Shown here: positions 1 to 64,000 of the stretch, one piece after another | How positions within the stretch are numbered: position 1 is the first letter of the stretch | Layout: the number at the start of each line of letters is the position of its first letter | Assembly (NCBI GenBank): GCA_937903135.1 | Contig: CALDAH010000016.1 | Span: forward strand, 774 to 64,773 | Direction: 5' to 3' | DNA length: 64,000 nt | DNA from: an uncultured Alphaproteobacteria bacterium | GTDB lineage: Bacteria; Pseudomonadota; Alphaproteobacteria; Rs-D84 | Position numbers and translations under genes: made by a program | The notes under the pieces: model-generated | Told to the model about the DNA's origin: nothing | Database searches by the model: none | What the model saw: the letters and a program-made list of their open reading frames with translations, nothing else

Positions 1-414
1 TCTGATCCGTCGAATAAAGGTGAGAAAGATTTTGCATCGCTTCCGTTACAGACTCGAACGCAGATTGAAAAGGCAATTAATGATATTTCTGAATCTCTGG
101 ATTATCAGTTAATGGAAAATTGCGAAGAACTTGGCGGATATTGGCTGGATAACACTAACCAAACCCCTGGGAATTTATTAGTCGCGTTTTATTCGCAATA
201 CTATGGCGGTAATACAAATAAAACTGAAAACGGCAGATGTATTGAAAATACCACTATGGTTCAGTGTTTGAATTATAATACCGATGCCGAACAGGTCGCG
301 ACATATGACAGCGCGCGCGATGAATGTGTATTTAATGATACATGGTATAAAAACAAGTGCGAATCAATCGGCGGATATTATGATGCAGGTGTTTGCTATG
401 TGCCTAAAAAGTAA
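1..414 (+). CDS. Cysteine-rich secreted-protein family member, 3' portion (5' end outside window)
   Basis: Frame 1 is open from base 1 (SDPSNKGEKDFASLPLQ...) and continues into the listed 112..414 ORF. Motifs CEELGGYW and CESIGGYYDAGVCY. A second Cys-rich gene starts 22 nt downstream. Confidence 0.6.
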   Translation, partial: SDPSNKGEKDFASLPLQTRTQIEKAINDISESLDYQLMENCEELGGYWLDNTNQTPGNLLVAFYSQYYGGNTNKTENGRCIENTTMVQCLNYNTDAEQVATYDSARDECVFNDTWYKNKCESIGGYYDAGVCYVPKK

Positions 415-436
415 GCAGGAACAATAAAGAAAAGAC

Positions 437-1825
437 ATGAATAAAAAAGTAGTTTTATCTTTATTTACATATATCGCCTTTACCGGGATGGCAATGGCCG
501 GGGGGCAGACCAATGTATCCGCATTGCGTGGCGCATGGGGTGGCGGGACAATGCGTACATGTGGTTCGCATTCATTAAGCACAGATTCATGCATCGGCGA
601 AAGTGCCGAGGCCGGAAATGCATGCGCCAACTGGAAGGTTAATGCCCGAACGTATACCGATGAATTTATGGTTACCATGATGGTGGCCCGTCGTGTAAAT
701 AATAACGGCGCGTATTTTTGCCCAACCCAGATTGAGGGGCGCAATAAAAACAAAGGACATGCCTGGACAGAATATGCCGATGCATCCCAGGGGAATTCGG
801 CGCTGTGTCATTGGTTATGCAAGCCGGGATATACCGGGGATGAATGTTCCAAGGCTGTATCGTCATCGGGCGGTGAATGTGATTCAACGTTAATGCTGCG
901 TGAAAACTATGCCACAATTCGTCGTGTGGAATCCGGTAATAACATAGAAGATGCCGTTGCCATGTTTGATTTTGATAAAAAGGTCGGATGTGGCGTACAT
1001 CGCACCCAGGAACATGATACCATATTAGCGATTGAATCATGGTTGCCAAATGGTCATGGCGCATGGGTTCAGCAATTTATTGTCCGCGCCGAACGCAGGG
1101 GTTGGTCAGATATGGATTCAACCGCGACAATTTACCCGGCGACAAACGCTAAAAAAATATTAGTATGCAAGATTGGGTATACAGTAAATTCGGCCGGGAC
1201 AAACTGCGAACCGATTAATCGCGATGCGTGCCCGGAAAGTGCGGCGGATAAACTGGCGGCACTGTGTTCGGGGTGGAACGCGGCGGATTATAATTCATTA
1301 ATTCATGATTTTAAATTGGTCGGGTCCTGCTATCAGCTTAGATGTATTCAGTCGGGATACGCATTTCCGTCATCCGGCGATAAATCATGCAAGGCGTGTA
1401 CGCAAAATATGCGGGGCGGCGTATCGCCATTGGACGGAACGTGCAAGGTTTGTGACACCGGCAAGATTTTTAATGAAAATGCCCCAAGCAGCGGATATTG
1501 TACCGATACGGCGGCGTATTCAAAGACGGATATGCTATATGGTGCGGGGAAAACGCGTAATACCGCCGGGGATTTAAAAAATCACTGCTGGCCGTTGGCG
1601 ACCCCCGATGAGTATAAGAAATGTGTTGAAAACGGCACTGCGGCCGGGGTCGCGTCCACGAATAATTCGTTTAATATGGCAAATGATATACAATTAATTG
1701 ATGTTAAACTGGATGCCCCGATAAAACCAACGTCGCCGATTATAAATAACCCAATTAAATATAATCCGTCGTTGCCGTCAAATAATTTACTAAAAACAAC
1801 GATTTCAACGCAAACATTAATATAA
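437..1825 (+). CDS. Cysteine-rich secreted protein (462 aa) with EGF-like Cys spacing
   Basis: Signal-like N-terminus MNKKVVLSLFTYIAFTGMAMAGG. Many Cys, including LCHWLCKPGYTGDECSK and CKACTQN...GTCKVCDTG. Pro/Asn-rich C-terminal tail. A hairpin terminator follows. Confidence 0.7.
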   Translation: MNKKVVLSLFTYIAFTGMAMAGGQTNVSALRGAWGGGTMRTCGSHSLSTDSCIGESAEAGNACANWKVNARTYTDEFMVTMMVARRVNNNGAYFCPTQIEGRNKNKGHAWTEYADASQGNSALCHWLCKPGYTGDECSKAVSSSGGECDSTLMLRENYATIRRVESGNNIEDAVAMFDFDKKVGCGVHRTQEHDTILAIESWLPNGHGAWVQQFIVRAERRGWSDMDSTATIYPATNAKKILVCKIGYTVNSAGTNCEPINRDACPESAADKLAALCSGWNAADYNSLIHDFKLVGSCYQLRCIQSGYAFPSSGDKSCKACTQNMRGGVSPLDGTCKVCDTGKIFNENAPSSGYCTDTAAYSKTDMLYGAGKTRNTAGDLKNHCWPLATPDEYKKCVENGTAAGVASTNNSFNMANDIQLIDVKLDAPIKPTSPIINNPIKYNPSLPSNNLLKTTISTQTLI

Positions 1826-1827
1826 AA

Positions 1828-1857
1828 AAATCCCCTGCGATTGGGGACTTTTTTTTA
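1828..1857. terminator. Bidirectional hairpin terminator between convergent genes
   Basis: AAAAAAATCCCC-TGCGAT-TGGGGACTTTTTTTT: an A-run and a T-run flank a TCCCC/GGGGA stem. It sits between the 437..1825 (+) and 1871..2284 (-) stops. Confidence 0.6.
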
Positions 1858-1870
1858 ATTATTATCTTAA

Positions 1871-2284
1871 CTATTCCGATCCGTTCAGTGCCCGAAGCAT
1901 TTGCATAATCATTTTACGCTGTTCGTCATTTGGCAATTTCCAATATAATTTTATTAATAACAATGATTCATTTTTGCCAAGTGGATCTTCACTTTTGGGA
2001 TCACAGATTCGCAACGGGCGACCACTGCGATTTTCTTCGGGCATGTTCCCAGGCAGGCCGCTGAAAAAAAATGATACAGGGGTTTCCAATGCCGCGCTAA
2101 GTTCAAACAGGCGGGATGCAGATATGCGATTCCCGGCAGTTTCATATTTCTGGATCTGTTGAAATGTCACACCGCATATTTTAGCCAAATCTTTTTGTGA
2201 CAGCCCCATCATAGTGCGGCGTAACTGAACCCGTTGACCGATATGTTCGTCAACAGAAGTCGGCATAAAAGGCTTACCACTCAT
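1871..2284 (-). CDS. XRE/Cro-C1 family helix-turn-helix transcriptional regulator
   Basis: IGQRVQLRRTMMGLSQKDLAKICGVTFQQIQKYETAGNRISASRLFELS is a textbook HTH_3 (XRE) motif. Confidence 0.85.
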   Translation of the reverse strand: MSGKPFMPTSVDEHIGQRVQLRRTMMGLSQKDLAKICGVTFQQIQKYETAGNRISASRLFELSAALETPVSFFFSGLPGNMPEENRSGRPLRICDPKSEDPLGKNESLLLIKLYWKLPNDEQRKMIMQMLRALNGSE

Positions 2285-2417
2285 TTTTTCATATCCCCCA
2301 ATAGTAAATGTTTAAGAAATGCTTCCTAATGTTTATTTATACAATTTTTCTTTTTGCTTTGCAATCAAAAAAGGGATGTGATACTGTTTTATGCGAATTT
2401 AACAAATGGGGGAACAT

Positions 2418-3893
2418 ATGACAAAACCGCTGGTTTTATGCATTATGGACGGTGTTGGAATTAACAGTAATAAATCCCATAATGCCGTTGCATTGGCAAA
2501 AATGCCTTATTTTAATGACTTATTGAAAAAATACCCGCATTCGGTTCTGGATGCAAGTGGCCCGGCCGTCGGATTGCCCGATAATACCATGGGAAATTCA
2601 GAGGTCGGTCATATAACAATCGGGGCCGGCCGCGTGGTAAATCAATTCTTGCGCAGATTTCAGATTGAAAACTGGGATAATAACCCTGCACTGCGTGATT
2701 TTATTGCCGCGGTAAAAAATGACGGCGGAATCGTTCATATGGCGGGGCTGATGTCCGACGGGCGTGTGCATGCCGATATTCGTGATATGATGCTGATTGC
2801 CCGCCGGGTATTAGATGCCGGATTGCGCGTATGTATTCATTTTATTGCCGATGGTCGTGATACCCTGCCCCAGTCTGCGCCGGAATATATCGCGTTGATT
2901 AAGGACGTGCTGGGCGAATATTTATCTGATGGTCGGGCGTTTTTCGGGACGATATCCGGGCGGTATTATGCAATGGATCGCAATCAGAATATGGATCGCA
3001 CGGATATGGCCGCGGCGGCGATTACCCGTGGTGTGGCCGAATATAACGCGCCGACAATTGACGAAGGGCTGGCGGCGGCATATGCCCGCGGTGAAACGGA
3101 CGAGTTTATTCGCCCGACCGTACTCGCAGGTGACGTGGCAATACGCCCGTGTGACGGTTTCTTGTTCGGGAATTATCGCAGTGATCGCGCACGTCAGATT
3201 ATGCGTGCAATTCTGCCGACCGGGGCGCATATTTTATGCTTTTCCCAATATGGCGAGGGGTTAAATGAGCTATGCCCGGCATTGTTGCCGGATGTTCCGG
3301 TTAAAAATACATTGGGCGACGTACTGGAACAAAACGGTAAATCACAGCTGCGTATCGCAGAAACAGAAAAGTATAACCACGTTACATACTTCTTTGATGC
3401 GGAACGAAATGTTGACTTTCGCGGCCAGAAAAAGGTTTTAATAAATTCGCCTGCCGTTGCGACATTTGATATGAAACCAGAAATGTCAGCGGTTGAGATT
3501 ACAGATGCGCTAATGCCGCTGTTATCGGATTTTGACGTTGTAATATTAAACTTTGCAAACGGTGATATGGTAGGTCATACCGGGAACGAGGCTGCAACAA
3601 TAACCGCGATGGAGGTTTTAGACGCCCAACTGGCGCGGATCGTGCCGGCCGTATTAGCACTGGACGGGACGGTTCTGATTACCGCAGATCACGGGAATGC
3701 AGAAAAGCTGTGGGATGATGAAAATAACCTGCCGTGGACGGCGCATACGACCAATCCGGTAAATTTAATCGTTGTGTCAAATGCCGATCATGCGGTTGCA
3801 AACGGTGGGTTGGCCGATATTGCCCCGACGATGCTGCATCTGCTGAATATCCCCCAGCCCGGGGATATGACCGGACATAATCTGGTTGATTAG
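2418..3893 (+). CDS. gpmI: 2,3-bisphosphoglycerate-independent phosphoglycerate mutase
   Basis: ORF 2406..3893. LCIMDGVGIN, MGNSEVGHITIGAGR and NFANGDMVGHTG...ADHGNAE are iPGM signatures. SD GGGGGA lies 6 nt before ATG 2418, so I prefer that start. Confidence 0.93.
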   Translation: MTKPLVLCIMDGVGINSNKSHNAVALAKMPYFNDLLKKYPHSVLDASGPAVGLPDNTMGNSEVGHITIGAGRVVNQFLRRFQIENWDNNPALRDFIAAVKNDGGIVHMAGLMSDGRVHADIRDMMLIARRVLDAGLRVCIHFIADGRDTLPQSAPEYIALIKDVLGEYLSDGRAFFGTISGRYYAMDRNQNMDRTDMAAAAITRGVAEYNAPTIDEGLAAAYARGETDEFIRPTVLAGDVAIRPCDGFLFGNYRSDRARQIMRAILPTGAHILCFSQYGEGLNELCPALLPDVPVKNTLGDVLEQNGKSQLRIAETEKYNHVTYFFDAERNVDFRGQKKVLINSPAVATFDMKPEMSAVEITDALMPLLSDFDVVILNFANGDMVGHTGNEAATITAMEVLDAQLARIVPAVLALDGTVLITADHGNAEKLWDDENNLPWTAHTTNPVNLIVVSNADHAVANGGLADIAPTMLHLLNIPQPGDMTGHNLVD

Positions 3894-3898
3894 TCATA

Positions 3899-3924
3899 GC
3901 CGCCATATGGCGGCTGTTTTTTTA
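3899..3924 (+). terminator. Intrinsic terminator of gpmI
   Basis: AGCCGCC-ATAT-GGCGGCT followed by GTTTTTTT. Confidence 0.75.
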
Positions 3925-3983
3925 CGCATCGTGCGGGTCGGTATGTTGGATTATGTCATGCGGAATATTTGTTTATTTATGCC

Positions 3984-4012
3984 TTGTATTTATTCCCCAA
4001 ATATTATATAAT
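3984..4012 (+). promoter_or_regulatory. Sigma70-like promoter TTGTAT-17 nt-TATAAT (leader A)
   Basis: TTGTAT 3984-3989, 17-nt spacer, TATAAT 4007-4012. The same hexamers and spacing recur at 19914-19942. Confidence 0.55.
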
Positions 4013-4018
4013 CCTGGC

Positions 4019-4264
4019 GTCGGCGGGTGTTCTGCTGATGGGGTGTAACGATCCTGCATACGCATTAGAAATAATAGGCAGTGTTTTTAATACTGCCCGG
4101 TTGTTTTTCTGATGAAAACTCCTGATCCCAATGACCGGGTCAGGAGGGTTGCTTAATAACCGTATCATAGGGGAATCAGCAACACAATTCGTATGATTGT
4201 CGTTAACCTCCTGACCACCATATGTTTTGGTGGTTTTTATATACAGTTATCAGGAGGATAAATA
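4019..4264 (+). promoter_or_regulatory. Structured 5' leader A: hairpin P1 / SD mimic / anti-SD / intrinsic terminator upstream of a Cys-rich gene
   Basis: H0 4077-4097. P1 is CTCCTGATCC 4119-4128 paired with GGGTCAGGAG 4137-4146. CCTCCTGACC 4207-4216 is complementary to 4138-4147. Terminator ACCACCA/TGGTGGT+TTTTT at 4214-4238. The SD TCAGGAGG 4250-4257 is identical to 4140-4147. Confidence 0.55.
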
Positions 4265-4900
4265 ATGAAACGATATTTGCTGTTAACGTTTTCCGGGATG
4301 ATGGTTATATGCCCCCATGGATTGTTCGCGGGTGCGCGAATTGAATGCAATGGCGGTATAACATATTCAACGTGCGCGGAGTCCAACCCTGATAATCCGA
4401 CCAGTTGCAATGTAGTAAATTCGGCCGAGATGGTTATATACGACGCAGCGCAAAAATGCGCGGCAATCAGTACCGTTTGGTACAAAGGGCGCGGAATTAT
4501 GAACTGTGATCGCTGCATAGATGGCGCGGTTAAGGTCAATGTCAACTTTACCCTGGATACGGGATGCCAGGCATATTATGATTATTGTAAATGTCAGCGG
4601 ACGACGACGTGTTCGGCCGGGACGTGGTATTCGGCCGGCGCAGGATATGAACAACGAACAAATCAATACGACTTATGCGGGACATGTAAAACCAAAACGG
4701 AATACAGATGTGCCGCCGGATATTGGGGCAGCCCATCCAGTGCCACGTCCGGATGCACGGCGTGTGATAAACTTGGCGGGCATGGGACATCTGCGGCCGG
4801 GTCAACGTCGCGAACAAAATGCTATGTCCCGGCCGGTGCTGCGATAACTGATAATATCGGGACGTATAAATTTTCAAATAACTGCTATTACAGCAATTAA
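4265..4900 (+). CDS. Cysteine-rich secreted protein (211 aa), family with C-terminal GTYxF/YxxxC motif
   Basis: Signal-like MKRYLLLTFSGMMVICPHGLFAG. Strong SD AGGAGG. CxxC/GYW modules (CSAGTWYSAG, CAAGYWGSPSSATSGCTACD). C-terminus TDNIGTYKFSNNCYYSN. Confidence 0.75.
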   Translation: MKRYLLLTFSGMMVICPHGLFAGARIECNGGITYSTCAESNPDNPTSCNVVNSAEMVIYDAAQKCAAISTVWYKGRGIMNCDRCIDGAVKVNVNFTLDTGCQAYYDYCKCQRTTTCSAGTWYSAGAGYEQRTNQYDLCGTCKTKTEYRCAAGYWGSPSSATSGCTACDKLGGHGTSAAGSTSRTKCYVPAGAAITDNIGTYKFSNNCYYSN

Positions 4901-4909
4901 TATTATGAT

Positions 4910-5371
4910 TTATTTTTGTTTTTTTGCCGCCTGACGTCGGGCAACAAAAAAGGTGCGCAGCAAATCTGCGGATTCCGAGGCGTATTCGCATATTTGTTCA
5001 ACCGCCGGACGCCATAGATGGCGATCGGTTTCATATACACGCGCATTGGCGGTAATGCCCCCGCCCTTTTCGTCGGTCGCAGCAAAATATATTTTATTTA
5101 TTCGCGCAAAGGATATCGCCGTTGCGCACATTGCGCACGGTTCAAGGCTTACGTATATATCGCAGTCATCAAGGAACTTTGCCCCGAGTTTTTTACACGC
5201 GCGCTGAATTGCAACAATCTCGGCGTGCAGGGTCGGATTTTTTTTATGCTGCACCTGGTTTTCCCCGCGGGCAATTATTTTCCCATCGCGAACAATAACC
5301 GCCCCGATCGGAACGTCTGAGTGCGCGGCGGCGCGTTTCGCCAAAATTAATGCTTGTTTCATAAAATCCAT
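4910..5371 (-). CDS. tadA: tRNA adenosine(34) deaminase
   Basis: HAEIVAI ... PCAMCATAI zinc-binding CDA motifs. About 150 aa. Confidence 0.9.
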   Translation of the reverse strand: MDFMKQALILAKRAAAHSDVPIGAVIVRDGKIIARGENQVQHKKNPTLHAEIVAIQRACKKLGAKFLDDCDIYVSLEPCAMCATAISFARINKIYFAATDEKGGGITANARVYETDRHLWRPAVEQICEYASESADLLRTFFVARRQAAKKQK

Positions 5372-5388
5372 ACGATAAAGTATAAAGT

Positions 5389-5955
5389 ATGGAATCTAAA
5401 TTGCAAATTATTTCAGGTGCATATCGCGGGCGCAAACTGAACTTACCACGCGGGGCGCGACCGACCCAAAATCGGGCACGGATCGCGTTATTTAATATGC
5501 TGGATGCGGGAATTATTAGCCCCGGGGATACTATGAATGTATGGGACGCGTTTGCTGGCAGCGGTGCGTTCGGCATAGAATGTTTGTCGCGATATGCCGG
5601 GGCAAATGTGGTCTTTACCGATATATCGGCGGATTCGCTGAAAACCATACGCGCAAATTTATCCGCGCTGGATATCGGCAGTCGCGCGGTGGTTTTAAAC
5701 GCAGATGCAATTACCGCGGCCGATAAATACGCCGCTGTGTCCGATTTAATATTTATTGACCCACCGTATTCAGAATCAGCCCTAGGGGCGGCATTGGTGC
5801 GAAAAATCGCAGGCAGCGTTCGCGCCGGAACAATTGTTATATGGGAACAAGACGGCCCGTCGGCCGTAATGCCGAATGCGGATGCGTGGGATATTTTGCG
5901 TGATAAAAAATACGGTCGGGCACGTTTTTTCATTATGCAGCGACACGATAAATAA
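5389..5955 (+). CDS. rsmD: 16S rRNA (guanine966-N2)-methyltransferase
   Basis: IISGAYRGRKL...PTQNRARIALFNML, DAFAGSGAFGIE and IFIDPPY motifs. Confidence 0.85.
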   Translation: MESKLQIISGAYRGRKLNLPRGARPTQNRARIALFNMLDAGIISPGDTMNVWDAFAGSGAFGIECLSRYAGANVVFTDISADSLKTIRANLSALDIGSRAVVLNADAITAADKYAAVSDLIFIDPPYSESALGAALVRKIAGSVRAGTIVIWEQDGPSAVMPNADAWDILRDKKYGRARFFIMQRHDK

Positions 5956-6058
5956 AAATCTTGATTTTTCAATATTTTTAATAAATAATATGTCCCGCGC
6001 GACACCCTTGGAGGTCGCATCCTAAAAACACAAACGCTAAAGCTAAAAAGGATAAAAA

Positions 6059-6676
6059 ATGGCAATAAATGTAAATGCAGAAATTCGCAACGTCGCCGGC
6101 AAGGGGGCCGCACGTAGCATCCGCAATAACAAAAATATCCCCGCTGTTATTTATGGTGAAAAGAAAGCGCCGGTTGCAATTGAACTAAACGGGCGTGACT
6201 TTGAAATGCTGTTAAAGCAACCATATTTGCGGACTAAATTATTCCAGATTAAAACTGCAAACGGCACAGAAGATGCGATGTTAATGGACATTCAGTATCA
6301 CCCTGTTACCGATGCGGTTGTTCACGTTGATTTCAAACGTATTGATGTTAAAAGCCCGGTTAACGTTGTTGTCCCGGTTGAGGTTATTAATGCCGAAACA
6401 TCCAAGGGTTTGAAACTGGGTGGCGTATTGAACTTTGCGGTACGTAAGGTTGCATTGCGTGGTTTAATTGATGTAATCCCGGAAAAGATTACAATTGATT
6501 TGGCGACAATGACAATTGGTGATTCCGTTCACGGTACGGATTTAGTATTGCCGGCCGGCGTTGAACTGGGACTGCACCAGGCAGAATTAGCATTCGCAAC
6601 AATTGGCGGTAAAATGCCAGAAGAAGCTGATGCAAATAAATCTGCTGCACCGGCTGCTGCCCCTGCAAAAAAATAA
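6059..6676 (+). CDS. rplY: 50S ribosomal protein L25 (Ctc form)
   Basis: R..GKGAARSIRNNKNIPAVIYG, HPVTDAVVHVDFKRI, two-domain length of about 205 aa with an Ala/Pro/Lys tail. Confidence 0.9.
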   Translation: MAINVNAEIRNVAGKGAARSIRNNKNIPAVIYGEKKAPVAIELNGRDFEMLLKQPYLRTKLFQIKTANGTEDAMLMDIQYHPVTDAVVHVDFKRIDVKSPVNVVVPVEVINAETSKGLKLGGVLNFAVRKVALRGLIDVIPEKITIDLATMTIGDSVHGTDLVLPAGVELGLHQAELAFATIGGKMPEEADANKSAAPAAAPAKK

Positions 6677-6696
6677 GTTTTAATAAACTAAATAAT

Positions 6697-6721
6697 AACC
6701 GTCCGAATGGGCGGTTTTTTC
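6697..6721 (+). terminator. Intrinsic terminator of rplY
   Basis: CCGTCC-GAAT-GGGCGG stem followed by TTTTTT. Confidence 0.7.
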
Positions 6722-6773
6722 ATACTAAAAAATATTCCGCAATTGATTTTTTTTATTATTTTTTTCCTGTGGC

Positions 6774-6802
6774 CTTGAAAGACGTTTTAGTATTCACTAT
6801 AT
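6774..6802 (+). promoter_or_regulatory. Putative RpoH (sigma32)-type heat-shock promoter of dnaK
   Basis: CTTGAAA (6774-6780), then a 15-nt gap from CTTGAA, then CACTATAT (6795-6802). Compare the E. coli sigma32 consensus CTTGAA-N13-17-CCCCATNT. Located 35 nt upstream of the dnaK ATG. Confidence 0.4.
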
Positions 6803-6836
6803 GGTGTCTAAAGCAGATATTTTAAGGAGTAAAAAA

Positions 6837-8735
6837 ATGGGAAAAGTTATAGGTATTGATTTAGGGACAACTAATTCCGCCATGGCATTTATGGACGGAT
6901 CAGATCCTAAGATTATTGAAAATTCCGAAGGGCAGCGCACTACCCCGTCGGTGGTTGCATTAACGTCCGGCGGCGAACAGCTGGTTGGGATTACCGCAAA
7001 AAACCAAGCGGTTACAAATCCTGAAAACACAATATATGAAATCAAACGTTTAATGGGTCTGCGATTTGACAGCGTCGCCGTTCGTGATATTGATGCGCGC
7101 GTGCCATATAAAATCGTTGCCGGCGATAACGGTGACGCATGGGTTGAAATGGAAGGGAAAAAATACGCCCCGTCACAGATATCAGCTATGATTTTGGCAA
7201 AATTGAAAAAAGATGCCGAAAGCTATTTAGGCGAAACTGTAACCGATGCGGTTATTACCGTTCCGGCATATTTTAACGATTCACAGCGCCAGGCGACAAA
7301 AGACGCCGGTCGTATCGCCGGATTAAATGTTTTGCGCATTGTAAACGAACCGACGGCGGCCGCGTTGGCATATGGTCTGGAAAAGAACAAAAACGGAACA
7401 ATTGCCGTATACGATTTAGGCGGCGGTACATTTGACGTATCTATTTTGGAAATTGTTGACGGCGTGTTTGAGGTAAAATCAACAAACGGCGATACAGCAT
7501 TGGGCGGATCAGATTTTGATGCACGTATTTTAGAATATTTGATTTCTGAATTTAAATCACAGACCGGAATTGATCTGTCAACGGATAAATTAGCACTGCA
7601 GCGTTTAAAAGAAGCGGCCGAAAAAGCAAAGATTGAATTATCATCAAAAACATCAACTGATATTAACCTGCCGTTCTTAACCGCGGATGCGACCGGGCCT
7701 AAGCACTTTAATACAACGCTTACGCGCGCTAAACTGGAATCGTTGGTTGATGATTTAATTCAGCGTACAATTGAACCGTGCCGTAAAGCATTGGCAGATG
7801 CCGGAATTGAAAAAAGCCAGATTGACGAGGTGATCCTGGTCGGTGGCCAGACCCGCATGCCAAAGGTTGCAGAAACGGTTAAAGAATTCTTTGGGCGCGA
7901 ACCACACAAAGGCGTTAACCCGGACGAAGTTGTTTCACTTGGCGCTGCAATTCAGGGCGGCGTTTTAAAGGGCGACGTAAAGGATGTTTTATTGCTGGAC
8001 GTTACCCCGTTATCACTGGGTATTGAAACCCTGGGCGGTGTATTTACCCGTTTAATTGATCGTAATACAACAATCCCGACGAAAAAATCCCAGGTATTCA
8101 GCACGGCCGAAGATAATCAGTCTGCGGTTACAATTCGCGTGTTCCAGGGTGAACGCGATATGGCGGCGGACAATAAACTGCTGGGCCAGTTTAATCTGGA
8201 AGGTATTGCACCTGCCCCACGTGGGTTGCCCCAGATCGAAGTGTCGTTTGACATTGACGCAAACGGTATTGTTCACGTATCGGCCAAAGACAAAGGCACG
8301 GGCAAAGAACAGACGATTTCAATTAAATCCGACGGAGGCCTGTCCGAAGATGAAATTAAGCGTATGGTTGACGAAGCGGCGGCAAATGCAGACGCGGATA
8401 AACGCAAACGCGAACTGGCCGAGGCAAAAAATACAGCCGAAACCGCAGTGTTTAGCATTGAAAAGTCGTTAAAAGAACATGGCGATAAAATCAGTGCCGA
8501 CGAGAAAAAGGCCATAGAGGACGCCAAACAAGAACTGGCGGATGAATTAGCAAAGGCCGATGCAACCGCTGAGTCATTAAAGGCAAAAACGGATGCATTG
8601 ACCGAAAAAGCGATGAAACTGGGCGAAGCGGTTTATAAAGCGTCCCAGGAAGCGCAGAACGCAGGTGCGGGATCTGATGAAAACAAGCCATCAGATGACG
8701 GCGCGCGTGACGCGGATTTTACTGAAAAGAAATAA
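6837..8735 (+). CDS. dnaK: Molecular chaperone DnaK (Hsp70)
   Basis: [35 protein letters not shown] and the rest. AGGAG SD before ATG 6837. The listed ORF start 6801 is an upstream in-frame GTG-type extension. Confidence 0.97.
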
Positions 8736-8757
8736 TCAGAATATCGCTATGATTATA

Positions 8758-8786
8758 CCCCACACAAATGTGTGGGGATTTTTTTG
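8758..8786 (+). terminator. Intrinsic terminator of dnaK
   Basis: CCCCACACA/TGTGTGGGG stem followed by ATTTTTTT. Confidence 0.75.
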
Positions 8787-8865
8787 TGGTTTTAGCGTTG
8801 CGGTGTGAATGTTTTTATTTAAAAACGCGAAATAAAAATCCCGCGTTGGCGGGATCTGGGGGGGA

Positions 8866-9945
8866 TTATTTAACCTCGCCTATGTATATGCCCATGTCGT
8901 GCGCGACGTCCAGTAACGGGTCGTCGGGCGATACATATGAATTAGATGTTTTTAAATCCGGAATATTTGGATCGGCAACAACATCGCCTGCGTTATAAAA
9001 TTCCGATAATCCGATTGTTTTGCATTCACAGTTATTAACCGCCGTCATAACATATGTTTCGTTATTTTCAATTGCACGCAACGCGCAATCGGCCATACGT
9101 GTGGCCAATATCCGATCCGACGCGGTCGTATCGCCCGCACGCTGGGTGTGTTCAGGGAACGCCGTACGGTTGGTTATCCCGGCCGCGGTTAAGCGACGTG
9201 ATATTATATCCGCCGGACGGCCCGAATGACCACGCAGCGATACGCCTTCGGATACTAAAATAATTCCGTAATCGGTCGGCATATTTTTTATATGCGATAC
9301 AAGTGATTCTATGCTAAATTTTATCTCTGGGATTAATATTGCCGCCGCGCCGATTGCGACCCCTGCGTTCAGTGCCAACTGTCCACAGTCGCGCCCCATT
9401 GTTTGAACCACAAACCAGCGATGATGACTGCGCGCGGTTAGCATTAGCTGATCGCAGAAACTGGTTAATTGTTGCACCGCCGTATTAAAACCAATTGTGC
9501 GATCCGTCATTGGAATATCTAAATCTATGGTTTTCGGAATGCATATCAACTGCAGGTGGGCGTATATATCGTGGTGCGCCCATGCCAATGATATACTCCC
9601 GTTGCCGCCGACCAGAATTAATGCATCCAGTTTCAGGCTTTTTAGTGATTCTTTTAGGCGTTTATTAAATTTATCCAGTTTCCCGTCCGCGGCGGCGGTT
9701 TCAAAATTCATTGCGCCGGCGTGACCGTTATGCAGAAAACTTCCCGATAGCCGTGCATTTTCAATTGGCAGCGTATCATCGCTAAACTCAATAAAACTTG
9801 GCGGCGTGGTAAACAGTCCATCTGTGCCGTCCTGAATCCCCAAAACGCGCCACCCGCGCAGGTGTGCGCCGCGAACAATACGATTAATTACAGTATTTAG
9901 GCCGCTGCAGTCGCCGCCCGTTGTCATAATCCCAATTGTTTTCAT
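8866..9945 (-). CDS. pfk: 6-phosphofructokinase (PfkA family; ATP versus PPi specificity unclear)
   Basis: MKTIGIMTTGGDCSGLN, LILVGGNGS, IPKTIDLDIPMTD and MGRDCG motifs. ORF listed to 9963, but AAAGGA SD favours ATG 9945. Confidence 0.85.
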   Translation of the reverse strand: MKTIGIMTTGGDCSGLNTVINRIVRGAHLRGWRVLGIQDGTDGLFTTPPSFIEFSDDTLPIENARLSGSFLHNGHAGAMNFETAAADGKLDKFNKRLKESLKSLKLDALILVGGNGSISLAWAHHDIYAHLQLICIPKTIDLDIPMTDRTIGFNTAVQQLTSFCDQLMLTARSHHRWFVVQTMGRDCGQLALNAGVAIGAAAILIPEIKFSIESLVSHIKNMPTDYGIILVSEGVSLRGHSGRPADIISRRLTAAGITNRTAFPEHTQRAGDTTASDRILATRMADCALRAIENNETYVMTAVNNCECKTIGLSEFYNAGDVVADPNIPDLKTSNSYVSPDDPLLDVAHDMGIYIGEVK

Positions 9946-10057
9946 GTCTGTCCTTTCTTTCATAAACTAAACTATATCATAAATAAATTGACAAAGAAAT
10001 ATAATTTGCCATAATTTGTCTAGCGTATTTATATATTAATTACGGAGATTATAAGAC

Positions 10058-11221
10058 ATGGCCACAATCAGCAATAAACCAAATACTAATATGGGAAAAA
10101 CAAAACGTTCAACGGACGATTTAATTAACAATGCGATCGCGCAGCAGAATTCTTGGATGGAAAACCGTCGGACGTTTTCACGCAGTTTCTTAAAAAGTCT
10201 GAATTTATTTGCCCGCCCTAATCCGAACAAAGAAAATCAGTCGGTAAACGCGGCGGATATTGAACGTGCGCGATCACGCCGCAGTGGAATCCGTGCGTAT
10301 TGGTTTCCAATTCTGTGTGCGATGTGTGTTATATTTATCGCGATCTGGGTAATGTTTATTCGCGGCGATCGTGCCACCCTGGTTGTGGTTGTTCCGCCGG
10401 TGGCCGAACCGGTTGTACGCACAGTTACAGCCGACACATCCGTTCCGACGTTTGATATCGTTCGCATCGCACCGGATGGTAATATCGTAATTGCCGGACG
10501 TTGGCGCGGCAACAATAACGTTTCAGTCGTTATTAATGGGCGTATTGTCGCAACCGAACGGACGGATGCGCGCGGGGAATTTACATATGCCCCTGTGCAT
10601 GCGCTGCCGGCCGGGAACTATACCGTTTCATTAATCGGGGCGGATGGAAATGTTAAATCGGCAGATAAAGTATTTATATATATTTCAGAACACGGGCCGG
10701 AAAATTCAATATCATTACTTATGACAAACGGCGGCAGCACTCTGCTGCAGGCGCCGGGGATGCTGCGCGATGGTGATCTGGTCGTGTCAAAGATTGACTA
10801 TCTGGATACCGGGCGGATTGTTATAACCGGTGATGCGTTACCGCGCCTGCGCGTGTCGCTGTCACTGAACGGTAAATACCTGGGCTTTGCGCGCGTATCG
10901 GATCATAAGCATTTCGGCATCGGGGCGGATGTTGAAAAGCTGGAATCTGGCAAAGAATATGAATTGGTTGTTCGGCTGCATGATGGTGATGGCCGTACGG
11001 TTGCAAATGTTACGCATAATTTTATTATGCCCGAAATGACCGGTGACGATGATACGTTTTATACCGTTCGTCGTGGCGACTGTTTATGGATTATTGCACG
11101 CAACTTTCTGCGCCGTGGTATTTTGTTTAGCATTATTGCCGAACGTAATAACATCGCACGCCCGAATTTAATTTTCCCTGATCAAATATTACAGATTCCA
11201 ACGGGCGCTGATAATAAATAA
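10058..11221 (+). CDS. Membrane-anchored LysM domain protein
   Basis: One TM segment (YWFPILCAMCVIFIAIWVMFI). C-terminal LysM: YTVRRGDCLWIIARNFL...IIAERNNIARPNLIFPDQILQIP. Confidence 0.8.
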   Translation: MATISNKPNTNMGKTKRSTDDLINNAIAQQNSWMENRRTFSRSFLKSLNLFARPNPNKENQSVNAADIERARSRRSGIRAYWFPILCAMCVIFIAIWVMFIRGDRATLVVVVPPVAEPVVRTVTADTSVPTFDIVRIAPDGNIVIAGRWRGNNNVSVVINGRIVATERTDARGEFTYAPVHALPAGNYTVSLIGADGNVKSADKVFIYISEHGPENSISLLMTNGGSTLLQAPGMLRDGDLVVSKIDYLDTGRIVITGDALPRLRVSLSLNGKYLGFARVSDHKHFGIGADVEKLESGKEYELVVRLHDGDGRTVANVTHNFIMPEMTGDDDTFYTVRRGDCLWIIARNFLRRGILFSIIAERNNIARPNLIFPDQILQIPTGADNK

Positions 11222-11269
11222 AAATATCAACGCGACGCGTTGAATTATTCGCACAGCATGAAAAATAAA

Positions 11270-11294
11270 ATCCGCCAATAACGGCGGATTTTTG
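11270..11294 (+). terminator. Intrinsic terminator after the LysM gene
   Basis: ATCCGCC-AATAAC-GGCGGAT followed by TTTTT. Confidence 0.7.
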
Positions 11295-11306
11295 CTAATT
11301 CTGATA

Positions 11307-11380
11307 TGGTGCGGGCGAAGAGAATCGAACTCTCGTCTTCAGCTTGGGAAGCTGACGTGCTACCATTATACCACGCCCGC
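11307..11380 (-). tRNA. tRNA-Gly (anticodon CCC)
   Basis: Reverse complement GCGGGCGTGGTATAATGGTAGCACGTCAGCTTCCCAAGCTGAAGACGAGAGTTCGATTCTCTTCGCCCGCACCA. Anticodon stem-loop TCAGC-TTCCCAA-GCTGA, T-loop GTTCGATTC, encoded CCA. Confidence 0.95.
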
Positions 11381-11514
11381 GAATCTTTTGATGATGGATT
11401 CTATAATTATTTTAAACAAATGTCCAGCATAAAACGCGGCATATTTTTTCTGATTGATTTTATTTTTTTTCAGGCCTACATTATCTACAGCCAAAAAAAT
11501 AAGGGAGACAAAAT

Positions 11515-12768
11515 ATGGCAAATGAAAATTTAAATCCGTTGATCGCTGCGCAGAGTCGTGTAAAGGTTGCGTGTGATAAACTGGGGCTATCGGCGGATGT
11601 TTATGAAATACTTAAAAATCCAATGCGTACGTTCGAGGTATCTATACCCGTTAAAATGGACGACGGAACAATACGCGTATTTACGGCTTTTCGTGCCCAG
11701 CATAATACTGCAATCGGCCCGTCAAAGGGGGGCGTACGTTTTCACCCAATGGTAACCCGTGACGAAGTCGCCGCGTTATCTATATGGATGACATTCAAAT
11801 GTGCCGTCACAGGCATTCCATATGGCGGCGGCAAAGGTGGTATTATCGTTGATCCAAAAGAATTATCGGCGGGCGAATTAGAACGCTTATGCCGCGGATA
11901 CGTGGATGCAATTTACCCGATTCTGGGCGAAAAGAAAGACGTCCCTGCCCCGGATGTTAATACAAACGGTCAGATTATGGCGTGGATGATTGATGAATAT
12001 ATCAAACTATCCGGCGAAGCATCATTTGGGACATTTACCGGTAAACCTGTTGAACTGGCCGGATCAAAGGGCCGAACCAAGGCAACCGGTCTGGGGATTT
12101 CCATTATTATCGCAAAAGCATTGCAGGCAATGGGCAAAGATATGAACGGCGCACGTATCGCAATCCAAGGGTTCGGTAACGTTGGTTCATTTACTGCCAA
12201 ATGCAGTCATGACATGGGTGCAAAGATTGTTGCAATCGCTGAATGGAATACAATTTTATTCAACGACGCCGGATTGGATATTGACGCATTATTAAAATTC
12301 AAATCCGAAAACAAGGGCAGCATCAAAGGATTCCCGGGCGCATCCGAGATTAGCGCGGAAGAGTTCTGGGGGCTTGACGTTGATGTATTATCGCCATGTG
12401 CAATGGAAAATACAATTAACGCCGATACAGCGCCGTTGATAAAAACCAACTTGGTGGTAGAAGGTGCAAATGGCCCGACGACACTGGACGGTGAAAAAAT
12501 ATTAACCGAACGTGGTGTTACAATCGTTCCGGATATTTTAGCAAATGCCGGCGGCGTTACAGTTTCGTATTTTGAATGGGTTCAAAATCGCTACGGATAT
12601 TATTGGGAAGAAGACGAAGTTGAACAGAAAGAAGAAATTGCAATGAAGAACGCCTTTGATGCAATTTATAAAATCAAAACGGAATATAACGTCACCATGC
12701 GCGAGGCTGCATATATGCATTCTATTAAACGCGTAACCGATGCGATGAAATTGCGCGGATGGTGTTAA
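11515..12768 (+). CDS. gdh: Glutamate dehydrogenase (Glu/Leu/Phe/Val dehydrogenase family, about 417 aa)
   Basis: GPSKGGVRFHP, IPYGGGKGGI, GFGNVGS Rossmann motif, ANAGGVTVSYFEWVQN. Confidence 0.92.
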   Translation: MANENLNPLIAAQSRVKVACDKLGLSADVYEILKNPMRTFEVSIPVKMDDGTIRVFTAFRAQHNTAIGPSKGGVRFHPMVTRDEVAALSIWMTFKCAVTGIPYGGGKGGIIVDPKELSAGELERLCRGYVDAIYPILGEKKDVPAPDVNTNGQIMAWMIDEYIKLSGEASFGTFTGKPVELAGSKGRTKATGLGISIIIAKALQAMGKDMNGARIAIQGFGNVGSFTAKCSHDMGAKIVAIAEWNTILFNDAGLDIDALLKFKSENKGSIKGFPGASEISAEEFWGLDVDVLSPCAMENTINADTAPLIKTNLVVEGANGPTTLDGEKILTERGVTIVPDILANAGGVTVSYFEWVQNRYGYYWEEDEVEQKEEIAMKNAFDAIYKIKTEYNVTMREAAYMHSIKRVTDAMKLRGWC

Positions 12769-12771
12769 TGT

Positions 12772-12798
12772 AATCCCCCGATCGGGGGATTTTTTTTA
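12772..12798 (+). terminator. Intrinsic terminator of gdh
   Basis: ATCCCCC-GATC-GGGGGAT followed by TTTTTTT. The same 18-nt palindrome recurs at 36268-36285. Confidence 0.8.
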
Positions 12799-12806
12799 AT
12801 ATTTAT

Positions 12807-12835
12807 TTGACATTTGACAAATATTCATACATAAT
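12807..12835 (+). promoter_or_regulatory. Sigma70-like promoter TTGACA-17 nt-CATAAT upstream of the rpsP operon
   Basis: TTGACA 12807-12812, 17-nt spacer, CATAAT 12830-12835. Confidence 0.5.
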
Positions 12836-12963
12836 ATGTCTGCAAATTCCATGAATTGCCATTTAAATATCCCCAGTATGCGGCATGCATATGGTACATC
12901 ATCCGACGAGTTTCGTCCTTGGTGTCGGGTTCTGTTATGGCATTTTATAAAAGAGGTATTTAT

Positions 12964-13125
12964 ATGATGTATAAAAACATAGAAGAGTTTGTTAACGACA
13001 TCCATTCCTATCCGCATGTCGCGGATAAAAAGGATTTTACGCCAGAACAATTAAAAAAGTGGCGGGATGCTGCAAATAAATTCTTTGGTATATATGTAAT
13101 ATCTACGCAGTCCAAAACAAAATAA
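12964..13125 (+). CDS. Possible small protein (53 aa) upstream of rpsP
   Basis: AGAGG SD 8 nt before ATG 12964, inside the listed 12856..13125 ORF. MMYKNIEEFVNDIHSYPHVADKKDFTPEQLKKWRDAANKFF... has no recognisable family. Confidence 0.3.
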   Translation: MMYKNIEEFVNDIHSYPHVADKKDFTPEQLKKWRDAANKFFGIYVISTQSKTK

Positions 13126-13140
13126 ACAAGGAGCAAAATT

Positions 13141-13578
13141 ATGGCAACAGTTATCAGACTTGCACGCTATGGCGCAAAAAAACGCCCGTATTATCACATC
13201 GTTGTAACGGATTCACGTAACGCACGTAATTCCGGTAATGTATTAGAGGTTGTTGGTAAATACGACCCGATGCTGGCACGTGATAATGAAAAACGCGTTG
13301 TTTTAAACATTGATCAGGTAAAAGCATGGATCGCAAAGGGTGCAAAACCATCTGACCGTGTTTATAAATTTTTAGCCAAGGCCGGATTAGTCGCTGCTAA
13401 ACCCGCACCGGTTCAGACAAAGAAACACCTGCAGTCTGAAAAAACACAGATGAAAATCAAAGACAAAGCCGATAAATTGGCAAAAATAGCAGAAGAAAAA
13501 GCCGCCGCAGAAGCAGCCGCCAAGGCCGCAGCCGAAGCGCCGGCAGAAACAACCGCAGATGAAACGGTTGCCGAATAA
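13141..13578 (+). CDS. rpsP: 30S ribosomal protein S16 with Ala/Lys/Glu-rich C-terminal extension
   Basis: MATVIRLARYGAKKRPYYHIVVTDSRNARNSG...YDP. The extension is as seen in alphaproteobacterial S16. Confidence 0.95.
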   Translation: MATVIRLARYGAKKRPYYHIVVTDSRNARNSGNVLEVVGKYDPMLARDNEKRVVLNIDQVKAWIAKGAKPSDRVYKFLAKAGLVAAKPAPVQTKKHLQSEKTQMKIKDKADKLAKIAEEKAAAEAAAKAAAEAPAETTADETVAE

Positions 13579-13625
13579 TTTTGCACAATACTGCCCGGGG
13601 CAACACCCGGGCAATTTTCAGTGAT

Positions 13626-14093
13626 ATGCTAAACAATACTAAAATTTTGGTCGGTAAGATTGTCGCCCCCCAAGGGATTCGCGGCGACGTTCGCGTTCAG
13701 ACATATACAGCCAGCCCGATGGATTTAAAAACATTAACCGTGGAATGCGATGCGTTCGCAACCGGGGATTTTAAATTTATTCGCAGGCTTAATCCTAAAT
13801 CAGATGTTATTGTCGCACACATACGCGGTTTTGATGACCGAAATGCAGCTGAAAAATTGCGCGGCGTTCAGATCTTTGTTGATCGCAGCAGTTTGCCCGA
13901 TGTTGATGATGGTGAATACTATCAGGCGGATTTAATCGGATTTACCATTATCCGGGGTGATAAAAATATCGGAACGCTGGCGGGATTTCAAAATTTCGGT
14001 GCCGGGGATATAATTGAAACCGATGGCGGTGATATGATATCTTTTGCCGGCGCAGATGTGGATATGGAAAATAAAGTTATACGGGTGAAATAA
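13626..14093 (+). CDS. rimM: Ribosome maturation factor RimM
   Basis: ILVGKIVAPQGIRGDVRVQ start motif plus a PRC-barrel C-terminus. I prefer ATG 13626 over the listed TTG 13581 because a GCCCGGG/CCCGGGC hairpin occupies 13593-13612. Confidence 0.85.
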   Translation: MLNNTKILVGKIVAPQGIRGDVRVQTYTASPMDLKTLTVECDAFATGDFKFIRRLNPKSDVIVAHIRGFDDRNAAEKLRGVQIFVDRSSLPDVDDGEYYQADLIGFTIIRGDKNIGTLAGFQNFGAGDIIETDGGDMISFAGADVDMENKVIRVK

Positions 14094-14429
14094 ATGTCGT
14101 ATTCAATAACACCAAAACCATTTGTTTACGAAACCGACCGTGAATTGGTTTATGTCCCAAATATGCCCCATATCGTTAGCAAGAAAAACTGCCGCCATGT
14201 CGTAGGGTCATGCGTTTATTTATGTGAACAGTTTTTAACCTATGATGTAGATGAAAACGGGTATCGTATAATTCCCAATAATGCGCAATGTCCGTATGTA
14301 AAACTTCACGGATCAAATATGCCATGCATGGGGCGATATATTGTTTATAACGATAAAATCATGCCATTGCCTAATAATATCAGTCCGCAATATACGCCAT
14401 ATAATAACCCATTTTTTAAACAGCGCTAA
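14094..14429 (+). CDS. Hypothetical Cys-containing protein (111 aa) inserted between rimM and trmD
   Basis: The ATG abuts the rimM stop (TAAATG) and the ORF ends 3 nt before the trmD ATG. Cys-containing. No family recognised. Confidence 0.6.
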   Translation: MSYSITPKPFVYETDRELVYVPNMPHIVSKKNCRHVVGSCVYLCEQFLTYDVDENGYRIIPNNAQCPYVKLHGSNMPCMGRYIVYNDKIMPLPNNISPQYTPYNNPFFKQR

Positions 14430-14432
14430 ACA

Positions 14433-15113
14433 ATGCATTTTAATATATTAACGATTTTCCCTGATATGTTTCCCGGCACATTGTCCGGCGGTGTTGTTGG
14501 CCGCGCCCTGGACAAGGGTATATGGTCATACGATGCGATTAATATACGTGATTTCGCATTAAACAGCTATGGCAGTGTTGACGACGAACAGTTCGGGGGC
14601 GGCGCGGGGATGGTTATGCGACCGGACGTATTGGGATGCGCGATTGATTCGGTTAAAAATCGCGGAAAGGTTATATATTTTTCCCCACGCGGGCCGCGGC
14701 TTAATCAGCAAATGGTTCGCGAATTTGCAGCAACGCCGGACGCGACGTATACCCTGCTCTGTGGGCGTTACGAGGGAATAGATCAAAGAATAATTGATGA
14801 ATATGATATAATAGAATTATCCATCGGTGATTATATACTGTCCGGGGGCGAAATCGCCGCACAAGTTTTTATTGACAGCTGCGTTCGTCTGATGGATAAT
14901 GTTTTAGGTGGCGGAAACGACACCACAAAAAACGAAAGTTTTGAAATCGGGGGGCTGGAATGGCCGTTATACACCCGCCCGTCGGCATGGCGTGGACGAA
15001 ATGTCCCAGAAGTCCTGCTGTCCGGTCACCACGGCAATATTGAACGGTGGCGGAAACAACAATCGGACGAAATAACAAAACAACGTCGTCCGGATTTAAT
15101 AAAGGAAAAGTAA
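14433..15113 (+). CDS. trmD: tRNA (guanine37-N1)-methyltransferase
   Basis: [35 protein letters not shown] motifs. Confidence 0.95.
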
Positions 15114-15114
15114 A

Positions 15115-15507
15115 ATGAGCATTATTAAAAAAATAGAAGAACAGCAGGTTGCTAAACTGGCAGCTGATAAAAATATCCCTGCCTTTAAAGCCGGTGATAC
15201 ACTAAAAGTACACGTTAAAATCAAAGATGGCGACAAGTACCGTATTCAGGTTTTTGAAGGTGTTGTTATCGCACGCGATGGCGGCATGGGAAATAATGCA
15301 TCCTTTACAGTACGTCGTGAATCATACGGGGTTGGCGTTGAACGCAAATTCCCGCTATACAGCCCGGCAATTGAAAAAATTGAAAAGGTTCGTATCGGTA
15401 AGGTTCGTCGTGCTAAATTATTCTTCTTGCGTGGACTGTCCGGCAAAAAGGCTCGTATCGTCGAAGACTTGGCTGCGACATCTGCGGAAAAGAACGCAAA
15501 AAAATAA
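15115..15507 (+). CDS. rplS: 50S ribosomal protein L19
   Basis: [30 protein letters not shown]...SFTVRR...[13 protein letters not shown]. Confidence 0.95.
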
Positions 15508-15524
15508 TATTTTATTATTTGGAA

Positions 15525-15556
15525 AAACGCCTGTGGTATCACGGGCGTTTTTCTTT
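15525..15556 (+). terminator. Intrinsic terminator of the rpsP-rplS operon
   Basis: ACGCCTGTG-GTAT-CACGGGCGT followed by TTTTTCTTTT. Confidence 0.7.
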
Positions 15557-15613
15557 TGCATAAGAATATTTAACAGTTTGACATTATAGTCGCCGGGGGC
15601 TATCATATTTAAC

Positions 15614-15976
15614 ATGAAAAAAATGATTATGCTTTTATTATTGGTATGCATACCCAATATCGCGAATGCATATATTAATCGGCCAAATGCCGTTGTGCGC
15701 ATTATGAACAAAGCTGCCGGGAAAACCCAGACTGTTCGCGTACCCGTTGGCAAAAACTTTGAATACGAAAAACTTAATGTAAACGTCCGTGCATGCAAAC
15801 AAACCGACCCGTTTGAGGTTGAAAACCATTTTATGTTCATAGAAATATCAAAAAATGGCGACGGTCAGATTTTCGGCGGATGGATGAATCGCAATGCCCC
15901 GGGGGATAACCCGTTACAGAACGCAGATTATGACCTGTGGCTGGTCGGGTGCGAGGCTGATTTAACAGGAAATTAG
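15614..15976 (+). CDS. DUF2155-like periplasmic protein
   Basis: Signal peptide. The motif VRACKQTDPFE...FMFIEI...IFGGWMNRNAPGDNPLQNADYDLWLVGC matches my memory of the alphaproteobacterial DUF2155 pattern (GWMF...P....H..YDVWL..C). Confidence 0.65.
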   Translation: MKKMIMLLLLVCIPNIANAYINRPNAVVRIMNKAAGKTQTVRVPVGKNFEYEKLNVNVRACKQTDPFEVENHFMFIEISKNGDGQIFGGWMNRNAPGDNPLQNADYDLWLVGCEADLTGN

Positions 15977-16010
15977 TTATGAAAAACAGTTTAAATGGGG
16001 GAGATAAAAA

Positions 16011-16316
16011 ATGAAGGCCATAAAAAAATCACTACTTTTCAGCATCGGTGTTGCGGTATTATTATTGGTTATATGTATATTCTTTTTCGCACAGCGATCA
16101 AATGATTTAGAAACCGGAAATATGAAGAACTGGCTGGCGGCATCATCTGATCGCCGGGCGGCCGCCGTAAAAATATTAACCGCATCCGATGAACACAATG
16201 ATCTGTTGATCGCGTGCGTTGATAAAATTGCATCCCTGCCCGATTCCGGCGAAATGGCAATACGTGATGCGGTATCTCTGTGCTATACAGGCATTCAACT
16301 AAAAGACAGTATTTAA
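16011..16316 (+). CDS. Hypothetical single-pass membrane protein (101 aa)
   Basis: GGGGGAGA SD. TM segment SLLFSIGVAVLLLVICIFFFA. No family recognised. Confidence 0.5.
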   Translation: MKAIKKSLLFSIGVAVLLLVICIFFFAQRSNDLETGNMKNWLAASSDRRAAAVKILTASDEHNDLLIACVDKIASLPDSGEMAIRDAVSLCYTGIQLKDSI

Positions 16317-16323
16317 TCAGATT

Positions 16324-17454
16324 ATGACCGAAGAAAAAATTATTCGTTTTAATATGGGGACATTATCAGGCGATGCGCATACCGCAGATGATCGCGCAAT
16401 ATTATGCCTGGGGATTGAATCGTCATGTGACGAAACATCTGCTGCGATCGTTGATTCTGATCGCAATATTTTATCACATATAATTTATTCACAAATCCCC
16501 GAGCATCAAAAATACGGCGGGGTTGTACCGGAACTGGCTGCGCGCGCCCATATATTGGCAATTGATGATGTAATACGCCAGACATTATCTGCGGCCGGGA
16601 AAACAATTGCAGATATTGATGTTATCGCTGCAACCGCCGGTCCGGGATTAATCGGCGGCGTATTGGTCGGATGGATGGCCGCGACCGGTATCGCCCAGGC
16701 AACGGGAAAACCGCTGGTCGCCGTTAATCATTTAGAAGGACACGCACTTGTCCCGCGTTTACATGCCGCGGCCGCCAATGGTGCGGATGGCAAAATAGCC
16801 GTTGATTTCCCGTACCTTTTAATGCTGGCGTCCGGTGGGCATTGCCAGATTTTATTAGTTCGCGGCGTTGGCCAATACGAGCTTATCGGGCAAACGTTGG
16901 ACGACAGTGCCGGCGAGGCATTTGACAAGGTCGCAAAAATGCTGGGGCTTGGTTACCCCGGCGGGCCGGTTGTTGATGCCCGCGCCCGTGATGGCAACCC
17001 GAATGCATTTAAGTTTCCGCGACCGCTGTGCGATAAACCCGGATGTGATTTTTCATTCAGTGGGATTAAAACGGCGGCGCGTACATTTTTGGATAAAACG
17101 CCCGAGGCTGCACGCGATGATAAATTTATAAATGATTTCTGCGCATCTTTTCAGGCGGCGGTGGTTGATTGTATAATAAACCGATTAACGAATGCGTTGC
17201 GGGATGGACGTGTTATGGCGGCCGCGCCAAAAACATTGGTTGTCGCCGGGGGCGTTGCAAAAAACAGTGCAATTCGTTCGGCGATGGAAAAATTATCGGC
17301 CCAGTATAATATGACATTTGCCGCGCCGCCGATGAATCTGTGCACCGATAATGGCGCAATGATCGCATGGGCCGGGATTGAAAATTATCGCGTGGGACGC
17401 ATCGTGCGTACGCCGATTGCACCACGTCCGCGGTGGCCGTTAATGGATCTTTGA
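16324..17454 (+). CDS. tsaD: tRNA N6-adenosine threonylcarbamoyltransferase
   Basis: LGIESSCDETSAAIV, NHLEGHAL, SGGHCQ, GYPGGP and CTDNGAMIAW motifs. The N-terminus is about 25 aa longer than usual, so the start is uncertain. Confidence 0.92.
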   Translation: MTEEKIIRFNMGTLSGDAHTADDRAILCLGIESSCDETSAAIVDSDRNILSHIIYSQIPEHQKYGGVVPELAARAHILAIDDVIRQTLSAAGKTIADIDVIAATAGPGLIGGVLVGWMAATGIAQATGKPLVAVNHLEGHALVPRLHAAAANGADGKIAVDFPYLLMLASGGHCQILLVRGVGQYELIGQTLDDSAGEAFDKVAKMLGLGYPGGPVVDARARDGNPNAFKFPRPLCDKPGCDFSFSGIKTAARTFLDKTPEAARDDKFINDFCASFQAAVVDCIINRLTNALRDGRVMAAAPKTLVVAGGVAKNSAIRSAMEKLSAQYNMTFAAPPMNLCTDNGAMIAWAGIENYRVGRIVRTPIAPRPRWPLMDL

Positions 17455-17465
17455 TACGAACTATA

Positions 17466-17489
17466 CCGGGCCAATGGCCCGATTTTTTA
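17466..17489 (+). terminator. Intrinsic terminator of tsaD
   Basis: CGGGCC-AAT-GGCCCG followed by ATTTTTT. Confidence 0.75.
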
Positions 17490-17531
17490 TGCCTAATCCA
17501 AAGGATCGTTTGGAATAGCACCGTCTTAGAT

Positions 17532-17560
17532 TTGACTGATGGCAGAAAATAAGGTAAAAT
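17532..17560 (+). promoter_or_regulatory. Sigma70-like promoter TTGACT-17 nt-TAAAAT
   Basis: TTGACT 17532-17537, 17-nt spacer, TAAAAT 17555-17560, 23 nt upstream of the 17584 ATG. Confidence 0.45.
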
Positions 17561-17583
17561 TAGATACAATAATGAGATAAGAT

Positions 17584-18159
17584 ATGCCTAATCTAAACGA
17601 TGAATTTAATACCGCAAAACGCATCGCCGCATATGAAAATGCGACGTCTTTGCTGGCACAGCGCGTATCTGAGATAAAAATGCCCGCCGGGTTTAGGGCC
17701 GAATATAACATGACGGACATGGTATATAGATTCCGAAATGCGCTGAAAAATCCCGATGTTCGTAAGTCTTTGTTATTAAGTAAATACGAGGCGGAACGAC
17801 TGCGCAACGCCAGATTCAGTGCCGGATTTTGCGGTATTACCAGCTATGCCTGGAATCATATATTCCGTATGCCCGATGGCCGCGAGATTTGGCAAATGAA
17901 ACAAACATCAGGGCTGGGGAAATCAATTGGCCTGCCCGATCATGTATGGCTGGAACAGATTACCAGCGGCGAAGTCTTAGATTTAACATTTGATCAGTTT
18001 ATTGATAAATCCGGAACTGTTATGGATTTCCCATACGAACTGGGGACGCCCGTATCTGCAAATATCGTATTTAATCGCGGTTATATTTTCGGTCGGCATA
18101 TCGGAATTGATATAGAAGGAATTTCCATAATAAACGCATTACGCGAACAGAGAGAATAA
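17584..18159 (+). CDS. Uncharacterised protein, tandem paralog 1 (GFC...HxWLE...GEV.D.T..QF family)
   Basis: Shares GFC, H(V/W)WLE, (S/T)GEV(L/F)D(L/I)T(F/Y)xQF and FPY(E/K)(L/M)GTPV blocks with the next ORF. Confidence 0.7.
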   Translation: MPNLNDEFNTAKRIAAYENATSLLAQRVSEIKMPAGFRAEYNMTDMVYRFRNALKNPDVRKSLLLSKYEAERLRNARFSAGFCGITSYAWNHIFRMPDGREIWQMKQTSGLGKSIGLPDHVWLEQITSGEVLDLTFDQFIDKSGTVMDFPYELGTPVSANIVFNRGYIFGRHIGIDIEGISIINALREQRE

Positions 18160-18162
18160 AAC

Positions 18163-18624
18163 ATGTCAACCGGTAATAAATTACAATCCTATAACGCTGC
18201 GACGGATAAATTAATGCAGCAGGCACAGGGTTTAAAGATTATAAATAAAACCAAGTTTTCATTACCTGAAATGGTATCTTTGCTGCGGGAATCATTTAAA
18301 TATAAAATAACATACAAGAAAGTATTTAACGAACTGTTACGCGAAAAAGTTGATCCCGCGACCGGTTTTTGCATCGTTAGCAGTTTTTATATTTACGAAC
18401 GTACCGGCGGCGATAAGGTATGGAATGTAATGGAAACCCCAATACATTGGTGGCTGGAACATAAACAGACCGGGGAAGTTTTTGATATAACATATACCCA
18501 ATTTGAAGACCCGTTCCCGTATAAAATGGGAACGCCCGTAAAAAAGGTTAAAAACGACCCGCGGGTTATACGAATTTTAAAAGAAAAAGCCTTGATTTTG
18601 GGGCGCGCCGCCGGGATGGAATAA
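18163..18624 (+). CDS. Uncharacterised protein, tandem paralog 2
   Basis: Starts 3 nt after paralog 1. Contains the same conserved blocks (GFCIVSS, HWWLEHKQTGEVFDITYTQF, FPYKMGTPV). Confidence 0.7.
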   Translation: MSTGNKLQSYNAATDKLMQQAQGLKIINKTKFSLPEMVSLLRESFKYKITYKKVFNELLREKVDPATGFCIVSSFYIYERTGGDKVWNVMETPIHWWLEHKQTGEVFDITYTQFEDPFPYKMGTPVKKVKNDPRVIRILKEKALILGRAAGME

Positions 18625-18667
18625 ATTATCTGTTGCAAAAAAACGCGGTTTTGCTACACTTAATATT

Positions 18668-19906
18668 ATGATAAATAAACCCGAACCACTTATTAGGCCC
18701 GATACAATATTTACCGTATCCGATGCATCCGCGTTATTAAAAGGCGTCGTAGAAACCGCATTCCCGTGCATAAAAATTCGCGGGGAATTATCACAGATTA
18801 CACGCGCATCGTCGGGACATACATATATGACGATAAAGGATTCGGGGGCGGCGATATCGGTCATTGTTTGGCGCGGAACACCGATACCATTTGCGATTGC
18901 CGACGGACTGGAGGTTATAATAACCGGCCGTTTTACGACATACCCGGCGCGAAGTAATTATCAGATTATTGCAAATGAAATTGAAATGGCGGGCGTCGGT
19001 GCAATTCTTAAAATGCTGGAAGAACGCAAGCAAAAACTTGCCGCCGAGGGTTTGTTTGATGCCGCCCGAAAAAAGCCTTTGCCGCGATTGCCACAGCGCA
19101 TCGGCGTGGTAACCAGTCCGACCGGGGCCGCGTTCCAAGATATTCAAAACCGGCTGCGCGAACGATTCCCGACGCATGTTATTTTATACCCTGCAACGGT
19201 CCAAGGGGCAACCGCCGCCGCCGAGGTTGCAGCCGGCATTGAATATTTTAATCGTGAAAATAACGTTGATTTAATTATCGTTGCACGTGGTGGTGGCGCA
19301 CTTGAGGATTTGTTACCGTTTTCCGAAGAAATTGTTGTACGCGCCGCCGCGGCCAGTAAAATACCACTAATATCCGGCGTTGGTCACGAACCCGATTGGA
19401 TGCTGATTGATTTCGCCGCCGATTTTCGCGCCCCGACACCGACCGGCGCAGCCGAGGCCGCCGTCCCGACCAAGCTGGCATTACGCCAAGAACTGGATAA
19501 TATCTGGTATCGCTTTACCAGTTGTTTTACAACGCGGATTACAAACGCTACGGCGCGATTGGATTCAATTGCGATAAAAAGTCCACGGCAGTTTATTATG
19601 GAACAATCGCAGCGCGTGGACGATACAACGCGAACACTGGCGATTATAATAAACGGTAAAATTCAAAGTGTACGCAATCAGATTATTACCGTATCATCAT
19701 TCCCGAATATTTTACAAAATCGGATGGCGTCGCTTAATCAGTCTGTTAACCACCTGGGCCAGATGCTCGGATCGCTGGGGTATAAAAATGTTCTGCGGCG
19801 GGGGTTTGCAATTGTTCGTGATGCCGATAATCAGATTATTACAAGTGCGAATACATCGCACGTCCTGGCAACGATTGAATTTGCCGACGGCGTTATTAAA
19901 ATTTAA
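18668..19906 (+). CDS. xseA: Exodeoxyribonuclease VII large subunit
   Basis: FTVSDASALLKGVVE..F..I.IRGELS OB-fold N-terminus. LPRLPQRIGVVTSPTGAAFQDI, IIVARGGGALEDL, GHEPD. Confidence 0.92.
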   Translation: MINKPEPLIRPDTIFTVSDASALLKGVVETAFPCIKIRGELSQITRASSGHTYMTIKDSGAAISVIVWRGTPIPFAIADGLEVIITGRFTTYPARSNYQIIANEIEMAGVGAILKMLEERKQKLAAEGLFDAARKKPLPRLPQRIGVVTSPTGAAFQDIQNRLRERFPTHVILYPATVQGATAAAEVAAGIEYFNRENNVDLIIVARGGGALEDLLPFSEEIVVRAAAASKIPLISGVGHEPDWMLIDFAADFRAPTPTGAAEAAVPTKLALRQELDNIWYRFTSCFTTRITNATARLDSIAIKSPRQFIMEQSQRVDDTTRTLAIIINGKIQSVRNQIITVSSFPNILQNRMASLNQSVNHLGQMLGSLGYKNVLRRGFAIVRDADNQIITSANTSHVLATIEFADGVIKI

Positions 19907-19913
19907 TATCTGC

Positions 19914-19942
19914 TTGTATTTATTTTCAATATAAATTATAAT
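19914..19942 (+). promoter_or_regulatory. Sigma70-like promoter TTGTAT-17 nt-TATAAT (leader B)
   Basis: TTGTAT 19914-19919, 17-nt spacer starting TTATT as in leader A, TATAAT 19937-19942. Confidence 0.55.
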
Positions 19943-19948
19943 TATCCC

Positions 19949-20220
19949 GAATCCAAAGGGATATTGGGTTCGGGGTCGTCAAAAAGCCCATAATTAAAGA
20001 CAGTGTATAAAAAACACTGTATCCGCGGTACATTCCTGGCGCGGTTGCGCCATTTATTGTACGCCCCGATCGTAACGGTCGGGGAGCTGTTGGCTATAAC
20101 ACAGGGTATGTTTTTACCCAAAGGCCATCAGGGTCATTTCTTTAATTATGATTTTTTGAACTCCCCGACCGCCAAACCGTTTGGCGGTTGTTTTATTGGT
20201 AAAAAAAAAAGGGGGAAGCG
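19949..20220 (+). promoter_or_regulatory. Structured 5' leader B, homologous to leader A
   Basis: H0 ACAGTGT/ACACTGT 20000-20020. P1 is CCCCGATCG 20064-20072 paired with CGGTCGGGG 20076-20084. CTCCCCGACCG 20161-20171 is perfectly complementary to 20076-20086. Terminator ACCGCCAAA/TTTGGCGGT+TGTTTT at 20168-20195. SD GGGGGA 20211-20216. Confidence 0.55.
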
Positions 20221-20667
20221 TTGAAACATTATTTATTATTTTCATTAACGGCGGTAATCTGTTTAATATTATCACCCGCGATTGCCGTAACGCAATGTGT
20301 GCCAAGCATGTATAACATGACAAAATGCAACATCGGAACTGGAAATAACAACAACTCATGGAGTGCATCATGTTCGGATGGCGGCTCTCTTTCTATCTTT
20401 CTGTATGGGTCGGCGAATTGTTCGTCGGATTCATCTTCCCGCGGATATGGATATAAAGATATGCTAACGATATCCAGTACGCTTACAAATAACAAATACT
20501 GCTGGTGCAAACTTGATCGGCCATACCCGACGCGCTGGTTATATCTATATGACGCCAGCACCGGGGAAATATGCGCAAAAAATTGTTCAGAGAAATGCGC
20601 AACCACCCTCCAAACCCTTCAGGGATATCGCCAAGCATTTGCGCATACGTCCGCCCTGTATCGTTAA
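20221..20667 (+). CDS. Cysteine-rich secreted protein (148 aa), TTG start
   Basis: GGGGGA SD 4 nt before TTG. Signal-like MKHYLLFSLTAVICLILSPAIA. Multiple Cys (YCWCKLD..., CAKNCSEKCA). Confidence 0.65.
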   Translation: MKHYLLFSLTAVICLILSPAIAVTQCVPSMYNMTKCNIGTGNNNNSWSASCSDGGSLSIFLYGSANCSSDSSSRGYGYKDMLTISSTLTNNKYCWCKLDRPYPTRWLYLYDASTGEICAKNCSEKCATTLQTLQGYRQAFAHTSALYR

Positions 20668-20687
20668 CGCCACCGGGGGAGATTGAT

Positions 20688-20978
20688 ATGAAAAAACTGT
20701 TATTATTTTTTATTGCATCTGTTTATTTACAATCGGCGTGCGCAGATCCGATGACGATATGCCCAACTAATTTTATAACAATTGAATATGACCACACTGC
20801 CAAATTCAGCGAATCCAGCGTCGGCAGCAGCTGCGGCAGCGGATACGTAACCGTTATGGCGGTCCAAAGCTGCATAGAAACCACAACCGGCCCATGTTGG
20901 ATGTACGCGCCGGGCGGAATGCCATTTAATGACACAACCGGGACATATGAATTTACAGCCATATGCCCGTTAACATAA
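20688..20978 (+). CDS. Small cysteine-containing secreted protein (96 aa) with C-terminal GTYEFxxxC motif
   Basis: GGGGGA SD before ATG 20688, inside the listed ORF 20571..20978. Signal MKKLLLFFIASVYLQSACA. C-terminus NDTTGTYEFTAICPLT. Confidence 0.65.
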   Translation: MKKLLLFFIASVYLQSACADPMTICPTNFITIEYDHTAKFSESSVGSSCGSGYVTVMAVQSCIETTTGPCWMYAPGGMPFNDTTGTYEFTAICPLT

Positions 20979-20989
20979 AACAAAGAATA

Positions 20990-22639
20990 TTATTTTACCA
21001 GCGTACGTGCGGTCGCAATAGATTCCGGGGTAATTTCCGCCCCGCTGATTATTCGCGCAATTTCATTTATTCGTTCATTATCTGCGATTTCGCATACAGT
21101 TGTTATAGTCGCATCGTTTTCAACGTGTTTCGCAATCTTAAAATGACGATTTGCATATCCGGCGACCTGGGCCGAATGCGTTATTACCAGCGCCTGGGAC
21201 GCGGCGGCTAATTTATTTAATCGTTGCCCGACGGCACTGGCGGTCGCGCCGCTGATGCCGGTATCAACCTCGTCAAAAACGAATGTCCGGGCGGAATCAA
21301 CGCCGGCCAAAACAACACGCAGTGCCAGCATTAATCGCGCCAATTCACCACCCGATGCCGCGCGGTGCAGCGGCGCAAACGGTGACCCCGGGTTTGTTTT
21401 AATCATAAATACAACATCGTCATGCCCGGCCGCGGATGGTGCGCCATCGGTGATTTCAATGCAAACATCCGCCTGGGCCAATTTTAAATCGGGCAATTCA
21501 GCCAGTAACGCACGCCGTAAATTTTCCGCCGCACGACGACGCGCTGCGGATAACGCAGCCGCAGATTTATCAAACGCTGCACGACGTGCCGCCAGTTCAC
21601 CGGTTAGCATCTTTAACTCGGCATCTGAATTATCAATCGCATTTAGCTGAGATGCCATCTGTTCCAGCTTCGCCGGCAGCTCGTCCGCCGGTATCCGATG
21701 CTTTCGCGCCGCGGCACGTATCGCGAACAGGCGTTCTTCTATTGCATCCATATCGGCGACGTCGGTATCTGTTGGCGCTAATTCCTGGGTGATTTCCGCA
21801 ATTGATTGCGCGATATCGTATAATCTATCTATCTGTTCGGAATATGGATTAGGATCGGTTTTTATACGCTGTAAAATATGCGCAACCGAAAACACCTGGG
21901 AATCCAATGATACGCCGCGCGGCGAAAGTGCGTCCAGGGCCTCGGTTAATATTGCCGCGTTCTTTTCAGCATTCATCATTGCGGCACGACGGTCGGATAG
22001 TTCCTCCTCTTCGCCGGGGGATACGTTCAATGCACGCAGTTCGGCGACATTATGTTCTAAAAAATCACGTTCAATTTCAGCACGTTCCAGCATTTCACGC
22101 AATTGCGCCAAACGCAATTCAGTCGCATGATAATCATTATATGCAGATTTAGTATTCTGTAATAGCGTATTGAAATCAGTGATATTATTTACCGCATACA
22201 TATCCAACGTCCCGCGATGCGTTGCGGGGTTTAATAAAGTATGATTAGCAAACTGGCCGTGAATTTCAACAATTGCATCGCCGACCTGTTTTAAAACGCG
22301 GGCAGATATGGGAACGTCGTTTATCCAGGCACGGCTTTTCCCGGCCGCATCCAAGGTGCGACGCAGTATTAAACCGTTATCAAAATCAATTCCATTATCG
22401 CGTAGTATCTGTGCGACGTCATTACTAATCGTATCAAATTCTGCAACAACCGACGCATTATCACAACCATGACGGACCAAGCCCGCATCGGAACGCGCCC
22501 CGAGTGCCAGTGACAGTGCATCCAATAGAATACTTTTCCCCGCCCCGGTTTCCCCGGTTAAAATATTTAAACCCGGCCCGAATTCCAGATTCAGCCGTTC
22601 AATTAATACTATATTGGAAATATTTAAACCAATTAACAT
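20990..22639 (-). CDS. recN: DNA repair protein RecN
   Basis: N-terminal GETGAGKSILLDAL Walker A, long coiled coil, C-terminal ASGGELARLMLAL signature and FDEVDTGISG. Confidence 0.95.
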   Translation of the reverse strand: MLIGLNISNIVLIERLNLEFGPGLNILTGETGAGKSILLDALSLALGARSDAGLVRHGCDNASVVAEFDTISNDVAQILRDNGIDFDNGLILRRTLDAAGKSRAWINDVPISARVLKQVGDAIVEIHGQFANHTLLNPATHRGTLDMYAVNNITDFNTLLQNTKSAYNDYHATELRLAQLREMLERAEIERDFLEHNVAELRALNVSPGEEEELSDRRAAMMNAEKNAAILTEALDALSPRGVSLDSQVFSVAHILQRIKTDPNPYSEQIDRLYDIAQSIAEITQELAPTDTDVADMDAIEERLFAIRAAARKHRIPADELPAKLEQMASQLNAIDNSDAELKMLTGELAARRAAFDKSAAALSAARRRAAENLRRALLAELPDLKLAQADVCIEITDGAPSAAGHDDVVFMIKTNPGSPFAPLHRAASGGELARLMLALRVVLAGVDSARTFVFDEVDTGISGATASAVGQRLNKLAAASQALVITHSAQVAGYANRHFKIAKHVENDATITTVCEIADNERINEIARIISGAEITPESIATARTLVK

Positions 22640-22681
22640 AGGTAAATTATAGCGATAATTTACGCCCTATTTCAAGATTTT

Positions 22682-23125
22682 TTATACACGTTCCAATCGC
22701 CAATCGTGCAGCCATAAAATATATAAATCAATCTGATAATCGGGGTGAATTTTTCGTAATAAATCCGCGTATTCCATTAGCTGGCGAATGTATAAACCGC
22801 GGCGTGCATCCGGGGCAGAATCTGTTTTATAATCCAGTATACGAATTAAGCGCTTCTGATGATCTATGCACAACCGGTCAATACGGCGACTGATAAATTT
22901 CCCGTTTATAATACCTGCAACCGGAACTTCGGCCGCAGAATCCGCGCCAAAGAAATCAATTAAACCATCACATGATTTTATTTTATTAATTAAATCCGTA
23001 TCCCGGGTCGCCGCGGGGGCATTAATATCTATGCGCTGCAGTCGTTTGTGCATACGCGTGCCGGTCGCCTGGGCAATATTTTCCCGTTCAATGTTTGATA
23101 AAAAATCAGATAATTTATTCACCAT
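22682..23125 (-). CDS. addA: AddA C-terminal PD-(D/E)XK nuclease domain encoded as a separate overlapping ORF (split or frameshifted addA)
   Basis: GTRMHKRLQRI and GKFISRRIDRLCID...LIRILDYKTD are RecB-family nuclease motifs. ATG 23125 lies 8 nt upstream of the helicase ORF stop (ATGGTGAATAA). The listed ORF extends to 23197. Confidence 0.7.
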   Translation of the reverse strand: MVNKLSDFLSNIERENIAQATGTRMHKRLQRIDINAPAATRDTDLINKIKSCDGLIDFFGADSAAEVPVAGIINGKFISRRIDRLCIDHQKRLIRILDYKTDSAPDARRGLYIRQLMEYADLLRKIHPDYQIDLYILWLHDWRLERV

Positions 23126-25772
23126 ATACAATCCTAATGCAATCGTCCGTGGCCACCGCCGCTGGTAAATTCCCCAAAACATCCCAAAGCTGTGCATGCC
23201 ATGATGATTTCGGTGGCTGCGCGGCGCGCGAAGAATATCCGTATATATATAACCGATCGCGGGCGCGCGTCATCGCAACATATAATAACCGATAGTATTC
23301 CGCAATATGCGATTGCATTAACCTGTCGGCGGCAACCGCCCTGCGTTGACTGTTATCGTCGCGCGGCGACCATAACCATGGCGTCGGGAAATTATCCCCG
23401 GCCCGATGAACCGATCCCAGCATATCGGCCGTTATCGGTAAAATAGTATCACATTTTGGCGTATCAACGGTATCAATTAAAAACACAACCGGGGCCTCTA
23501 GGCCCTTGCTGCCGTGAACTGTTGCGATACGAACGCCCGATGTCGCGTCCATGTCGCGCTTAATCTCGCTGCCGCCGGTAATAAACCATTTAATAAAATG
23601 ATGCAACGTTCCCGGCTGGGTGCGTTCATATGATAAACATATCGTCATGAACTCTTCTATTGGGTCATTAATCTGCGCCCCTAGTGCTGCGATCATATGA
23701 TGGCGAATATTATGCGAATTTAAAAGACGCGAAAAAAATGAATACGGCCCAAGGTCGCCGGCCCAGGAAATAACGTCCGTTAAAAACATATATATATCCG
23801 GATGGGAATTTTGCAATACATCAAAAACCGTCATTAACACAGCATCTGGATTATCCGCGCGACGTGATTTATTTTCATCATTTTTAATTTTACAGATATT
23901 ATAAATATCGCGTTCTTTCAATCTGAAAATCGGGCTTTTTAACACACAGCACAGGCTGTAATCATCCGTCGGATCTAAACAAAATCTGATTAGATTTAGC
24001 ATATCACGAATAGCGGGAAATCGCGGTAAAACAATTCGGTCACTGCCCGCGACATCAATACCACGACGTTTTAATTCCACAACCAGCGGCGCGGTTAGCG
24101 GATTACGCTTTTGAACCAATACCATAATATCACAGGCGGAATATTCACCGGCATCCACGATTGATTTTATTTTATCGGCAATACTTTTTATATATTCCGT
24201 AACAGTTATACCATCATTTAGTTTTGATTGAGATTTATAAACCTCAACCAATCCCGGGGTATCGCGGCGAAAGCATGTATGACGATTATTTGAAAATCCG
24301 CTTAACTCCACAACCGATGGATTACAAAAGAATTCATCCACGGCATATAATATAGATGACAGTGATCTGAAACTCTGGGCTAATGGTACTTCGCGAATTG
24401 TGCGCAGATTATTTTTTATCTGGGCAGATATTTCATCACGACTGGTCGCGAATGCATTTGGATCTGCGCCCTGGAATCCGTAAATTGACTGCTTGCTGTC
24501 GCCTACGACGAACAGCGAGTGCATATATTCATCTGCATCACCGTCGGTAAAAAAATCCCCCGATAGCATACGTAAAATATCCCACTGCATTGGACTGGTA
24601 TCCTGCGCCTCGTCCAGCAGGATATGCGATAACGATAAATCCAGCTGCGATAGTACCCAGCCCATCGTTTCGGGATTAGAAAATAGCTTTCGCGTATATA
24701 AAATTAAATCTTCAAAATCTAAAACATTTCGCGCACGTTTTAAATCACGATATATCTTTGAAAATGCCGCCGACAGATCAAACATCGCGATGGTATCTTC
24801 GTAAACCAAATTGTTTAAATTGTATTGATTAACCCTGTATACGCGATCCTGTTCGGCTGATAAATATTCCTTCTTGGATACGTTGTCCAACGGCATACCA
24901 TCCGCGTTTAAGTATGCTTTTTTATATTCATCAAAATTTAAAGTTTTATCAATATACTTTCTGGTATTTTTAATAATTTTATCTAAGTAGTTTACCGGCT
25001 TTTTTAATGAATTTTGCTCTATTTCGGCGTTTTCAATGATTTTTTTCAGATTTTCCACATCCGTCGCATCAATAATCTGGTTATTTAGTTCCAGAAATTC
25101 CTTAGTCGTATCAATAAAATATTTGCGATAGTTATCAAAGTTTTCCACCTTAAAAAAATACTTATATTGATCACGCAGATTGTCCAGTAGCAAAGGCATC
25201 CGATCTTCGGTCAGGCGTTCAACGATATGAGCAAAAGCATTACGGGTTTTATCATCCCCGTCGGCGGAATTAATTAGCCTAGCAAACGCATCTTGCATTA
25301 ACACACGCTGATTATAATCTGATATCAGTGACCATGCCGGCGACAGCCCTGCCTCTAATGGAAAACGATGTAAAATTTCTTCGCAAAAACCGTGAATGGT
25401 TTTTATCTTTAACATATCCGGGCAATCAATATATTTAAAAAATATCTCACGCGCACGTGCGATATCATTTTCGGTTGCCGGCGAATTTATTGCAACGCCG
25501 TCTAATAATATAACCAGATCGTCGTCTGATGCACAGGCCCACGTACGCAGTGCCGATAAGATACGGTTTCGCATCTCGCCCGCGGCGGCGTTTGTATATG
25601 TTAAACATAATATACCGCTGGGGCTATTTTTCGGCATACGAAATAAAATTCGCAACAAACGCTGAATTAAAACACTTGTTTTACCCGTGCCTGCGTTTGC
25701 CTGAACCCATACGTTTTCCTGCGGGTTTGCGGCGATATCTTGCTGCGGTGAAAGTATGCGTTTTTGTACCAT
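23115..25772 (-). CDS. addA: AddA-type UvrD/Rep superfamily-1 helicase portion (885 aa, no nuclease domain in this frame)
   Basis: QANAGTGKTSVLIQRLL Walker A, LLDEAQDTSPMQW, VGDSKQSIYGFQGA, TVHGSKGLEAPVVFL, LLYVAMTRARDRLYI. Confidence 0.85.
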   Translation of the reverse strand: MVQKRILSPQQDIAANPQENVWVQANAGTGKTSVLIQRLLRILFRMPKNSPSGILCLTYTNAAAGEMRNRILSALRTWACASDDDLVILLDGVAINSPATENDIARAREIFFKYIDCPDMLKIKTIHGFCEEILHRFPLEAGLSPAWSLISDYNQRVLMQDAFARLINSADGDDKTRNAFAHIVERLTEDRMPLLLDNLRDQYKYFFKVENFDNYRKYFIDTTKEFLELNNQIIDATDVENLKKIIENAEIEQNSLKKPVNYLDKIIKNTRKYIDKTLNFDEYKKAYLNADGMPLDNVSKKEYLSAEQDRVYRVNQYNLNNLVYEDTIAMFDLSAAFSKIYRDLKRARNVLDFEDLILYTRKLFSNPETMGWVLSQLDLSLSHILLDEAQDTSPMQWDILRMLSGDFFTDGDADEYMHSLFVVGDSKQSIYGFQGADPNAFATSRDEISAQIKNNLRTIREVPLAQSFRSLSSILYAVDEFFCNPSVVELSGFSNNRHTCFRRDTPGLVEVYKSQSKLNDGITVTEYIKSIADKIKSIVDAGEYSACDIMVLVQKRNPLTAPLVVELKRRGIDVAGSDRIVLPRFPAIRDMLNLIRFCLDPTDDYSLCCVLKSPIFRLKERDIYNICKIKNDENKSRRADNPDAVLMTVFDVLQNSHPDIYMFLTDVISWAGDLGPYSFFSRLLNSHNIRHHMIAALGAQINDPIEEFMTICLSYERTQPGTLHHFIKWFITGGSEIKRDMDATSGVRIATVHGSKGLEAPVVFLIDTVDTPKCDTILPITADMLGSVHRAGDNFPTPWLWSPRDDNSQRRAVAADRLMQSHIAEYYRLLYVAMTRARDRLYIYGYSSRAAQPPKSSWHAQLWDVLGNLPAAVATDDCIRIVYGE

Positions 25773-25868
25773 TTATGCCCTTGCTTTATCTTTTAGATTT
25801 TAGTATAAATCCATCAGAACTGCAAGGATATATAAATCCGGTTAATAGTATCTAAAATCACGGGGAGA

Positions 25869-27800
25869 ATGCGGATGGAACTGAATCAAATTTTATTTAT
25901 TGGCGGGGCTGTACTGGCGGGGTTGCTGACGATTGCTGTTTTCGTTTTATTTTTTGTATCACGTCGTTCCCAGAAGGTAATGGAATCATTATTACAGATA
26001 ATGACCGAACCACAACGGGCACAGATCAAAGACGCAACGCGCGTATTAGCAACCATATTATCGGGCGAGATTTCAAAGATAGAGGCCAGCTTCCAAACAA
26101 TGCGTGATACATTAAATTCACAGATTGAATCTGCGAATCTGTTAAAAAACGAATTAAGTATTCAAAATGATAAACTGATCGGCATCGCAGATGATGCAAC
26201 AAAAAAACTGGTCCAGATGTCACAACGATTGGATAATACCGTATCGGGCCTAAAAGGTGTTGTTGAATCCCCATCATGGCAGGACGTAGAAGCATCCACC
26301 GACCGATTTAGTACAAACGTTAATGAAATATTAAATAAAATAAACGAAACTAATACCGATATAACGGAAAAAACCACCCAGATTCAGTCACAGATCAGCA
26401 ACTGGATTTCAACCGGCCAGGAATTATCAGATAAGCTAAAAACAGAATTTGATAGCAACGCCGCACAGATGAAAAATATTACCGACGCGTCCGGGGAAAT
26501 GCAGCAGCAGCTGTCTGTTTTAGCGCAAACGACCGCGGATGGTTTCGCCAATGTAAAAAACGCGGCATCTGATTATGAATCTATTATGGATAAAAACAAT
26601 AAAAATATGGATGCCCATTTGCTGAAAATGGATAATTTTAGCAAAATATCAAAAAAGCAGCTGACCAATCAGATGAATACATTAACCAATACCGCGAACG
26701 TTGTTGGTGGCCAGGTGCGTTTAGCAGAATCATCCGTTGAAAAGCAAATACGAAAGCTAACCGATGCCGTTGATACATTAATGGGATCTGCTGCGACTAC
26801 GGAAAATGCGGTTCGCGGGATATCTACGGAACTGGCAACACTTACAAATCGTTTTGACGGCGAGATCAAAGAATTCGCAACCGGTGTTGTATCTGAACTG
26901 AAAACGGTATCCGGCGTTGCAAATGTTACCCTGGAAAACACCAAAAATGCGGCCGGGGCATTCTCGGATTCCGTCCGTGCAATGGCGGTTGGCGTTCGCG
27001 AGACACTGATTGAGATGAATACGGCACATACGCAATTATCGGGGCAATCTGAAAACCTGATTAAGATGTCGGCCGAAACAACTGCGCAGCTGCAGCCGCT
27101 GTCAGAGCTGATTGAAAAATACTATGCTGCCCTGCCCGATTTATCCAGCGGTTCGGTTGCGGCCAGTGAAAACTTAGAAAAAATTGTATCCAGCCTGAAC
27201 GATAAAATTAATCAAATGAATACGGCCGTGGCAGAATCCACAACAACAATCGCACAATCCGCCGCCCGACTGGAGGATTTAGCCGGCCAGTCCCGTCAGC
27301 AGATGATTGATTTAATGTCTGACTATGCCAAGGCTGTAAATACCATGCAAACATTAAACAAACAGATGATGGTCGCACGCGCAACTGCGCCAATGGATGC
27401 GATTAATTCTGCCCCGGCACAGTCGTTCGGCCGCATTAGCAGCCAGGATTTTATAAAACAGACGGAACGCGCGTTTGAAAAAATGCACGAGCTGTCATTG
27501 GATCTGACCCGGGCAACCGGGGCGGATATTCCGGACGTCGTATGGAAAAAATATCACGGCGGGGATAAAACCATATTCTCAAAATGGTTGGCTAAAATGA
27601 TGGTCGCCGCGGACAAGAAACAGGTTCGCGATATGTTAAAATCCGACGCGGTATTTCGTTCCCAGGCAACGCAATTTATCCGCAGTTTTGATACGATCCT
27701 AACCGGGGCACAGCAGGCAGATAATGCCGACAAACTGGCCGCGACGCTGATTAAAACGGATTTAGGGCAGATATATACGTCATTAAAGGCGCACCTGTAA
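25869..27800 (+). CDS. Membrane-anchored long alpha-helical/coiled-coil protein, uncharacterised (643 aa)
   Basis: N-terminal TM segment ILFIGGAVLAGLLTIAVFVLFFV. About 480 aa of Q/N/S/T/E-rich helical repeat-like sequence. A distinct C-terminal domain (DVVWKKYHGGDKTIFSKWLAKMM...). Confidence 0.75.
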   Translation: MRMELNQILFIGGAVLAGLLTIAVFVLFFVSRRSQKVMESLLQIMTEPQRAQIKDATRVLATILSGEISKIEASFQTMRDTLNSQIESANLLKNELSIQNDKLIGIADDATKKLVQMSQRLDNTVSGLKGVVESPSWQDVEASTDRFSTNVNEILNKINETNTDITEKTTQIQSQISNWISTGQELSDKLKTEFDSNAAQMKNITDASGEMQQQLSVLAQTTADGFANVKNAASDYESIMDKNNKNMDAHLLKMDNFSKISKKQLTNQMNTLTNTANVVGGQVRLAESSVEKQIRKLTDAVDTLMGSAATTENAVRGISTELATLTNRFDGEIKEFATGVVSELKTVSGVANVTLENTKNAAGAFSDSVRAMAVGVRETLIEMNTAHTQLSGQSENLIKMSAETTAQLQPLSELIEKYYAALPDLSSGSVAASENLEKIVSSLNDKINQMNTAVAESTTTIAQSAARLEDLAGQSRQQMIDLMSDYAKAVNTMQTLNKQMMVARATAPMDAINSAPAQSFGRISSQDFIKQTERAFEKMHELSLDLTRATGADIPDVVWKKYHGGDKTIFSKWLAKMMVAADKKQVRDMLKSDAVFRSQATQFIRSFDTILTGAQQADNADKLAATLIKTDLGQIYTSLKAHL

Positions 27801-27864
27801 TACGCAATTGCAGCTTGACCGACGGATTTTTGCCTATATAATCTTTTAAAAAAAGAGATTTATT

Positions 27865-28941
27865 ATGGCTAAAAAAATAAAACTGGATCGTCCGGATATA
27901 ACAATTATTATACCGTGTTATAATATTGAAAAATATATTGATGAATGTCTGGATTCTGTTATGACGCAAAGTCATATATCCCAGTGCGAGGTTATTTGCA
28001 TTAACGACGCCAGTACAGATAGTACAAAACAACGCTTGGAAAAATATGCAAAAAGAAATCGCCATATTATTCACGTTATTAATAATCGCAATAACAAAGG
28101 TGTTTCAGAATCGCGTAATCGCGGCCTGGATATCGCGAATGGCAAAAATATAATGTTTATTGACGGCGATGATATAATCGGTGGGAAACTGGACTCGAAT
28201 AAAGTAGATACACATTATCTGCAAATGTTTTCAGAAGAAATGCAGGCGAATCCGGATGCAGCAATGATTCGCGGCGAGATTGTTACCGCCAACAGCGAGC
28301 TTGAGATACAAAGAACCAAAATGTGCGAAAATATGTTATTCCGCAGCGGGAGAATTGTTAAAAATCCCGGCACGGCGCTAAGCCTATTGGATCAAAGGAT
28401 TAGCTGCTGCGCGGCATTATATCGGACAGATCTAATCCAGCAGTACGCGCTGCGATTCACCCCCGGTTTAATGTATTACGAGGATGCGCGGTTTACTACG
28501 ACCTATGCATTGAATTCCATTCAGTCGTATAAATACATTTTTGCAAATGCCCCAAAATTTTCATTCTATGTATATCGGCGCAGACCGGATTCGGCCATGA
28601 CTAAGCTGGCCCGCCATTCCGAAAGCAATATACGAACACTGGAACGAACAAAGAATAAGCTAGAATATTATGCTTCGCTTCTAAAACACTGTGAAACGGT
28701 TTTAGGTGCAGATAATAATTTCTTTAACATCGCTGCACACCGACGGGCAAAAACAGCCAAACAGATTAGTCGTTATAAGCGAATGTCAGCCTTGGTGGAA
28801 TATGACATATTATCGGACGCCATCCCAAAGGATTGCGTTGAATGCGATAAAACGAACTGCGCCGCATGCATTAATTATAGTATGTTAAAGTTTTCAATTG
28901 ATTACTACCTTACATACCTTACTAAGCGCAAGCGGCGCTAA
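27865..28941 (+). CDS. Family 2 glycosyltransferase
   Basis: ITIIIPCYNIEKYIDECLDSVMTQS, INDASTDST, FIDGDD (DxD). Confidence 0.85.
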   Translation: MAKKIKLDRPDITIIIPCYNIEKYIDECLDSVMTQSHISQCEVICINDASTDSTKQRLEKYAKRNRHIIHVINNRNNKGVSESRNRGLDIANGKNIMFIDGDDIIGGKLDSNKVDTHYLQMFSEEMQANPDAAMIRGEIVTANSELEIQRTKMCENMLFRSGRIVKNPGTALSLLDQRISCCAALYRTDLIQQYALRFTPGLMYYEDARFTTTYALNSIQSYKYIFANAPKFSFYVYRRRPDSAMTKLARHSESNIRTLERTKNKLEYYASLLKHCETVLGADNNFFNIAAHRRAKTAKQISRYKRMSALVEYDILSDAIPKDCVECDKTNCAACINYSMLKFSIDYYLTYLTKRKRR

Positions 28942-28945
28942 TCGC

Positions 28946-29638
28946 CTATCGCGAATGAATATGTTTGTCTATTAACTTATCCAGCACCGGACGCAGCGCA
29001 TCAAAGGTTTCGGCGGCATTCATACGCGTGCCATCGGGTTTCATTTCATTAACAACCGTCCAAGAACGAGGATTTTTTTGTGCGATGAAATTATAAACGC
29101 GCGATACATCATTTAATAGCTTAAAATCACTTTCGTGCATATCAGGTTTACCGTTCTGATATTCTTTTAGGCCCTGTGTTCGCATCGCATATGATATTTC
29201 CGGACGCAGATATAAATAGATATTATAATCCGGGCGAATTATCCCCATTTCATCAAACTCAGTTTTTTCCATGTAATTAATTTTCTGCGACCATTGTTCT
29301 TCGGGGCATTTTGCAACCGAAAATGAATTGCTGTATGTATAACGATCCAAAACAACCCATTTCCCGGCGGCCAACCAGCGTTTTATTATCGGCATATGCT
29401 GCATACGATCCAATGCATATGGCAACATCGCATATTCGGCCGGCAAACTGCGCACAGGGCCATATTCCCCGTTTAAGTAATCCTTAATAACCTTGCCGAA
29501 ATATGATGAATATTGTGGGAAATCCAGTGTTTCGGCCGGTATATTTTTTGATTTTAAATATTGCATAATATTCATAACCTGGGTGTGTTTCCCGGCCTTG
29601 TCCGCACCTTCTACTGCGATTAATAATCCTTGTTTCAT
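28946..29638 (-). CDS. Thymidylate kinase family protein (eukaryote/archaeal-like P-loop)
   Basis: LIAVEGADKAGKHTQ P-loop and the VLDRYTYSN (DRY) motif. AAGGGGA SD favours ATG 29638 over the listed 29668. Confidence 0.6.
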   Translation of the reverse strand: MKQGLLIAVEGADKAGKHTQVMNIMQYLKSKNIPAETLDFPQYSSYFGKVIKDYLNGEYGPVRSLPAEYAMLPYALDRMQHMPIIKRWLAAGKWVVLDRYTYSNSFSVAKCPEEQWSQKINYMEKTEFDEMGIIRPDYNIYLYLRPEISYAMRTQGLKEYQNGKPDMHESDFKLLNDVSRVYNFIAQKNPRSWTVVNEMKPDGTRMNAAETFDALRPVLDKLIDKHIHSR

Positions 29639-29704
29639 TTTATTTCCCCTTGTTTTGATTTTCTGCAAAAATGGCGCAGTGTTAATCTACGCCATTTTAT
29701 TATA

Positions 29705-31795
29705 TTAGTCTTCTTCTAAGAAGCTTTTTAATTTTCGCGCGCGCGTCGGGTGTTTCAGTTTATTTAACGCCTTTTGCTCAATCTGGCGAATACGTTCACG
29801 TGTAACACCGATATATTCCCCAACCTCCTCCAGGGTGCTGGTTTTATTAGTGCTCATCCCGAAACGCTGACGCAGAACAGTTTCTTCTTTTGGTTCAAGC
29901 TCGGATAAAATCTGCGTAACGATTTTACGCAAATTTTTCTGTGCGGCCGATACGAACGGATTTTTTGCTGTTTCGTCTGCAATAATCTCTATTCGTGAAC
30001 CGTCATCTTCTGTGCCGACCGGTGCTTCTAATGAAATCGGACGCAGGTTAACCTTCATCGCCTTATGAATCTTATCAACCGGCAGATATATTATCTTTGA
30101 CAGCTCTTCGGCGGTTGGCTGACGCCCGTATTTATGCATAAACTGACGTGATGCACGTTGAATTTTATGAATGTTATCAATCATATGAACCGGGATACGA
30201 ATTGTTCGGGCCTGATCGGCGATACTGCGCGATATACCCTGCTGAATCCAATTGGTTGCATATGTTGAAAATTTATTCCCCAGGCGATAGTCAAATTTAT
30301 CAACCGCTTTCATTAGCCCGATATTACCATCCTGAACCAGATCGGAAAAATCCAGCCCCAGGCCGCGATTACTGTGCTTTTTCGCGAACTTAATAACCAG
30401 ACGCAGGTTGGCCTCAATCATTTCACGTTTTGCACGTGCTGCCTCGGTCTGGCCGCGACGAACCAGTTCAACGACTTTCTTGTATTCAGATATTGGCTGA
30501 CCTGTTTCATTGGCAATCGCTGTTATATCTTCTTGGATTTTTAAGATATCTTTTTCATGCTTTTTCGCAAAGTTTACCCAGGTTGGATTTTTATGTTTTA
30601 ATAATTTCTTTACCCAATTACGATTTAACTCGTTCCCGGTATATTCGGCCAAGAAATCCTCGCGCTTGATTTTATTTGCCATGGCCAATCGCAACAGTTT
30701 TCCTTCCAGCCCCATTAACAGCTGATCGCGTTTGGTTAGCTGTTCCAAAATCTCGGCGATACGATCGTCGTGCAGACGAATTTTGCTGACGTGCTCAAAC
30801 AGCTCCAGACGCATTTTAGTATATTTCTTTTCCAATGCCGCGTCGGGTTCTGCGGACGATAGAAGGTTTTCTAAACGTTTTGCCTGTAATTTTTGCATAC
30901 TGTTAAATATACGTTTTATTTTTGCAAATAAATCCGTAATCATCGGCATTAACGCTTCTTCCATAATGGGAATGGATACCCCGGAACGTCCACGTGACGA
31001 ATCTTCTTTGCGATCGCCATCTTCGTCATCTTCATCGTCTTCGTCGGAATCTTCGCCTTCGTCGTCGGCGAACATTTCCTCTAATGAATCCAGATCTTCG
31101 TCGTCTAAATCATCAACGTGTTCAACGCCCTTGGATTTCATAGTTTCAGATAATGCCGCCAATGATTTTTGTTCGGAATCACTGGAATACATAACCTCCA
31201 GATTAATAATATAACGCAGGCGAATATCATCGTTTAATAATTGCTGATACCAGTCCAGCATCGCCTGAATTGTCATCGGGCTTTCGCACAGGCCATATGC
31301 CATTAATCGTGATGCGGCCTCTATACGCTGGGCGATTGCAACCTCGCCGGCGGCCGTTAGAAGCTGAACCGTTCCGATCTGTTTCAGATACGACTGAACC
31401 GAATCCTGAACACCTAAAACCAGGTTGCCGGTCTGGCTGCGTTCGAGCTGTTTAGCGTAATGATCATAATCGTCATCATTAACATCAACCTGTTCGGCAT
31501 CTGCGTTTAAAACGTTACGTGTTTTATCGCGCGATTCTTCGGAATCATCGTCGTAATATTTTTCCATATTTTGGGAAAAATTATCCGTTTCAAGAATTTC
31601 CAGTCCTAAATCCTGCTGAAAGAAATCCAGTACTTCATCCTGTTCTTCGTGTGGGACTTCGTCCGCTTCGGTGGCGGCATTAAAATCCATCTGCGAAAAA
31701 TAGCCAACTTCCATCGCGGAAGTTGCTAAATTTTGTAAGTTTTCAGGCAAAGACTCAACCAAGAGTTTTGTCGCTTCGTCCAGTTTTTTAGCCAT
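29705..31795 (-). CDS. rpoD: RNA polymerase sigma factor RpoD (sigma70) with acidic insertion
   Basis: Regions 1.2-4.2 are all readable ([67 protein letters not shown]). DE-rich spacer. Confidence 0.96.
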
Positions 31796-31829
31796 TAGCC
31801 AACCTTTTGAAGTTTATAATAAATTTAAA

Positions 31830-32354
31830 TTATTTATTCTTTTGTGCTTTTGCAACCGCTTCGTGCAATGCGGATTCCGATACCAGCCCGAGGACAATCG
31901 GCGACTGTATTTGAATTAGCGAATAAGATTTATGTGTTTTATTACGAACTGATGCAACAGTTGGGTTTGTACTGCGCATTAAACGTGCAATCTGCCCGTC
32001 TGATAATTCGGGATAATTTTTTACAATCCACAAAATTCCGCCCAAACGATTTTGACGGTGCAGCTTTGGCGTATATCCGACGCCTTTTTTATTTTGTGCC
32101 TTTTGCGCATTTACAATTGTTTCACGCAGATGCAGACGTGCGGCCGGATCAGCTTCGGCGGCGGCAATATCATCGCGCGTTAATTGACCGTTTAAAACCG
32201 GGTTTAAACCCTGGATTTTATATGTTTCTGCATCGGCTATATTTTTAACCTCTAATTCATGCAGGCCACAGAAATCCGCAATTTGTTCAAATGTCAATGC
32301 AGTATTTTCAATCAACCACAGAGCTGTGGATTTTGGCATATATGGATAATTCAT
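31830..32354 (-). CDS. DUF1013-type protein (alphaproteobacterial, TrcR-like)
   Basis: MPKSTALWLIENTALTFEQIADFCGLHELEV matches the DUF1013 N-terminal pattern as I remember it. AGAGGA SD before ATG 32354. Confidence 0.7.
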   Translation of the reverse strand: MNYPYMPKSTALWLIENTALTFEQIADFCGLHELEVKNIADAETYKIQGLNPVLNGQLTRDDIAAAEADPAARLHLRETIVNAQKAQNKKGVGYTPKLHRQNRLGGILWIVKNYPELSDGQIARLMRSTNPTVASVRNKTHKSYSLIQIQSPIVLGLVSESALHEAVAKAQKNK

Positions 32355-32487
32355 GAACGTTCCTCTTGTTGCTGGGGGCAATATACACCAAAATTAGCTG
32401 TAATTCAAGCCATTTATTTAATATATTTTAAATATAATTTGCGGCATAACGCCGCAAATTATATCCCGCGATTAGCAAAAATCGCCG

Positions 32488-33915
32488 TTATGACTTTTTT
32501 ACCAGCTTCGCGCCATCCTTTGTATCAACGACGTTCCAGCCCATCGCATCAATCTGGCCGCGAATTTCATCGGCACGTGCCCAATCTTTGGCGGCCTTGG
32601 CGGCGATGCGCGCATCCAACAGCGCCATAACATCGGCCGGCACGTCTGTTGTTTCCAGCCGGCGCAGATCGTTGGCACGATTAATAAACTGCAGTCCCAG
32701 TAAACGGTCAATAAATTCAAACAGCGCGATCTTGGTCGCAACATTTACCGATGTATCTTTGTTTAATTCGTGTATTGCGACCAACGCTTCTGCGGTTTTC
32801 AGGTTATCTGATACCAGCCCCAAAATACGGTCATGCCACGCCGAATAGGCCGCATCGTCAACCGTCCCCGGGTTTTTATCGTCCAATAATTCTGCAACGC
32901 GGCGAACAATATTTTTATATCCATTCGCGGCCGATTCCAACGCTTCCCATGAAAAGGTCAGCTGTGACTGATAATGCCCCAGCGACAGCATATAACGATA
33001 CGCCATCGGGTCAAATCCGTGATCTTTTAATACCGACAAGCTTAAAAATTCCCCGTCGGATTTTGACATTTTACCGCCACTTTTATCCATAAGGAACTCT
33101 GAATGCACCCAATATTTTACCCATGGCGCACCGGTAATCGGTTCACTTTGCGCGATTTCATTTGCGTGATGAACGCGCGATAGATCAATCCCGCCCGTAT
33201 GAATATCAAAATGCGCCCCGAGCAGTGCCATAGACATCGCACTGCATTCAATATGCCACCCTGGGAATCCAATTCCCCAGGGGCTGTCCCATTCCATTTG
33301 ACGTTTTTTATCCGTCGGGGAAAATTTCCAGAGTGCAAAATCCGTCGGATTACGTTTTTGCTCATTAAACTCTACGCGTGCGCCGGCACGATTCCCCGAC
33401 AGTCCCCCGCCCGTTAATGCGCCATATGCGGCAAATTTTGATGTATCATAATAAATACCGTCCCCTGGGATTTCATATGTATATCCTAAATCCACCAATT
33501 TCTGGACCAGTGCGATCTGTTCATCAATATAATCGGTTGCACGCGGGCGTTCGGTTGGCGGCAACAGGTTCATATCATCGCTGTCACGTAAAAATTCATC
33601 GGTATAAAACTTAGCGATATCCCATACTGATTTATTATCACGGGCTGCGCCTTTTTCCATTTTATCTTCGCCGCTGTCATCTTCGTCATTCGTCAGATGG
33701 CCAACATCGGTAATATTCATAACATTACGAACGTTATATCCGTTTTCAATAAACATGCGCTTTAATAAATCTGTTAAAACAAAAGTACGAAAATTACCGA
33801 TATGCGCATGATGATAAACCGTCGGGCCGCACGAATAAAAACCAACCTGCCCTGGTGTTAATGGGACAAAATCTTCCAGTTTTCGGGACATCGTATTAAA
33901 TAATCTGATTTTCAT
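32488..33915 (-). CDS. cysS: Cysteine--tRNA ligase
   Basis: YSCGPTVYHHAHIGN (HIGH) and GGKMSKSDG (KMSKS). SD GGAAA favours ATG 33915. Confidence 0.95.
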   Translation of the reverse strand: MKIRLFNTMSRKLEDFVPLTPGQVGFYSCGPTVYHHAHIGNFRTFVLTDLLKRMFIENGYNVRNVMNITDVGHLTNDEDDSGEDKMEKGAARDNKSVWDIAKFYTDEFLRDSDDMNLLPPTERPRATDYIDEQIALVQKLVDLGYTYEIPGDGIYYDTSKFAAYGALTGGGLSGNRAGARVEFNEQKRNPTDFALWKFSPTDKKRQMEWDSPWGIGFPGWHIECSAMSMALLGAHFDIHTGGIDLSRVHHANEIAQSEPITGAPWVKYWVHSEFLMDKSGGKMSKSDGEFLSLSVLKDHGFDPMAYRYMLSLGHYQSQLTFSWEALESAANGYKNIVRRVAELLDDKNPGTVDDAAYSAWHDRILGLVSDNLKTAEALVAIHELNKDTSVNVATKIALFEFIDRLLGLQFINRANDLRRLETTDVPADVMALLDARIAAKAAKDWARADEIRGQIDAMGWNVVDTKDGAKLVKKS

Positions 33916-34077
33916 GTGCACTTTCCTTAGTGTTAAAAATAATTTGATAAATTATGTAGTTTATATATGCAAACAGTTTGCCAAAACAGCAATTAACAAC
34001 AGCAACAACAATATATATTGAAATTAAATAAAACCATATAAATATTATGACCCATTTTACAATATAAGTCAAGCCTA

Positions 34078-35172
34078 TTAGCCCAGAACGCGTTCATACA
34101 ATGCGATCGTATCGCCAAGCATTTTTTTACGGGTATATTTTTTAATAAATCGCGAATAGCCGGCGACGGCCATTTTTGTCCGCAAAGCCCTGCTTTCAAT
34201 CACGCGGTTCATCGCGGCTGCATATCGCGTCGGACTGATTTCGTGTTCCGCGCCCATTTCAACAAATATTGCGGCCGGGCCGAACATTTCAACCATGGCG
34301 GATTCGTCCGTAGATATAATCGGCAGGTTATATGCCATCGCTTCTATGCCGGCGAATGAACAGGCCTCGGTCCGGGATGCGAATAATGCACAGTCGGCAC
34401 GTTCATAGCATTCACGAATAACCGCCGAATCCGATACCAGCCCCAGTCGCCGTATCGGCAAATCTGCGATTTCATCAAACAACGCTTCGTCGTCACGGGA
34501 ATATCCGCCAAGTACGGTGACGTCTATTTTATGTTTTTTCGCGACCTGACGAATTGCCGGAATTATTTTAGCAAACCCCTTGTGCGGTGACCAGCCGTTT
34601 GCAAATATAAATCTAAATACGCCATCAGATGGTTTTTTAGTTTCTATTTTCGGTTTTTCCACCCCGTTATAAATAACACTAAACGGGCGGGCGCATTTCC
34701 AATAATCCATATACTTTCGCCCGTTATCCCCGACCAAGATTATATGATCCATATTAAAATACGGATCGCCGGGCGCGGCCTGGGGCATCGCCGCCATTGC
34801 CGGCTGACAGTGCAGAACACCGATTGTTTTGCAATATACCCGACCTTTTATCATATACGCCAGCCCCTCGCACGAGAGGCAATCGCTTTTTACAATTAAA
34901 TTCGGCATATTACGTATTTTTGGAAAAATATATGCAAAAACACCCTCAAACAACGCTTGGAACGGATACGATGCCGGATGAAAGATCTGCAGCTCGTCGT
35001 CTGTATCAACCATTCGGATATCTTTGAATTCAGGGGAACGGTAAAAAACAATATGATATGTGTTGATATAATCAGGCATACCGTCGCGCAATACATCAAA
35101 ATATGTTGCGATGCCACTCTGATAACGGGCGTCACGCGCATCTATTTCAATAACGGATATATGTTTTTTCAT
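34078..35172 (-). CDS. Family 4 (GT-B) glycosyltransferase, co-directional with the upstream Cys-rich gene
   Basis: C-terminal ...CALFASRTEACSFAGIEAMAYNLPIISTD... is a GT4 E-x7-E-like region. The start lies 22 nt after the 35195..35905 stop, with a CAGAGG SD. Confidence 0.8.
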   Translation of the reverse strand: MKKHISVIEIDARDARYQSGIATYFDVLRDGMPDYINTYHIVFYRSPEFKDIRMVDTDDELQIFHPASYPFQALFEGVFAYIFPKIRNMPNLIVKSDCLSCEGLAYMIKGRVYCKTIGVLHCQPAMAAMPQAAPGDPYFNMDHIILVGDNGRKYMDYWKCARPFSVIYNGVEKPKIETKKPSDGVFRFIFANGWSPHKGFAKIIPAIRQVAKKHKIDVTVLGGYSRDDEALFDEIADLPIRRLGLVSDSAVIRECYERADCALFASRTEACSFAGIEAMAYNLPIISTDESAMVEMFGPAAIFVEMGAEHEISPTRYAAAMNRVIESRALRTKMAVAGYSRFIKKYTRKKMLGDTIALYERVLG

Positions 35173-35194
35173 CGCGGGCCTCTGGTGTTTATTT

Positions 35195-35905
35195 TTAATT
35201 CTGATACGCGCATCCGGTCGGATATGTATATGTGCCCGCGCTGTCTGAAAACACCTGATTGCCGTCGGGCGTTGCCCTGCACGATGTTATTCCAACGCCA
35301 CCCTGGGCCGTCCAGCACCAGCCGGATTCACAGTTACCGCTGACCTGGCCGGTATTGGGAACGGTTATACCGCCCGTTGCCGTATGATTATATATCGGGC
35401 ATGGCTTACAACAGTTCGCAAGCACCGATAGACTGGCGATCCCGCTGGTATTCGGGGCACATGATCCGCCGGTGGATGTAAAATAAAAACCGGTATCACA
35501 GCCTATGAAAGTATACCCGCCACCGCTTTGTTCGGACCACGTGGCATTACGATAATAACACCCGGTGCCAGTTCCGCCCATTTGATTGTCCGATAAAAAC
35601 GAACATCCCTTGCTTGCAAAGAAACTTTGATTAGAACAGTAAACCCCTGTGGAATTACAATACGAAAAACCGCTGCATTCGCTGATGGAGTTCCATAATA
35701 CGTCGTTTACACCAACGTTTGGACAATACCTGGATACAAATGATTGCTGATTATCTGTAATCGTTGCCATAAATCCGGACCGCGGGATCGTATTACCGTC
35801 AAACCTATAAATATTCCCCTTATATACATCTGCCCGCGTGCGTCCGAAAACCGAGACTATAATTCCGAAACACACGCCTAATGTCCTGATTAACGTACGC
35901 TTCAT
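35195..35905 (-). CDS. Cysteine-rich secreted protein (236 aa) with C-terminal GTYTYxxxC motif
   Basis: GGGGGA SD. Signal-like MKRTLIRTLGVCFGIIVSVFGRTRA. Many Cys and N-x-S/T. C-terminus SDSAGTYTYPTGCAYQN. Confidence 0.72.
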   Translation of the reverse strand: MKRTLIRTLGVCFGIIVSVFGRTRADVYKGNIYRFDGNTIPRSGFMATITDNQQSFVSRYCPNVGVNDVLWNSISECSGFSYCNSTGVYCSNQSFFASKGCSFLSDNQMGGTGTGCYYRNATWSEQSGGGYTFIGCDTGFYFTSTGGSCAPNTSGIASLSVLANCCKPCPIYNHTATGGITVPNTGQVSGNCESGWCWTAQGGVGITSCRATPDGNQVFSDSAGTYTYPTGCAYQN

Positions 35906-36099
35906 TGGATTCCCCCTTTTTTATATTTCCGTTCGCATTTCCCGCACGCATTGGGCGAATTATAAGATTCTGGATCTCTAATCCAAACCACCGTTTGTAT
36001 TCGGCATATAATAGTGGTAAAAAATGACGGAAATCCGATGGGTGGGGTAAAATAAAAACCGCCATAAAAAACGGTGGTTTAAATTCAGCATAAAAATAA

Positions 36100-36188
36100 T
36101 GGCGGAGCGTATAGGACTCGAACCTATGGACCGCTAAAATACGGTCACAGATTAGCAATCTGCTGCATTACCACTCTGCCAACGCTCC
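36100..36188 (-). tRNA. tRNA-Ser (anticodon GCU)
   Basis: Reverse complement GGAGCGTTGGCAGAGTGGTAATGCAGCAGATTGCTAATCTGTGACCGTATTTTAGCGGTCCATAGGTTCGAGTCCTATACGCTCCGCCA. Long variable arm, anticodon loop TTGCTAA, encoded CCA. Confidence 0.93.
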
Positions 36189-36259
36189 GCGTGGTTGCCA
36201 GAGTATTATATAGAAGTCGCGGATAAAATGCAAGCATGAAAAAAACAAAATTCCTGCCG

Positions 36260-36286
36260 ATAAAAAAATCCCCCGATCGGGGGATT
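36260..36286 (-). terminator. Intrinsic terminator of rubrerythrin gene
   Basis: ATCCCCC-GATC-GGGGGAT with a T-run on the minus strand (plus-strand AAAAAAA 36262-36268). Confidence 0.75.
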
Positions 36287-36289
36287 TTA

Positions 36290-36913
36290 TTAATCAATAT
36301 TTGTATATTCACAGAACCCTTCGTTCGTATCACAGCGGGCCGCGATACCTTCGCTGATAAAATATCCGCGTTCATGTAAACATGCCGAACATACCTCTGG
36401 CGCTTCGGTGCCGATATGCCAATTGCCGCAGTTTGTGCAACGCCACATAACAATTTTATCCTGTTTAAACAATGTGCCGTTTTCAATCGCTTCGGCCAAT
36501 GCACGAAAACGTGATTCGTGATAGCGTTCCGCATAACCGATGTTTTTAAATATATCCGCGATTGCATCAAAACCTTCCTGGGCGGCGATTTGCGCGAATT
36601 TCGGATACATTTCAGTGTTTTCTTCGTTTTCACCGTACGCAGACGCTTTTAAATTTTCCAGCGTAGTACCGATTTTACCGGCCGGGAATGACGCTGTGAT
36701 TTCCAGCATTCCCCCTTCTAGGAACTTAAACAGGCGTGATGCGTGTTCTTTTTCATGATCAGCGGTTTCCAGAAATATTTTTGCGATCGCCTGATAGCCT
36801 TCGTTCTTGGCCTTGGACGCGAAGAAAGTATAACGATTGCGCGCCTGGGATTCACCGGCAAATGCGATTAGCAAATTTTTTTCTGTCTGTGTACCTTTCA
36901 ATGATATTGACAT
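36290..36913 (-). CDS. rbr: Rubrerythrin
   Basis: LKGTQTEKNLLIAFAGESQARNRYTFF, ADHEKEHA (ExxH), and a C-terminal rubredoxin-like CTNCG...CSAC. About 25 extra C-terminal residues. Confidence 0.9.
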   Translation of the reverse strand: MSISLKGTQTEKNLLIAFAGESQARNRYTFFASKAKNEGYQAIAKIFLETADHEKEHASRLFKFLEGGMLEITASFPAGKIGTTLENLKASAYGENEENTEMYPKFAQIAAQEGFDAIADIFKNIGYAERYHESRFRALAEAIENGTLFKQDKIVMWRCTNCGNWHIGTEAPEVCSACLHERGYFISEGIAARCDTNEGFCEYTNID

Positions 36914-36993
36914 TGATTTTCTCCTTGTTGGTTAGTAGTTATTTCCAACCCGAATTTTATCAAAGAAAACTAAAAAAGCAATTATTTAAAAAC

Positions 36994-37263
36994 TTATCTG
37001 GTTTTGCCCGATTTAATTATTTCCATAAAACGATCACGGTGTGCCGCGAACATTACGCCCCCCAGGCTTTCGGCGGAGTCATAAAAGCTTTCACCGGCCG
37101 CATAATACGGGCCATAATTTGCAATAAAAGTTTTTCCATGCAAGAAAGACGACGAGCATTCAAAAAATCTATATTCGGGGTATTTTTCTTTTACCGCCAG
37201 GGGGATTGGCAGCTCGCGCTTTAATATATATGTAACGTTATCAATTTTTAATGATTGTGGCAC
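36994..37263 (-). CDS. Hypothetical protein (89 aa) translationally coupled to obg
   Basis: GTG start 2 nt after the obg stop, with AAGGA 6 nt upstream. No family recognised. Confidence 0.4.
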   Translation of the reverse strand: MPQSLKIDNVTYILKRELPIPLAVKEKYPEYRFFECSSSFLHGKTFIANYGPYYAAGESFYDSAESLGGVMFAAHRDRFMEIIKSGKTR

Positions 37264-37265
37264 TA

Positions 37266-38297
<1,032 letters not shown>

Positions 38298-38312
38298 TTA
38301 TAACTTAAAAAC

Positions 38313-38341
38313 TTGCAATTTCCAGCAGGAATATTTATAAT
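38313..38341 (+). promoter_or_regulatory. Sigma70-like promoter TTGCAA-17 nt-TATAAT of the tmRNA gene
   Basis: TTGCAA 38313-38318, 17-nt spacer, TATAAT 38336-38341. Confidence 0.55.
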
Positions 38342-38384
38342 ATTTATGTCACATTAGTGATGATGATTCTGAATCCGTTGTGCA

Positions 38385-38662
38385 ATAGTCATTTTGGACC
38401 CGGGGGCGGTACCCGGCACCTCCACCAATAAAACATACGGGGGTGTACCAGATTCGACAGATGATAAAAGACAAATTGGGTGAATCCGACATGGTGTCGT
38501 TAAAAACCGACTAAAAACTGAATGGCGATAGAATCGCTGCGAACGACAATGTTCGCTTTGCAATGGCTGCCTAATACGGCATCGGATATAACTGGCAATT
38601 GTTGGTTGTATTCACTTTAAGCTATTGCGGGGTGCGCCCGAGCCCGGCAACAGAAATCGGGT
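38385..38662 (+). ncRNA. ssrA: Two-piece (circularly permuted) tmRNA: acceptor piece, then coding piece; ends approximate
   Basis: The acceptor piece ends ...GGACCCGGGGGCGGTACCCGGCACCTCCACCA at 38427. The coding piece starts GGGGGTGTACCAGATTCGACAG at 38439. Its GGGGGTG pairs with CACCTCC, giving G3-U70. Tag ORF GCG AAC GAC AAT GTT CGC TTT GCA ATG GCT GCC TAA encodes ANDNVRFAMAA (38539-38574). GCAATAG (about 38391) pairs with CTATTGC (38622-38628). Confidence 0.85.
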
Positions 38663-38694
38663 ACTTATTTAAAATATAATAAAAAGGCATAAAA

Positions 38695-38928
38695 ATGTTT
38701 GGAAAAGTAAAAAAAGTATTCTTTACAAGTGTATTCGGGTTGTTATACGTATCATTTATCGCCCAGGCCGTATATATTATCGGTTGGGTTGCAAGCTTTG
38801 AAAACAAGCTTCTGTATCTGGCACTGTTATCGTTTGAATGGCTGGTTTTAATTGCCGCACGTTATTTATCAAAACGTTCCAGCAATAACGCACAGTATAA
38901 CGGTTATAATAATAACCGCCGTCGTTAA
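38695..38928 (+). CDS. Small two-TM membrane protein (77 aa), hypothetical
   Basis: Two hydrophobic segments and a basic/Asn-rich tail. Followed by a clean terminator. Confidence 0.5.
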   Translation: MFGKVKKVFFTSVFGLLYVSFIAQAVYIIGWVASFENKLLYLALLSFEWLVLIAARYLSKRSSNNAQYNGYNNNRRR

Positions 38929-38947
38929 TACGCTGCACGTTTTATAT

Positions 38948-38973
38948 AATCCCCAATTTCGGGGATTTTTTTA
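38948..38973 (+). terminator. Intrinsic terminator
   Basis: AATCCCC-AATTTC-GGGGATT followed by TTTTT. Confidence 0.75.
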
Positions 38974-39023
38974 TTATTTTATTATCTTGAAATGTTATTT
39001 AAATGTCTTATATTTATTAGGCT

Positions 39024-40781
39024 ATGAAAGAATATATATTACCCGTTCGTGATTTAGTCGTTCACCCCGGATTAACTGTACCGGTATTTATTGAAAATAC
39101 CCTGTCGGTTGCATGTATTGATGCCGCCATGAAATCCGGACAAAAGATTGTATTGGCCGCCCAGCACAGCTGGGGATACCCGACCACGCCGAATGATTTA
39201 TATAACGTCGGCACAATCGGCGATATCGCCCAGGTTCTGCGTATGCCCGATGGTGCGGTACACGCAATTATTCGCACAACATCTGCGGTCGCATTATCTG
39301 ATATAACCATTGAAAACGGTATATTTTCTGCAACGGCCGAAAATATTGACGTAGAAAACGACAGCGAATTTGAACAGACGATCGCCCTGCGCGATAAAAT
39401 CGCTGATAATATGCAGCTGCTATCGGTCGCACGAAAGTTTAAGATGGATAAACTGCGCAGTGTCGTTCAGAACTATCCGCTGCCGGCGTTTGTTGATTCC
39501 GTAATTCAAATGGCCGATATTGAAACAGATATCGCGATAAAGGTTTTATCCGCCCGAACATGGCGTGAAAAATTAGTAATATTGCTGGAACAGATTAACC
39601 TGATCCTGGAAACCACAAAAATAGAAGACGCGATTAACCGCCGTATTCAACAACAGATGGAATCCGGTCGCCGCGAGGCGATATTACAAGAAAAGATGCG
39701 CGCAATTCAAAAAGAAATGGGTGAGGATACCGAAGAAGCAGATTCTGAAAACATGCGCCGGCGAATTGAAAAATCTGCCATGCCGGCCGACGCCAAAGAA
39801 AAGGCAATGACCGAATGGAAACGCATGCGATCAATGTCGCCGATGTCAAACGACAGCGCGTTATTAAAGGCATACCTTGACGAGCTGTTGTCCATGCCAT
39901 GGAGTAAATCGGATAAAAAATCAATTGAACTGCAGCATGCACGTGACGTATTAAATCGCGACCATTCCGGTATGGATGCGGTAAAGGAACGCATACTGGA
40001 ACACATCGCCGTTATGAAAAAAACGGGGAAAAACCAAGGTACAATTTTATGTTTTGTTGGCGCGCCGGGCGTTGGAAAAACGTCGCTGGGCAAATCCATT
40101 GCCACGGCCCTGGGGCGTAAATATCACCGTATATCACTCGGCGGGATTTCAGACGAGGCACATTTTCGCGGCCATCGTAAAACATATATCGGGGCTCAGA
40201 CGGGACGTATTATGGATGCCCTTAAACGGTGCAAGGCCGATAACCCCGTTATCGTTCTGGACGAGATTGATAAAATGGGACGCGATTATCGCGGCGACCC
40301 TGAGGCGGCGTTGCTGGAAATCCTTGACCCAGAGCAGAATAAAACATTCCGCGATCATTATCTTGAGGTGGATTTTGACCTGTCCCGGGTTGTATTTGTC
40401 GCGACCGCGAATAGCTTAAATCTATCAAACGCGCTAAAGGATCGTATGGAGATTATTGAAATCCCCGGATACAGCACCGAAGAAAAGGTTCGTATTGCCC
40501 GTGAGCATCTGATTTCCCGCGCGGCAAACGATACCGGATGGAATATGGATAATATAATAATCAGCGACGATGCAATACGTCATATTATTCAGAAATATAC
40601 ATCCGAACAGGGTGTCCGTGAACTCCAGCGCGAGATTACGGCGATACTGCGACGCGCCCTGCTGCAAAACGACGGCGAGGATATTAAAACAGAATTTTCA
40701 CTTGAGAAAATTGATGATTTATTATCTGTACGTAAATCTGCCGGATTTAATAAAAAAATCGGCTTTGGCATTCGTATATAA
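39024..40781 (+). CDS. Lon-like protein: LON N-domain plus AAA+ module, no S16 protease domain (585 aa)
   Basis: ILPVRDLVVHPGLTVPVFI (LON N-domain), GAPGVGKTSLGKSIA Walker A, VIVLDEIDKM Walker B, GVRELQREI sensor-2 region. The ORF stops about 45 aa later. No GPSAG/K dyad region in any frame downstream. Confidence 0.85.
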   Translation: MKEYILPVRDLVVHPGLTVPVFIENTLSVACIDAAMKSGQKIVLAAQHSWGYPTTPNDLYNVGTIGDIAQVLRMPDGAVHAIIRTTSAVALSDITIENGIFSATAENIDVENDSEFEQTIALRDKIADNMQLLSVARKFKMDKLRSVVQNYPLPAFVDSVIQMADIETDIAIKVLSARTWREKLVILLEQINLILETTKIEDAINRRIQQQMESGRREAILQEKMRAIQKEMGEDTEEADSENMRRRIEKSAMPADAKEKAMTEWKRMRSMSPMSNDSALLKAYLDELLSMPWSKSDKKSIELQHARDVLNRDHSGMDAVKERILEHIAVMKKTGKNQGTILCFVGAPGVGKTSLGKSIATALGRKYHRISLGGISDEAHFRGHRKTYIGAQTGRIMDALKRCKADNPVIVLDEIDKMGRDYRGDPEAALLEILDPEQNKTFRDHYLEVDFDLSRVVFVATANSLNLSNALKDRMEIIEIPGYSTEEKVRIAREHLISRAANDTGWNMDNIIISDDAIRHIIQKYTSEQGVRELQREITAILRRALLQNDGEDIKTEFSLEKIDDLLSVRKSAGFNKKIGFGIRI

Positions 40782-40793
40782 AAAGGATTTAAG

Positions 40794-41129
40794 ATGTTCC
40801 CAATAAAACAAGTAATGTTATTTAATGAAATTACCAATATGAAATTTAGCCCAGATAAAAGACATCAAACAACAAACAACGGTGCGTCAACAGAATTTCG
40901 CTACTATGGTTCTGGGCTGACCATGACCATAACACGGTATGAAAGTTCCAGTATGTTTAAAAACACGATATCATACCGGGCTGTGATTGTAAACAACGGC
41001 GGGTTAAAAAACGTTTCCAAGTCATATAAAAACAATGGAATATTCGCCAGAAAGCTATTCCAGCACTACAGCGACAGAGAAATTATGATTCGCACGCCCA
41101 TGTTCCCACTATTAAACCGATCAAGATAA
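40794..41129 (+). CDS. Hypothetical protein (111 aa), AT-rich
   Basis: Listed ORF with no family recognised. Shares a Y..(N/Y)xG(I/K)FAR(K/Q) patch with the next ORF. Confidence 0.4.
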   Translation: MFPIKQVMLFNEITNMKFSPDKRHQTTNNGASTEFRYYGSGLTMTITRYESSSMFKNTISYRAVIVNNGGLKNVSKSYKNNGIFARKLFQHYSDREIMIRTPMFPLLNRSR

Positions 41130-41140
41130 AGAGAAGAAAA

Positions 41141-41422
41141 ATGGACATACGTAAAAAAAATATTCAAAACCAAATACGCAATAGCAAAACTTTGATACGG
41201 TATAAAGTTTGCAGCTATGATGAAATCTATATTTTCAAAGATGATAATTATTATATTGAATCTTTATACCGTCATCCTGTTTATGACGGGGAAGGTTCTT
41301 ATAATTTGTTAACAATATCAACGGATGAAAAAAACGCATACACAGAATATAGCGGTAAATTTGCACGTCAGACACATAAATTATTAGAAGAAAAATTCCA
41401 TCATCAGGAAAAAACAAAATGA
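41141..41422 (+). CDS. Hypothetical protein (93 aa), AT-rich
   Basis: Listed ORF whose stop overlaps the tsaB start (ATGA at 41419). No family recognised. Confidence 0.4.
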   Translation: MDIRKKNIQNQIRNSKTLIRYKVCSYDEIYIFKDDNYYIESLYRHPVYDGEGSYNLLTISTDEKNAYTEYSGKFARQTHKLLEEKFHHQEKTK

Positions 41423-41961
41423 TTTTAATCATAAATACGTCCGGAACAGGCATAGAGTTTGTTCTGGGCGATAAATATTTACATATTGACGCCGAAAAGC
41501 AATCTATTGCCCTGCCCGCGGCCGCCGAAGAGTTTATAAAACAATCCGGTATTCAGTGGACAGATCTAACCGCAATCGGCGTCGTTACAGGCCCGGGCAG
41601 CTTTACCGGCATACGCTTAGGTATTGCATACGCCAAGGGTTTGGGGCTGGGGTTAAATATCCCGGTCGTTCCGGTAAATGCATTTGAATTATATATGGCT
41701 GCAACGCCTGATGCGTTTGTTGCAATTGATTCCGGACGTGGTGATTTCTTTGTTGCGTCCGAACATACTGCGCCATGTACAATGACAATTGATGAACTGG
41801 AAACACGTCAGATGGAATGTCCGCGAACCGTAGGCCATATTCCATTTGATTTAAAACACGCCACAGGTATCGTCGCAAATAAACTGGCCGCGGGTAATAC
41901 CGAACCGGTTGTTCCGATGTATCTGCGGCCAAGCTATGCGGAAACAAATAAAAAATGTTAA
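41419..41961 (+). CDS. tsaB: tRNA threonylcarbamoyladenosine biosynthesis protein TsaB
   Basis: ILIINTSG..., GVVTGPGSFTGIRLGIAYAKGL. Confidence 0.85.
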   Translation: MILIINTSGTGIEFVLGDKYLHIDAEKQSIALPAAAEEFIKQSGIQWTDLTAIGVVTGPGSFTGIRLGIAYAKGLGLGLNIPVVPVNAFELYMAATPDAFVAIDSGRGDFFVASEHTAPCTMTIDELETRQMECPRTVGHIPFDLKHATGIVANKLAAGNTEPVVPMYLRPSYAETNKKC

Positions 41962-42386
41962 ACGAACTGGCCGAACTTCACAGCAAATGCTTTCCCAGCA
42001 AACCATGGGCGGCGGATGATTTCAGTGCACTGAAAAAATCCGGCTGTGATATTATCGCCAGTCAAAACGGTTTTATTGTTTATCGCGTTATTATAGATGA
42101 GGCGGAAATTATAACAATCGGCGTTCACCCAGATGCACGTCGCAGCGGTATCGCCGCGGCAATGCTGGGAATTATGGAAAACGATTTAAAAAAACGCGGG
42201 GTAAAAAATATATTCTTAGAGGTTGCTGAAAATAACACACCAGCGATTGGTTTATACCAACAAAATGGTTTCGTTAAATGCGGCAAACGTCCAAAGTATT
42301 ATGACGGCATTGATGCAATATTAATGACGAAAAACATTTCCCAGGAGGAATATAATGACCCGCACCCCGGATCTGCTGTTTCATAG
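41955..42386 (+). CDS. rimI: GNAT N-acetyltransferase, RimI-like
   Basis: IGVHPDARRSGIAAAML...LEVAENNTPAIGLYQQNGF. Follows tsaB as in many bacteria. Confidence 0.8.
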   Translation: MLNELAELHSKCFPSKPWAADDFSALKKSGCDIIASQNGFIVYRVIIDEAEIITIGVHPDARRSGIAAAMLGIMENDLKKRGVKNIFLEVAENNTPAIGLYQQNGFVKCGKRPKYYDGIDAILMTKNISQEEYNDPHPGSAVS

Positions 42387-43095
42387 TGGTCATCGGCAAC
42401 GCCTGACTAAAAAATTCTTAGATAACAAAGCCACTGATTATGAGTTATTGGAACTGTTATTAACATTTGGCATGGCCCGTCGTGATATGCGACCGCTGTC
42501 ACGATTATTAATTAAAACATTCGGCAGCTATCACCAGGTTTTATCCGCCCCACGCGATAGGTTACTTGAGGTTCATGGCGTCGGACCGCGCCTGGCAACG
42601 CTTATACAGCTTGCCCATCAGTCTGCAATAATTGAATGTCGTGGCCGCTTAGATTCACAGCCTGTATTTCACGACGAACGGTCGTTGGCAAATTATTGCA
42701 AGCTTAACCTGGCCGGGAAAAACGTAGAAGAATTTCACGTTTTATATCTGGACAAAGACAACCGATTAATTATGGACGACCTGCATACCATCGGAACAGT
42801 TGATTCTGCCACAATATACCCGCGTGAGATTTTACGACGCGGACTATACCTGAATGCTGTAAATGTTATATTGGTTCACAATCACCCCAGCGAATGTGTA
42901 TCTTTTTCAAAAGATGATATTATTTGCACCGAACATATCGTTCGCAAGCTGGCCGAAAACGATATCGGATTTTATGATCATTATTTAGTATCGGGAACAA
43001 TGGTATATTCCATGATTAACTGTAACCTGTTAAATAAATCAGATATAGTTAAACAGACGCGCCAACAAAATCCAGTACACGATTATCAAATATAA
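42355..43095 (+). CDS. radC: RadC-family JAMM protein
   Basis: GHRQRLTKKFL...LLELLLTFG N-terminal HhH region. C-terminal ILVHNHPSE JAMM motif. Confidence 0.9.
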   Translation: MTRTPDLLFHSGHRQRLTKKFLDNKATDYELLELLLTFGMARRDMRPLSRLLIKTFGSYHQVLSAPRDRLLEVHGVGPRLATLIQLAHQSAIIECRGRLDSQPVFHDERSLANYCKLNLAGKNVEEFHVLYLDKDNRLIMDDLHTIGTVDSATIYPREILRRGLYLNAVNVILVHNHPSECVSFSKDDIICTEHIVRKLAENDIGFYDHYLVSGTMVYSMINCNLLNKSDIVKQTRQQNPVHDYQI

Positions 43096-44323
43096 CGTCA
43101 CGCGGCCGCAGCCCGGTTGCGATATGAATATCGGCCGCACAACGCGTTCGGGATAATGCAACGTACGTCTGGCCGTGGGCAAACGCCCCGCGCGATATAT
43201 CCACAACAACCGCATCCAGTGTTTTCCCCTGGGACTTATGAATTGTCATCGCATACCCCAGGGCCAGCGGAAATTGTTTATATGCCCCGACCTCGTTTTC
43301 AACCAGATGATCATGATCATCACGCGCGTATTCTATTTTAGACCACTTTTCAGGCTTTACCGTAACAACATCACGCGACGTGTTTAATAGCTCCACAGTA
43401 ATCTCACGCGGGCCAAGGCTTTTTATAACCCCCATTGACCCGTTATGCCATTTATCAGAATTCTTTACAAAAACAACCAACGCCCCGGGCTTTAACGTTA
43501 AGTTTAATGGCGCGGGAACATCGCGTTCAGGGAATGTCCCGCTAAGTTCGCCATTATATACCACCTCGGGCGCATTGATTTGATTAAGCCGTTCGGTATT
43601 AATACGATCCGCCACCGCACGAAACGGTGTTATAATCACAGCATTTGCCCTGCGTTCGGGATCATCAATCCGACAGTTATTAAAGAAATTCAATGCCGAT
43701 ATATCCCCCGACCGCAAACGCATTAGATTATCCAGCAGCGCACGATCACTTTGGCGATAAACCATATCAAAATTAAATGTTAAAAAATCGGCACGTTTAT
43801 ATGCATGGGAATCAAAGAAATAAGCATTTGAATATTCATATTCGCGGGCATAAAAATCCATTGCGTCGCGTGTTATAACGGGCGGCAGCTGAAACAAATC
43901 CCCGATGGCAACAACCTGAATTCCGCCGAACGGGGCGTTACTGTGTCGCGCAGCGCGCGCCAGGTAATCCATCGCATCCAATAAATCCGGCGCGACCATT
44001 GAAATCTCGTCAATAACCAAGACATCCGTCGCTAATAAAATATTTCGTGTTTTAGCCTTTAGCTTAACCAGATCCAACATAATAAAATCACGTGGCGGGA
44101 TTTGAAATAATGAATGAATTGTCTGGCCGCCGATATTCAGCGCAGATACAGCCGTCGGACACGCACAAACCACACGTTTATTCGTCGCAGACTTTAAATA
44201 ATTTATAAACGTAGACTTTCCCGTCCCCGCCTGCCCCATAATTAACAGATTAGAACTTGTTAATTCTATGGTATTAAACGCGGCCAGCTGTGTTTCATTT
44301 AATATCGGTGCAATAAGGCTCAT
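43049..44323 (-). CDS. PIF1/RecD-like superfamily-1 DNA helicase
   Basis: IMGQAGTGKSTFI Walker A, VLVIDEISMV Walker B, GGIQVVAIGDLFQLPPV, AMTIHKSQGKTLD, YVALSRTR. Confidence 0.85.
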   Translation of the reverse strand: MSLIAPILNETQLAAFNTIELTSSNLLIMGQAGTGKSTFINYLKSATNKRVVCACPTAVSALNIGGQTIHSLFQIPPRDFIMLDLVKLKAKTRNILLATDVLVIDEISMVAPDLLDAMDYLARAARHSNAPFGGIQVVAIGDLFQLPPVITRDAMDFYAREYEYSNAYFFDSHAYKRADFLTFNFDMVYRQSDRALLDNLMRLRSGDISALNFFNNCRIDDPERRANAVIITPFRAVADRINTERLNQINAPEVVYNGELSGTFPERDVPAPLNLTLKPGALVVFVKNSDKWHNGSMGVIKSLGPREITVELLNTSRDVVTVKPEKWSKIEYARDDHDHLVENEVGAYKQFPLALGYAMTIHKSQGKTLDAVVVDISRGAFAHGQTYVALSRTRCAADIHIATGLRPRDVIFDNRVLDFVGASV

Positions 44324-44426
44324 AGTCTATATATTTGCATAACATCTGATAAAAATAAAGAAGATATTAAAAATTTGCGAATTTTTGACTTGCAACAAAA
44401 CATAAATAATATATAATGCTGCCTGT

Positions 44427-44503
44427 GGGTTAGTAGCTCAGTTGGTTAGAGCGGAGCGCTCATAACGCTTTGGTCGTGGGTTCAAGTCCTACCTAACCCA
44501 CCA
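44427..44503 (+). tRNA. tRNA with CAU anticodon (elongator Met or lysidine-modified Ile2; not distinguishable here)
   Basis: GGGTTAGTAGCTCAGTTGGTTAGAGCGGAGCGCTCATAACGCTTTGGTCGTGGGTTCAAGTCCTACCTAACCCACCA. Anticodon loop CTCATAA, encoded CCA. Confidence 0.9.
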
Positions 44504-44517
44504 AAAAATAATTTTTG

Positions 44518-44540
44518 CACGCCAGTGGCGTGTTTTTTTA
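44518..44540 (+). terminator. Intrinsic terminator after the tRNA
   Basis: CACGCC-AGT-GGCGTG followed by TTTTTTT. Confidence 0.75.
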
Positions 44541-44623
44541 TATTTTAAAAACTTTATTGTTTATTTTTCTCTTGCGCGATATATGCGTTTTTTTCTATCA
44601 TTACCTATAAAAGAGAGGAAGAC

Positions 44624-47600
44624 ATGGAAAAAAAGCGCAATTTCCTTGGGTTTTTGGCATCTTTATTTATGATAGTTTTTACCAGCAGTGCCTTTGCCGC
44701 CGCTGGCTATGTTTGTTCGACCAAGCAGTATACGTCATGTAATGCCGGCTATTATTTAACCGCCAGCGGCGTTGGAAATTCATGCAGCAGCTGTACAAGT
44801 GTGGATAATAAATCACAAATCGGATCGGTTGATATTACCGGCGGGCGACGCATTCAGACATGTACCGGAAAATACGAAAGCAGTAAAGGCGACGGTACAA
44901 TCGGAACAGCCGCATGTACAGGCTGCAGCGCGTCAACATATACATGTTCATGTAATAGCGGATATCACGTCGTCGGCAGCGGCGCGTCATGTACATGCGC
45001 ACCGGACTGCAGCACGTCAAAGGCGTGTTCAACACTTGGCAGCGAATGGTCGGGGACATATGACGAATGCAAAGGCGATCAGGGATCAAAGTGTTCAAAA
45101 TCATGTTCTGTGACATGCTCAGGCAATAATACCGCTGCATGCCCGGCAAACGCAACATGTACATATAATACATCGTATAAACACAGCGGCACACAGTACT
45201 ATGGCGGCACGTGTAATGCATCAGGGACATGCCCGGTTGCGACGGTTACATGTAATGCCGGATACTATAAAAACGCAAACGGGACATGCACCGCGTGCGA
45301 AGATGGATATTACTGCACCGGGAATAATACCCGAACCGCGTGTACAACACTTGGCAGCGAGTATACAAAATCCGACGGATCTCGTAATGCCAGTTCATCG
45401 TGCTATCGGTCCTGCACAAAGCAATGCACATGTCCGACGGGTGCAAATTGCACAATTACCAATACAAACGGCACACAGCACTATGGCGGTACATGTAACG
45501 CCGCAGCATCTGTCTGCACCGTCGCAAGCTGTCAGGCTGGCCGATATAAAAATAATAACGAATGTCCGTTATGTAATACACTTGGCGATAAAACATATAC
45601 GCAATCTGCCGCAAATAATACCGGCGGCGCGACCAGCTGTTATAAGTCATGTACAAAGGCATGCACTCAGGTAAAACCCGCCCACGCGACAACTGTTACA
45701 TATGGCAATACATCTACCAACGGCACGCAATATTATAATGGCACGTGTTCGGCGGCGACATCTAATTGCTCGGTTACGGTCACAGCCTGCGAAACGGGGT
45801 ATAAGGTAAACAGCGCAAAAACCGGATGTGATCTGGACGCATGGACAATTACATATAATACAAACGGCGGTACGAATGATTCACGTAATCCGGCCAATTA
45901 TACCATTAACACAGCCAGCTTTACGTTTTATGCGCCGTCAAAACAAAAACCCGGCTATACATTTGACGCATGGTATCGCGAACAGGCGTTTACCAACAAA
46001 ATCACCGGCGTAACCCAGGGGACAACAACGGGTAATCTGTCGCTGTATGCAAAATGGAATGCCTGCGCGGCCAGTAATACCGCCGGGGCATGCGGATGTA
46101 CATCGGCCCAGCATCCAAACGGCAGCGGATGCGCGAACTGCGTTGTATCATGCGCCGTGACAGTCGGTTATACATTGGGTGAATATAATGTATGTAACGG
46201 CCAAAACAACGGAATATGCTATCGCAACTGCACAACTGCGGATGTGGCAAATTCGTCCGCGGTTAGCGGGACAGTAAAAAAATCCGGCACAAAAACATGT
46301 GCCGCGACCAGCTGTAATGCTAATTATTGGCTAAATAACGGTGCATGTTCACAGTGCGTTGCCAATGCGACCTGTTCGGGCGGATCGGCAACAAAACCTA
46401 CATGTAATACCGGATATACATGGAACAGCACGACGAAACGTTGTGATGCAAATCCTTATAAAATTACATTAAACGCGAACGGTGGATCGGTATCGCCCCA
46501 GGAACAGACATGCTATCATAATACCGCATGCGCTATATCCCCTGTCCCTGCCCGTGCGAACTATACATTCCTTGGCTGGAGCAAGAGTTCGTCATGCACA
46601 GATAAGGGAACGTCGTTTACATTCACATCGGCGGCAACGCTATATGCATGCTGGGAACACACAACAACCGCATGCCAGGCGGGAAAGTATTATAACGCGA
46701 CATCACGTCAGCATGAATCTTGCCCGGTTGGATATTACTGCCCGGGGACGGGGAATACATATGTTGATGTAACCGGATGCCGCACGGCATGTGTGGCCGG
46801 CCAATTATGTAATGGCGGCGCAACACAGCCTGGGACATGTCCGACGGGCCAGATATGCTCGGGTGGTCGCCCAAGTGATTGCCCGGATAAATCATATTGC
46901 TCGGGCGGGTTTTCAACAGCGTGTCCGGCCGGTGCCAGTGGCGCAGATAAAAACAGTACGTCTGCCGCGGGTTGCTATTTCACATGCCCGGGTAAAAGTA
47001 CTGCACACGGAACACTATCGGTCGTAAATGCCAAAGAATACTATAACACGACATCTGCTAAATACCCGGCATGTACATATACCGCGCACTGCGACGATGG
47101 ATATACCGCGTTAAAAAGCCCTGGCGTTGATCCGTCATGTATGTTCACAGACGCCTGCCCCGAGGGATCTTATTGTACAGGGGGCGTAAAATACGAATGC
47201 CCGGCCGATCCAAATGGTCTGATCCCGACATCCGAACCGGATTCAGAACAGGTAACCGAATGCTATGTGGTTAATACAAATATTAATTTCGCGCATGGAT
47301 CTGCCCGATCACAGTGTTATTGGAATCCAAGCACACGAAACTATACCGCGGGTTGTATAATAACCGCACTTAGCTGTGATGCCGGATATTACTATAACGA
47401 CGAAAACAGAACGGGCTGCTCGGTCGCGACAGACGGTTATTACAGCGGCGCCGGAACAATATATCAAACGCAATGCCCGGCGGGATATTCAGGATCAGAC
47501 GACGGGAACGACCCAGGTGCAACGCAGCGCGATACGGTTAACGACTGCTATGCCGAATGCGCCAAGGATGTAAATAACGCGTTATCTGTAACGCCGGCAG

Positions 47601-49258
47601 CACCTAAGGTATATTATTCAAACGGTGTATATCCAACATGTATATTCACAGTTGAATGCGAAACCGGTTATCATGCGGCAAATAATAATTCCAATAACCC
47701 GTCATGCCCGGCAAATGAATATATCGTCGTTCTGAATAAAAACGGCGGCACAGGAAATATCGCGGACAGCATTAATTGCACATTTAACAGTGGTGCATGC
47801 ATGCTGCCGGGGATGGGCGACCTTAAACGCGCGGGGTATTCATCCGACCAAAAATGGTGCAGCACACCAGATGGTGAATTACCATGTTATCCGGCGGGAT
47901 CGGTTGTTACATCAAATATATCCCCAACGGGTTCTGCGGAAACATTGTATGCAAAATGGACACCGCGATTAATAACCGTTAACCTTAACGGCAGCGGCGC
48001 GCAGACAAACGCTAATCCGGCGACAGTTTATATGCGCTATGAAGATGCGTGGTACTATAACGCCGATATTACATCTCCGATCAGCGCACTAAGTGCACTG
48101 CCGGAAAAAACAGGCTATATATTTACCGGATATTATTCACAGCCAAACGCAAAAGGGACAATGATTATTGATTCAGACGGGACATTTGTTAACTCTGCGG
48201 CGACGCTGACATTTGTAACAGAAACACCTGCGACAATATATGCGGCATGGGTTGTTGGAAAAACGACCTGCCCGGCCGGAACATACTATACAAATGAAAC
48301 GGCCTGTACCGAATGCCCGGCAAACCACTTCTGCCCAGGCGGCGACTTTGACACCGAAGGCGGCATCCAAGGATTAGACCTGTGCGCGGATTTAGGTGAC
48401 GGCGAATGGCAGTATTCTGATGCCGGCGCAAAATCTGCGAACGCATGCTATCGCGCCTGCGAAGAATACCGCGTAACAAACGGTACTGCGACGCCGATAA
48501 ATGACACCGAACAGTGGCCAAGCGCATGTCAGTTCAGCGGGACATCTGATAGCGGAAATCCGTGCGATATTATCGGTGATGCATGTATGGAAACATCGTG
48601 CATAAGCAGCTATGAACTGATTAATGGTATCTGTGAACCGTGTGCGCGCGAATACGCAATGTCATACGAGCCAACCGGTAATTGCGTAATTAAATCATGC
48701 GAAAGCGGCTATCATTCCAACAAAGGTTTATACTGTGAACCGGATGTTATGGAATGCAGCCAGCCGAATGCCGCATTCGCCGAACAGACCTGGAATCACA
48801 AGATCGGGGCATTTAGCGCATGTATAATCAAGGAATGCGACGCCGGATACCATATCGCATCCAACGCATGTGTTCCAGACGAAGAAGCATGTGTGGTTGA
48901 AAACGGTATCGGAACGCGCGAATGGGATACTGCGGCGAACCGTTGGGGCGAATGCATTGCCACGTCATGTAATCCGGGATATACAAATGACCCGGGCGAG
49001 ACGAACGAACGCACCAAGCAGTGTGGCCAATGTAAAAATAAGTTCAGCACCCTCGGCCAGGTGGCCGTTAGCAGCTATGCCCACGGATGTGAAATCGCGA
49101 CATGTATGTACCAGGGCGAATTATATAATCTGGACGGGAATGAATGCGTTCCGATTTGCGAAGTAAACGGATATTCGGACGAAACCGGAACTCGTAAATG
49201 GGATGCGGCACGTGGAAAATGCGTTCAGACATGTAACGAAGGATTTGTTCCATGGTAA
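44624..49258 (+). CDS. Giant cysteine-rich secreted/surface protein (1544 aa) with four Listeria-Bacteroides-type repeats
   Basis: GAGAGGAAG SD. Signal FLGFLASLFMIVFTSSAFAAA. Roughly one residue in ten is Cys, in recurring C.AGYY....C..C..G.YC.G modules. Four ...NGG...GY.F.GW......LYAKW units at 45839-46057, 46454-46654, 47720-47959 and 47969-48250. Confidence 0.88.
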   Translation: MEKKRNFLGFLASLFMIVFTSSAFAAAGYVCSTKQYTSCNAGYYLTASGVGNSCSSCTSVDNKSQIGSVDITGGRRIQTCTGKYESSKGDGTIGTAACTGCSASTYTCSCNSGYHVVGSGASCTCAPDCSTSKACSTLGSEWSGTYDECKGDQGSKCSKSCSVTCSGNNTAACPANATCTYNTSYKHSGTQYYGGTCNASGTCPVATVTCNAGYYKNANGTCTACEDGYYCTGNNTRTACTTLGSEYTKSDGSRNASSSCYRSCTKQCTCPTGANCTITNTNGTQHYGGTCNAAASVCTVASCQAGRYKNNNECPLCNTLGDKTYTQSAANNTGGATSCYKSCTKACTQVKPAHATTVTYGNTSTNGTQYYNGTCSAATSNCSVTVTACETGYKVNSAKTGCDLDAWTITYNTNGGTNDSRNPANYTINTASFTFYAPSKQKPGYTFDAWYREQAFTNKITGVTQGTTTGNLSLYAKWNACAASNTAGACGCTSAQHPNGSGCANCVVSCAVTVGYTLGEYNVCNGQNNGICYRNCTTADVANSSAVSGTVKKSGTKTCAATSCNANYWLNNGACSQCVANATCSGGSATKPTCNTGYTWNSTTKRCDANPYKITLNANGGSVSPQEQTCYHNTACAISPVPARANYTFLGWSKSSSCTDKGTSFTFTSAATLYACWEHTTTACQAGKYYNATSRQHESCPVGYYCPGTGNTYVDVTGCRTACVAGQLCNGGATQPGTCPTGQICSGGRPSDCPDKSYCSGGFSTACPAGASGADKNSTSAAGCYFTCPGKSTAHGTLSVVNAKEYYNTTSAKYPACTYTAHCDDGYTALKSPGVDPSCMFTDACPEGSYCTGGVKYECPADPNGLIPTSEPDSEQVTECYVVNTNINFAHGSARSQCYWNPSTRNYTAGCIITALSCDAGYYYNDENRTGCSVATDGYYSGAGTIYQTQCPAGYSGSDDGNDPGATQRDTVNDCYAECAKDVNNALSVTPAAPKVYYSNGVYPTCIFTVECETGYHAANNNSNNPSCPANEYIVVLNKNGGTGNIADSINCTFNSGACMLPGMGDLKRAGYSSDQKWCSTPDGELPCYPAGSVVTSNISPTGSAETLYAKWTPRLITVNLNGSGAQTNANPATVYMRYEDAWYYNADITSPISALSALPEKTGYIFTGYYSQPNAKGTMIIDSDGTFVNSAATLTFVTETPATIYAAWVVGKTTCPAGTYYTNETACTECPANHFCPGGDFDTEGGIQGLDLCADLGDGEWQYSDAGAKSANACYRACEEYRVTNGTATPINDTEQWPSACQFSGTSDSGNPCDIIGDACMETSCISSYELINGICEPCAREYAMSYEPTGNCVIKSCESGYHSNKGLYCEPDVMECSQPNAAFAEQTWNHKIGAFSACIIKECDAGYHIASNACVPDEEACVVENGIGTREWDTAANRWGECIATSCNPGYTNDPGETNERTKQCGQCKNKFSTLGQVAVSSYAHGCEIATCMYQGELYNLDGNECVPICEVNGYSDETGTRKWDAARGKCVQTCNEGFVPW
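45023..45811 (+). repeat. Three degenerate tandem coding repeats (about 75-105 aa each) inside the giant gene
   Basis: Units start ACSTLGSEW / ACTTLGSEY / CPLCNTLGDK. Each contains SC(Y)(K/R)SC.K.C ... NGTQ(Y/H)Y(G/N)GTC.A....C.V..C..G.YK. Confidence 0.7.
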
Positions 49259-49261
49259 AAT

Positions 49262-49287
49262 AATCCCGCCACATGGCGGGATTTTTA
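49262..49287 (+). terminator. Intrinsic terminator of the giant gene
   Basis: AATCCCGCC-ACAT-GGCGGGATT followed by TTT. Confidence 0.75.
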
Positions 49288-49324
49288 TTGCGTATTCTGT
49301 AACATAATATAAAATTAAATCATA

Positions 49325-50482
49325 ATGAAATCGTATGATGTTATTATTATCGGTGGTGGCGCGGCCGGATTAATGGCGGCACGTTCGGCGTTAATGCGCG
49401 GGAAACGCGTCGCGGTAATTGATATGGGCGATCGCCCCGGGCGCAAGATTTTGGCATCCGGCGGTGGGCGGTGTAATATTACAAACGCGGCGGCGGCATA
49501 TGATAAATATTTTGGCAAAAACCCGATGTTTGTTCGCGGTGCATTAGCGCGTGTTTCACCGCGTGATATCCTGGATTGGATGGCGCGACATAAACTGCGC
49601 TGGACCGAAAAGGCCGCCGGCCAATATTTCTGTGCGACCGGCGCTGCGGATGTGGTTGCCGCCCTGATAAACGACACAAAAGAAGCGGAGTTTTTTAAAA
49701 ATACAACTGTATGTGATATGCAAAAAACATCCGATGGGTTTATTGTATCCGGCCAGGGCCCGCGTTTTTATGCAAAATCTGTGATCGTGGCGACGGGCGG
49801 AATTTCGTTCCCGACACTTGGCGTATCGGATGCGGGGTATAAAATCGCAAAGAAATTTGGTCATCGCATTATCCCGGCGCGGCCCGCGCTGTGTGGAATT
49901 GCGACTAATATTTTCCCAACTGAATTGGCGGGGATTTCAATGCCTGTGGAAATTACAATTGGCCGCGAAAAAATTACAGATTCTGTTTTATTTACTCATT
50001 TTGGCATCGGCGGGCCGGCCGGATACCGAACAACCGTACGTGATATTAATTCTGATATTCATATTAATCTGATGCCCGCCAATAACATTGGCGATATATT
50101 ACGCACATTGCGCCAGACGGCCGGGCGAAAAACGCTATCGGGGGGGTTATCTGAATACGTCCCGGCGCGCGTTGCAAAATGGATTGCGGCGGGCGACGGG
50201 CGAAATATTGCCGATATTCCAAATACAGATATTGATAAAATATCCGCACGTATTCATAACATTATAATACCGGCCGACGCGATTAAATTTCATAACCTGC
50301 AATCGGCCGAGGTTGTACGCGGCGGCGTTGATACGGCCGATATATCATCTAAGACCATGGAATCAAAGATTTGCCCGGGGCTGTTCTTTGCCGGCGAGGT
50401 TATGGATATCGCCGGGGATTTAGGCGGATTTAACCTGCACTGGGCATGGGCGAGTGGAACGGTTGCCGGGATGAATGCATAA
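49325..50482 (+). CDS. NAD(P)/FAD-dependent oxidoreductase, HI0933/BaiN-like
   Basis: YDVIIIGGGAAGLMAA dinucleotide fold, GGGRCN, C-terminal GLFFAGEVMDIAGDLGGFNL. Confidence 0.85.
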   Translation: MKSYDVIIIGGGAAGLMAARSALMRGKRVAVIDMGDRPGRKILASGGGRCNITNAAAAYDKYFGKNPMFVRGALARVSPRDILDWMARHKLRWTEKAAGQYFCATGAADVVAALINDTKEAEFFKNTTVCDMQKTSDGFIVSGQGPRFYAKSVIVATGGISFPTLGVSDAGYKIAKKFGHRIIPARPALCGIATNIFPTELAGISMPVEITIGREKITDSVLFTHFGIGGPAGYRTTVRDINSDIHINLMPANNIGDILRTLRQTAGRKTLSGGLSEYVPARVAKWIAAGDGRNIADIPNTDIDKISARIHNIIIPADAIKFHNLQSAEVVRGGVDTADISSKTMESKICPGLFFAGEVMDIAGDLGGFNLHWAWASGTVAGMNA

Positions 50483-50547
50483 AAGAATTCATACCTATGT
50501 AATTATGGAATAAAAACTTCTATACTGCCCGGTGACAGGGTTAAGGT

Positions 50548-51441
50548 ATGAGAGAAGAAGTTTTTATCGCCCGGGACGGCAAGCATCTGATTTGTACATT
50601 ATGGGACAATGTTAAAAAACCAATTGGCGTGGTTCAAATAATTCACGGTATGGACGAACACGTTGGCCGATACGACCGCTTCGCCAGATTTATGAATCAG
50701 CACGGTTATATAGTATTCGGTGACGATCATCGCGCCCACGGGCGGACGGCTGTAAATATATCCAGAATTGGGAAAACAGACGGACAAAAAGATTTATTCG
50801 CCGCGACCGAACGCGACGAGTTGGATATTATGCACTATCTTAAAAAACGTTATGGCCTGCCGTTGTTTTTATTTGGCCATAGCTATGGCAGTTTTATTAC
50901 CCAGCGATTAATGGAAGAAAAAGGAATCTGCAGTGCGGGCGTATGCTTATCGGGGTCGGCAAAATATCCGGAATGGATGACGGTTGTTGCCCGGGTAATT
51001 GCGTGGATTGGAATGAAAATATGGGGCGCAGATGCACCGGCCCGATTTATTGAATTTTTCTCGCCTATTCGCAGCAGAAAAAATGGCGAAAGCCGCCTGA
51101 GCCGCGATCCCGTTCAAATCGCCGCGCATAACGCTGATCCGATGCGTGCAAAAAATTTTTCATATGGTTTTTATTATTCGTTATTTAAAAACTTAATGCA
51201 TCTGCATCAACGTGCATGCCCGGAAACACCGTTGTTAATTATCAGCGGCGCAAATGATATGGTTAGCCTGAACGGGCGTTTTTCAAAATCATTATACCGC
51301 GCATATCAATTACATGACATGCAGAACCTGACGATGATTATATATCCCGATGCACGGCACGAGTTATTAATGGATTTAAACTACCGTGACGTTCAAAACG
51401 ATATATTAGCGTTCTTTAACGCGGCGATTGCTAAAAAGTAA
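50548..51441 (+). CDS. Alpha/beta hydrolase (lysophospholipase/monoglyceride lipase-like)
   Basis: VVQIIHGMDEH, GHSYGS nucleophile elbow, C-terminal ...DARHELL. Confidence 0.8.
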   Translation: MREEVFIARDGKHLICTLWDNVKKPIGVVQIIHGMDEHVGRYDRFARFMNQHGYIVFGDDHRAHGRTAVNISRIGKTDGQKDLFAATERDELDIMHYLKKRYGLPLFLFGHSYGSFITQRLMEEKGICSAGVCLSGSAKYPEWMTVVARVIAWIGMKIWGADAPARFIEFFSPIRSRKNGESRLSRDPVQIAAHNADPMRAKNFSYGFYYSLFKNLMHLHQRACPETPLLIISGANDMVSLNGRFSKSLYRAYQLHDMQNLTMIIYPDARHELLMDLNYRDVQNDILAFFNAAIAKK

Positions 51442-51458
51442 ATTGCGAATATGATTAA

Positions 51459-51953
51459 TTACGCGCTGACCTGCCCCGATGCATTATTGCATATATTGGC
51501 AAATCGCAGAGGAATAATTTTAACCAGATCATCAACGGTCGTTTCAACCTGATACCCGACGCGACCGGCGCTGTATATTATTGTATTAAAATTATTAGCA
51601 CTGGCGTCAATTACGGTCGCGAACTGTTTTTTCATTCCAATCGGGCTGCAGCCGCCGTGTATATATCCGGTCAGATCCAATAAATCACGCTGCTTCAGCA
51701 TGGATATTGATTTTTCCACAACGGCCGCGGCAGCCAATTTTAGATCCAAATCAGCATCTACTGGGATCATAAAAACATAATATTTATTTGTATTTGAAAA
51801 CGTTACCAGGGTTTTAAATACCTGGGCCGGGTCTTGGTTTAATATACGCGCAATATCTGCCCCGGTAATTCCCGGGACAGAGTTATATTCATAACAACGA
51901 TACGGAATATGGCGCGCATCCAATTGCCGCATAACGTTTGTCTTTGGCGTCAT
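51459..51953 (-). CDS. ybaK: Cys-tRNA(Pro)/Cys-tRNA(Cys) deacylase YbaK
   Basis: TNVMRQLDARHIPY..YEY start and GYIHGGCSPIGMKK motif. About 160 aa. Confidence 0.85.
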   Translation of the reverse strand: MTPKTNVMRQLDARHIPYRCYEYNSVPGITGADIARILNQDPAQVFKTLVTFSNTNKYYVFMIPVDADLDLKLAAAAVVEKSISMLKQRDLLDLTGYIHGGCSPIGMKKQFATVIDASANNFNTIIYSAGRVGYQVETTVDDLVKIIPLRFANICNNASGQVSA

Positions 51954-51957
51954 TATA

Positions 51958-52524
51958 TTATTTATCCATTTTAACTAAATCCGCCGCAATACTTTTAGAT
52001 AACCGGCCGACCAGATCCCCGGCCGCGGCGGCATAGTCTGAATATTCAGCCCCAGTGTCCGCGGTGTAATGAACATTTTTAGTCCGGATGTTATTATCAT
52101 TATCCGACGTGATGGTATATATCGCATCCAGGCTGATTTTATCACCCGGGGCACCGTCTAGCTTATATACCTCAACGAATACCGTATAATTGGGGGATTT
52201 TCCTGCAAAATCGCTGTTCTTGATGATTGCGCGCGGCAGCATCGCTTCCAGGTCGGATATAATTCTGCGCTGAATCATTGGCGATAAACCCTCGGCCCAG
52301 CGGTTATGGTTTGAGATATTTACAGCTGTATCCGACGTTGTAACAATCTGCGTTCGGTCAATATATTCAGGGATTTTAACACGTGCGACATCAACTATTA
52401 TCCGATTTTCGGCGATTGGGTGCGATATATCCGACGGCGCGAACGAATAAAACGCAGAATCCGGTTTTTGCGGCATACATGCCGATAGCATAGAAATTAA
52501 CAAAACAGATAAAATTTTTTTCAT
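51958..52524 (-). CDS. PqiC/YmbA-like ABC-transport auxiliary lipoprotein
   Basis: Lipobox LLISMLSAC. ARVKIPEYIDRTQIV...NRWAEGL pattern. Last gene of the MCE operon. Confidence 0.7.
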   Translation of the reverse strand: MKKILSVLLISMLSACMPQKPDSAFYSFAPSDISHPIAENRIIVDVARVKIPEYIDRTQIVTTSDTAVNISNHNRWAEGLSPMIQRRIISDLEAMLPRAIIKNSDFAGKSPNYTVFVEVYKLDGAPGDKISLDAIYTITSDNDNNIRTKNVHYTADTGAEYSDYAAAAGDLVGRLSKSIAADLVKMDK

Positions 52525-52540
52525 TTTATATCCCCTTTTT

Positions 52541-53287
52541 TTATTTGCCCCTGATTATAGATTCCGGGTGCTGTTCCAGGTAATCGGTTAAATTTCGCAG
52601 TGAATTTGCAGCACGGCTGACGTCGTTTACGGCCTGATTAAAATTATTTAATGTCGCCGCAGATTTACGTGCCACATCATTACTGATTTTTGCGGCGGGG
52701 CTTAATACATCCTTTAATTCCAACAACGTTTTATTCAGATTATCCATAACATCGCGAACGGGGATATTTTGAACATTCGCAGATATTTCCCCAATTGACG
52801 ACAGCGCCGTCGGAATTTCATAAACACTATCACGCGCATCACCGGTTAATGTGGTTTTGGCGGGCCGGACATCCAGTTCTATCATTAACTGACCGGTTAG
52901 CAGGTTTTGATTGATTAACCGCGCATGCAGTCCACGCGATATTAGTGCCCGGATAATATCTTCCTCGGTCCAGTCGCGATGCTGCTTATGCCCTGATATG
53001 ATTTTTGTAATATCATTAAATGTTATATATACCGGGATATTAAAATCATATGTTTCCGGGTTCGGAACAATTTCAATTTTCGCGACCTTTCCAACCTCTA
53101 CGCCGTTTAATACGACGGGTGCACCGATGCTTAGCCCCTTAATAGACTCGTGAAAATACATAACATATAAATTCTTGTCCGATCCGCGGATTCCGATTCC
53201 CAATGCAATGGCGATAATTGCAATAAATGCAATAATTCCACTGATAATAAACGCGCCAATTATTTTCTTGTTCGGTTGTTTTTTCAT
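52541..53287 (-). CDS. MCE-domain protein (MlaD/PqiB-like)
   Basis: N-terminal TM segment, then F.ESIKGLSIGAPVVLNGVEVGKV MCE core. Confidence 0.85.
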   Translation of the reverse strand: MKKQPNKKIIGAFIISGIIAFIAIIAIALGIGIRGSDKNLYVMYFHESIKGLSIGAPVVLNGVEVGKVAKIEIVPNPETYDFNIPVYITFNDITKIISGHKQHRDWTEEDIIRALISRGLHARLINQNLLTGQLMIELDVRPAKTTLTGDARDSVYEIPTALSSIGEISANVQNIPVRDVMDNLNKTLLELKDVLSPAAKISNDVARKSAATLNNFNQAVNDVSRAANSLRNLTDYLEQHPESIIRGK

Positions 53288-53290
53288 TTT

Positions 53291-54040
53291 TTATTTGTCC
53301 CCCCTGTTTAAGAACATCCCGATAACATCATCGGGCGGATTATCACGCATAATGCGCGGATCACCATATGCCCCGATCGTATGCGTTCGCGTATCTAAGT
53401 ATATCGCAGATGTTGCAATTGTAAAAATAGATTGAAGCTCGTGCGATACGATAATAATCGTCGTCCCTAGCTTTTGATTAATCGTCAGTATTAAATCATC
53501 CAATCCGCGCGATGATATCGGATCCAGACCGGCCGACGGTTCGTCAAAGAACACAATTTCCGGGTTCAGCGCCAATGCCCGCGCCAGGCCGGCACGCTTT
53601 TTCATTCCGCCGCTGATCTCAGACGGATATAAATCACGGGCGTTTTCCAAACCTACCATTGCTAATTTTTCATCAACCATCGCGGCGATATCAGTCGCGG
53701 AAAAATCTGTATGCTGCTGTAACGGTAATGCGATATTTTCCTCGACGGTCATAGAGCTAAATAACGCCCCGCCCTGAAATGATACACCGATGTTTTTCAT
53801 TATATCCGCCCTACGATCCGCACTTGCCCGGAACAGATCGCTGCCGTTTATAATAACCCGCCCACGCAGGGGCGCAACCAGTCCCGTCATCGTCCGCATA
53901 AGTGTGCTTTTGCCACAACCACTTGGCCCCATGATTACAAATATATCCCGACGTGCGATATCAAACGACAGATTCCGCATCAACGCGTTATCGTCGTATC
54001 CAATTGCCAGACCGCGAACCTGTATTAACGGTTTTGTCAT
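53291..54040 (-). CDS. ABC transporter ATP-binding protein, MlaF-like
   Basis: GPSGCGKST Walker A, ISGGMKKRAGLARAL signature, VFFDEPSAGLD Walker B. Confidence 0.9.
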   Translation of the reverse strand: MTKPLIQVRGLAIGYDDNALMRNLSFDIARRDIFVIMGPSGCGKSTLMRTMTGLVAPLRGRVIINGSDLFRASADRRADIMKNIGVSFQGGALFSSMTVEENIALPLQQHTDFSATDIAAMVDEKLAMVGLENARDLYPSEISGGMKKRAGLARALALNPEIVFFDEPSAGLDPISSRGLDDLILTINQKLGTTIIIVSHELQSIFTIATSAIYLDTRTHTIGAYGDPRIMRDNPPDDVIGMFLNRGDK

Positions 54041-54864
54041 ATTCCCAATACCTCAAATACAAATGTTATTATACCGGTTGCAATAACCATCCATATAATT
54101 GCCGAAACAACCGCCCGGGTGGTTGCAACGCCAACCGCATTCGCATTACGCCCAGAATATATCCCGTAATAACACCCGCATAGCGCAATTATCATTCCAT
54201 ATACAATTCCATGAAAAATACCGACCGCAAAATTCTGAAAATCTATGGCCTGGCGGGTATAGCTTAGATATTCCGGAAACGGGATATGAAAAACGACCAC
54301 GCCAACAAACATTCCCCCCAATATCGCCATAAAATCCGCAATCAGTGTTAGTATCGGCATAGATATCGTTAATGCAATAAAGCGCTGCAGGACTAAAAAA
54401 TCATACTTGTTTATTCCCATAACCTGCAATGCGTCTAATTCTTCGTTGGTCTGCATTGTGCCGATTGTTGCCGCATATGACGCCCCGGTTCGCCCGGCCA
54501 TTATAATACCGGTCATCATCGCCCCCATTATGCGAATAGACGCAATTGCAACCAGGCTGGCGACATATATCTGTGCCCCAAAAAGCTTTAGCTGGGCCGC
54601 GCCGACAAACGCTAATATTAAACCAATTAAAAAGCTGATAAGCGAAACAATTAAAATCGCACGCGGTCCGACATCATCTATGGCCCGCCACCAATCCGAA
54701 CGACGTAACTCGGCACGCCCGCGAATAAACCGATACAGCGACGCAAATATCGCACCGATAAATCCCAGACCGCGCCAAATCGCATTATAAATACCAATTC
54801 CCCATGCGCCGATTTGCGTTAATCGGTCAGTATCGTCGTAAAAATCAATATTTTTTTGTGTCAA
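54037..54864 (-). CDS. ABC transporter permease, MlaE family
   Basis: Multi-TM with GAMMTGIIMAGRTGASYAATIGTMQTNEELDAL, typical of MlaE. Overlaps the ATPase gene by 4 nt. Confidence 0.9.
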   Translation of the reverse strand: MTQKNIDFYDDTDRLTQIGAWGIGIYNAIWRGLGFIGAIFASLYRFIRGRAELRRSDWWRAIDDVGPRAILIVSLISFLIGLILAFVGAAQLKLFGAQIYVASLVAIASIRIMGAMMTGIIMAGRTGASYAATIGTMQTNEELDALQVMGINKYDFLVLQRFIALTISMPILTLIADFMAILGGMFVGVVVFHIPFPEYLSYTRQAIDFQNFAVGIFHGIVYGMIIALCGCYYGIYSGRNANAVGVATTRAVVSAIIWMVIATGIITFVFEVLGI

Positions 54865-54979
54865 TTCCCGCCTACTCTTTGCATTTATTTTACATATTTC
54901 CCGCCCCCGCGCAAGGTGATAAAACGCCCCGGGTTAAAATAATTGCATATAGTATGTTTTTTTGATACTATTAATTATC

Positions 54980-55807
54980 ATGATTAAAAATAAAATAATC
55001 GCAATAAAACATCCCGGTAAAAACGTAGTAGAAGAATACCTGCGCACCACAACGGATCGGCCAAATTCAGATAAAGGTTATCAGGAACTTATCAGCTTCT
55101 TTGAACGTAAATATAAGTTTAAGGATGTGCGCGTTATTGTCGCATATGTTGCAAATATATTTTTACGTGCAACCGACCGGGATGGGACAGAGCTGTTTAT
55201 AAAATCTGGGCATCATTCGGGATTATATGAAAATGAATTTCAGATGACGCGCCAGCTTTATAATATAAATCCGCGATATTTCCTTAAGCCTTTGTATTAC
55301 CAAGATTTTGCACCGGTACAATTTTTTGCAAATGAATATATCGTCGCCCCGTCATTGGAAACAATGATCCGGAACGGGGTGCTGGGATCTAAACAGCGTC
55401 ATAAATTTATTCGTGATATTTATCAGATTTTTTTGGCGTTAAAGGATTCTGATGTTATTCATCGTGATATACGGCCTGCGAATTTCTTGGTTTATAAAAA
55501 TCGGTTAATATTAATTGATTTTCAATTGGCCGTATCTAAAACCGAATACCGCGAACTGCAATGGATGCGTGAAAAACCAAATCGTCTGCGTAAACTTGGC
55601 GGCAATGGTTTTAAGTATAAAACATTCGTATGGGACGATTCATATTCACTGTTAAAGGTTCTGGAATTCGTTGGCAGTGATAAATTATATGCTGACGAGT
55701 ATCAGAAAATTCATCGCGAGATTAAGTCTTATATCGGGACAAATACTATACGCGCGGCGGTACGTGAATCCGCGCCACACCGTTTAATGCGTCACATCCG
55801 GCATTAG
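54980..55807 (+). CDS. Protein-kinase-like fold protein (atypical; Kdo/WaaP- or eukaryotic-like)
   Basis: VIHRDIRPANFLV catalytic loop, LIDFQLA (DFG-like), ELFIKSG with a candidate catalytic Lys. Start uncertain (listed TTG 54962). Confidence 0.6.
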   Translation: MIKNKIIAIKHPGKNVVEEYLRTTTDRPNSDKGYQELISFFERKYKFKDVRVIVAYVANIFLRATDRDGTELFIKSGHHSGLYENEFQMTRQLYNINPRYFLKPLYYQDFAPVQFFANEYIVAPSLETMIRNGVLGSKQRHKFIRDIYQIFLALKDSDVIHRDIRPANFLVYKNRLILIDFQLAVSKTEYRELQWMREKPNRLRKLGGNGFKYKTFVWDDSYSLLKVLEFVGSDKLYADEYQKIHREIKSYIGTNTIRAAVRESAPHRLMRHIRH

Positions 55808-55815
55808 ATTTTTTT

Positions 55816-57018
55816 CTATACATCAAAATTATAGTTTTTCACGGATTTAACTATTGCCGCGACCAGTTTGTTTTGGTGTGCATCGCTGCGTAATAATTTT
55901 TCTTCGGCCGCATTAGATAAATGCCCCAGTTCCAATAACGCCCCCGGGACACTGGAACGCAATACCGCAAACGGTGCATGACGCACGCCGGGGCCGGGTT
56001 GTGCCTCAATCCCGCCGCCACGGAACGAACGTGAACACCCGGTTGCATATTCCTCGGACATCTCGGCTAATGCGTGTTGTTGCAGCGACGATAGCGCGGA
56101 ACGAATATCCCGCGGCAGATCATCCCAATCCGTTACCGCAATTTTATCCGCGGCGTTTTCCGATTCCGCTAATTTTTTAGCCTCCTCGTCAGATGCTTTT
56201 TCCGACAAAGTATATATTGAAAATCCCTTCATCGCGCGACTCGGGTTCGCATTCGCATGCAGTGACAAGAACAAATCCGCTTTGCGTTTTTCCGCGATCT
56301 GGGCACGTTCACCCAATTTTAAATACTTATCCGTACTGCGCGTCAGGTGCGTGGAATAACCATTCGCATCCAACCGCGCCTTTAACTTTTTAGCAACCGA
56401 TAAAACAATATCTTTTTCACGCGTCCCGTTTTTCCCGATACATCCCGGATCTTTGCCGCCGTGACCGGCATCAATTACAATTACATATTTTTTACCAGGC
56501 GCGTTTTTCTGGGGCGTATTTTGCGCTGTTTTTGCCCCGGATGACGCGGCAGTATTTTTCTTTGGTGTCGCCGCCGCAATCGCCGATGCCGCACCGGCGC
56601 CCGCGGAAAAATCCAACACCAGGCGATAGTCATTATCGCCATTGGGTTCTAAAATCATAATCTGATTTTTTGCAATCTGGGCAATCGGGCGATTAAGGTT
56701 TGCGCTGATCTGCAGCCGATCGCCAATCTGGGCCTGGGTAATGGACCGGATCAATGCCCCCTGGGCCAATGACGGTTTTAATGATTGATTAGCGGCAGTA
56801 TTGGCAATCGTTACCACCAGTTGATTTTCAGGATACGATAATGAATACGACGGGCGCTGGGACGTTTCAATTACCAAACGTGTTTTATTCCCCGGCTGAA
56901 CCCCGGAACGAACGGATTTCAGCATTCCACGGGCCGCAAACGCCATTCGTGGTAATGCCCCAATAACCAACACCCCAATTCCGGTTATTTTTAAAAGCCC
57001 TCGTCTTGATATTTGCAT
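55816..57018 (-). CDS. amiC: N-acetylmuramoyl-L-alanine amidase (AmiC-type, Tat signal, AMIN domain)
   Basis: MQISRRGLLK twin-Arg signal. VIVIDAGHGGKDPG, SLHAN, and LLELGHLSN amidase_3 motifs. Confidence 0.9.
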   Translation of the reverse strand: MQISRRGLLKITGIGVLVIGALPRMAFAARGMLKSVRSGVQPGNKTRLVIETSQRPSYSLSYPENQLVVTIANTAANQSLKPSLAQGALIRSITQAQIGDRLQISANLNRPIAQIAKNQIMILEPNGDNDYRLVLDFSAGAGAASAIAAATPKKNTAASSGAKTAQNTPQKNAPGKKYVIVIDAGHGGKDPGCIGKNGTREKDIVLSVAKKLKARLDANGYSTHLTRSTDKYLKLGERAQIAEKRKADLFLSLHANANPSRAMKGFSIYTLSEKASDEEAKKLAESENAADKIAVTDWDDLPRDIRSALSSLQQHALAEMSEEYATGCSRSFRGGGIEAQPGPGVRHAPFAVLRSSVPGALLELGHLSNAAEEKLLRSDAHQNKLVAAIVKSVKNYNFDV

Positions 57019-57087
57019 GTTAAAAAGTATACCAAAAAATTAGTCCGGACGCAAGTGGCAAACCGCCATCCGCGACCGGGCTATTTG

Positions 57088-57519
57088 TTAAAATTTACCG
57101 GTTTTCATTTCTGCCCCGACATAGAATTTATATTCATCGGGCATAAAACGCAGTATTACAAATGATTTATCATCTGGGCCGGAATATCCAAAACGCTTAA
57201 AATCATCGCGCCATAATTCGTTTTTAAATTCCGTATCGTTTATAATTTCTAATTTCCCGTATAAACGCAAGGCATGACGATTTTCCGGATTATAATAGTA
57301 CAAACAACACCCGGGATTTTTTAAAATCTGGGCGTATTTAGGCGTCGTATTGCCCGTTAAAAAATGCAGCCGGGCCGTGGTTGCATCACGGTTCATTTGG
57401 TTTGTAACATGACGCACATCGGGATATTCCCCCGCCCCGAATGTGGCCAGCATCACAGAATCACATGCCCGAATGATTTCCAGAACAGATTGCAATACGT
57501 CGTTATTCATCTTTTGCAC
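57088..57519 (-). CDS. Pyridoxamine 5'-phosphate oxidase-fold family protein
   Basis: About 140 aa. The pattern ...SVMLATFGAGEYPDVRHV...LHFLTGNTTPK...YGKLEII resembles the general-stress-protein-26/PNPOx split barrel. Confidence 0.65.
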   Translation of the reverse strand: MQKMNNDVLQSVLEIIRACDSVMLATFGAGEYPDVRHVTNQMNRDATTARLHFLTGNTTPKYAQILKNPGCCLYYYNPENRHALRLYGKLEIINDTEFKNELWRDDFKRFGYSGPDDKSFVILRFMPDEYKFYVGAEMKTGKF

Positions 57520-57964
57520 TTAATTTTTCCAGTATTTTATCCAGTTTATTTAATTCACCGCCCGCGCATCCACGACCGCGCCATGCTAATATCTCTTGGC
57601 CCGTTTTCTGATCGGCAATAGATACATTAAAATTCCACCACCAAAATCCACTAAACGGACAGAACAGCGGGCTATATTTTTCCCGGCGTTCAGATACAGA
57701 TACCACATAGCGAACATTGGCCGGTATATCAACACTCATAAAGTTTATATCATCACCATCATTACGTGATGTACGATTTGTTTTTACCTTGCCGACGATT
57801 ACTGTATGGCCTTGTTTTTCTAATTTCTGTTTTATGGCGCGTTTCATAGAAAATCCACCGCGTTCGGCATAAACAACTGATCCGGGTTTTAGTGTACCTT
57901 CCTTTACATACATAGAATTACATCCCGCCAATAATAACAGAAATATTAATAAATATTTTTTCAT
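57503..57964 (-). CDS. Hypothetical lipoprotein (153 aa)
   Basis: Lipobox LLLAGC. No family recognised. Overlaps the downstream gene by 17 nt. Confidence 0.6.
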   Translation of the reverse strand: MKKYLLIFLLLLAGCNSMYVKEGTLKPGSVVYAERGGFSMKRAIKQKLEKQGHTVIVGKVKTNRTSRNDGDDINFMSVDIPANVRYVVSVSERREKYSPLFCPFSGFWWWNFNVSIADQKTGQEILAWRGRGCAGGELNKLDKILEKLSAKDE

Positions 57965-58050
57965 ATCCCCTCCGATTTGTATATAGGTTTTAATTCATAA
58001 TAAGAATATTATATAAAAGCTTCTGTAATCACAAGTTATAAATTCAGATA

Positions 58051-58078
58051 TTGATTTTATTAGAAAAAAGTTTATAAT
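58051..58078 (+). promoter_or_regulatory. Sigma70-like promoter TTGATT-16 nt-TATAAT of tRNA-Arg
   Basis: TTGATT 58051-58056, TATAAT 58073-58078, 15 nt before the tRNA 5' end. Confidence 0.45.
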
Positions 58079-58093
58079 GCGCATAAATAAAAC

Positions 58094-58170
58094 GCACCCA
58101 TGGCCTAACTGGATATGGCACGTCCCTCCGAAGGACGGGGTTGCAGGTTCGAATCCTGCTGGGTGCGCCA
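58094..58170 (+). tRNA. tRNA-Arg (anticodon CCG)
   Basis: GCACCCATGGCCTAACTGGATATGGCACGTCCCTCCGAAGGACGGGGTTGCAGGTTCGAATCCTGCTGGGTGCGCCA. Anticodon stem-loop CGTCC-CTCCGAA-GGACG. Confidence 0.93.
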
Positions 58171-58237
58171 GTTATTAGCTTTCCTATCGCAAATGGAATA
58201 AAGATTACCAAGCACAATATCATCGCAGTGCGATCTA

Positions 58238-58774
58238 TCAATACCCACTGTAATCATTGTTTTGAAACAATCGCCATTCGGCATCCCGACGATTGTCTAA
58301 AACCCCACGATTCCTAAATGCTTTCCAGGCAGATTCTTGCGTAGGATATTTATTACTGCGATAATTCTTGTCATTTATATATTTTCTAATGGTTGACTGG
58401 TATAATCCCCTGTTAACATTTTCGGGCGCGGCAGATCCAGGCCCAATATTAAATACCAATGAAACAAGCGCATCATATTGATGCTGTTGCATTTCTGCCA
58501 AAACATTATGGTCTATTTGTTTAGCTATCGCGTCATACGTAGACTGTAAATCCTGCTGGAATAATTCTGTCGCTTCTCTTTCGGTTAAACCATTGCTAAA
58601 ATCCTCGTCGGGCTTTATCAGGTGTCCATATCCAATCGTTGCGCCCGGCGGTAACGCTGCCCCTGCCCGAACAGGCAACCCGGTTATATCATCATAGATC
58701 ACATGCCGCCCATCTACTTTGACACTCCCCTCTAATTTTTTAAGCCATTCCATTCCTCTATTACTTATTTTCAT
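58238..58774 (-). CDS. GH24 (phage T4/lambda-type) lysozyme
   Basis: GMEWLKKLEG...VIYDDITGLP...TIGYGH fits the E-x8-D-x5-T lysozyme catalytic pattern. DALVSLVFNIG. Confidence 0.85.
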   Translation of the reverse strand: MKISNRGMEWLKKLEGSVKVDGRHVIYDDITGLPVRAGAALPPGATIGYGHLIKPDEDFSNGLTEREATELFQQDLQSTYDAIAKQIDHNVLAEMQQHQYDALVSLVFNIGPGSAAPENVNRGLYQSTIRKYINDKNYRSNKYPTQESAWKAFRNRGVLDNRRDAEWRLFQNNDYSGY

Positions 58775-58847
58775 ATTTTTGATATCCTTTTCTATTTCAT
58801 TCTGCCCTTAAAAATTGTGGCGTTTCATTGATTGTCATTTAAATCAA

Positions 58848-58899
58848 ATAAAAAAGCCCCGCATGCGGCGGGGTAATAAAAACAGCGGCAATTGCCGCG
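58848..58899 (-). terminator. Two consecutive hairpin terminators on the minus strand
   Basis: CCCCGC/GCGGGG (58857-58873) and the palindrome GCGGCAATTGCCGC (58885-58898). On the minus strand each is followed by a T-run. Confidence 0.5.
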
Positions 58900-59030
58900 C
58901 TTTTTCATGTGTTTAATTATACCACAAACGCGGGCGAAAATCAATATAAACCGCCATCGGGGGTTGGGCAATGTATGCTGCGCGGGGGCAAAAGCAACAT
59001 CCCGCGGGATTTCCGTGGGATGTGTCATAT

Positions 59031-59052
59031 TCCTGGCCGGCACGAAGGGATT
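59031..59052 (-). repeat. Degenerate copy of the 3' end of tRNA-Ser(GGA) plus 3 flanking nt
   Basis: TCCTGGCCGGCACGAAGGGATT compared with TCCTGGCGGAGACGAAGGGATT at 59225-59246: 19 of 22 identical, ungapped, same orientation. Confidence 0.5.
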
Positions 59053-59194
59053 GTATATTCCCACCGCTGTTGCGGCGGGCCTCTTTCGCTACGTACGGCT
59101 CAAACTTCGTCATTGAACTGTCTCGTTTTCGCCAACTGACGCCCCGAACCTGCAACTTGCGTTGCAAATGTTTCGTCCACGCTTCTTCCGGGAT

Positions 59195-59224
59195 AAAAAA
59201 CGCCCCATATGGGGCATTTTTTTA
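59195..59224. terminator. Bidirectional hairpin terminator next to tRNA-Ser
   Basis: AAAAAACGCCCC-ATAT-GGGGCATTTTTTT. Confidence 0.6.
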
Positions 59225-59227
59225 TCC

Positions 59228-59318
59228 TGGCGGAGACGAAGGGATTCGAACCCTTGATACCGTTGACGGTATACTACATTTCCAATGTAGCGCACTAGAC
59301 CAACTATGCGACGTCTCC
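59228..59318 (-). tRNA. tRNA-Ser (anticodon GGA)
   Basis: Reverse complement GGAGACGTCGCATAGTTGGTCTAGTGCGCTACATTGGAAATGTAGTATACCGTCAACGGTATCAAGGGTTCGAATCCCTTCGTCTCCGCCA. Long variable arm, anticodon loop TTGGAAA. Confidence 0.93.
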
Positions 59319-59324
59319 GAATTT

Positions 59325-59696
59325 TTATTCCGCGTCCGCCGATGCGTCATCTGCATCTTCTGCGACAGGTTCATCCGCCGCCAATGCATTTTCCAATTCC
59401 GCATCAATTTCACGTAATAACGGATCTTCTGCACCGATTTCTAATGATTCTTCGCCAGATTCTGTTATCGGGTTTTCTTTATACGACTGAACAAATTCGT
59501 GACGAACCGCATCAACATCCAATTTACCACTGGCAATTTCACGTAACGCAACAACCGTTAACTTATCTTTACCTTTTTCTACGACCGCTTCTGCACCACC
59601 GTTTAGGTCGCGAACACGCTGAGATGCCAGCATCCCTAGCTCATAACGGCTTTCTACAAATGGTAATGTATCTGAATTTGTTGTACGGGCCATCAT
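59325..59696 (-). CDS. rpoZ: DNA-directed RNA polymerase omega subunit
   Basis: MARTT...SRYELGMLASQRVRDLNGGA...DKLTVVALREIASGKL. AAGGA SD favours ATG 59696. Confidence 0.88.
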   Translation of the reverse strand: MMARTTNSDTLPFVESRYELGMLASQRVRDLNGGAEAVVEKGKDKLTVVALREIASGKLDVDAVRHEFVQSYKENPITESGEESLEIGAEDPLLREIDAELENALAADEPVAEDADDASADAE

Positions 59697-59744
59697 AAAA
59701 TCCTTTGTTGAAATCATTTTTAACCCCGATATAATGCCTTATGG

Positions 59745-60992
59745 ATGGTAAAAATGCAAGCAGAAAATAATAAAAACAATATTAAAACGCTTTCTATGGG
59801 CTGTCGGCTGAATGCGTTGGAATCGGAAAAGATTCAAAAAATGCTATCGGGCCATATTAATACAGCGATTATAGTTAATACATGCGCCGTTACAGCCGAA
59901 GCCGAACGGCAATCCGGTCAATCCATCCGACGTATCGCCCGGGAAAATCCAAACGCCCCGATATTCGTAACAGGATGCGCGGCAACACGCAATCCGGTGC
60001 TTTTTGGTCAGATTCCAAATACTTTTGTTATTCATAACCGGGATAAAATGAATATATCTGCGTATATTACCGCGATGCAGAATTCGCCGTGCGGCATCAC
60101 AAATCCGATGATTGAAAAGTTTAATAATACCGATACAGTTCTGTCAAAGCGTTTTGTTCAGGTTCAAAATGGTTGTAACCATAAATGCGCATATTGCGTA
60201 ACGCGTCTGTTGCGTGGGCCGGGGGTATCGTTTGAATATAATGATATTTTATCCGACGTTCGCGATGCCGTAAAATCCGGGTTTTACGAGATTGTCCTGA
60301 CCGGGGTTGATATTGCCAGCTATGCACGTGATGGGATGCTGATATCGGACGTTTGCAAGTGCCTGCTGCGCGACGTGCCGGAAATTCAACGCCTGCGCCT
60401 GTCATCAATGGATCCGGCATCGCCCGAGATTTTTAAGATAATAGATCTAATGCACAGCGATGCGCGTATGATGCCGCATATGCACCTGTCTATGCAATCG
60501 GGGTCGGATACGGTTCTGGGTGCGATGGGGCGGCGACACAATGGCGAAACCGTTCGTCGCATCGTCCGTGCCGCCGGTGAAAATATAACGTTTAGCTGGG
60601 ATATAATCTGTGGATTCCCGGGCGAAAGCGACCAGCTGTTCGCCGAAACTTTGGCCCTGGTGCGTGATACACGCCCGATTAAGATTCATGCGTTTCCATT
60701 TTCGCCCCGCCCCGGAACGCCGGCCGCCGATATGCCCGGTCAAAACGATCGTTCCGTATCCAAGCACCGCGGGCACGAGATTACGGGCATTGCCGATGAA
60801 AACATGTCGGATTTTATGAATCGCTGCGTTAACGCCACGGCCCAGATACTGGTTGAGGAAAATAATATCGCCCGTGATCCACACGATATTCCGGTAAAAA
60901 TCACTGGTGATAAAATCGCCGCTAAAACGATCTGTGATGTTTATATCAGCGGCATTGAAAATAACATGTTCATCGGGCATATTGTGAAATAG
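59745..60992 (+). CDS. mtaB: Radical-SAM methylthiotransferase, MtaB-like
   Basis: N-terminal MGCRLNALESE...NTCAVT (UPF0004 Cys triad) and the CNHKCAYC radical SAM cluster. Confidence 0.85.
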   Translation: MVKMQAENNKNNIKTLSMGCRLNALESEKIQKMLSGHINTAIIVNTCAVTAEAERQSGQSIRRIARENPNAPIFVTGCAATRNPVLFGQIPNTFVIHNRDKMNISAYITAMQNSPCGITNPMIEKFNNTDTVLSKRFVQVQNGCNHKCAYCVTRLLRGPGVSFEYNDILSDVRDAVKSGFYEIVLTGVDIASYARDGMLISDVCKCLLRDVPEIQRLRLSSMDPASPEIFKIIDLMHSDARMMPHMHLSMQSGSDTVLGAMGRRHNGETVRRIVRAAGENITFSWDIICGFPGESDQLFAETLALVRDTRPIKIHAFPFSPRPGTPAADMPGQNDRSVSKHRGHEITGIADENMSDFMNRCVNATAQILVEENNIARDPHDIPVKITGDKIAAKTICDVYISGIENNMFIGHIVK

Positions 60993-61084
60993 CAATATAA
61001 AATACTGCGCTGATTACAACGGGGTATTTTTTATGTAAAAAATATATTGGCAATCGGGATTTATATTGCTATTATCTTTATGCT

Positions 61085-62263
61085 ATGAAAAAGAAAATAT
61101 TTACCCTGCTATTATTAATAATTACAACGTCGGCGCATGCTGATTTTTCCACCCGGGCGCGTTCGGCATTCTTGGTTGACTATGATTCCGGTGCGGAAAT
61201 TGTTGCGAAAAACGCGGATACATTAATGCCGCCATCGTCAATGATTAAGCTAATGACACTGGCCGTATTGTTTGACGAGATTAAGGCCGGACGTTTAACG
61301 ATGGATGACCGACTGCCGGTTAGTGAAAATGCCGACTATAACGATCCTAAATGGTATCCGGCCAGCAAGATTTGCCTGATCGCGGGTCAAACGCTGTCTG
61401 TGCGTGATGCGATTCTGGGACTGATTGTTTTATCGGGCGGCGACGCGTCGGTGGTTGTTGCGGAAAAACTTGCCGGGTCCGAGATTGCGTTTACCGATCT
61501 AATGACGAAAAAGGCGCGATCTATTGGAATGCCAAAATCCACATTTGGGAATGCGAGTGGCCTGCCCGATCCGAATAATTTAATGACCAGTCGCGAACTG
61601 GCAACACTTGCGTCGCACGTTATATCTGAATTTCCGGATATTTACCCGATGTTTGCGACAAAACGCTTTGAATTCGGGGAACATAAAACCGATTGGTGTC
61701 GCGATTGGGGGCGAACCCATACGGTTAACTATAACAAACTGCTATTTATTATGCCGGGCGCAGATGGTTTAAAGACCGGCCATACCGACGACGGCGGATA
61801 CGGCATGGTCGCAAGCAGCGTTGTTGGCGGACGCCGACTGGTTGCGGTATTAAACGGCTTTAACGGCAAGGGTCACGATGCCCTGGCGGCCGAGATGAAA
61901 AAATTATTAAACCACGGGTATGCGACCACTACTAATAAGGTTTTCTATCGTCCGGGCGATAAAATTGCCAAGATTCCGGTATGGTACGGGCGCGTACCGT
62001 TCGCGATTGCAACAATTGAAAAACCGTTTGCGGTAACACTGCCGAAATCGGCGGGGCTGGCCGGGATTCGTGTTCTGGCGCGGTATGACGATCCGGTTCG
62101 CGCACCGGTTAATGCGGGTGATACAATCGGGGAAATTATTGCCGAACAAAACGGACGCGTTATTGCACGCGCACCGCTGATTGCAAAGGAACGGGTGGCC
62201 AAGACTCAATTCTTTGGCCGCGTGATTAAAAACATAAAAGTAATATTCGGGGGACGCGGATAA
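61085..62263 (+). CDS. D-alanyl-D-alanine carboxypeptidase (PBP5/6, S11 family)
   Basis: Signal peptide. SMIKLMT (SxxK), LSGGDAS, LKTGHT (KTG). Confidence 0.88.
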   Translation: MKKKIFTLLLLIITTSAHADFSTRARSAFLVDYDSGAEIVAKNADTLMPPSSMIKLMTLAVLFDEIKAGRLTMDDRLPVSENADYNDPKWYPASKICLIAGQTLSVRDAILGLIVLSGGDASVVVAEKLAGSEIAFTDLMTKKARSIGMPKSTFGNASGLPDPNNLMTSRELATLASHVISEFPDIYPMFATKRFEFGEHKTDWCRDWGRTHTVNYNKLLFIMPGADGLKTGHTDDGGYGMVASSVVGGRRLVAVLNGFNGKGHDALAAEMKKLLNHGYATTTNKVFYRPGDKIAKIPVWYGRVPFAIATIEKPFAVTLPKSAGLAGIRVLARYDDPVRAPVNAGDTIGEIIAEQNGRVIARAPLIAKERVAKTQFFGRVIKNIKVIFGGRG

Positions 62264-63165
62264 TGGCAGCGCGAAAGCAGGCAAATTCATATAATTTCCC
62301 TGACCCGATAGATAACGATACACTAATCGGCCATGCGGATACCATCGGGACGTTTATGAACGCATGGGAAATGCGCGATACACACCCGGTTCACCCCGTA
62401 TGGATGCTGACCGGCCCACGTGGAATTGGCAAGGCAACACTGGCATATAAAATCGCCCGAAATGTTTACGGGAATGTCGGCGATTTCTTTATAATTGATT
62501 TGGCCCGAAATATTGACAAGGATGGAAAATCCAAACCCGACGGCAAGGTTATATCCGTATACACCATCCGGGCAATGATCGAACGGATGCAGATGTCATC
62601 TATGTCGGGCGAATGGCGCGTTGTTTTAATTGATTCCATTGACGAGCTGAATACCGCCGCATCCAATGCAATATTAAAACTGCTGGAAGAACCGCCGGCA
62701 AAAACACTGTTTTTATTAATTGTTCATCAGCTGGCGAATGTTTTACCGACCGTTCGTTCCCGTGCCCGCGTTGAAAAAATGCGACCGCTGACGATTTCAA
62801 ACCTGCGCGATCTGTGTGCAAAATTTATCCCGGACGAAGATATCAGCACCGATACACTGCGACTGGCGAATGGCAGTTTCGGTAAAATCGCTAACTTAAA
62901 AAAATCCGGCGGCGATCAGATTTATGCAGAACTAATCGCGTTATTACAAAACGACCGCAGTACGCAATCCGATATAATGGCAATGGCGAAAAAGATTGCC
63001 CCATGCCCTGAATTGCACGGGATACTGCTGGATGCGATCGCGTCATTTGGGATTGCAGAAATCTATCCGATGGCCACGCACGCAATTGCGGATATAAATA
63101 CCGTATACCTTGAACCGGAAATTGCGATATTTAAAATTATCAACGAAATAAAAAAATGTTTATAG
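62263..63165 (+). CDS. holB: DNA polymerase III subunit delta'
   Basis: LLTGPRGIGKATLA, ...NAILKLLEEPP..TLFLLI...LPTVRSRA. Confidence 0.85.
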   Translation: MAARKQANSYNFPDPIDNDTLIGHADTIGTFMNAWEMRDTHPVHPVWMLTGPRGIGKATLAYKIARNVYGNVGDFFIIDLARNIDKDGKSKPDGKVISVYTIRAMIERMQMSSMSGEWRVVLIDSIDELNTAASNAILKLLEEPPAKTLFLLIVHQLANVLPTVRSRARVEKMRPLTISNLRDLCAKFIPDEDISTDTLRLANGSFGKIANLKKSGGDQIYAELIALLQNDRSTQSDIMAMAKKIAPCPELHGILLDAIASFGIAEIYPMATHAIADINTVYLEPEIAIFKIINEIKKCL

Positions 63166-63923
63166 ACACACACTGTCATTTAACCGACAATTTTCGCGCG
63201 GGGGACATAGACGCCGTTTTATCACGCGCCCGGGATACGGGCGTCGGCACAATAATATGCCCGACCGCCGACCCGGCCGATATCCCCACCGCATTAGAGA
63301 TATCACAAAAATACGACAATATATTTAATACAATCGGCATTCACCCGGAATACGCCGGGACTGATATTAATCCGGTGGACCATATCACAGATGCGATATT
63401 GCAAAATCCGCGTGTTGTTGGTATTGGCGAAATCGGACTGGACTATCACTATGGGTGCGATAATCGCGATGCCCAGATTAAGTTGTTTGAATCACAGCTG
63501 GAAATTGCGACCCGCGCCGGACTGCCGGTGGCGATTCACACGCGCGATGCAGATGATGATACGGCGGCGATTTTATCACACGCCAATGTTCGCGGGGTTA
63601 TGCATTGCTATACCAGCTCGTGGGAATTGGCGCGAAAAATGCTGGATCGCGGATTTTATTTTTCAGCCAGCGGTATTTTAACATTTAAAAACGCAGACGC
63701 CATTCGCGATATTTTTGCAAAAATCCCAAATGACCGAATAGTTATTGAAACCGACAGCCCGTATTGTGCCCCCGTTCCACATCGCGGGACGACGTGTGAA
63801 CCGGCGTTTGTGGCGGATACCGCACGCGTTTTGGCCACGGTAAAAGGCTTGCAATTAACCGAACTTGCGGATATACTATTGGACAACACACAAAAACTAT
63901 ACCCAAAATGTCACGTCAATTAA
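63156..63923 (+). CDS. tatD: TatD family metal-dependent hydrolase
   Basis: MFIDTHCHL, GEIGLDYHY, AIHTRDA, HCY, ETDSPY. Confidence 0.9.
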   Translation: MFIDTHCHLTDNFRAGDIDAVLSRARDTGVGTIICPTADPADIPTALEISQKYDNIFNTIGIHPEYAGTDINPVDHITDAILQNPRVVGIGEIGLDYHYGCDNRDAQIKLFESQLEIATRAGLPVAIHTRDADDDTAAILSHANVRGVMHCYTSSWELARKMLDRGFYFSASGILTFKNADAIRDIFAKIPNDRIVIETDSPYCAPVPHRGTTCEPAFVADTARVLATVKGLQLTELADILLDNTQKLYPKCHVN

Positions 63924-64000
63924 TAAAATCAGGTCAGGTTTCAGAAAACCGCAAAGCGCGGTTTTCATACTCTATTGATGATACAATAGAGGCCGGCATA
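63908..64000 (+). CDS. smpB: SsrA-binding protein SmpB, 5' end (continues beyond window)
   Basis: ATG 63908 opens MSRQLIKSGQVSENRKARFSYSIDDTIEAGI, which matches the SmpB N-terminal pattern (..NRKA...Y.I....EAGI). Not in the ORF track because it is truncated by the window edge. Overlaps the tatD end by 16 nt. Confidence 0.8.
   Translation, partial: MSRQLIKSGQVSENRKARFSYSIDDTIEAGI

Follow-up and report, generated by a model that had tools for sequence, protein, structure and literature searches.

Related Attenuators, Riboswitches, and Small RNAs

The platform of the E. coli thiM TPP riboswitch is composed of a Shine-Dalgarno (SD) sequence, an anti-SD, and an anti-anti-SD (PMC2018614). Among other known systems, the attenuators of the B. 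subtilis pyr operon (PyrR) consist of an anti-antiterminator, an antiterminator, and a terminator, pbuE (ydhL) is an adenine ON-riboswitch, and the trp-type leaders of E. coli form the alternative pairings 1:2, 2:3, and 3:4, with an intrinsic terminator as the last element. The 'cuckoo' or CcsR small RNAs of alphaproteobacteria, which carry CCUCCUCCC loops, are short, act in trans, and are located downstream of DUF1127 genes.

Here we analyze a leader RNA found in a window of 64,000 nucleotides (the whole stretch of DNA under analysis) from an uncultured alphaproteobacterium of the Rs-D84 lineage. Four segments of this leader, designated c, d, e, and f, are central to the comparison: c and d form the hairpin P1, d is at the same time an SD mimic, e is an anti-SD that reaches into an intrinsic terminator, and f is the real SD. 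With the thiM platform the leader shares a chain of complementary segments, in which an upstream SD-like anti-anti-SD and the real SD compete for one anti-SD and translation would be switched. It differs from thiM in the absence of a TPP aptamer (no Rfam match), in the presence of the fourth segment, c, which competes for the mimic, and in the fusion of its anti-SD to the intrinsic terminator, by which transcription would be gated as well. The similarity to the pyr attenuators consists in three successive exclusive hairpins, the first of which (P1 in the leader) ties up the antiterminator by its 5' strand and thereby allows the terminator to form. However, the PyrR-binding consensus occurs in 0 of the 79 leaders collected from genome loci, the P1 loop varies in both length and sequence, SD sequestration is added, and the host, an alphaproteobacterium, has a reduced genome. 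As in pbuE, the closing helix, P2, and P3 of the predicted ON fold meet in a three-way junction, and the 3' strand of the closing helix overlaps the 5' arm of the terminator, but the leader has no purine-aptamer match, c is an extra competitor, and the loops of P2 (11-37 nt) and P3 (5-8 nt) show no sign of a kissing interaction. Moreover, conservation of the nucleotides in its ON junction is only moderate, which speaks against an aptamer of the classical small-molecule kind. The logic of alternative pairing is also that of the trp-type leaders, whereas no conserved leader peptide is present here. Finally, the leader resembles the cuckoo/CcsR RNAs in being a multi-copy alphaproteobacterial RNA with CCUCC anti-SD motifs and an intrinsic terminator. 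In those RNAs, however, the motif lies in hairpin loops, whereas here it lies in the stems of a 225-nt leader directly before the target gene, and the Rfam sRNA models do not match the leader.

Comparison with Rfam 15 yielded no match in the leader region at the gathering score, and at E-values up to 10 only spurious partial matches appeared, with 14-19 bits against cut-offs of 39-102. The T-box riboswitch was considered as a candidate and rejected, its core motif being found in 0 of 79 copies and Rfam giving no match. None of the 79 copies contains a motif of PyrR, TRAP, T-box, boxA, or ops, and the analysis revealed neither a ligand pocket nor a consensus for protein binding. The statement of the first-pass annotation, made from the sequence alone, that no known riboswitch, T-box, or ROSE consensus could be recognized was upheld by Rfam and the motif scans. 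The leader RNA is likewise not described in the open-access literature that we searched (Enterousia, Rs-D84, alphaproteobacterial anti-SD attenuators, and SD mimics). It most likely represents a new family of cis-regulatory RNAs, absent from Rfam, whose logic is a variant of known designs; by analogy, this logic can be viewed as joining the anti-antiterminator layout of the pyr type to the SD/anti-SD/anti-anti-SD layout of the thiM type.

Our main reading is that leader A (approximately positions 4019-4264) and a second copy in the window, module B, belong to a family of cis-acting leader RNAs that is present in multiple copies and combines a terminator/antiterminator with SD sequestration. 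We consider this reading likely, with a probability of roughly 0.72; termination, read-through, and switching are inferred from the sequence, and there are no expression data.

Leader A and Module B

The promoter of leader A contains a 12-mer, CTTGTATTTATT, which is identical in module B, and the surrounding region is similar to tRNA promoters at 36190-36270 (- strand) and 44350-44430 (+ strand). Across the leader family, the pattern CTTGYAT-N17-TATAAT is kept, and the -10 box could be aligned over 40 homologous leaders. A generic promoter scan did not report the leader A promoter, because its -35 box fits TTGACA at just three of six positions. To judge by these sequences, it is likely to represent the strong housekeeping promoter type of the lineage, and transcription is predicted to start near position 4019. 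Positions of all features are listed in Table 1.

P1 of leader A is formed by CTCCTGATCC (4119-4128) and GGGTCAGGAG (4137-4146), with 90% Watson-Crick pairs and G-U as the tenth pair. The second copy of c, CCTCCTGACC (4207-4216), is 100% complementary to GGTCAGGAGG (4138-4147), and TCAGGAGG is present twice, at 4140-4147 and at 4250-4257. The helix between anti-SD and SD extends to approximately 11 bp (UCAACCUCCUG with CAGGAGAUUGA) and has the terminator hairpin inside. Positions 4213-4216 of segment e double as the foot of the terminator stem, in which ACCACCA (4214-4220) pairs with TGGTGGT (4228-4234) ahead of a T run. This terminator was called by the terminator scan, and intrinsic terminators are used elsewhere in the genome, for example at 3896-3917 after gpmI. 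A terminator or pause site may possibly be seen in the upstream hairpin S4 as well, though only by sequence resemblance. The MFE of leader A has z = -6.6, which is matched by 0 of 200 shuffles. Re-reading and an independent repeat search confirmed the coordinates that the first-pass annotation had given for the promoter, the hairpin H0 (S4 here), P1, the second copy of its 5' arm, the terminator, the SD duplicate, and the ATG; the full extent of the anti-SD:SD helix had been missed.

Table 1. Features of leader A, module B, and the genes behind them (window positions)
Feature	Positions	Strand	Description
Leader A promoter	3984-4012	+	-35 TTGTAT 3984-3989, 17-nt spacer, -10 TATAAT 4007-4012
S1, 5'-terminal hairpin	4019-4039	+	GUCGGCGG / GUGUU loop / CUGCUGAU; MFE fold
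S2, short hairpin	4040-4054	+	GGGU 4041-4044 with AUCC 4051-4054
S3, long-range helix enclosing S4	4063-4114	+	4063-4071 with 4106-4114; MFE fold
S4 (H0 of the first-pass annotation)	4077-4097	+	GC hairpin, 4077-4085 with 4089-4097, then a U-rich run
Segment c, P1 5' arm	4119-4128	+	CUCCUGAUCC; first anti-SD copy, rivals segment e for d
Segment d, P1 3' arm and SD mimic	4137-4148	+	GGGUCAGGAGGG; partner is c (P1) or e
P2 hairpin	4148-4183	+	GUUGCU with AGCAAC; AU-rich loop with family-invariant AUA
P3 hairpin	4184-4200	+	ACAAUU with GAUUGU
Segment e, anti-SD	4203-4216	+	UUAACCUCCUGACC; 4207-4216 pairs with d, 4203-4214 with the SD region
Intrinsic terminator	4213-4238	+	Stem GACCACCA / UGGUGGUU, 7-nt loop, U tract
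Segment f, real SD, and start	4250-4267	+	UCAGGAGG 4250-4257; ATG 4265-4267
Gene A (putatively regulated)	4265-4900	+	211-aa Cys-rich protein, signal peptide, C-terminus ...CYYSN
Module B promoter	19914-19942	+	TTGTAT-17-TATAAT
Module B 3' half, type B1	20061-20194	+	Covariance model match, 33.6 bits, E about 1e-7
Gene B unit	20211-20667	+	SD GGGGGAAG 20211-20218, TTG start 20221

The protein encoded by gene A has no sequence match in Pfam, NCBIfam, or PDB. Its homologues all belong to uncultured gut Alphaproteobacteria, labelled Ca. Enterousia, Rickettsiales, or Alphaproteobacteria bacterium, and many paralogues are found per genome. The AlphaFold2 model of this protein is beta-rich, with confident prediction at residues 60-210 and a mean pLDDT of 79 overall; a Foldseek comparison of the model with PDB gave no match at E-values up to 0.001.

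Module B repeats the arrangement of leader A, with segment c CCCCGAUCG at 20064-20072 and segment d GGUCGGGGAG at 20077-20086 followed by P2 and P3, then segment e CUCCCCGACC at 20161-20170, and a terminator at 20166-20190 with a U run (terminator scan). Its MFE has z = -5.0, matched by 0 of 200 shuffles. The gene B product (148 aa), which is Cys-rich and has a signal peptide, shows no detectable sequence homology to the gene A product. The first-pass annotation had pointed to a homologous module at 19914-20220, and this held: module B is a true homologue of leader A, because it was found by a covariance model (R1, described below) seeded without it. In the window, the R1 score is 89 bits for leader A and 33.6 bits for module B, the next match having E = 0.15. 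By blastn and the covariance model, A and B are the only copies in the window, and the promoter part alone resembles tRNA promoters. The window, with a G+C content of 45%, also carries a two-piece alphaproteobacterial tmRNA.

A Multi-Copy Leader Family in Rs-D84 Genomes

The R1 model was built from the 3' halves of 46 leaders (types A, C, and D), including leader A. It identified 79 copies in 80 genome loci of uncultured Rs-D84/Ca. Enterousia bacteria, some of them in flanking regions before other genes, and in approximately 60 of the 80 loci homologous to gene A the same leader stands directly 5' of the gene. Ca. Enterousia has been placed in Rs-D84, an order of animal-gut inhabitants with genomes below approximately 1 Mb (PMC12306168). 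An exact-pattern scan of metagenomes gave 87 matching DNA stretches, including human-gut assemblies and a 935-kb contig, and R1 detected 84 copies in 80 of these loci (gut metagenome contigs). In total, 163 further copies were found outside the window (79 in genome loci and 84 in metagenomes).

The metagenome sample was not chosen via any protein. Among its 69 complete downstream ORFs, 62 begin with a signal-peptide-like sequence, 60 contain at least 4% Cys, and many end in ...CYYSN. Approximately 160 copies have the same orientation as the following ORF and lie 20-45 nt upstream of it, and the ORF's own SD matches segment e of the element. Five leader types (A, B1, B2, C, and D) were distinguished, several of which occur within single genomes and are also common to different genomes; the number of copies per genome is at least 6-8 in a biased sample. 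Not every copy can act in cis, since one locus (L054) contains two tandem units with promoter, all helices, compensating d and e, and terminator but without a downstream gene.

The leader is better conserved than the genes behind it, the median pairwise identity being 80% for the leader 3' half, 71% for the 5' domain, and 60% for the coding sequence, compared with a baseline of 57%. A covariance search of the kind that the first-pass annotation had proposed as a check was run, and both related leaders and structure-preserving substitutions were found; the existence of a multi-copy family tied to a family of secreted-protein genes had not been foreseen.

Conservation of the RNA Structure

Between the transcription start and the U tract, all of the approximately 225 nt belong to a single conserved RNA, which has eight helices. 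That the entire leader, including H0 and the rest of the 5' domain, is a conserved multi-helix RNA had also been missed by the first-pass annotation. In the 3' half (P1, P2, P3, and the terminator), standard pairs occupy 95.3% of cells in 46 sequences, and both-side changes are observed at 14 of 26 pairs; neither any of 500 column shuffles nor any slid register comes close to these values. For the 5' domain, the respective figures are 95.0% and 19 of 27 pairs, equalled by 0 of 500 shuffles.

Among the 5' helices, S1 has compensatory changes at seven of nine pairs, with 99.4% of cells paired, and S2 (consensus GRGG..CCYC) is 98% paired, with a GC/AU/GU exchange at one pair. S3 corresponds to family helices 3 and 4, which are 93% and 84% paired and together show both-side changes at eight of nine pairs, and S4 (family helix 5) is 91% paired. 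The 5' domain differs by type, being shorter in types C and D, and S1 and S2 are absent in one copy (L064).

P1, P2, P3, and the terminator are universal across types. P1 (c:d) is 97.8% paired, with both-side changes at four of seven pairs. P2 shows both-side changes at all five pairs, and the AUA of its loop contains the sole loop nucleotides that are invariant in all types. P3 is 99% paired, and its ACAAU/AUUGU arms exchange with CUAU/AUAG and, in type B, with UCAU/AUGA. The terminator is 96.5% paired, with an AU to GC exchange and a nearly invariant U tract. In many copies a hairpin between the U tract and an A tract can be drawn past the terminator, but it is energetically marginal (-1.3 versus -0.4 kcal/mol).

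The helix between the mimic and the second copy of c (d:e), which is incompatible with P1, is 94-95% paired despite sub-optimal alignment. Types C and D have a one-nucleotide deletion that is misplaced in the all-type MAFFT alignment; column-based counts therefore underestimate the d:e pairing, and per-sequence duplex energies were used for this helix instead.

Co-Variation of Segments c, d, e, and f

The four segments differ between leader types (Table 2) and co-vary as a chain. Over 14 sequence types, cognate duplexes are more stable than non-cognate ones for c:d (-13.8 versus -9.8 kcal/mol), d:e (-20.2 versus -14.3 kcal/mol), and e:f (-8.8 versus -6.6 kcal/mol), with 0 of 20,000 group permutations reaching the observed difference in each case. 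It should be noted that the 14 types stand for few independent evolutionary events, the sequences within a type being closely related.

Table 2. Segments of the relay in the five leader types
Type	c	d	e	f
A	CUCCUGA	GGUCAGGAGG	CCUCCUGACC	CAGGAG
B1	CCCCGA	GGUCGGGGAG	CUCCCCGACC	GGGG
B2	AUCCCGAC	GGUCGGGAAG	CUUCCCGACC	GGGA or GGAAGU
C	CUCCAAC	GGUUGGAGG	CCUCCAACC	GGAGG
D	CUCCUGUC	GGGCAGGAGG	CCUCCUGCC	AGGAG

Of the three duplexes, d:e is the strongest and the most specific, although it is incompatible with both P1 and the complete terminator, with which it shares 3-4 nt of the foot. The median number of equally good non-cognate partners for this duplex is none. Its outer pairs (GGUC:GACC, GGUU:AACC, and GGC:GCC) are not explained by the constraint on the SD, since they fall outside the SD core. 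In one leader (L016), an altered d is matched by a compensating change in e, not in c. Segments c and d have no type-specific partner in the 5' domain (1678 and 4107 of 5000 permutations), and the weak signal observed between segment e and the 5' domain probably comes from the G-rich arms of S2.

Two Exclusive Folds and the Proposed Mechanism

We compared the MFE folds of RNAs of increasing length. For nascent RNA ending at the 5' arm of the terminator, d:e is part of the MFE structure in 74 of 78 leaders. When the transcript also includes the 3' arm of the terminator, 44 leaders fold into P1 plus the terminator and 33 keep d:e, and with the SD region added (full-length MFE) P1 is present in 48 of 75 and d:e in 27 of 75. 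In the full-length folds the SD window is 70% paired on average, and the SD pairs with e in 38 of 75. The two folds, which exclude each other, are thus near-isoenergetic where termination gets decided, and this near-balance at the decision point suits a switch rather than a static UTR. The combined terminator/antiterminator and SD-sequestration topology put forward in the first-pass annotation is supported by these comparative data; actual termination and switching remain inferences.

In the proposed mechanism, the leaders of the family would be transcribed from strong housekeeping-type promoters before genes of secreted Cys-rich proteins. P1 would form first, and the emerging segment e may then invade it, beginning at the two or three nucleotides of d left unpaired by c. 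Should d:e persist until the polymerase is beyond the U tract, transcription would go on and the SD would be accessible: in this ON fold, P2 and P3 form a three-way junction closed by d:e, the terminator stem loses its foot, and the SD is free. If P1 holds or re-forms, the OFF fold would result, in which c:d pairing leaves e free to complete the terminator, and in transcripts that escape termination e would pair with f and mask the ribosome-binding site.

The balance between the folds would be set by an effector, our best guess being that a ligand or a factor acting in trans locks the ON junction. An effector stabilizing P1 appears a less likely alternative; the preference for a stabilizer of the ON junction rests on the universality of the P1-P2-P3-terminator core and the invariance of the AUA in the P2 loop. 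Nevertheless, it cannot be excluded that P1 is stabilized via the 5' domain next to it, or that control is purely kinetic. The P2 loop with its invariant AUA and the 5' domain can be named only as candidate sensors, no effector having been identified.

Alternative Explanations

The element could instead be a small-RNA gene, whose RNA of approximately 220 nt would use its single-stranded anti-SD (UCAACCUCCUG) to hit the SDs of same-type paralogues in trans, with adjacency to a gene being secondary. In favor of this explanation, the element is equipped with a strong promoter of its own and with a conserved terminator, so that the criterion of a discrete transcript is met at the sequence level; the five discrete types coexist in genomes and recur between genomes; the anti-SD:SD match is type-specific; and the two gene-less tandem copies of L054 still keep compensating d and e. 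Against it, approximately 160 copies sit 20-45 nt before a same-strand ORF whose SD matches e, and the competition of c, d, and e is meaningful only inside one molecule. We therefore consider a small-RNA gene unlikely as the sole explanation, but trans action and cis attenuation are compatible and may coexist.

An extension of this idea is that the leaders form a type-coded RNA network and are more than independent cis switches. Terminated leaders of approximately 220 nt would expose a type-specific anti-SD, and the mimic could invade the nascent leaders of same-type paralogues. If this bolder reading, which we regard as improbable, were true, pairing of leaders with each other and with mRNAs would coordinate dozens of secreted-protein genes, or render their expression mutually exclusive as in antigenic variation, in a genome of less than 1 Mb that has few regulators. 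The types coexisting in one genome (A, B1, B2, C, and D) would then work as channels insulated from one another.

According to another explanation, the leader is a static 5' UTR with a single fold that serves stability or processing and provides fixed damping, the likeness of c and e being a relic of duplication. The location of S1 at the very 5' end is typical for stabilizing UTRs, no effector was found, and the full-length MFE structure of leader A is the OFF fold. However, d:e, which is incompatible with P1 plus the terminator, is the most strongly and specifically maintained pairing (-20 kcal/mol), the variant d of L016 is compensated in e rather than in c, and the folds are near-isoenergetic in most copies. 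A static UTR is thus also unlikely.

An RNA thermometer or other purely physical sensor, in which the SD:anti-SD helix melts with temperature, would agree with an SD held in an imperfect helix. On the other hand, it would need neither a conserved terminator with a U tract nor a three-way competition, the hosts live in homeothermic guts, and Rfam thermometer models give no match, which makes this explanation very improbable. Ribosome-mediated attenuation of the trp type, in which translation of a leader peptide over c would select 1:2 or 2:3, can draw on the 1:2, 2:3, and 3:4 arrangement and on an ATG at 4113 of leader A that opens a 14-codon ORF across P1, but it is practically ruled out by the lack of an SD before this ATG, by loop lengths that change by non-multiples of three, and by the absence of a conserved leader ORF, an SD-preceded start falling in the same 5-nt bin in at most 8 of 78 leaders.

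Implications for the Rs-D84 Group

We return to the cis-acting switch as the preferred reading. For RNA biology, the family constitutes a large, well-supported class of structured RNAs, in which an explicit four-segment relay is predicted to couple termination to SD masking. Its natural 'orthogonal' variants could serve as design templates, and the leader itself would be an orphan switch.

The Rs-D84/Ca. Enterousia bacteria are uncultured gut symbionts whose genomes of less than 1 Mb leave little room for regulators. Given these small genomes, the 6-8 or more copies of the leader counted per genome in a biased sample, and targets that are secreted Cys-rich proteins of unknown fold and function, it seems likely, although inferred from sequence alone, that the leader is the main control device for what Rs-D84 cells display or secrete. 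The leader makes the interaction of this group with its host or partners directly testable.

Protein family downstream of the leaders

The product of the gene downstream of leader A and its homologues (see the table) have a signal peptide and a Cys content of 7-11%. Their N-terminal half is variable, and the C-terminal pattern YRCAAGYYG...TSGCT...CYYSN is conserved. Searches of Pfam, NCBIfam, and PDB sequences with this family gave no match. The AlphaFold2 model is beta-rich (pLDDT 79, and >85 for residues 60-210), and its comparison with PDB by Foldseek yielded nothing at E up to 0.001.

Coordinates of the features discussed in this section (window positions unless a locus is named)
Feature	Position	Remarks
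Regulated protein A	4265-4900	Homologues P0001-P0027
14-codon ORF, MKTPDPNDRVRRVA	4113-4157	Start ATG 4113; spans helix P1 of leader A
GC hairpin S4 (H0 of the first-pass annotation) and U-rich run	4077-4108; counterpart 20037-20062	Terminator-like by scan
Regions upstream of two tRNA genes	36190-36270 (-); 44350-44430 (+)	Leader-promoter layout, CTTGCA..N17..TATAAT
Two-piece (permuted) alphaproteobacterial tmRNA gene	38309-38665	Matches to RF01849, RF04321
Two tandem complete leader units	L054:2039-2537 (-)	MAG CARVLU01 (MGBC118324)

Additional elements within the leaders

The U-rich run that follows S4 is kept in leader types A and B, where it also provides the 3' side of helix S3. The terminator scan flags S4 with its run at both places in the window, and transcription could pause or terminate early there. 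A complementary A tract often lies 3' of the U tract of the leader terminator (UUUUUC..GAAAAA or UUUUGUU..AACAAAA, for example in loci L065, L048, and L059). The resulting hairpin between terminator and SD is marginal (on average -1.3 kcal/mol, against -0.4 kcal/mol for shuffled sequences), and in leader A the pairing is weak (4235-4249); the hairpin may make the SD-masking junction more compact. The short ORF across P1 is probably fortuitous, since no SD precedes it and no conservation of it is seen within the leader family.

Promoters and the tmRNA gene

Two tRNA genes of the window are preceded by sequence with the same layout as the leader promoters, which suggests, from sequence alone, that the leaders use the strong housekeeping promoter type of this lineage. 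An AT-rich stretch precedes the CTTGCA..N17..TATAAT element in both sets. The tmRNA gene of the window scores 155.7 bits against RF01849 and 124.7 bits against RF04321.

Tandem and coexisting leaders

The tandem leader units of locus L054 belong to a MAG whose isolate identifier hints at a mouse-gut origin. Each has its own TATAAT, S1, S2, P1 5' arm (c), SD mimic (d), anti-SD segment (e), and terminator, and the second extends into a convergently oriented gene at that gene's 3' end. Their d/e variant compensates (GGUUGGAGAG with AUCUCCAACC). No recognisable gene lies downstream of them, and they are either sRNA-like stand-alone copies or recently orphaned leaders.

The per-MAG tally of loci L001-L080 showed that leader types A, B1, B2, C, and D are discrete, occur together in single genomes (A, B2, C, and D in CARVLU01), and recur in different MAGs. 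From this coexistence and recurrence it is inferred that the types predate the divergence of the genomes carrying them.

Follow-up and report, generated by a model that had tools for sequence, protein, structure and literature searches.

Upstream of a two-gene Cys-rich operon in the window (the whole 64,000-nt stretch of alphaproteobacterial DNA analysed here) lies a leader whose pairing elements recur, in altered form, in front of another Cys-rich gene. Does this leader control the genes behind it, and what kind of RNA is it? We found that leader B (19914–20220) is a conserved RNA of ~270 nt that can fold as a transcription terminator or as a competing three-way junction. At its core, it is a distant and enlarged relative of sRNA-Xcc1, an RNA family whose function is poorly understood and of which RNAs of the leader B type form a novel variant. 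Leader B is predicted to be a cis-acting transcription attenuator with two mutually exclusive global folds, a reading that we regard as probable. Its parts are given below from 5′ to 3′, followed by its paralogue in the window.

19914–19942, + strand: promoter TTGTAT-N17-TATAAT, sequence confirmed; transcription start inferred at ~19948–19950
19949–19971, + strand: S1 hairpin, GAATCCAA / TTGGGTTC with loop AGGGATA (RNAalifold helix 1)
19971–19985, + strand: 5′ strand of P-long, present in the MFE structure and covarying; the upper part is CGGGG (19971–19975) pairing with CCCCG of element 3, the lower part TCAAAAA (19979–19985) pairing with TTTTTGA (20153–20159)
19989–20000, + strand: 5′ strand of P0, CATAATTAAAGA, pairing with TCTTTAATTATG at 20139–20150; present in the MFE structure
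20000–20020, + strand: extra hairpin ACAGTGT / ACACTGT, in B-type leaders only
20037–20052, + strand: H0 hairpin GGCGC / GCGCC, then a T-rich run; counterpart of leader A 4077–4097
20064–20084, + strand: P1 hairpin, element 1 CCCCGATCG (20064–20072) paired with element 2 CGGTCGGGG (20076–20084), 9 bp with one G-U
20076–20173, + strand: sRNA-Xcc1-like three-way junction (antiterminator state), closed by the element 2:3 helix
20087–20094 / 20124–20131, + strand: junction arm P4, with an inner hairpin at 20104–20119
20132–20136 / 20149–20153, + strand: junction arm P5, GGTCA / TGATT
20139–20159, + strand: 3′ strands of P0 (20139–20150) and lower P-long (20153–20159)
20161–20171, + strand: element 3 CTCCCCGACCG, exact reverse complement of 20076–20086
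20166–20195, + strand: intrinsic terminator, stem (CG)ACCGCCAAA / TTTGGCGGT(TG), then TTTT (terminator scan)
20201–20220, + strand: A10 tract, G5 SD-like run (20211–20215) and spacer before TTG, read from the sequence
20221–20667, + strand: gene B1, 148 aa, TTG start, signal peptide, 10 Cys
20688–20978, + strand: gene B2, 96 aa, signal peptide, Cys-rich
3984–4264, + strand: leader A, A-type paralogue of leader B; elements CTCCTGATC (4119), GGTCAGGAGG (4137) and CCTCCTGACC (4206)
4213–4235, + strand: terminator of leader A
4265–4900: gene A, behind leader A; 211 aa, Cys-rich, predicted to be secreted

All coordinates of an earlier, sequence-only reading of this DNA proved correct, each string being found at its position in the window. 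Sequence and position of the TTGTAT-17-TATAAT promoter proposed there were likewise confirmed, and the 11-nt TTGTATTTATT occurs within the window at 3984 and 19914 only, that is, at the start of leaders A and B. A strict consensus promoter scan did not call the leader B promoter, because its -35 box matches at 3/6 positions only. We accepted it because it is conserved across the family, which was our one ground for doing so: no fewer than 45 of 88 family members have TTGnnn-16..18-TAnnnT at the corresponding position (10.2 expected from shuffles), and 22 of 88 relatives carry the pattern with a perfect TATAAT (0.35 in shuffles).

Downstream of the promoter, the S1 hairpin is 89.1% paired, with changes on both sides at 5/8 pairs. 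A pseudoknot between GGAU of its loop and AUCC at 20021–20024 (82.7% paired, weak support) was left as tentative. The P0 helix is 90% paired and shows both-side changes at 5/7 pairs, with 22–31 double changes per column. For P-long, the B-type alignment gives 92.8% pairing in the lower part, where 3 columns show AU/CG/GC/UA exchanges, and 89.7% in the upper part, where exchanges are fewer. P-long is found in A-type leaders as well, and their P0 likewise covaries. The sequence-only reading had overlooked these two long-range, strongly covarying helices, as well as the potential of the 5′ G-run to pair with element 3 in its 5′ half.

A hairpin at 20000–20020 had been named H0 and matched to a hairpin of leader A. 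The alignments identify it instead as an extra hairpin of B-type leaders (helix 6; 90.6% paired, double changes at 4/6 pairs), missing from the A-type alignment. The leader A hairpin, GGCAGTG/TACTGCC (4077–4097), corresponds to GGCGC/GCGCC at 20037–20052 in leader B, which is kept in both the A-type and the B-type consensus (helix 7; double changes at 6/6 pairs) and to which we apply the name H0. Since the terminator scan flagged it, H0 is terminator-like, and together with its T-rich run it may be a pause site. The claim that leaders A and B match element by element was thus borne out for the three pairing elements and not for H0. In leader A, these elements and the SD read CTCCTGA / TCAGGAG / CTCCTGA and AGGAGG (at 4119, 4140, 4208 and 4250), and a third variant of the triplet, CTCCAGC / GGTTGGAGG / CCTCCAACC, occurs in another family copy (L013). 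Pairing and compensations across >100 copies support the proposal that the three elements of the paralogous leaders co-vary and that selection maintains their structure. The rival of drift after duplication was examined with these >100 aligned copies; structure-preserving bias is present, and drift is not supported.

Leaders A and B are the only family copies in the window, and ~1 Mb of fetched contigs yielded 125 copies, nearly all from gut MAGs of Candidatus Enterousia / order Rs-D84. Throughout the family, the leader is linked to a gene beginning 20–35 nt past the terminator. A median of 28 nt separates the terminator from the start codon, too little for a separate promoter, and the leader always lies in sense orientation to the downstream gene. 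By a simple heuristic, 88/102 downstream genes encode a signal peptide, and many of the products are Cys-rich. The many copies would make up a single regulon, in which exported and surface proteins predominate, in gut bacteria with reduced genomes and dependence on partner cells; 'secretome regulon' would be inexact, because ~14% of the downstream genes are cytoplasmic by the same heuristic. We detected no matching sequence in the 200 searched supplementary files of the human-microbiome RNA catalogue of Fremin and Bhatt 2021.

Both folds of the leader exist and are conserved. The terminator state consists of P1, P0, P-long and the terminator; the antiterminator state is the three-way junction closed by element 2:3. 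The terminator proposed from sequence at 20168–20195 (ACCGCCAAA/TTTGGCGGT+TGTTTT) is present as a string, and the terminator scan independently places one at 20166–20190 (11 pairs, 6 GC, T tail). Among 56 B-type leaders, the terminator-state structure is 89.7% paired (versus 78.2% in shuffles and 37–47% in slid controls) and has 472 double-change cells (versus 158 in shuffles), in an alignment whose copies were pre-filtered for at least 9/10 complementarity of elements 2 and 3 and which is therefore biased for that helix. Because of this filter, element 2:3 was re-measured on all nhmmer hits. Within these 101 leaders, which were unfiltered for 2:3 and came mostly from loci found with a pattern fixing GACC of element 3 and the terminator arms, 92% of the 2:3 cells are paired, with GC/AT/TA compensations and two such pairs outside P1. 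The corresponding value for element 1:2 (P1) is 91.5%, with a TA/CG exchange between the types. The junction fold is 93.1% paired in an alignment of 106 copies fitted to the covariance model (versus 71.6% in shuffles), with 525 double-change cells (versus 132) and double changes in 23/26 pairs. On the model-fitted alignment, element 2:3 is 96.9% paired and shows double changes at 7/10 pairs. When the junction structure was transferred from the cmscan alignment onto a MAFFT alignment, 88.6% of it was paired.

The antiterminator pairing overlaps the terminator, with ACCG common to element 2:3 and the terminator 5′ arm in leader B. Element 3 has two possible partners, element 2 and, for its 5′ half only, the 5′ G-run; its last 4 nt lie within the terminator stem. 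The helices that compete with the antiterminator, P1, P0 and P-long, all covary. In addition, P0 and P5 would be mutually exclusive, because the 3′ strand of P0 fills the P5 loop (the whole 12-nt loop would pair).

RNAfold gave z = -4.8 for leader B and -6.3 for leader A (0/200 shuffles fold equally well), and in 90% of leaders the MFE structure is the terminator state. P1 had been proposed to be weaker than the 2:3 helix. This was supported by the excess of G-U wobbles in element 1 over element 3 (T opposite the same element-2 G in 26/82 versus 7/82); nevertheless, the terminator state as a whole comes out as the more stable one in the prediction, with the antiterminator state lying 11–14 kcal/mol higher at full length and 4–7 kcal/mol higher at the decision point. 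By these energies, the antiterminator state might be too unfavourable to form unaided, and because of the 11–14 kcal/mol, read-through should require an input.

How does the junction relate to known RNAs? A gathering-threshold Rfam scan of the whole window returned no meaningful match, and leaders A and B compared with Rfam at E <= 10 matched neither RF02221 (sRNA-Xcc1) nor an aptamer or T-box. A match to RF02221 surfaced only with sibling leaders (cmscan; 47.7 bits for L010, 35.5 bits for L076), and no family member reached its gathering score of 53 bits. A covariance model built from these leaders (R1) scored leader B at 86.8 bits (20076–20173) and leader A at 30.2 bits (4137–4219). R1 also found a copy in Aeromonas (L137; 43.7 bits, E = 1.8e-8), one on a Pseudomonas plasmid (L136; 32.6 bits, E = 1.1e-5) and, in the same search, A-type leaders at 20–31 bits; the Aeromonas and Pseudomonas copies are RF02221-like by BLAST with the RF02221 consensus, not by Rfam model score. 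The leader junction is similar to RF02221, and at the level of sequence and model comparison this similarity is reciprocal. In both, the closing helix (GGyCGGGG : CCCCGrCC) surrounds two hairpins, one interrupted by an AUAnAAnA / GAA internal loop and the other small, followed by a U-rich joiner and ..ACC. The unpaired motifs of RF02221 (AUAcAAuA, GAA, U-rich joiner) are carried by the B-type consensus as TATAnAACA ... AAA(G/A) ... TTTTT..AAC and by leader B as TATAACACA at 20095–20103 and AAAG at 20120–20123, and A-type leaders have only the reduced loop AATAT..AAATA.

RF02221 is an RNA of Xanthomonas integron cassettes with homologues in Xylella islands and APSE phages. We found RF02221-like copies in Stx2a-converting and Shigella phages and in Pseudomonas, Aeromonas and Neisseria records. 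Like the Enterousia leaders, the RF02221-like RNAs of phages, plasmids and integrons lie directly upstream of a gene. Element 1 is present in the copy of a Shigella phage too, and in the phage and Aeromonas copies, as in the leaders, a hairpin overlaps with the closing helix; the minimal phage version comprises element 1, the junction and the overlapping hairpin. The Enterousia leaders possess an extra 5′ domain of ~130 nt (S1, P-long, P0 and extra hairpins) with complementarity to the junction, which the Aeromonas, Pseudomonas and phage copies that we examined lack. Furthermore, the Enterousia leaders are chromosomal, multi-copy and mostly located before genes for secreted proteins, whereas the RF02221-like copies precede antirepressor, BRO, ORF6N or symE genes.

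We propose the following mechanism. In the off state, the two halves of the leader would pair with each other through four segments: P1 (1:2), P0, lower P-long, and a duplex of the 5′ G-run and the initial half of element 3. P1 would act as an anti-antiterminator, and GACC of element 3 would be left free to complete the intrinsic terminator at 20166–20195, so that transcription would end ~25 nt upstream of the ribosome-binding site of the two-gene Cys-rich operon. In the on state, element 3 would pair with element 2 and close the sRNA-Xcc1-type three-way junction with its arms P4 and P5. Since this pairing would remove 4 nt from the terminator stem, RNA polymerase would read through. Judging from thermodynamics, termination would be the default state, and an effector (a small molecule, a protein or another RNA) would turn the genes on by stabilising the junction or by sequestering the 5′ half.

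The kinship with sRNA-Xcc1 also raises another reading, namely that leader B is mainly a stand-alone trans-acting sRNA of ~245 nt that ends constitutively at the terminator, with the gene expressed by incidental read-through. The 3′ domain of the leader is related to an RNA that Rfam types as 'Gene; sRNA' and annotates as trans-acting, and that has been described as an 88-nt trans-acting sRNA (PMC2996969; Chen et al. 2011). In Xanthomonas, it accumulates as a discrete 88-nt species (PMC2996969), and its Xylella homologues are abundant as small RNAs (PMC12189769). The literature search found no paper treating RF02221 as a cis-acting switch. That the terminator state is the predicted MFE would suit such an sRNA as well. 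However, in nearly every copy a gene with its SD follows 20–35 nt past the terminator with no space for another promoter, and the motif sits directly upstream of genes in phages, plasmids and integrons too. Moreover, a second, exclusive and terminator-disrupting fold has been kept by compensatory change, which counts against a constitutive sRNA because such an RNA would not need one. We therefore consider a mainly trans-acting role unlikely, although a trans role of the terminated leader could be compatible with attenuation, the two ideas not being fully exclusive.

Alternatively, element 3 or element 1 might sequester the SD in a translational switch, with the 'terminator' serving as a structural hairpin only. 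In the centroid fold of leader A, CCUCCUG of element 3 does pair with the SD (CAGGAGG) around the terminator hairpin, and the complementarity between element 3 and the SD (4.42 versus a mean of 3.90) exceeds all 200 permutations; the Aeromonas relative, moreover, has the overlapping hairpin without a T-run. The sequence-only reading had the SD changing together with the pairing elements. SD and leader type are indeed associated (A-type: GGAG in 22/27; B-type: GGGG in 20, GGAG in 19, other in 24; Fisher p = 0.01), but the trend is weak, could be explained by common descent of leader and gene, and is broken by many B-type leaders, such as that of L010 with AGGAG. Since the SDs of many B-type leaders cannot pair with element 3 and a canonical GC-rich stem with T-run is present in 102/105 copies (9/11 among copies not pre-selected for one), we hold a purely translational switch to be quite improbable. 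Hardly credible is a reading in which the likeness of A and B reflects a recent neutral duplication or a DNA repeat without RNA function, such as a mobile element or a recombination site for antigen variation. The element is multi-copy, precedes genes for variable surface proteins and breaks short-read assemblies at its 5′ end. But the copies are highly diverged and keep their pairing via double changes in ~10 helices, their orientation is always sense, and neither inverted terminal repeats nor a transposase were seen; at an orthologous locus in another species, the leader is retained while the protein is only 46% identical. As far as the alignments can tell, covariation already contradicts this reading.

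Transcription attenuation, the reading that we prefer, places leader B beside trp-type (1:2, 2:3, 3:4), riboswitch and T-box leaders, all of which have three successive complementary segments and an intrinsic terminator. As in these classical attenuators, 2:3 overlaps the 5′ arm of the terminator and the gene follows immediately. What differs is that a whole conserved three-way junction takes the part of the 'antiterminator', and that the 'anti-antiterminator' is formed by the two leader halves pairing with each other over a long range in four segments. Several familiar mechanisms were considered and rejected. Leader-peptide attenuation would call for a conserved short ORF; inspection by eye of the sequence after the SD-like element 2 and after the AUG conserved in S1/S2 of A-type leaders showed no reading frame shared between copies or between types. 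CsrA-type GGA sites in element 2 do not account for the many B-type copies that read GGGGGU or GGGUAU without GGA. For a T-box, there is no Rfam match, and the specifier and UGGN features are absent.

Multi-copy upstream modules before signal-peptide genes have precedents in small genomes. In the vsp/vlp/vpma loci of Mycoplasma, a module of promoter and 5′ UTR precedes many signal-peptide and lipoprotein genes. There, the modules work through changes in the DNA itself, by site-specific inversion or by slippage at homopolymers, and their sequences are nearly identical. The Rs-D84 leaders are likewise multi-copy before signal-peptide genes, but they have diverged while conserving RNA pairing.

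Genomes of Rs-D84 (Candidatus Enterousia) are smaller than ~1 Mb, with an apparent dependence on partner cells (PMC12306168). One RNA switch in front of a large share of the exported, Cys-rich and autotransporter proteins would be the main visible handle on their interaction with host or partner, and such a switch would represent a rare RNA-based regulon in a minimal genome. Covariation support for both conformations of one switch is uncommon, and the link to sRNA-Xcc1 offers a concrete cis-acting mechanism (terminator versus three-way junction) for an RNA annotated as trans-acting. More tentatively, and as a suggestion to which we give a modest chance, the sRNA-Xcc1-type junction might serve as the sensor domain of a riboswitch-like class so far unrecognised and bind a small molecule or else a dedicated protein. 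Stx phages, integrons and plasmids would then use the minimal form of this switch to govern antirepressor, BRO and symE genes. The Rs-D84 symbionts would have added a 5′ 'anti-domain' to it and spread copies over the genome, creating a regulon through which the secreted and surface proteome, along with some defence and glycosylation genes, would be turned on and off as a unit. The versions in E. coli phages could serve as a tractable experimental model.

Pfam and NCBIfam searches gave no match for the three downstream proteins (B1, B2 and the gene A product). A product identical to the 148 aa of gene B1 is called in public assemblies, and gene B2 and gene A have the C-terminal motif D..GTY.F...C in common.

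The sequence-only reading had taken leader B, the stretch before genes B1 (20221-20667) and B2 (20688-20978), for one of two paralogous leaders with a selected structure. We read the window from 19700 to 21200 and checked each of its strings by script. Every string was found in place, as follows:

Leader B elements in the window
19914-19942, + strand: promoter TTGTATTTATTTTCAATATAAATTATAAT
20000-20020, + strand: hairpin ACAGTGT/ACACTGT
20064-20072 with 20076-20084: helix P1, CCCCGATCG (element 1) pairing with CGGTCGGGG (element 2)
20161-20171: element 3, CTCCCCGACCG, exact reverse complement of 20076-20086
20168-20195: terminator ACCGCCAAA/TTTGGCGGT followed by a T-run

The proposed TTG start at 20221 agrees with the protein evidence: no other start provides the 148-aa product with a signal peptide, and public gene callers picked the same product. 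Leader A, at 3984-4264, likewise proved to hold the CTCCTGA/TCAGGAG/CTCCTGA triplet ascribed to it. Both leaders fold far better than their dinucleotide shuffles (z = -4.8 for leader B, -6.3 for leader A), and a profile search of the window returned exactly these two copies. One assignment had to be revised: the hairpin at 20000-20020, taken for the counterpart of leader A's H0, is actually an extra hairpin of B-type leaders according to the A- and B-type alignments, and the homologue is GGCGC/GCGCC at 20037-20052. H0 (20037-20052 and 4077-4097), GC-rich and with a conserved T-rich run behind it, was called terminator-like in each leader and might act as a programmed pause signal ahead of element 1. 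In the gap from the terminator to B1's TTG start, an A10 run is directly followed by a G5 run (20201-20215); homopolymer tracts like these, lying where the ribosome binds, could give rise to on/off variation by slipped-strand mispairing.

The leader is a large family rather than a two-copy curiosity. Scanning the GTDB species genomes with a sequence pattern gave at least 118 leader loci; the matches listed almost all bear the label Candidatus Enterousia, uncultured Alphaproteobacteria or Rickettsiales and stem from guts of human, ruminants, horse and termite. Over roughly 1 Mb of sequence from these loci, nhmmer detected 125 leaders. Gene A is also present on GCA_948762305.1, homologues of its protein in other MAGs have the same leader upstream, and a syntenic locus in another species keeps the leader though the protein is only 46% identical. 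Enterousia (order Rs-D84) have genomes below ~1 Mb and appear to rely on partner cells (PMC12306168). The window itself, from an alphaproteobacterial MAG, carries an alpha-type two-piece (permuted) tmRNA gene (38309-38665, 155.7 bits against RF01849). Leaders also occur on three contigs binned as Bacteroides fragilis, Muribaculaceae and Bacteroidaceae (L055, L089 and L032; full-length in the first two), which are probably mis-binned Rs-D84 contigs. At least three triplet types exist, plus many minor variants:

Triplet types (elements 1, 2 and 3)
Type A: CUCCUGAyC, GGUCAGGAGG, CCUCCUGACC
Type B: CCCCGAyC, GGUCGGGGAG, CUCCCCGACC
Type C: CUCCAGC, GGUUGGAGG, CCUCCAACC

Leaders cluster locally, since locus L010 (860-2500) holds three within 3.6 kb (one A-type, two B-type; two divergently oriented), each before a gene for a Cys-rich secreted protein. 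Logan contigs from four samples (L001-L004) all break off at exactly the same base, the first of the 5' hairpin S1 (~19950), 271 nt ahead of B1. Such a break is consistent with further B-type leaders of that genome having at least 31 nt of 5' sequence in common with leader B; in the loci from other genomes no run of that length matched the leader B segment, the longest being 26 nt (L066, L127).

The leader is best described as an extended, new variant of sRNA-Xcc1 (Rfam RF02221) acting as a predicted two-state transcription attenuator. When nine sibling loci were scanned against Rfam by E-value, two B-type leaders matched RF02221 over their 3' half, with 47.7 and 35.5 bits (gathering score 53). 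A covariance model, R1, was built from 47 B-type 3' domains with the RF02221-derived structure. It detects type C copies, leader A (30.2 bits) and two copies that a BLAST search with the RF02221 consensus had already retrieved, one from Aeromonas (43.7 bits, E = 1.8e-8) and one from a Pseudomonas plasmid (32.6 bits, E = 1.1e-5). Discovered in Xanthomonas campestris as an RNA of 88 nt (PMC2996969), sRNA-Xcc1 has since been regarded as a trans-acting sRNA of integron cassettes, and symE lies directly downstream of it in Xanthomonas integrons (bioRxiv 10.1101/2025.06.18.660453). Later reports and our searches also place it or similar copies directly upstream of an ORF6N protein gene in APSE phages, of a BRO-family gene on a Pseudomonas plasmid, and of a 'putative antirepressor' in Shigella phage Ss-VASD (L139, 890-1030); a BLAST search with the Aeromonas copy hit 96 phage records, Ss-VASD among them, and most of these are Stx2a-converting phages. 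The Ss-VASD leader combines an element 1 (CCCCGATC) and the junction with a hairpin further downstream that overlaps the closing helix, so the three-element logic is the minimal form of the family. In this phage the annotated CDS start (953) falls inside the RNA motif, and the ATG at 1026, with SD AAAGGAGG, looks like the true start. Within the literature searched we found no paper presenting the sRNA-Xcc1 family as a cis-acting switch, which is absence of evidence only. The Enterousia leaders differ from sRNA-Xcc1 in scoring under the Rfam threshold, in a ~130-nt 5' domain complementary to the junction, in being chromosomal and multi-copy, and in their mostly exported cargo. The hairpin 3' of element 3 is conserved across classes in sequence as well as in structure, CCTCCCGGCCACCAT..ATGGTGGTC in Aeromonas (L137, 1540-1580; no T-run follows) and CCTCCTGACCACCAT..TGGTGGTT in Enterousia (window 4206-4241); a plain terminator would not require such conservation.

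The closing helix of the RF02221 model is exactly element 2:3 and encloses hairpins P4 and P5, the latter small (GGGUCA:UGAUUU in B-type, ACAAU:AUUGU in A-type). Across 106 copies in an alignment fitted to R1, this antiterminator junction is 93.1% paired (71.6% in shuffles) with 525 double-change cells (132 in shuffles), and helix 2:3 pairs in 96.9% of cells, 7 of its 10 pairs showing double changes. Among 101 nhmmer hits unfiltered for 2:3 complementarity, though mostly from loci retrieved with a pattern fixing GACC in element 3, 2:3 pairs in 92% of cells and GC/AT/TA exchanges occur at two pairs unused by P1. That the structure is under selection, as argued from two copies, is thus borne out by covariation across the family, and with the strings in place the original observation and its core interpretation hold.

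RNAalifold on 31 A-type leaders and on 52 B-type leaders (56 aligned, less four outlier rows) gave the same terminator-state architecture in both, in this order: S1, P-long, P0, internal hairpins (H0 in both types, one more in B-type), P1, P4 (named P3 in A-type) and the terminator. In P-long, a strand made up of the 5' G-run and a UCAAAAA-like sequence pairs with the bases directly preceding element 3 and with its first half; P0 is the second long-range helix. This fold, the MFE of leader B, has 89.7% of cells paired in the B-type alignment (78.2% in shuffles; 37–47% in slid controls) and 472 double-change cells (158 in shuffles), with the strongest covariation in P0 and the lower part of P-long. 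Of 105 copies, 102 have a terminator after the domain, among them 9 of the 11 not pre-selected by the search pattern. The two folds are mutually exclusive because they share strands: the P0 3' strand fills the P5 loop, element 2 serves both P1 and the closing helix, and element 3 serves the closing helix, P-long and the terminator. Both folds are conserved.

In constrained RNAfold runs on 90 leaders the terminator state was the MFE in 90%, and the antiterminator state lay 11–14 kcal/mol higher at full length and still 4–7 kcal/mol higher for RNA made only up to the terminator 3' arm. P1 had been proposed to be weaker than the alternative pairing, and helix 2:3 is indeed the stronger: the T that forms a G-U wobble occurs in element 1 in 26 of 82 copies versus 7 of 82 in element 3. 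By these predicted energies the whole-molecule balance favours termination, and for that reason read-through would need an input, which may stabilise the junction or sequester the 5' half. As to the triggering signal, the leaders had no Rfam aptamer or T-box match, and inspection by eye revealed neither a conserved leader peptide nor a universal CsrA-type GGA motif.

We regard sequestration of the SD by the leader as a minor rival or an added layer. The SD had been said to change together with the elements, and a correlation does exist: GGAG is found in 22 of 27 A-type leaders, while B-type leaders have GGGG (20), GGAG (19) or others (24; Fisher p = 0.01), and element 3:SD complementarity exceeds all 200 permutations. 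The effect is small, however, many B-type SDs are unrelated, and common descent suffices to explain the trend because leader and gene are inherited together. The median distance of 28 nt from the terminator to the start of the gene with its SD leaves no space for a separate promoter.

By a simple heuristic, the N-terminus resembles a signal peptide in 88 of the 102 complete ORFs downstream of leaders, and 60 of the 102 contain at least 5% Cys. Most belong to no Pfam family; the few assigned include Ephrin_rec_like Cys-rich repeats, Chlam_PMP autotransporters, BspA-LRR, OMP beta-barrel and peritrophin-A, and a cytoplasmic minority includes GT2, Stealth, XRE HTH, restriction-modification and UvrD-like helicase proteins. 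Genes A (4265-4900) and B2 (20688-20978) encode a common C-terminal motif, Y.P.G....D..GTY.F...C (BLASTP E = 4e-4), and in a few other cargo proteins the Ephrin_rec_like Cys-rich repeats or the peritrophin-A chitin-binding domain represent eukaryote-like adhesion modules.
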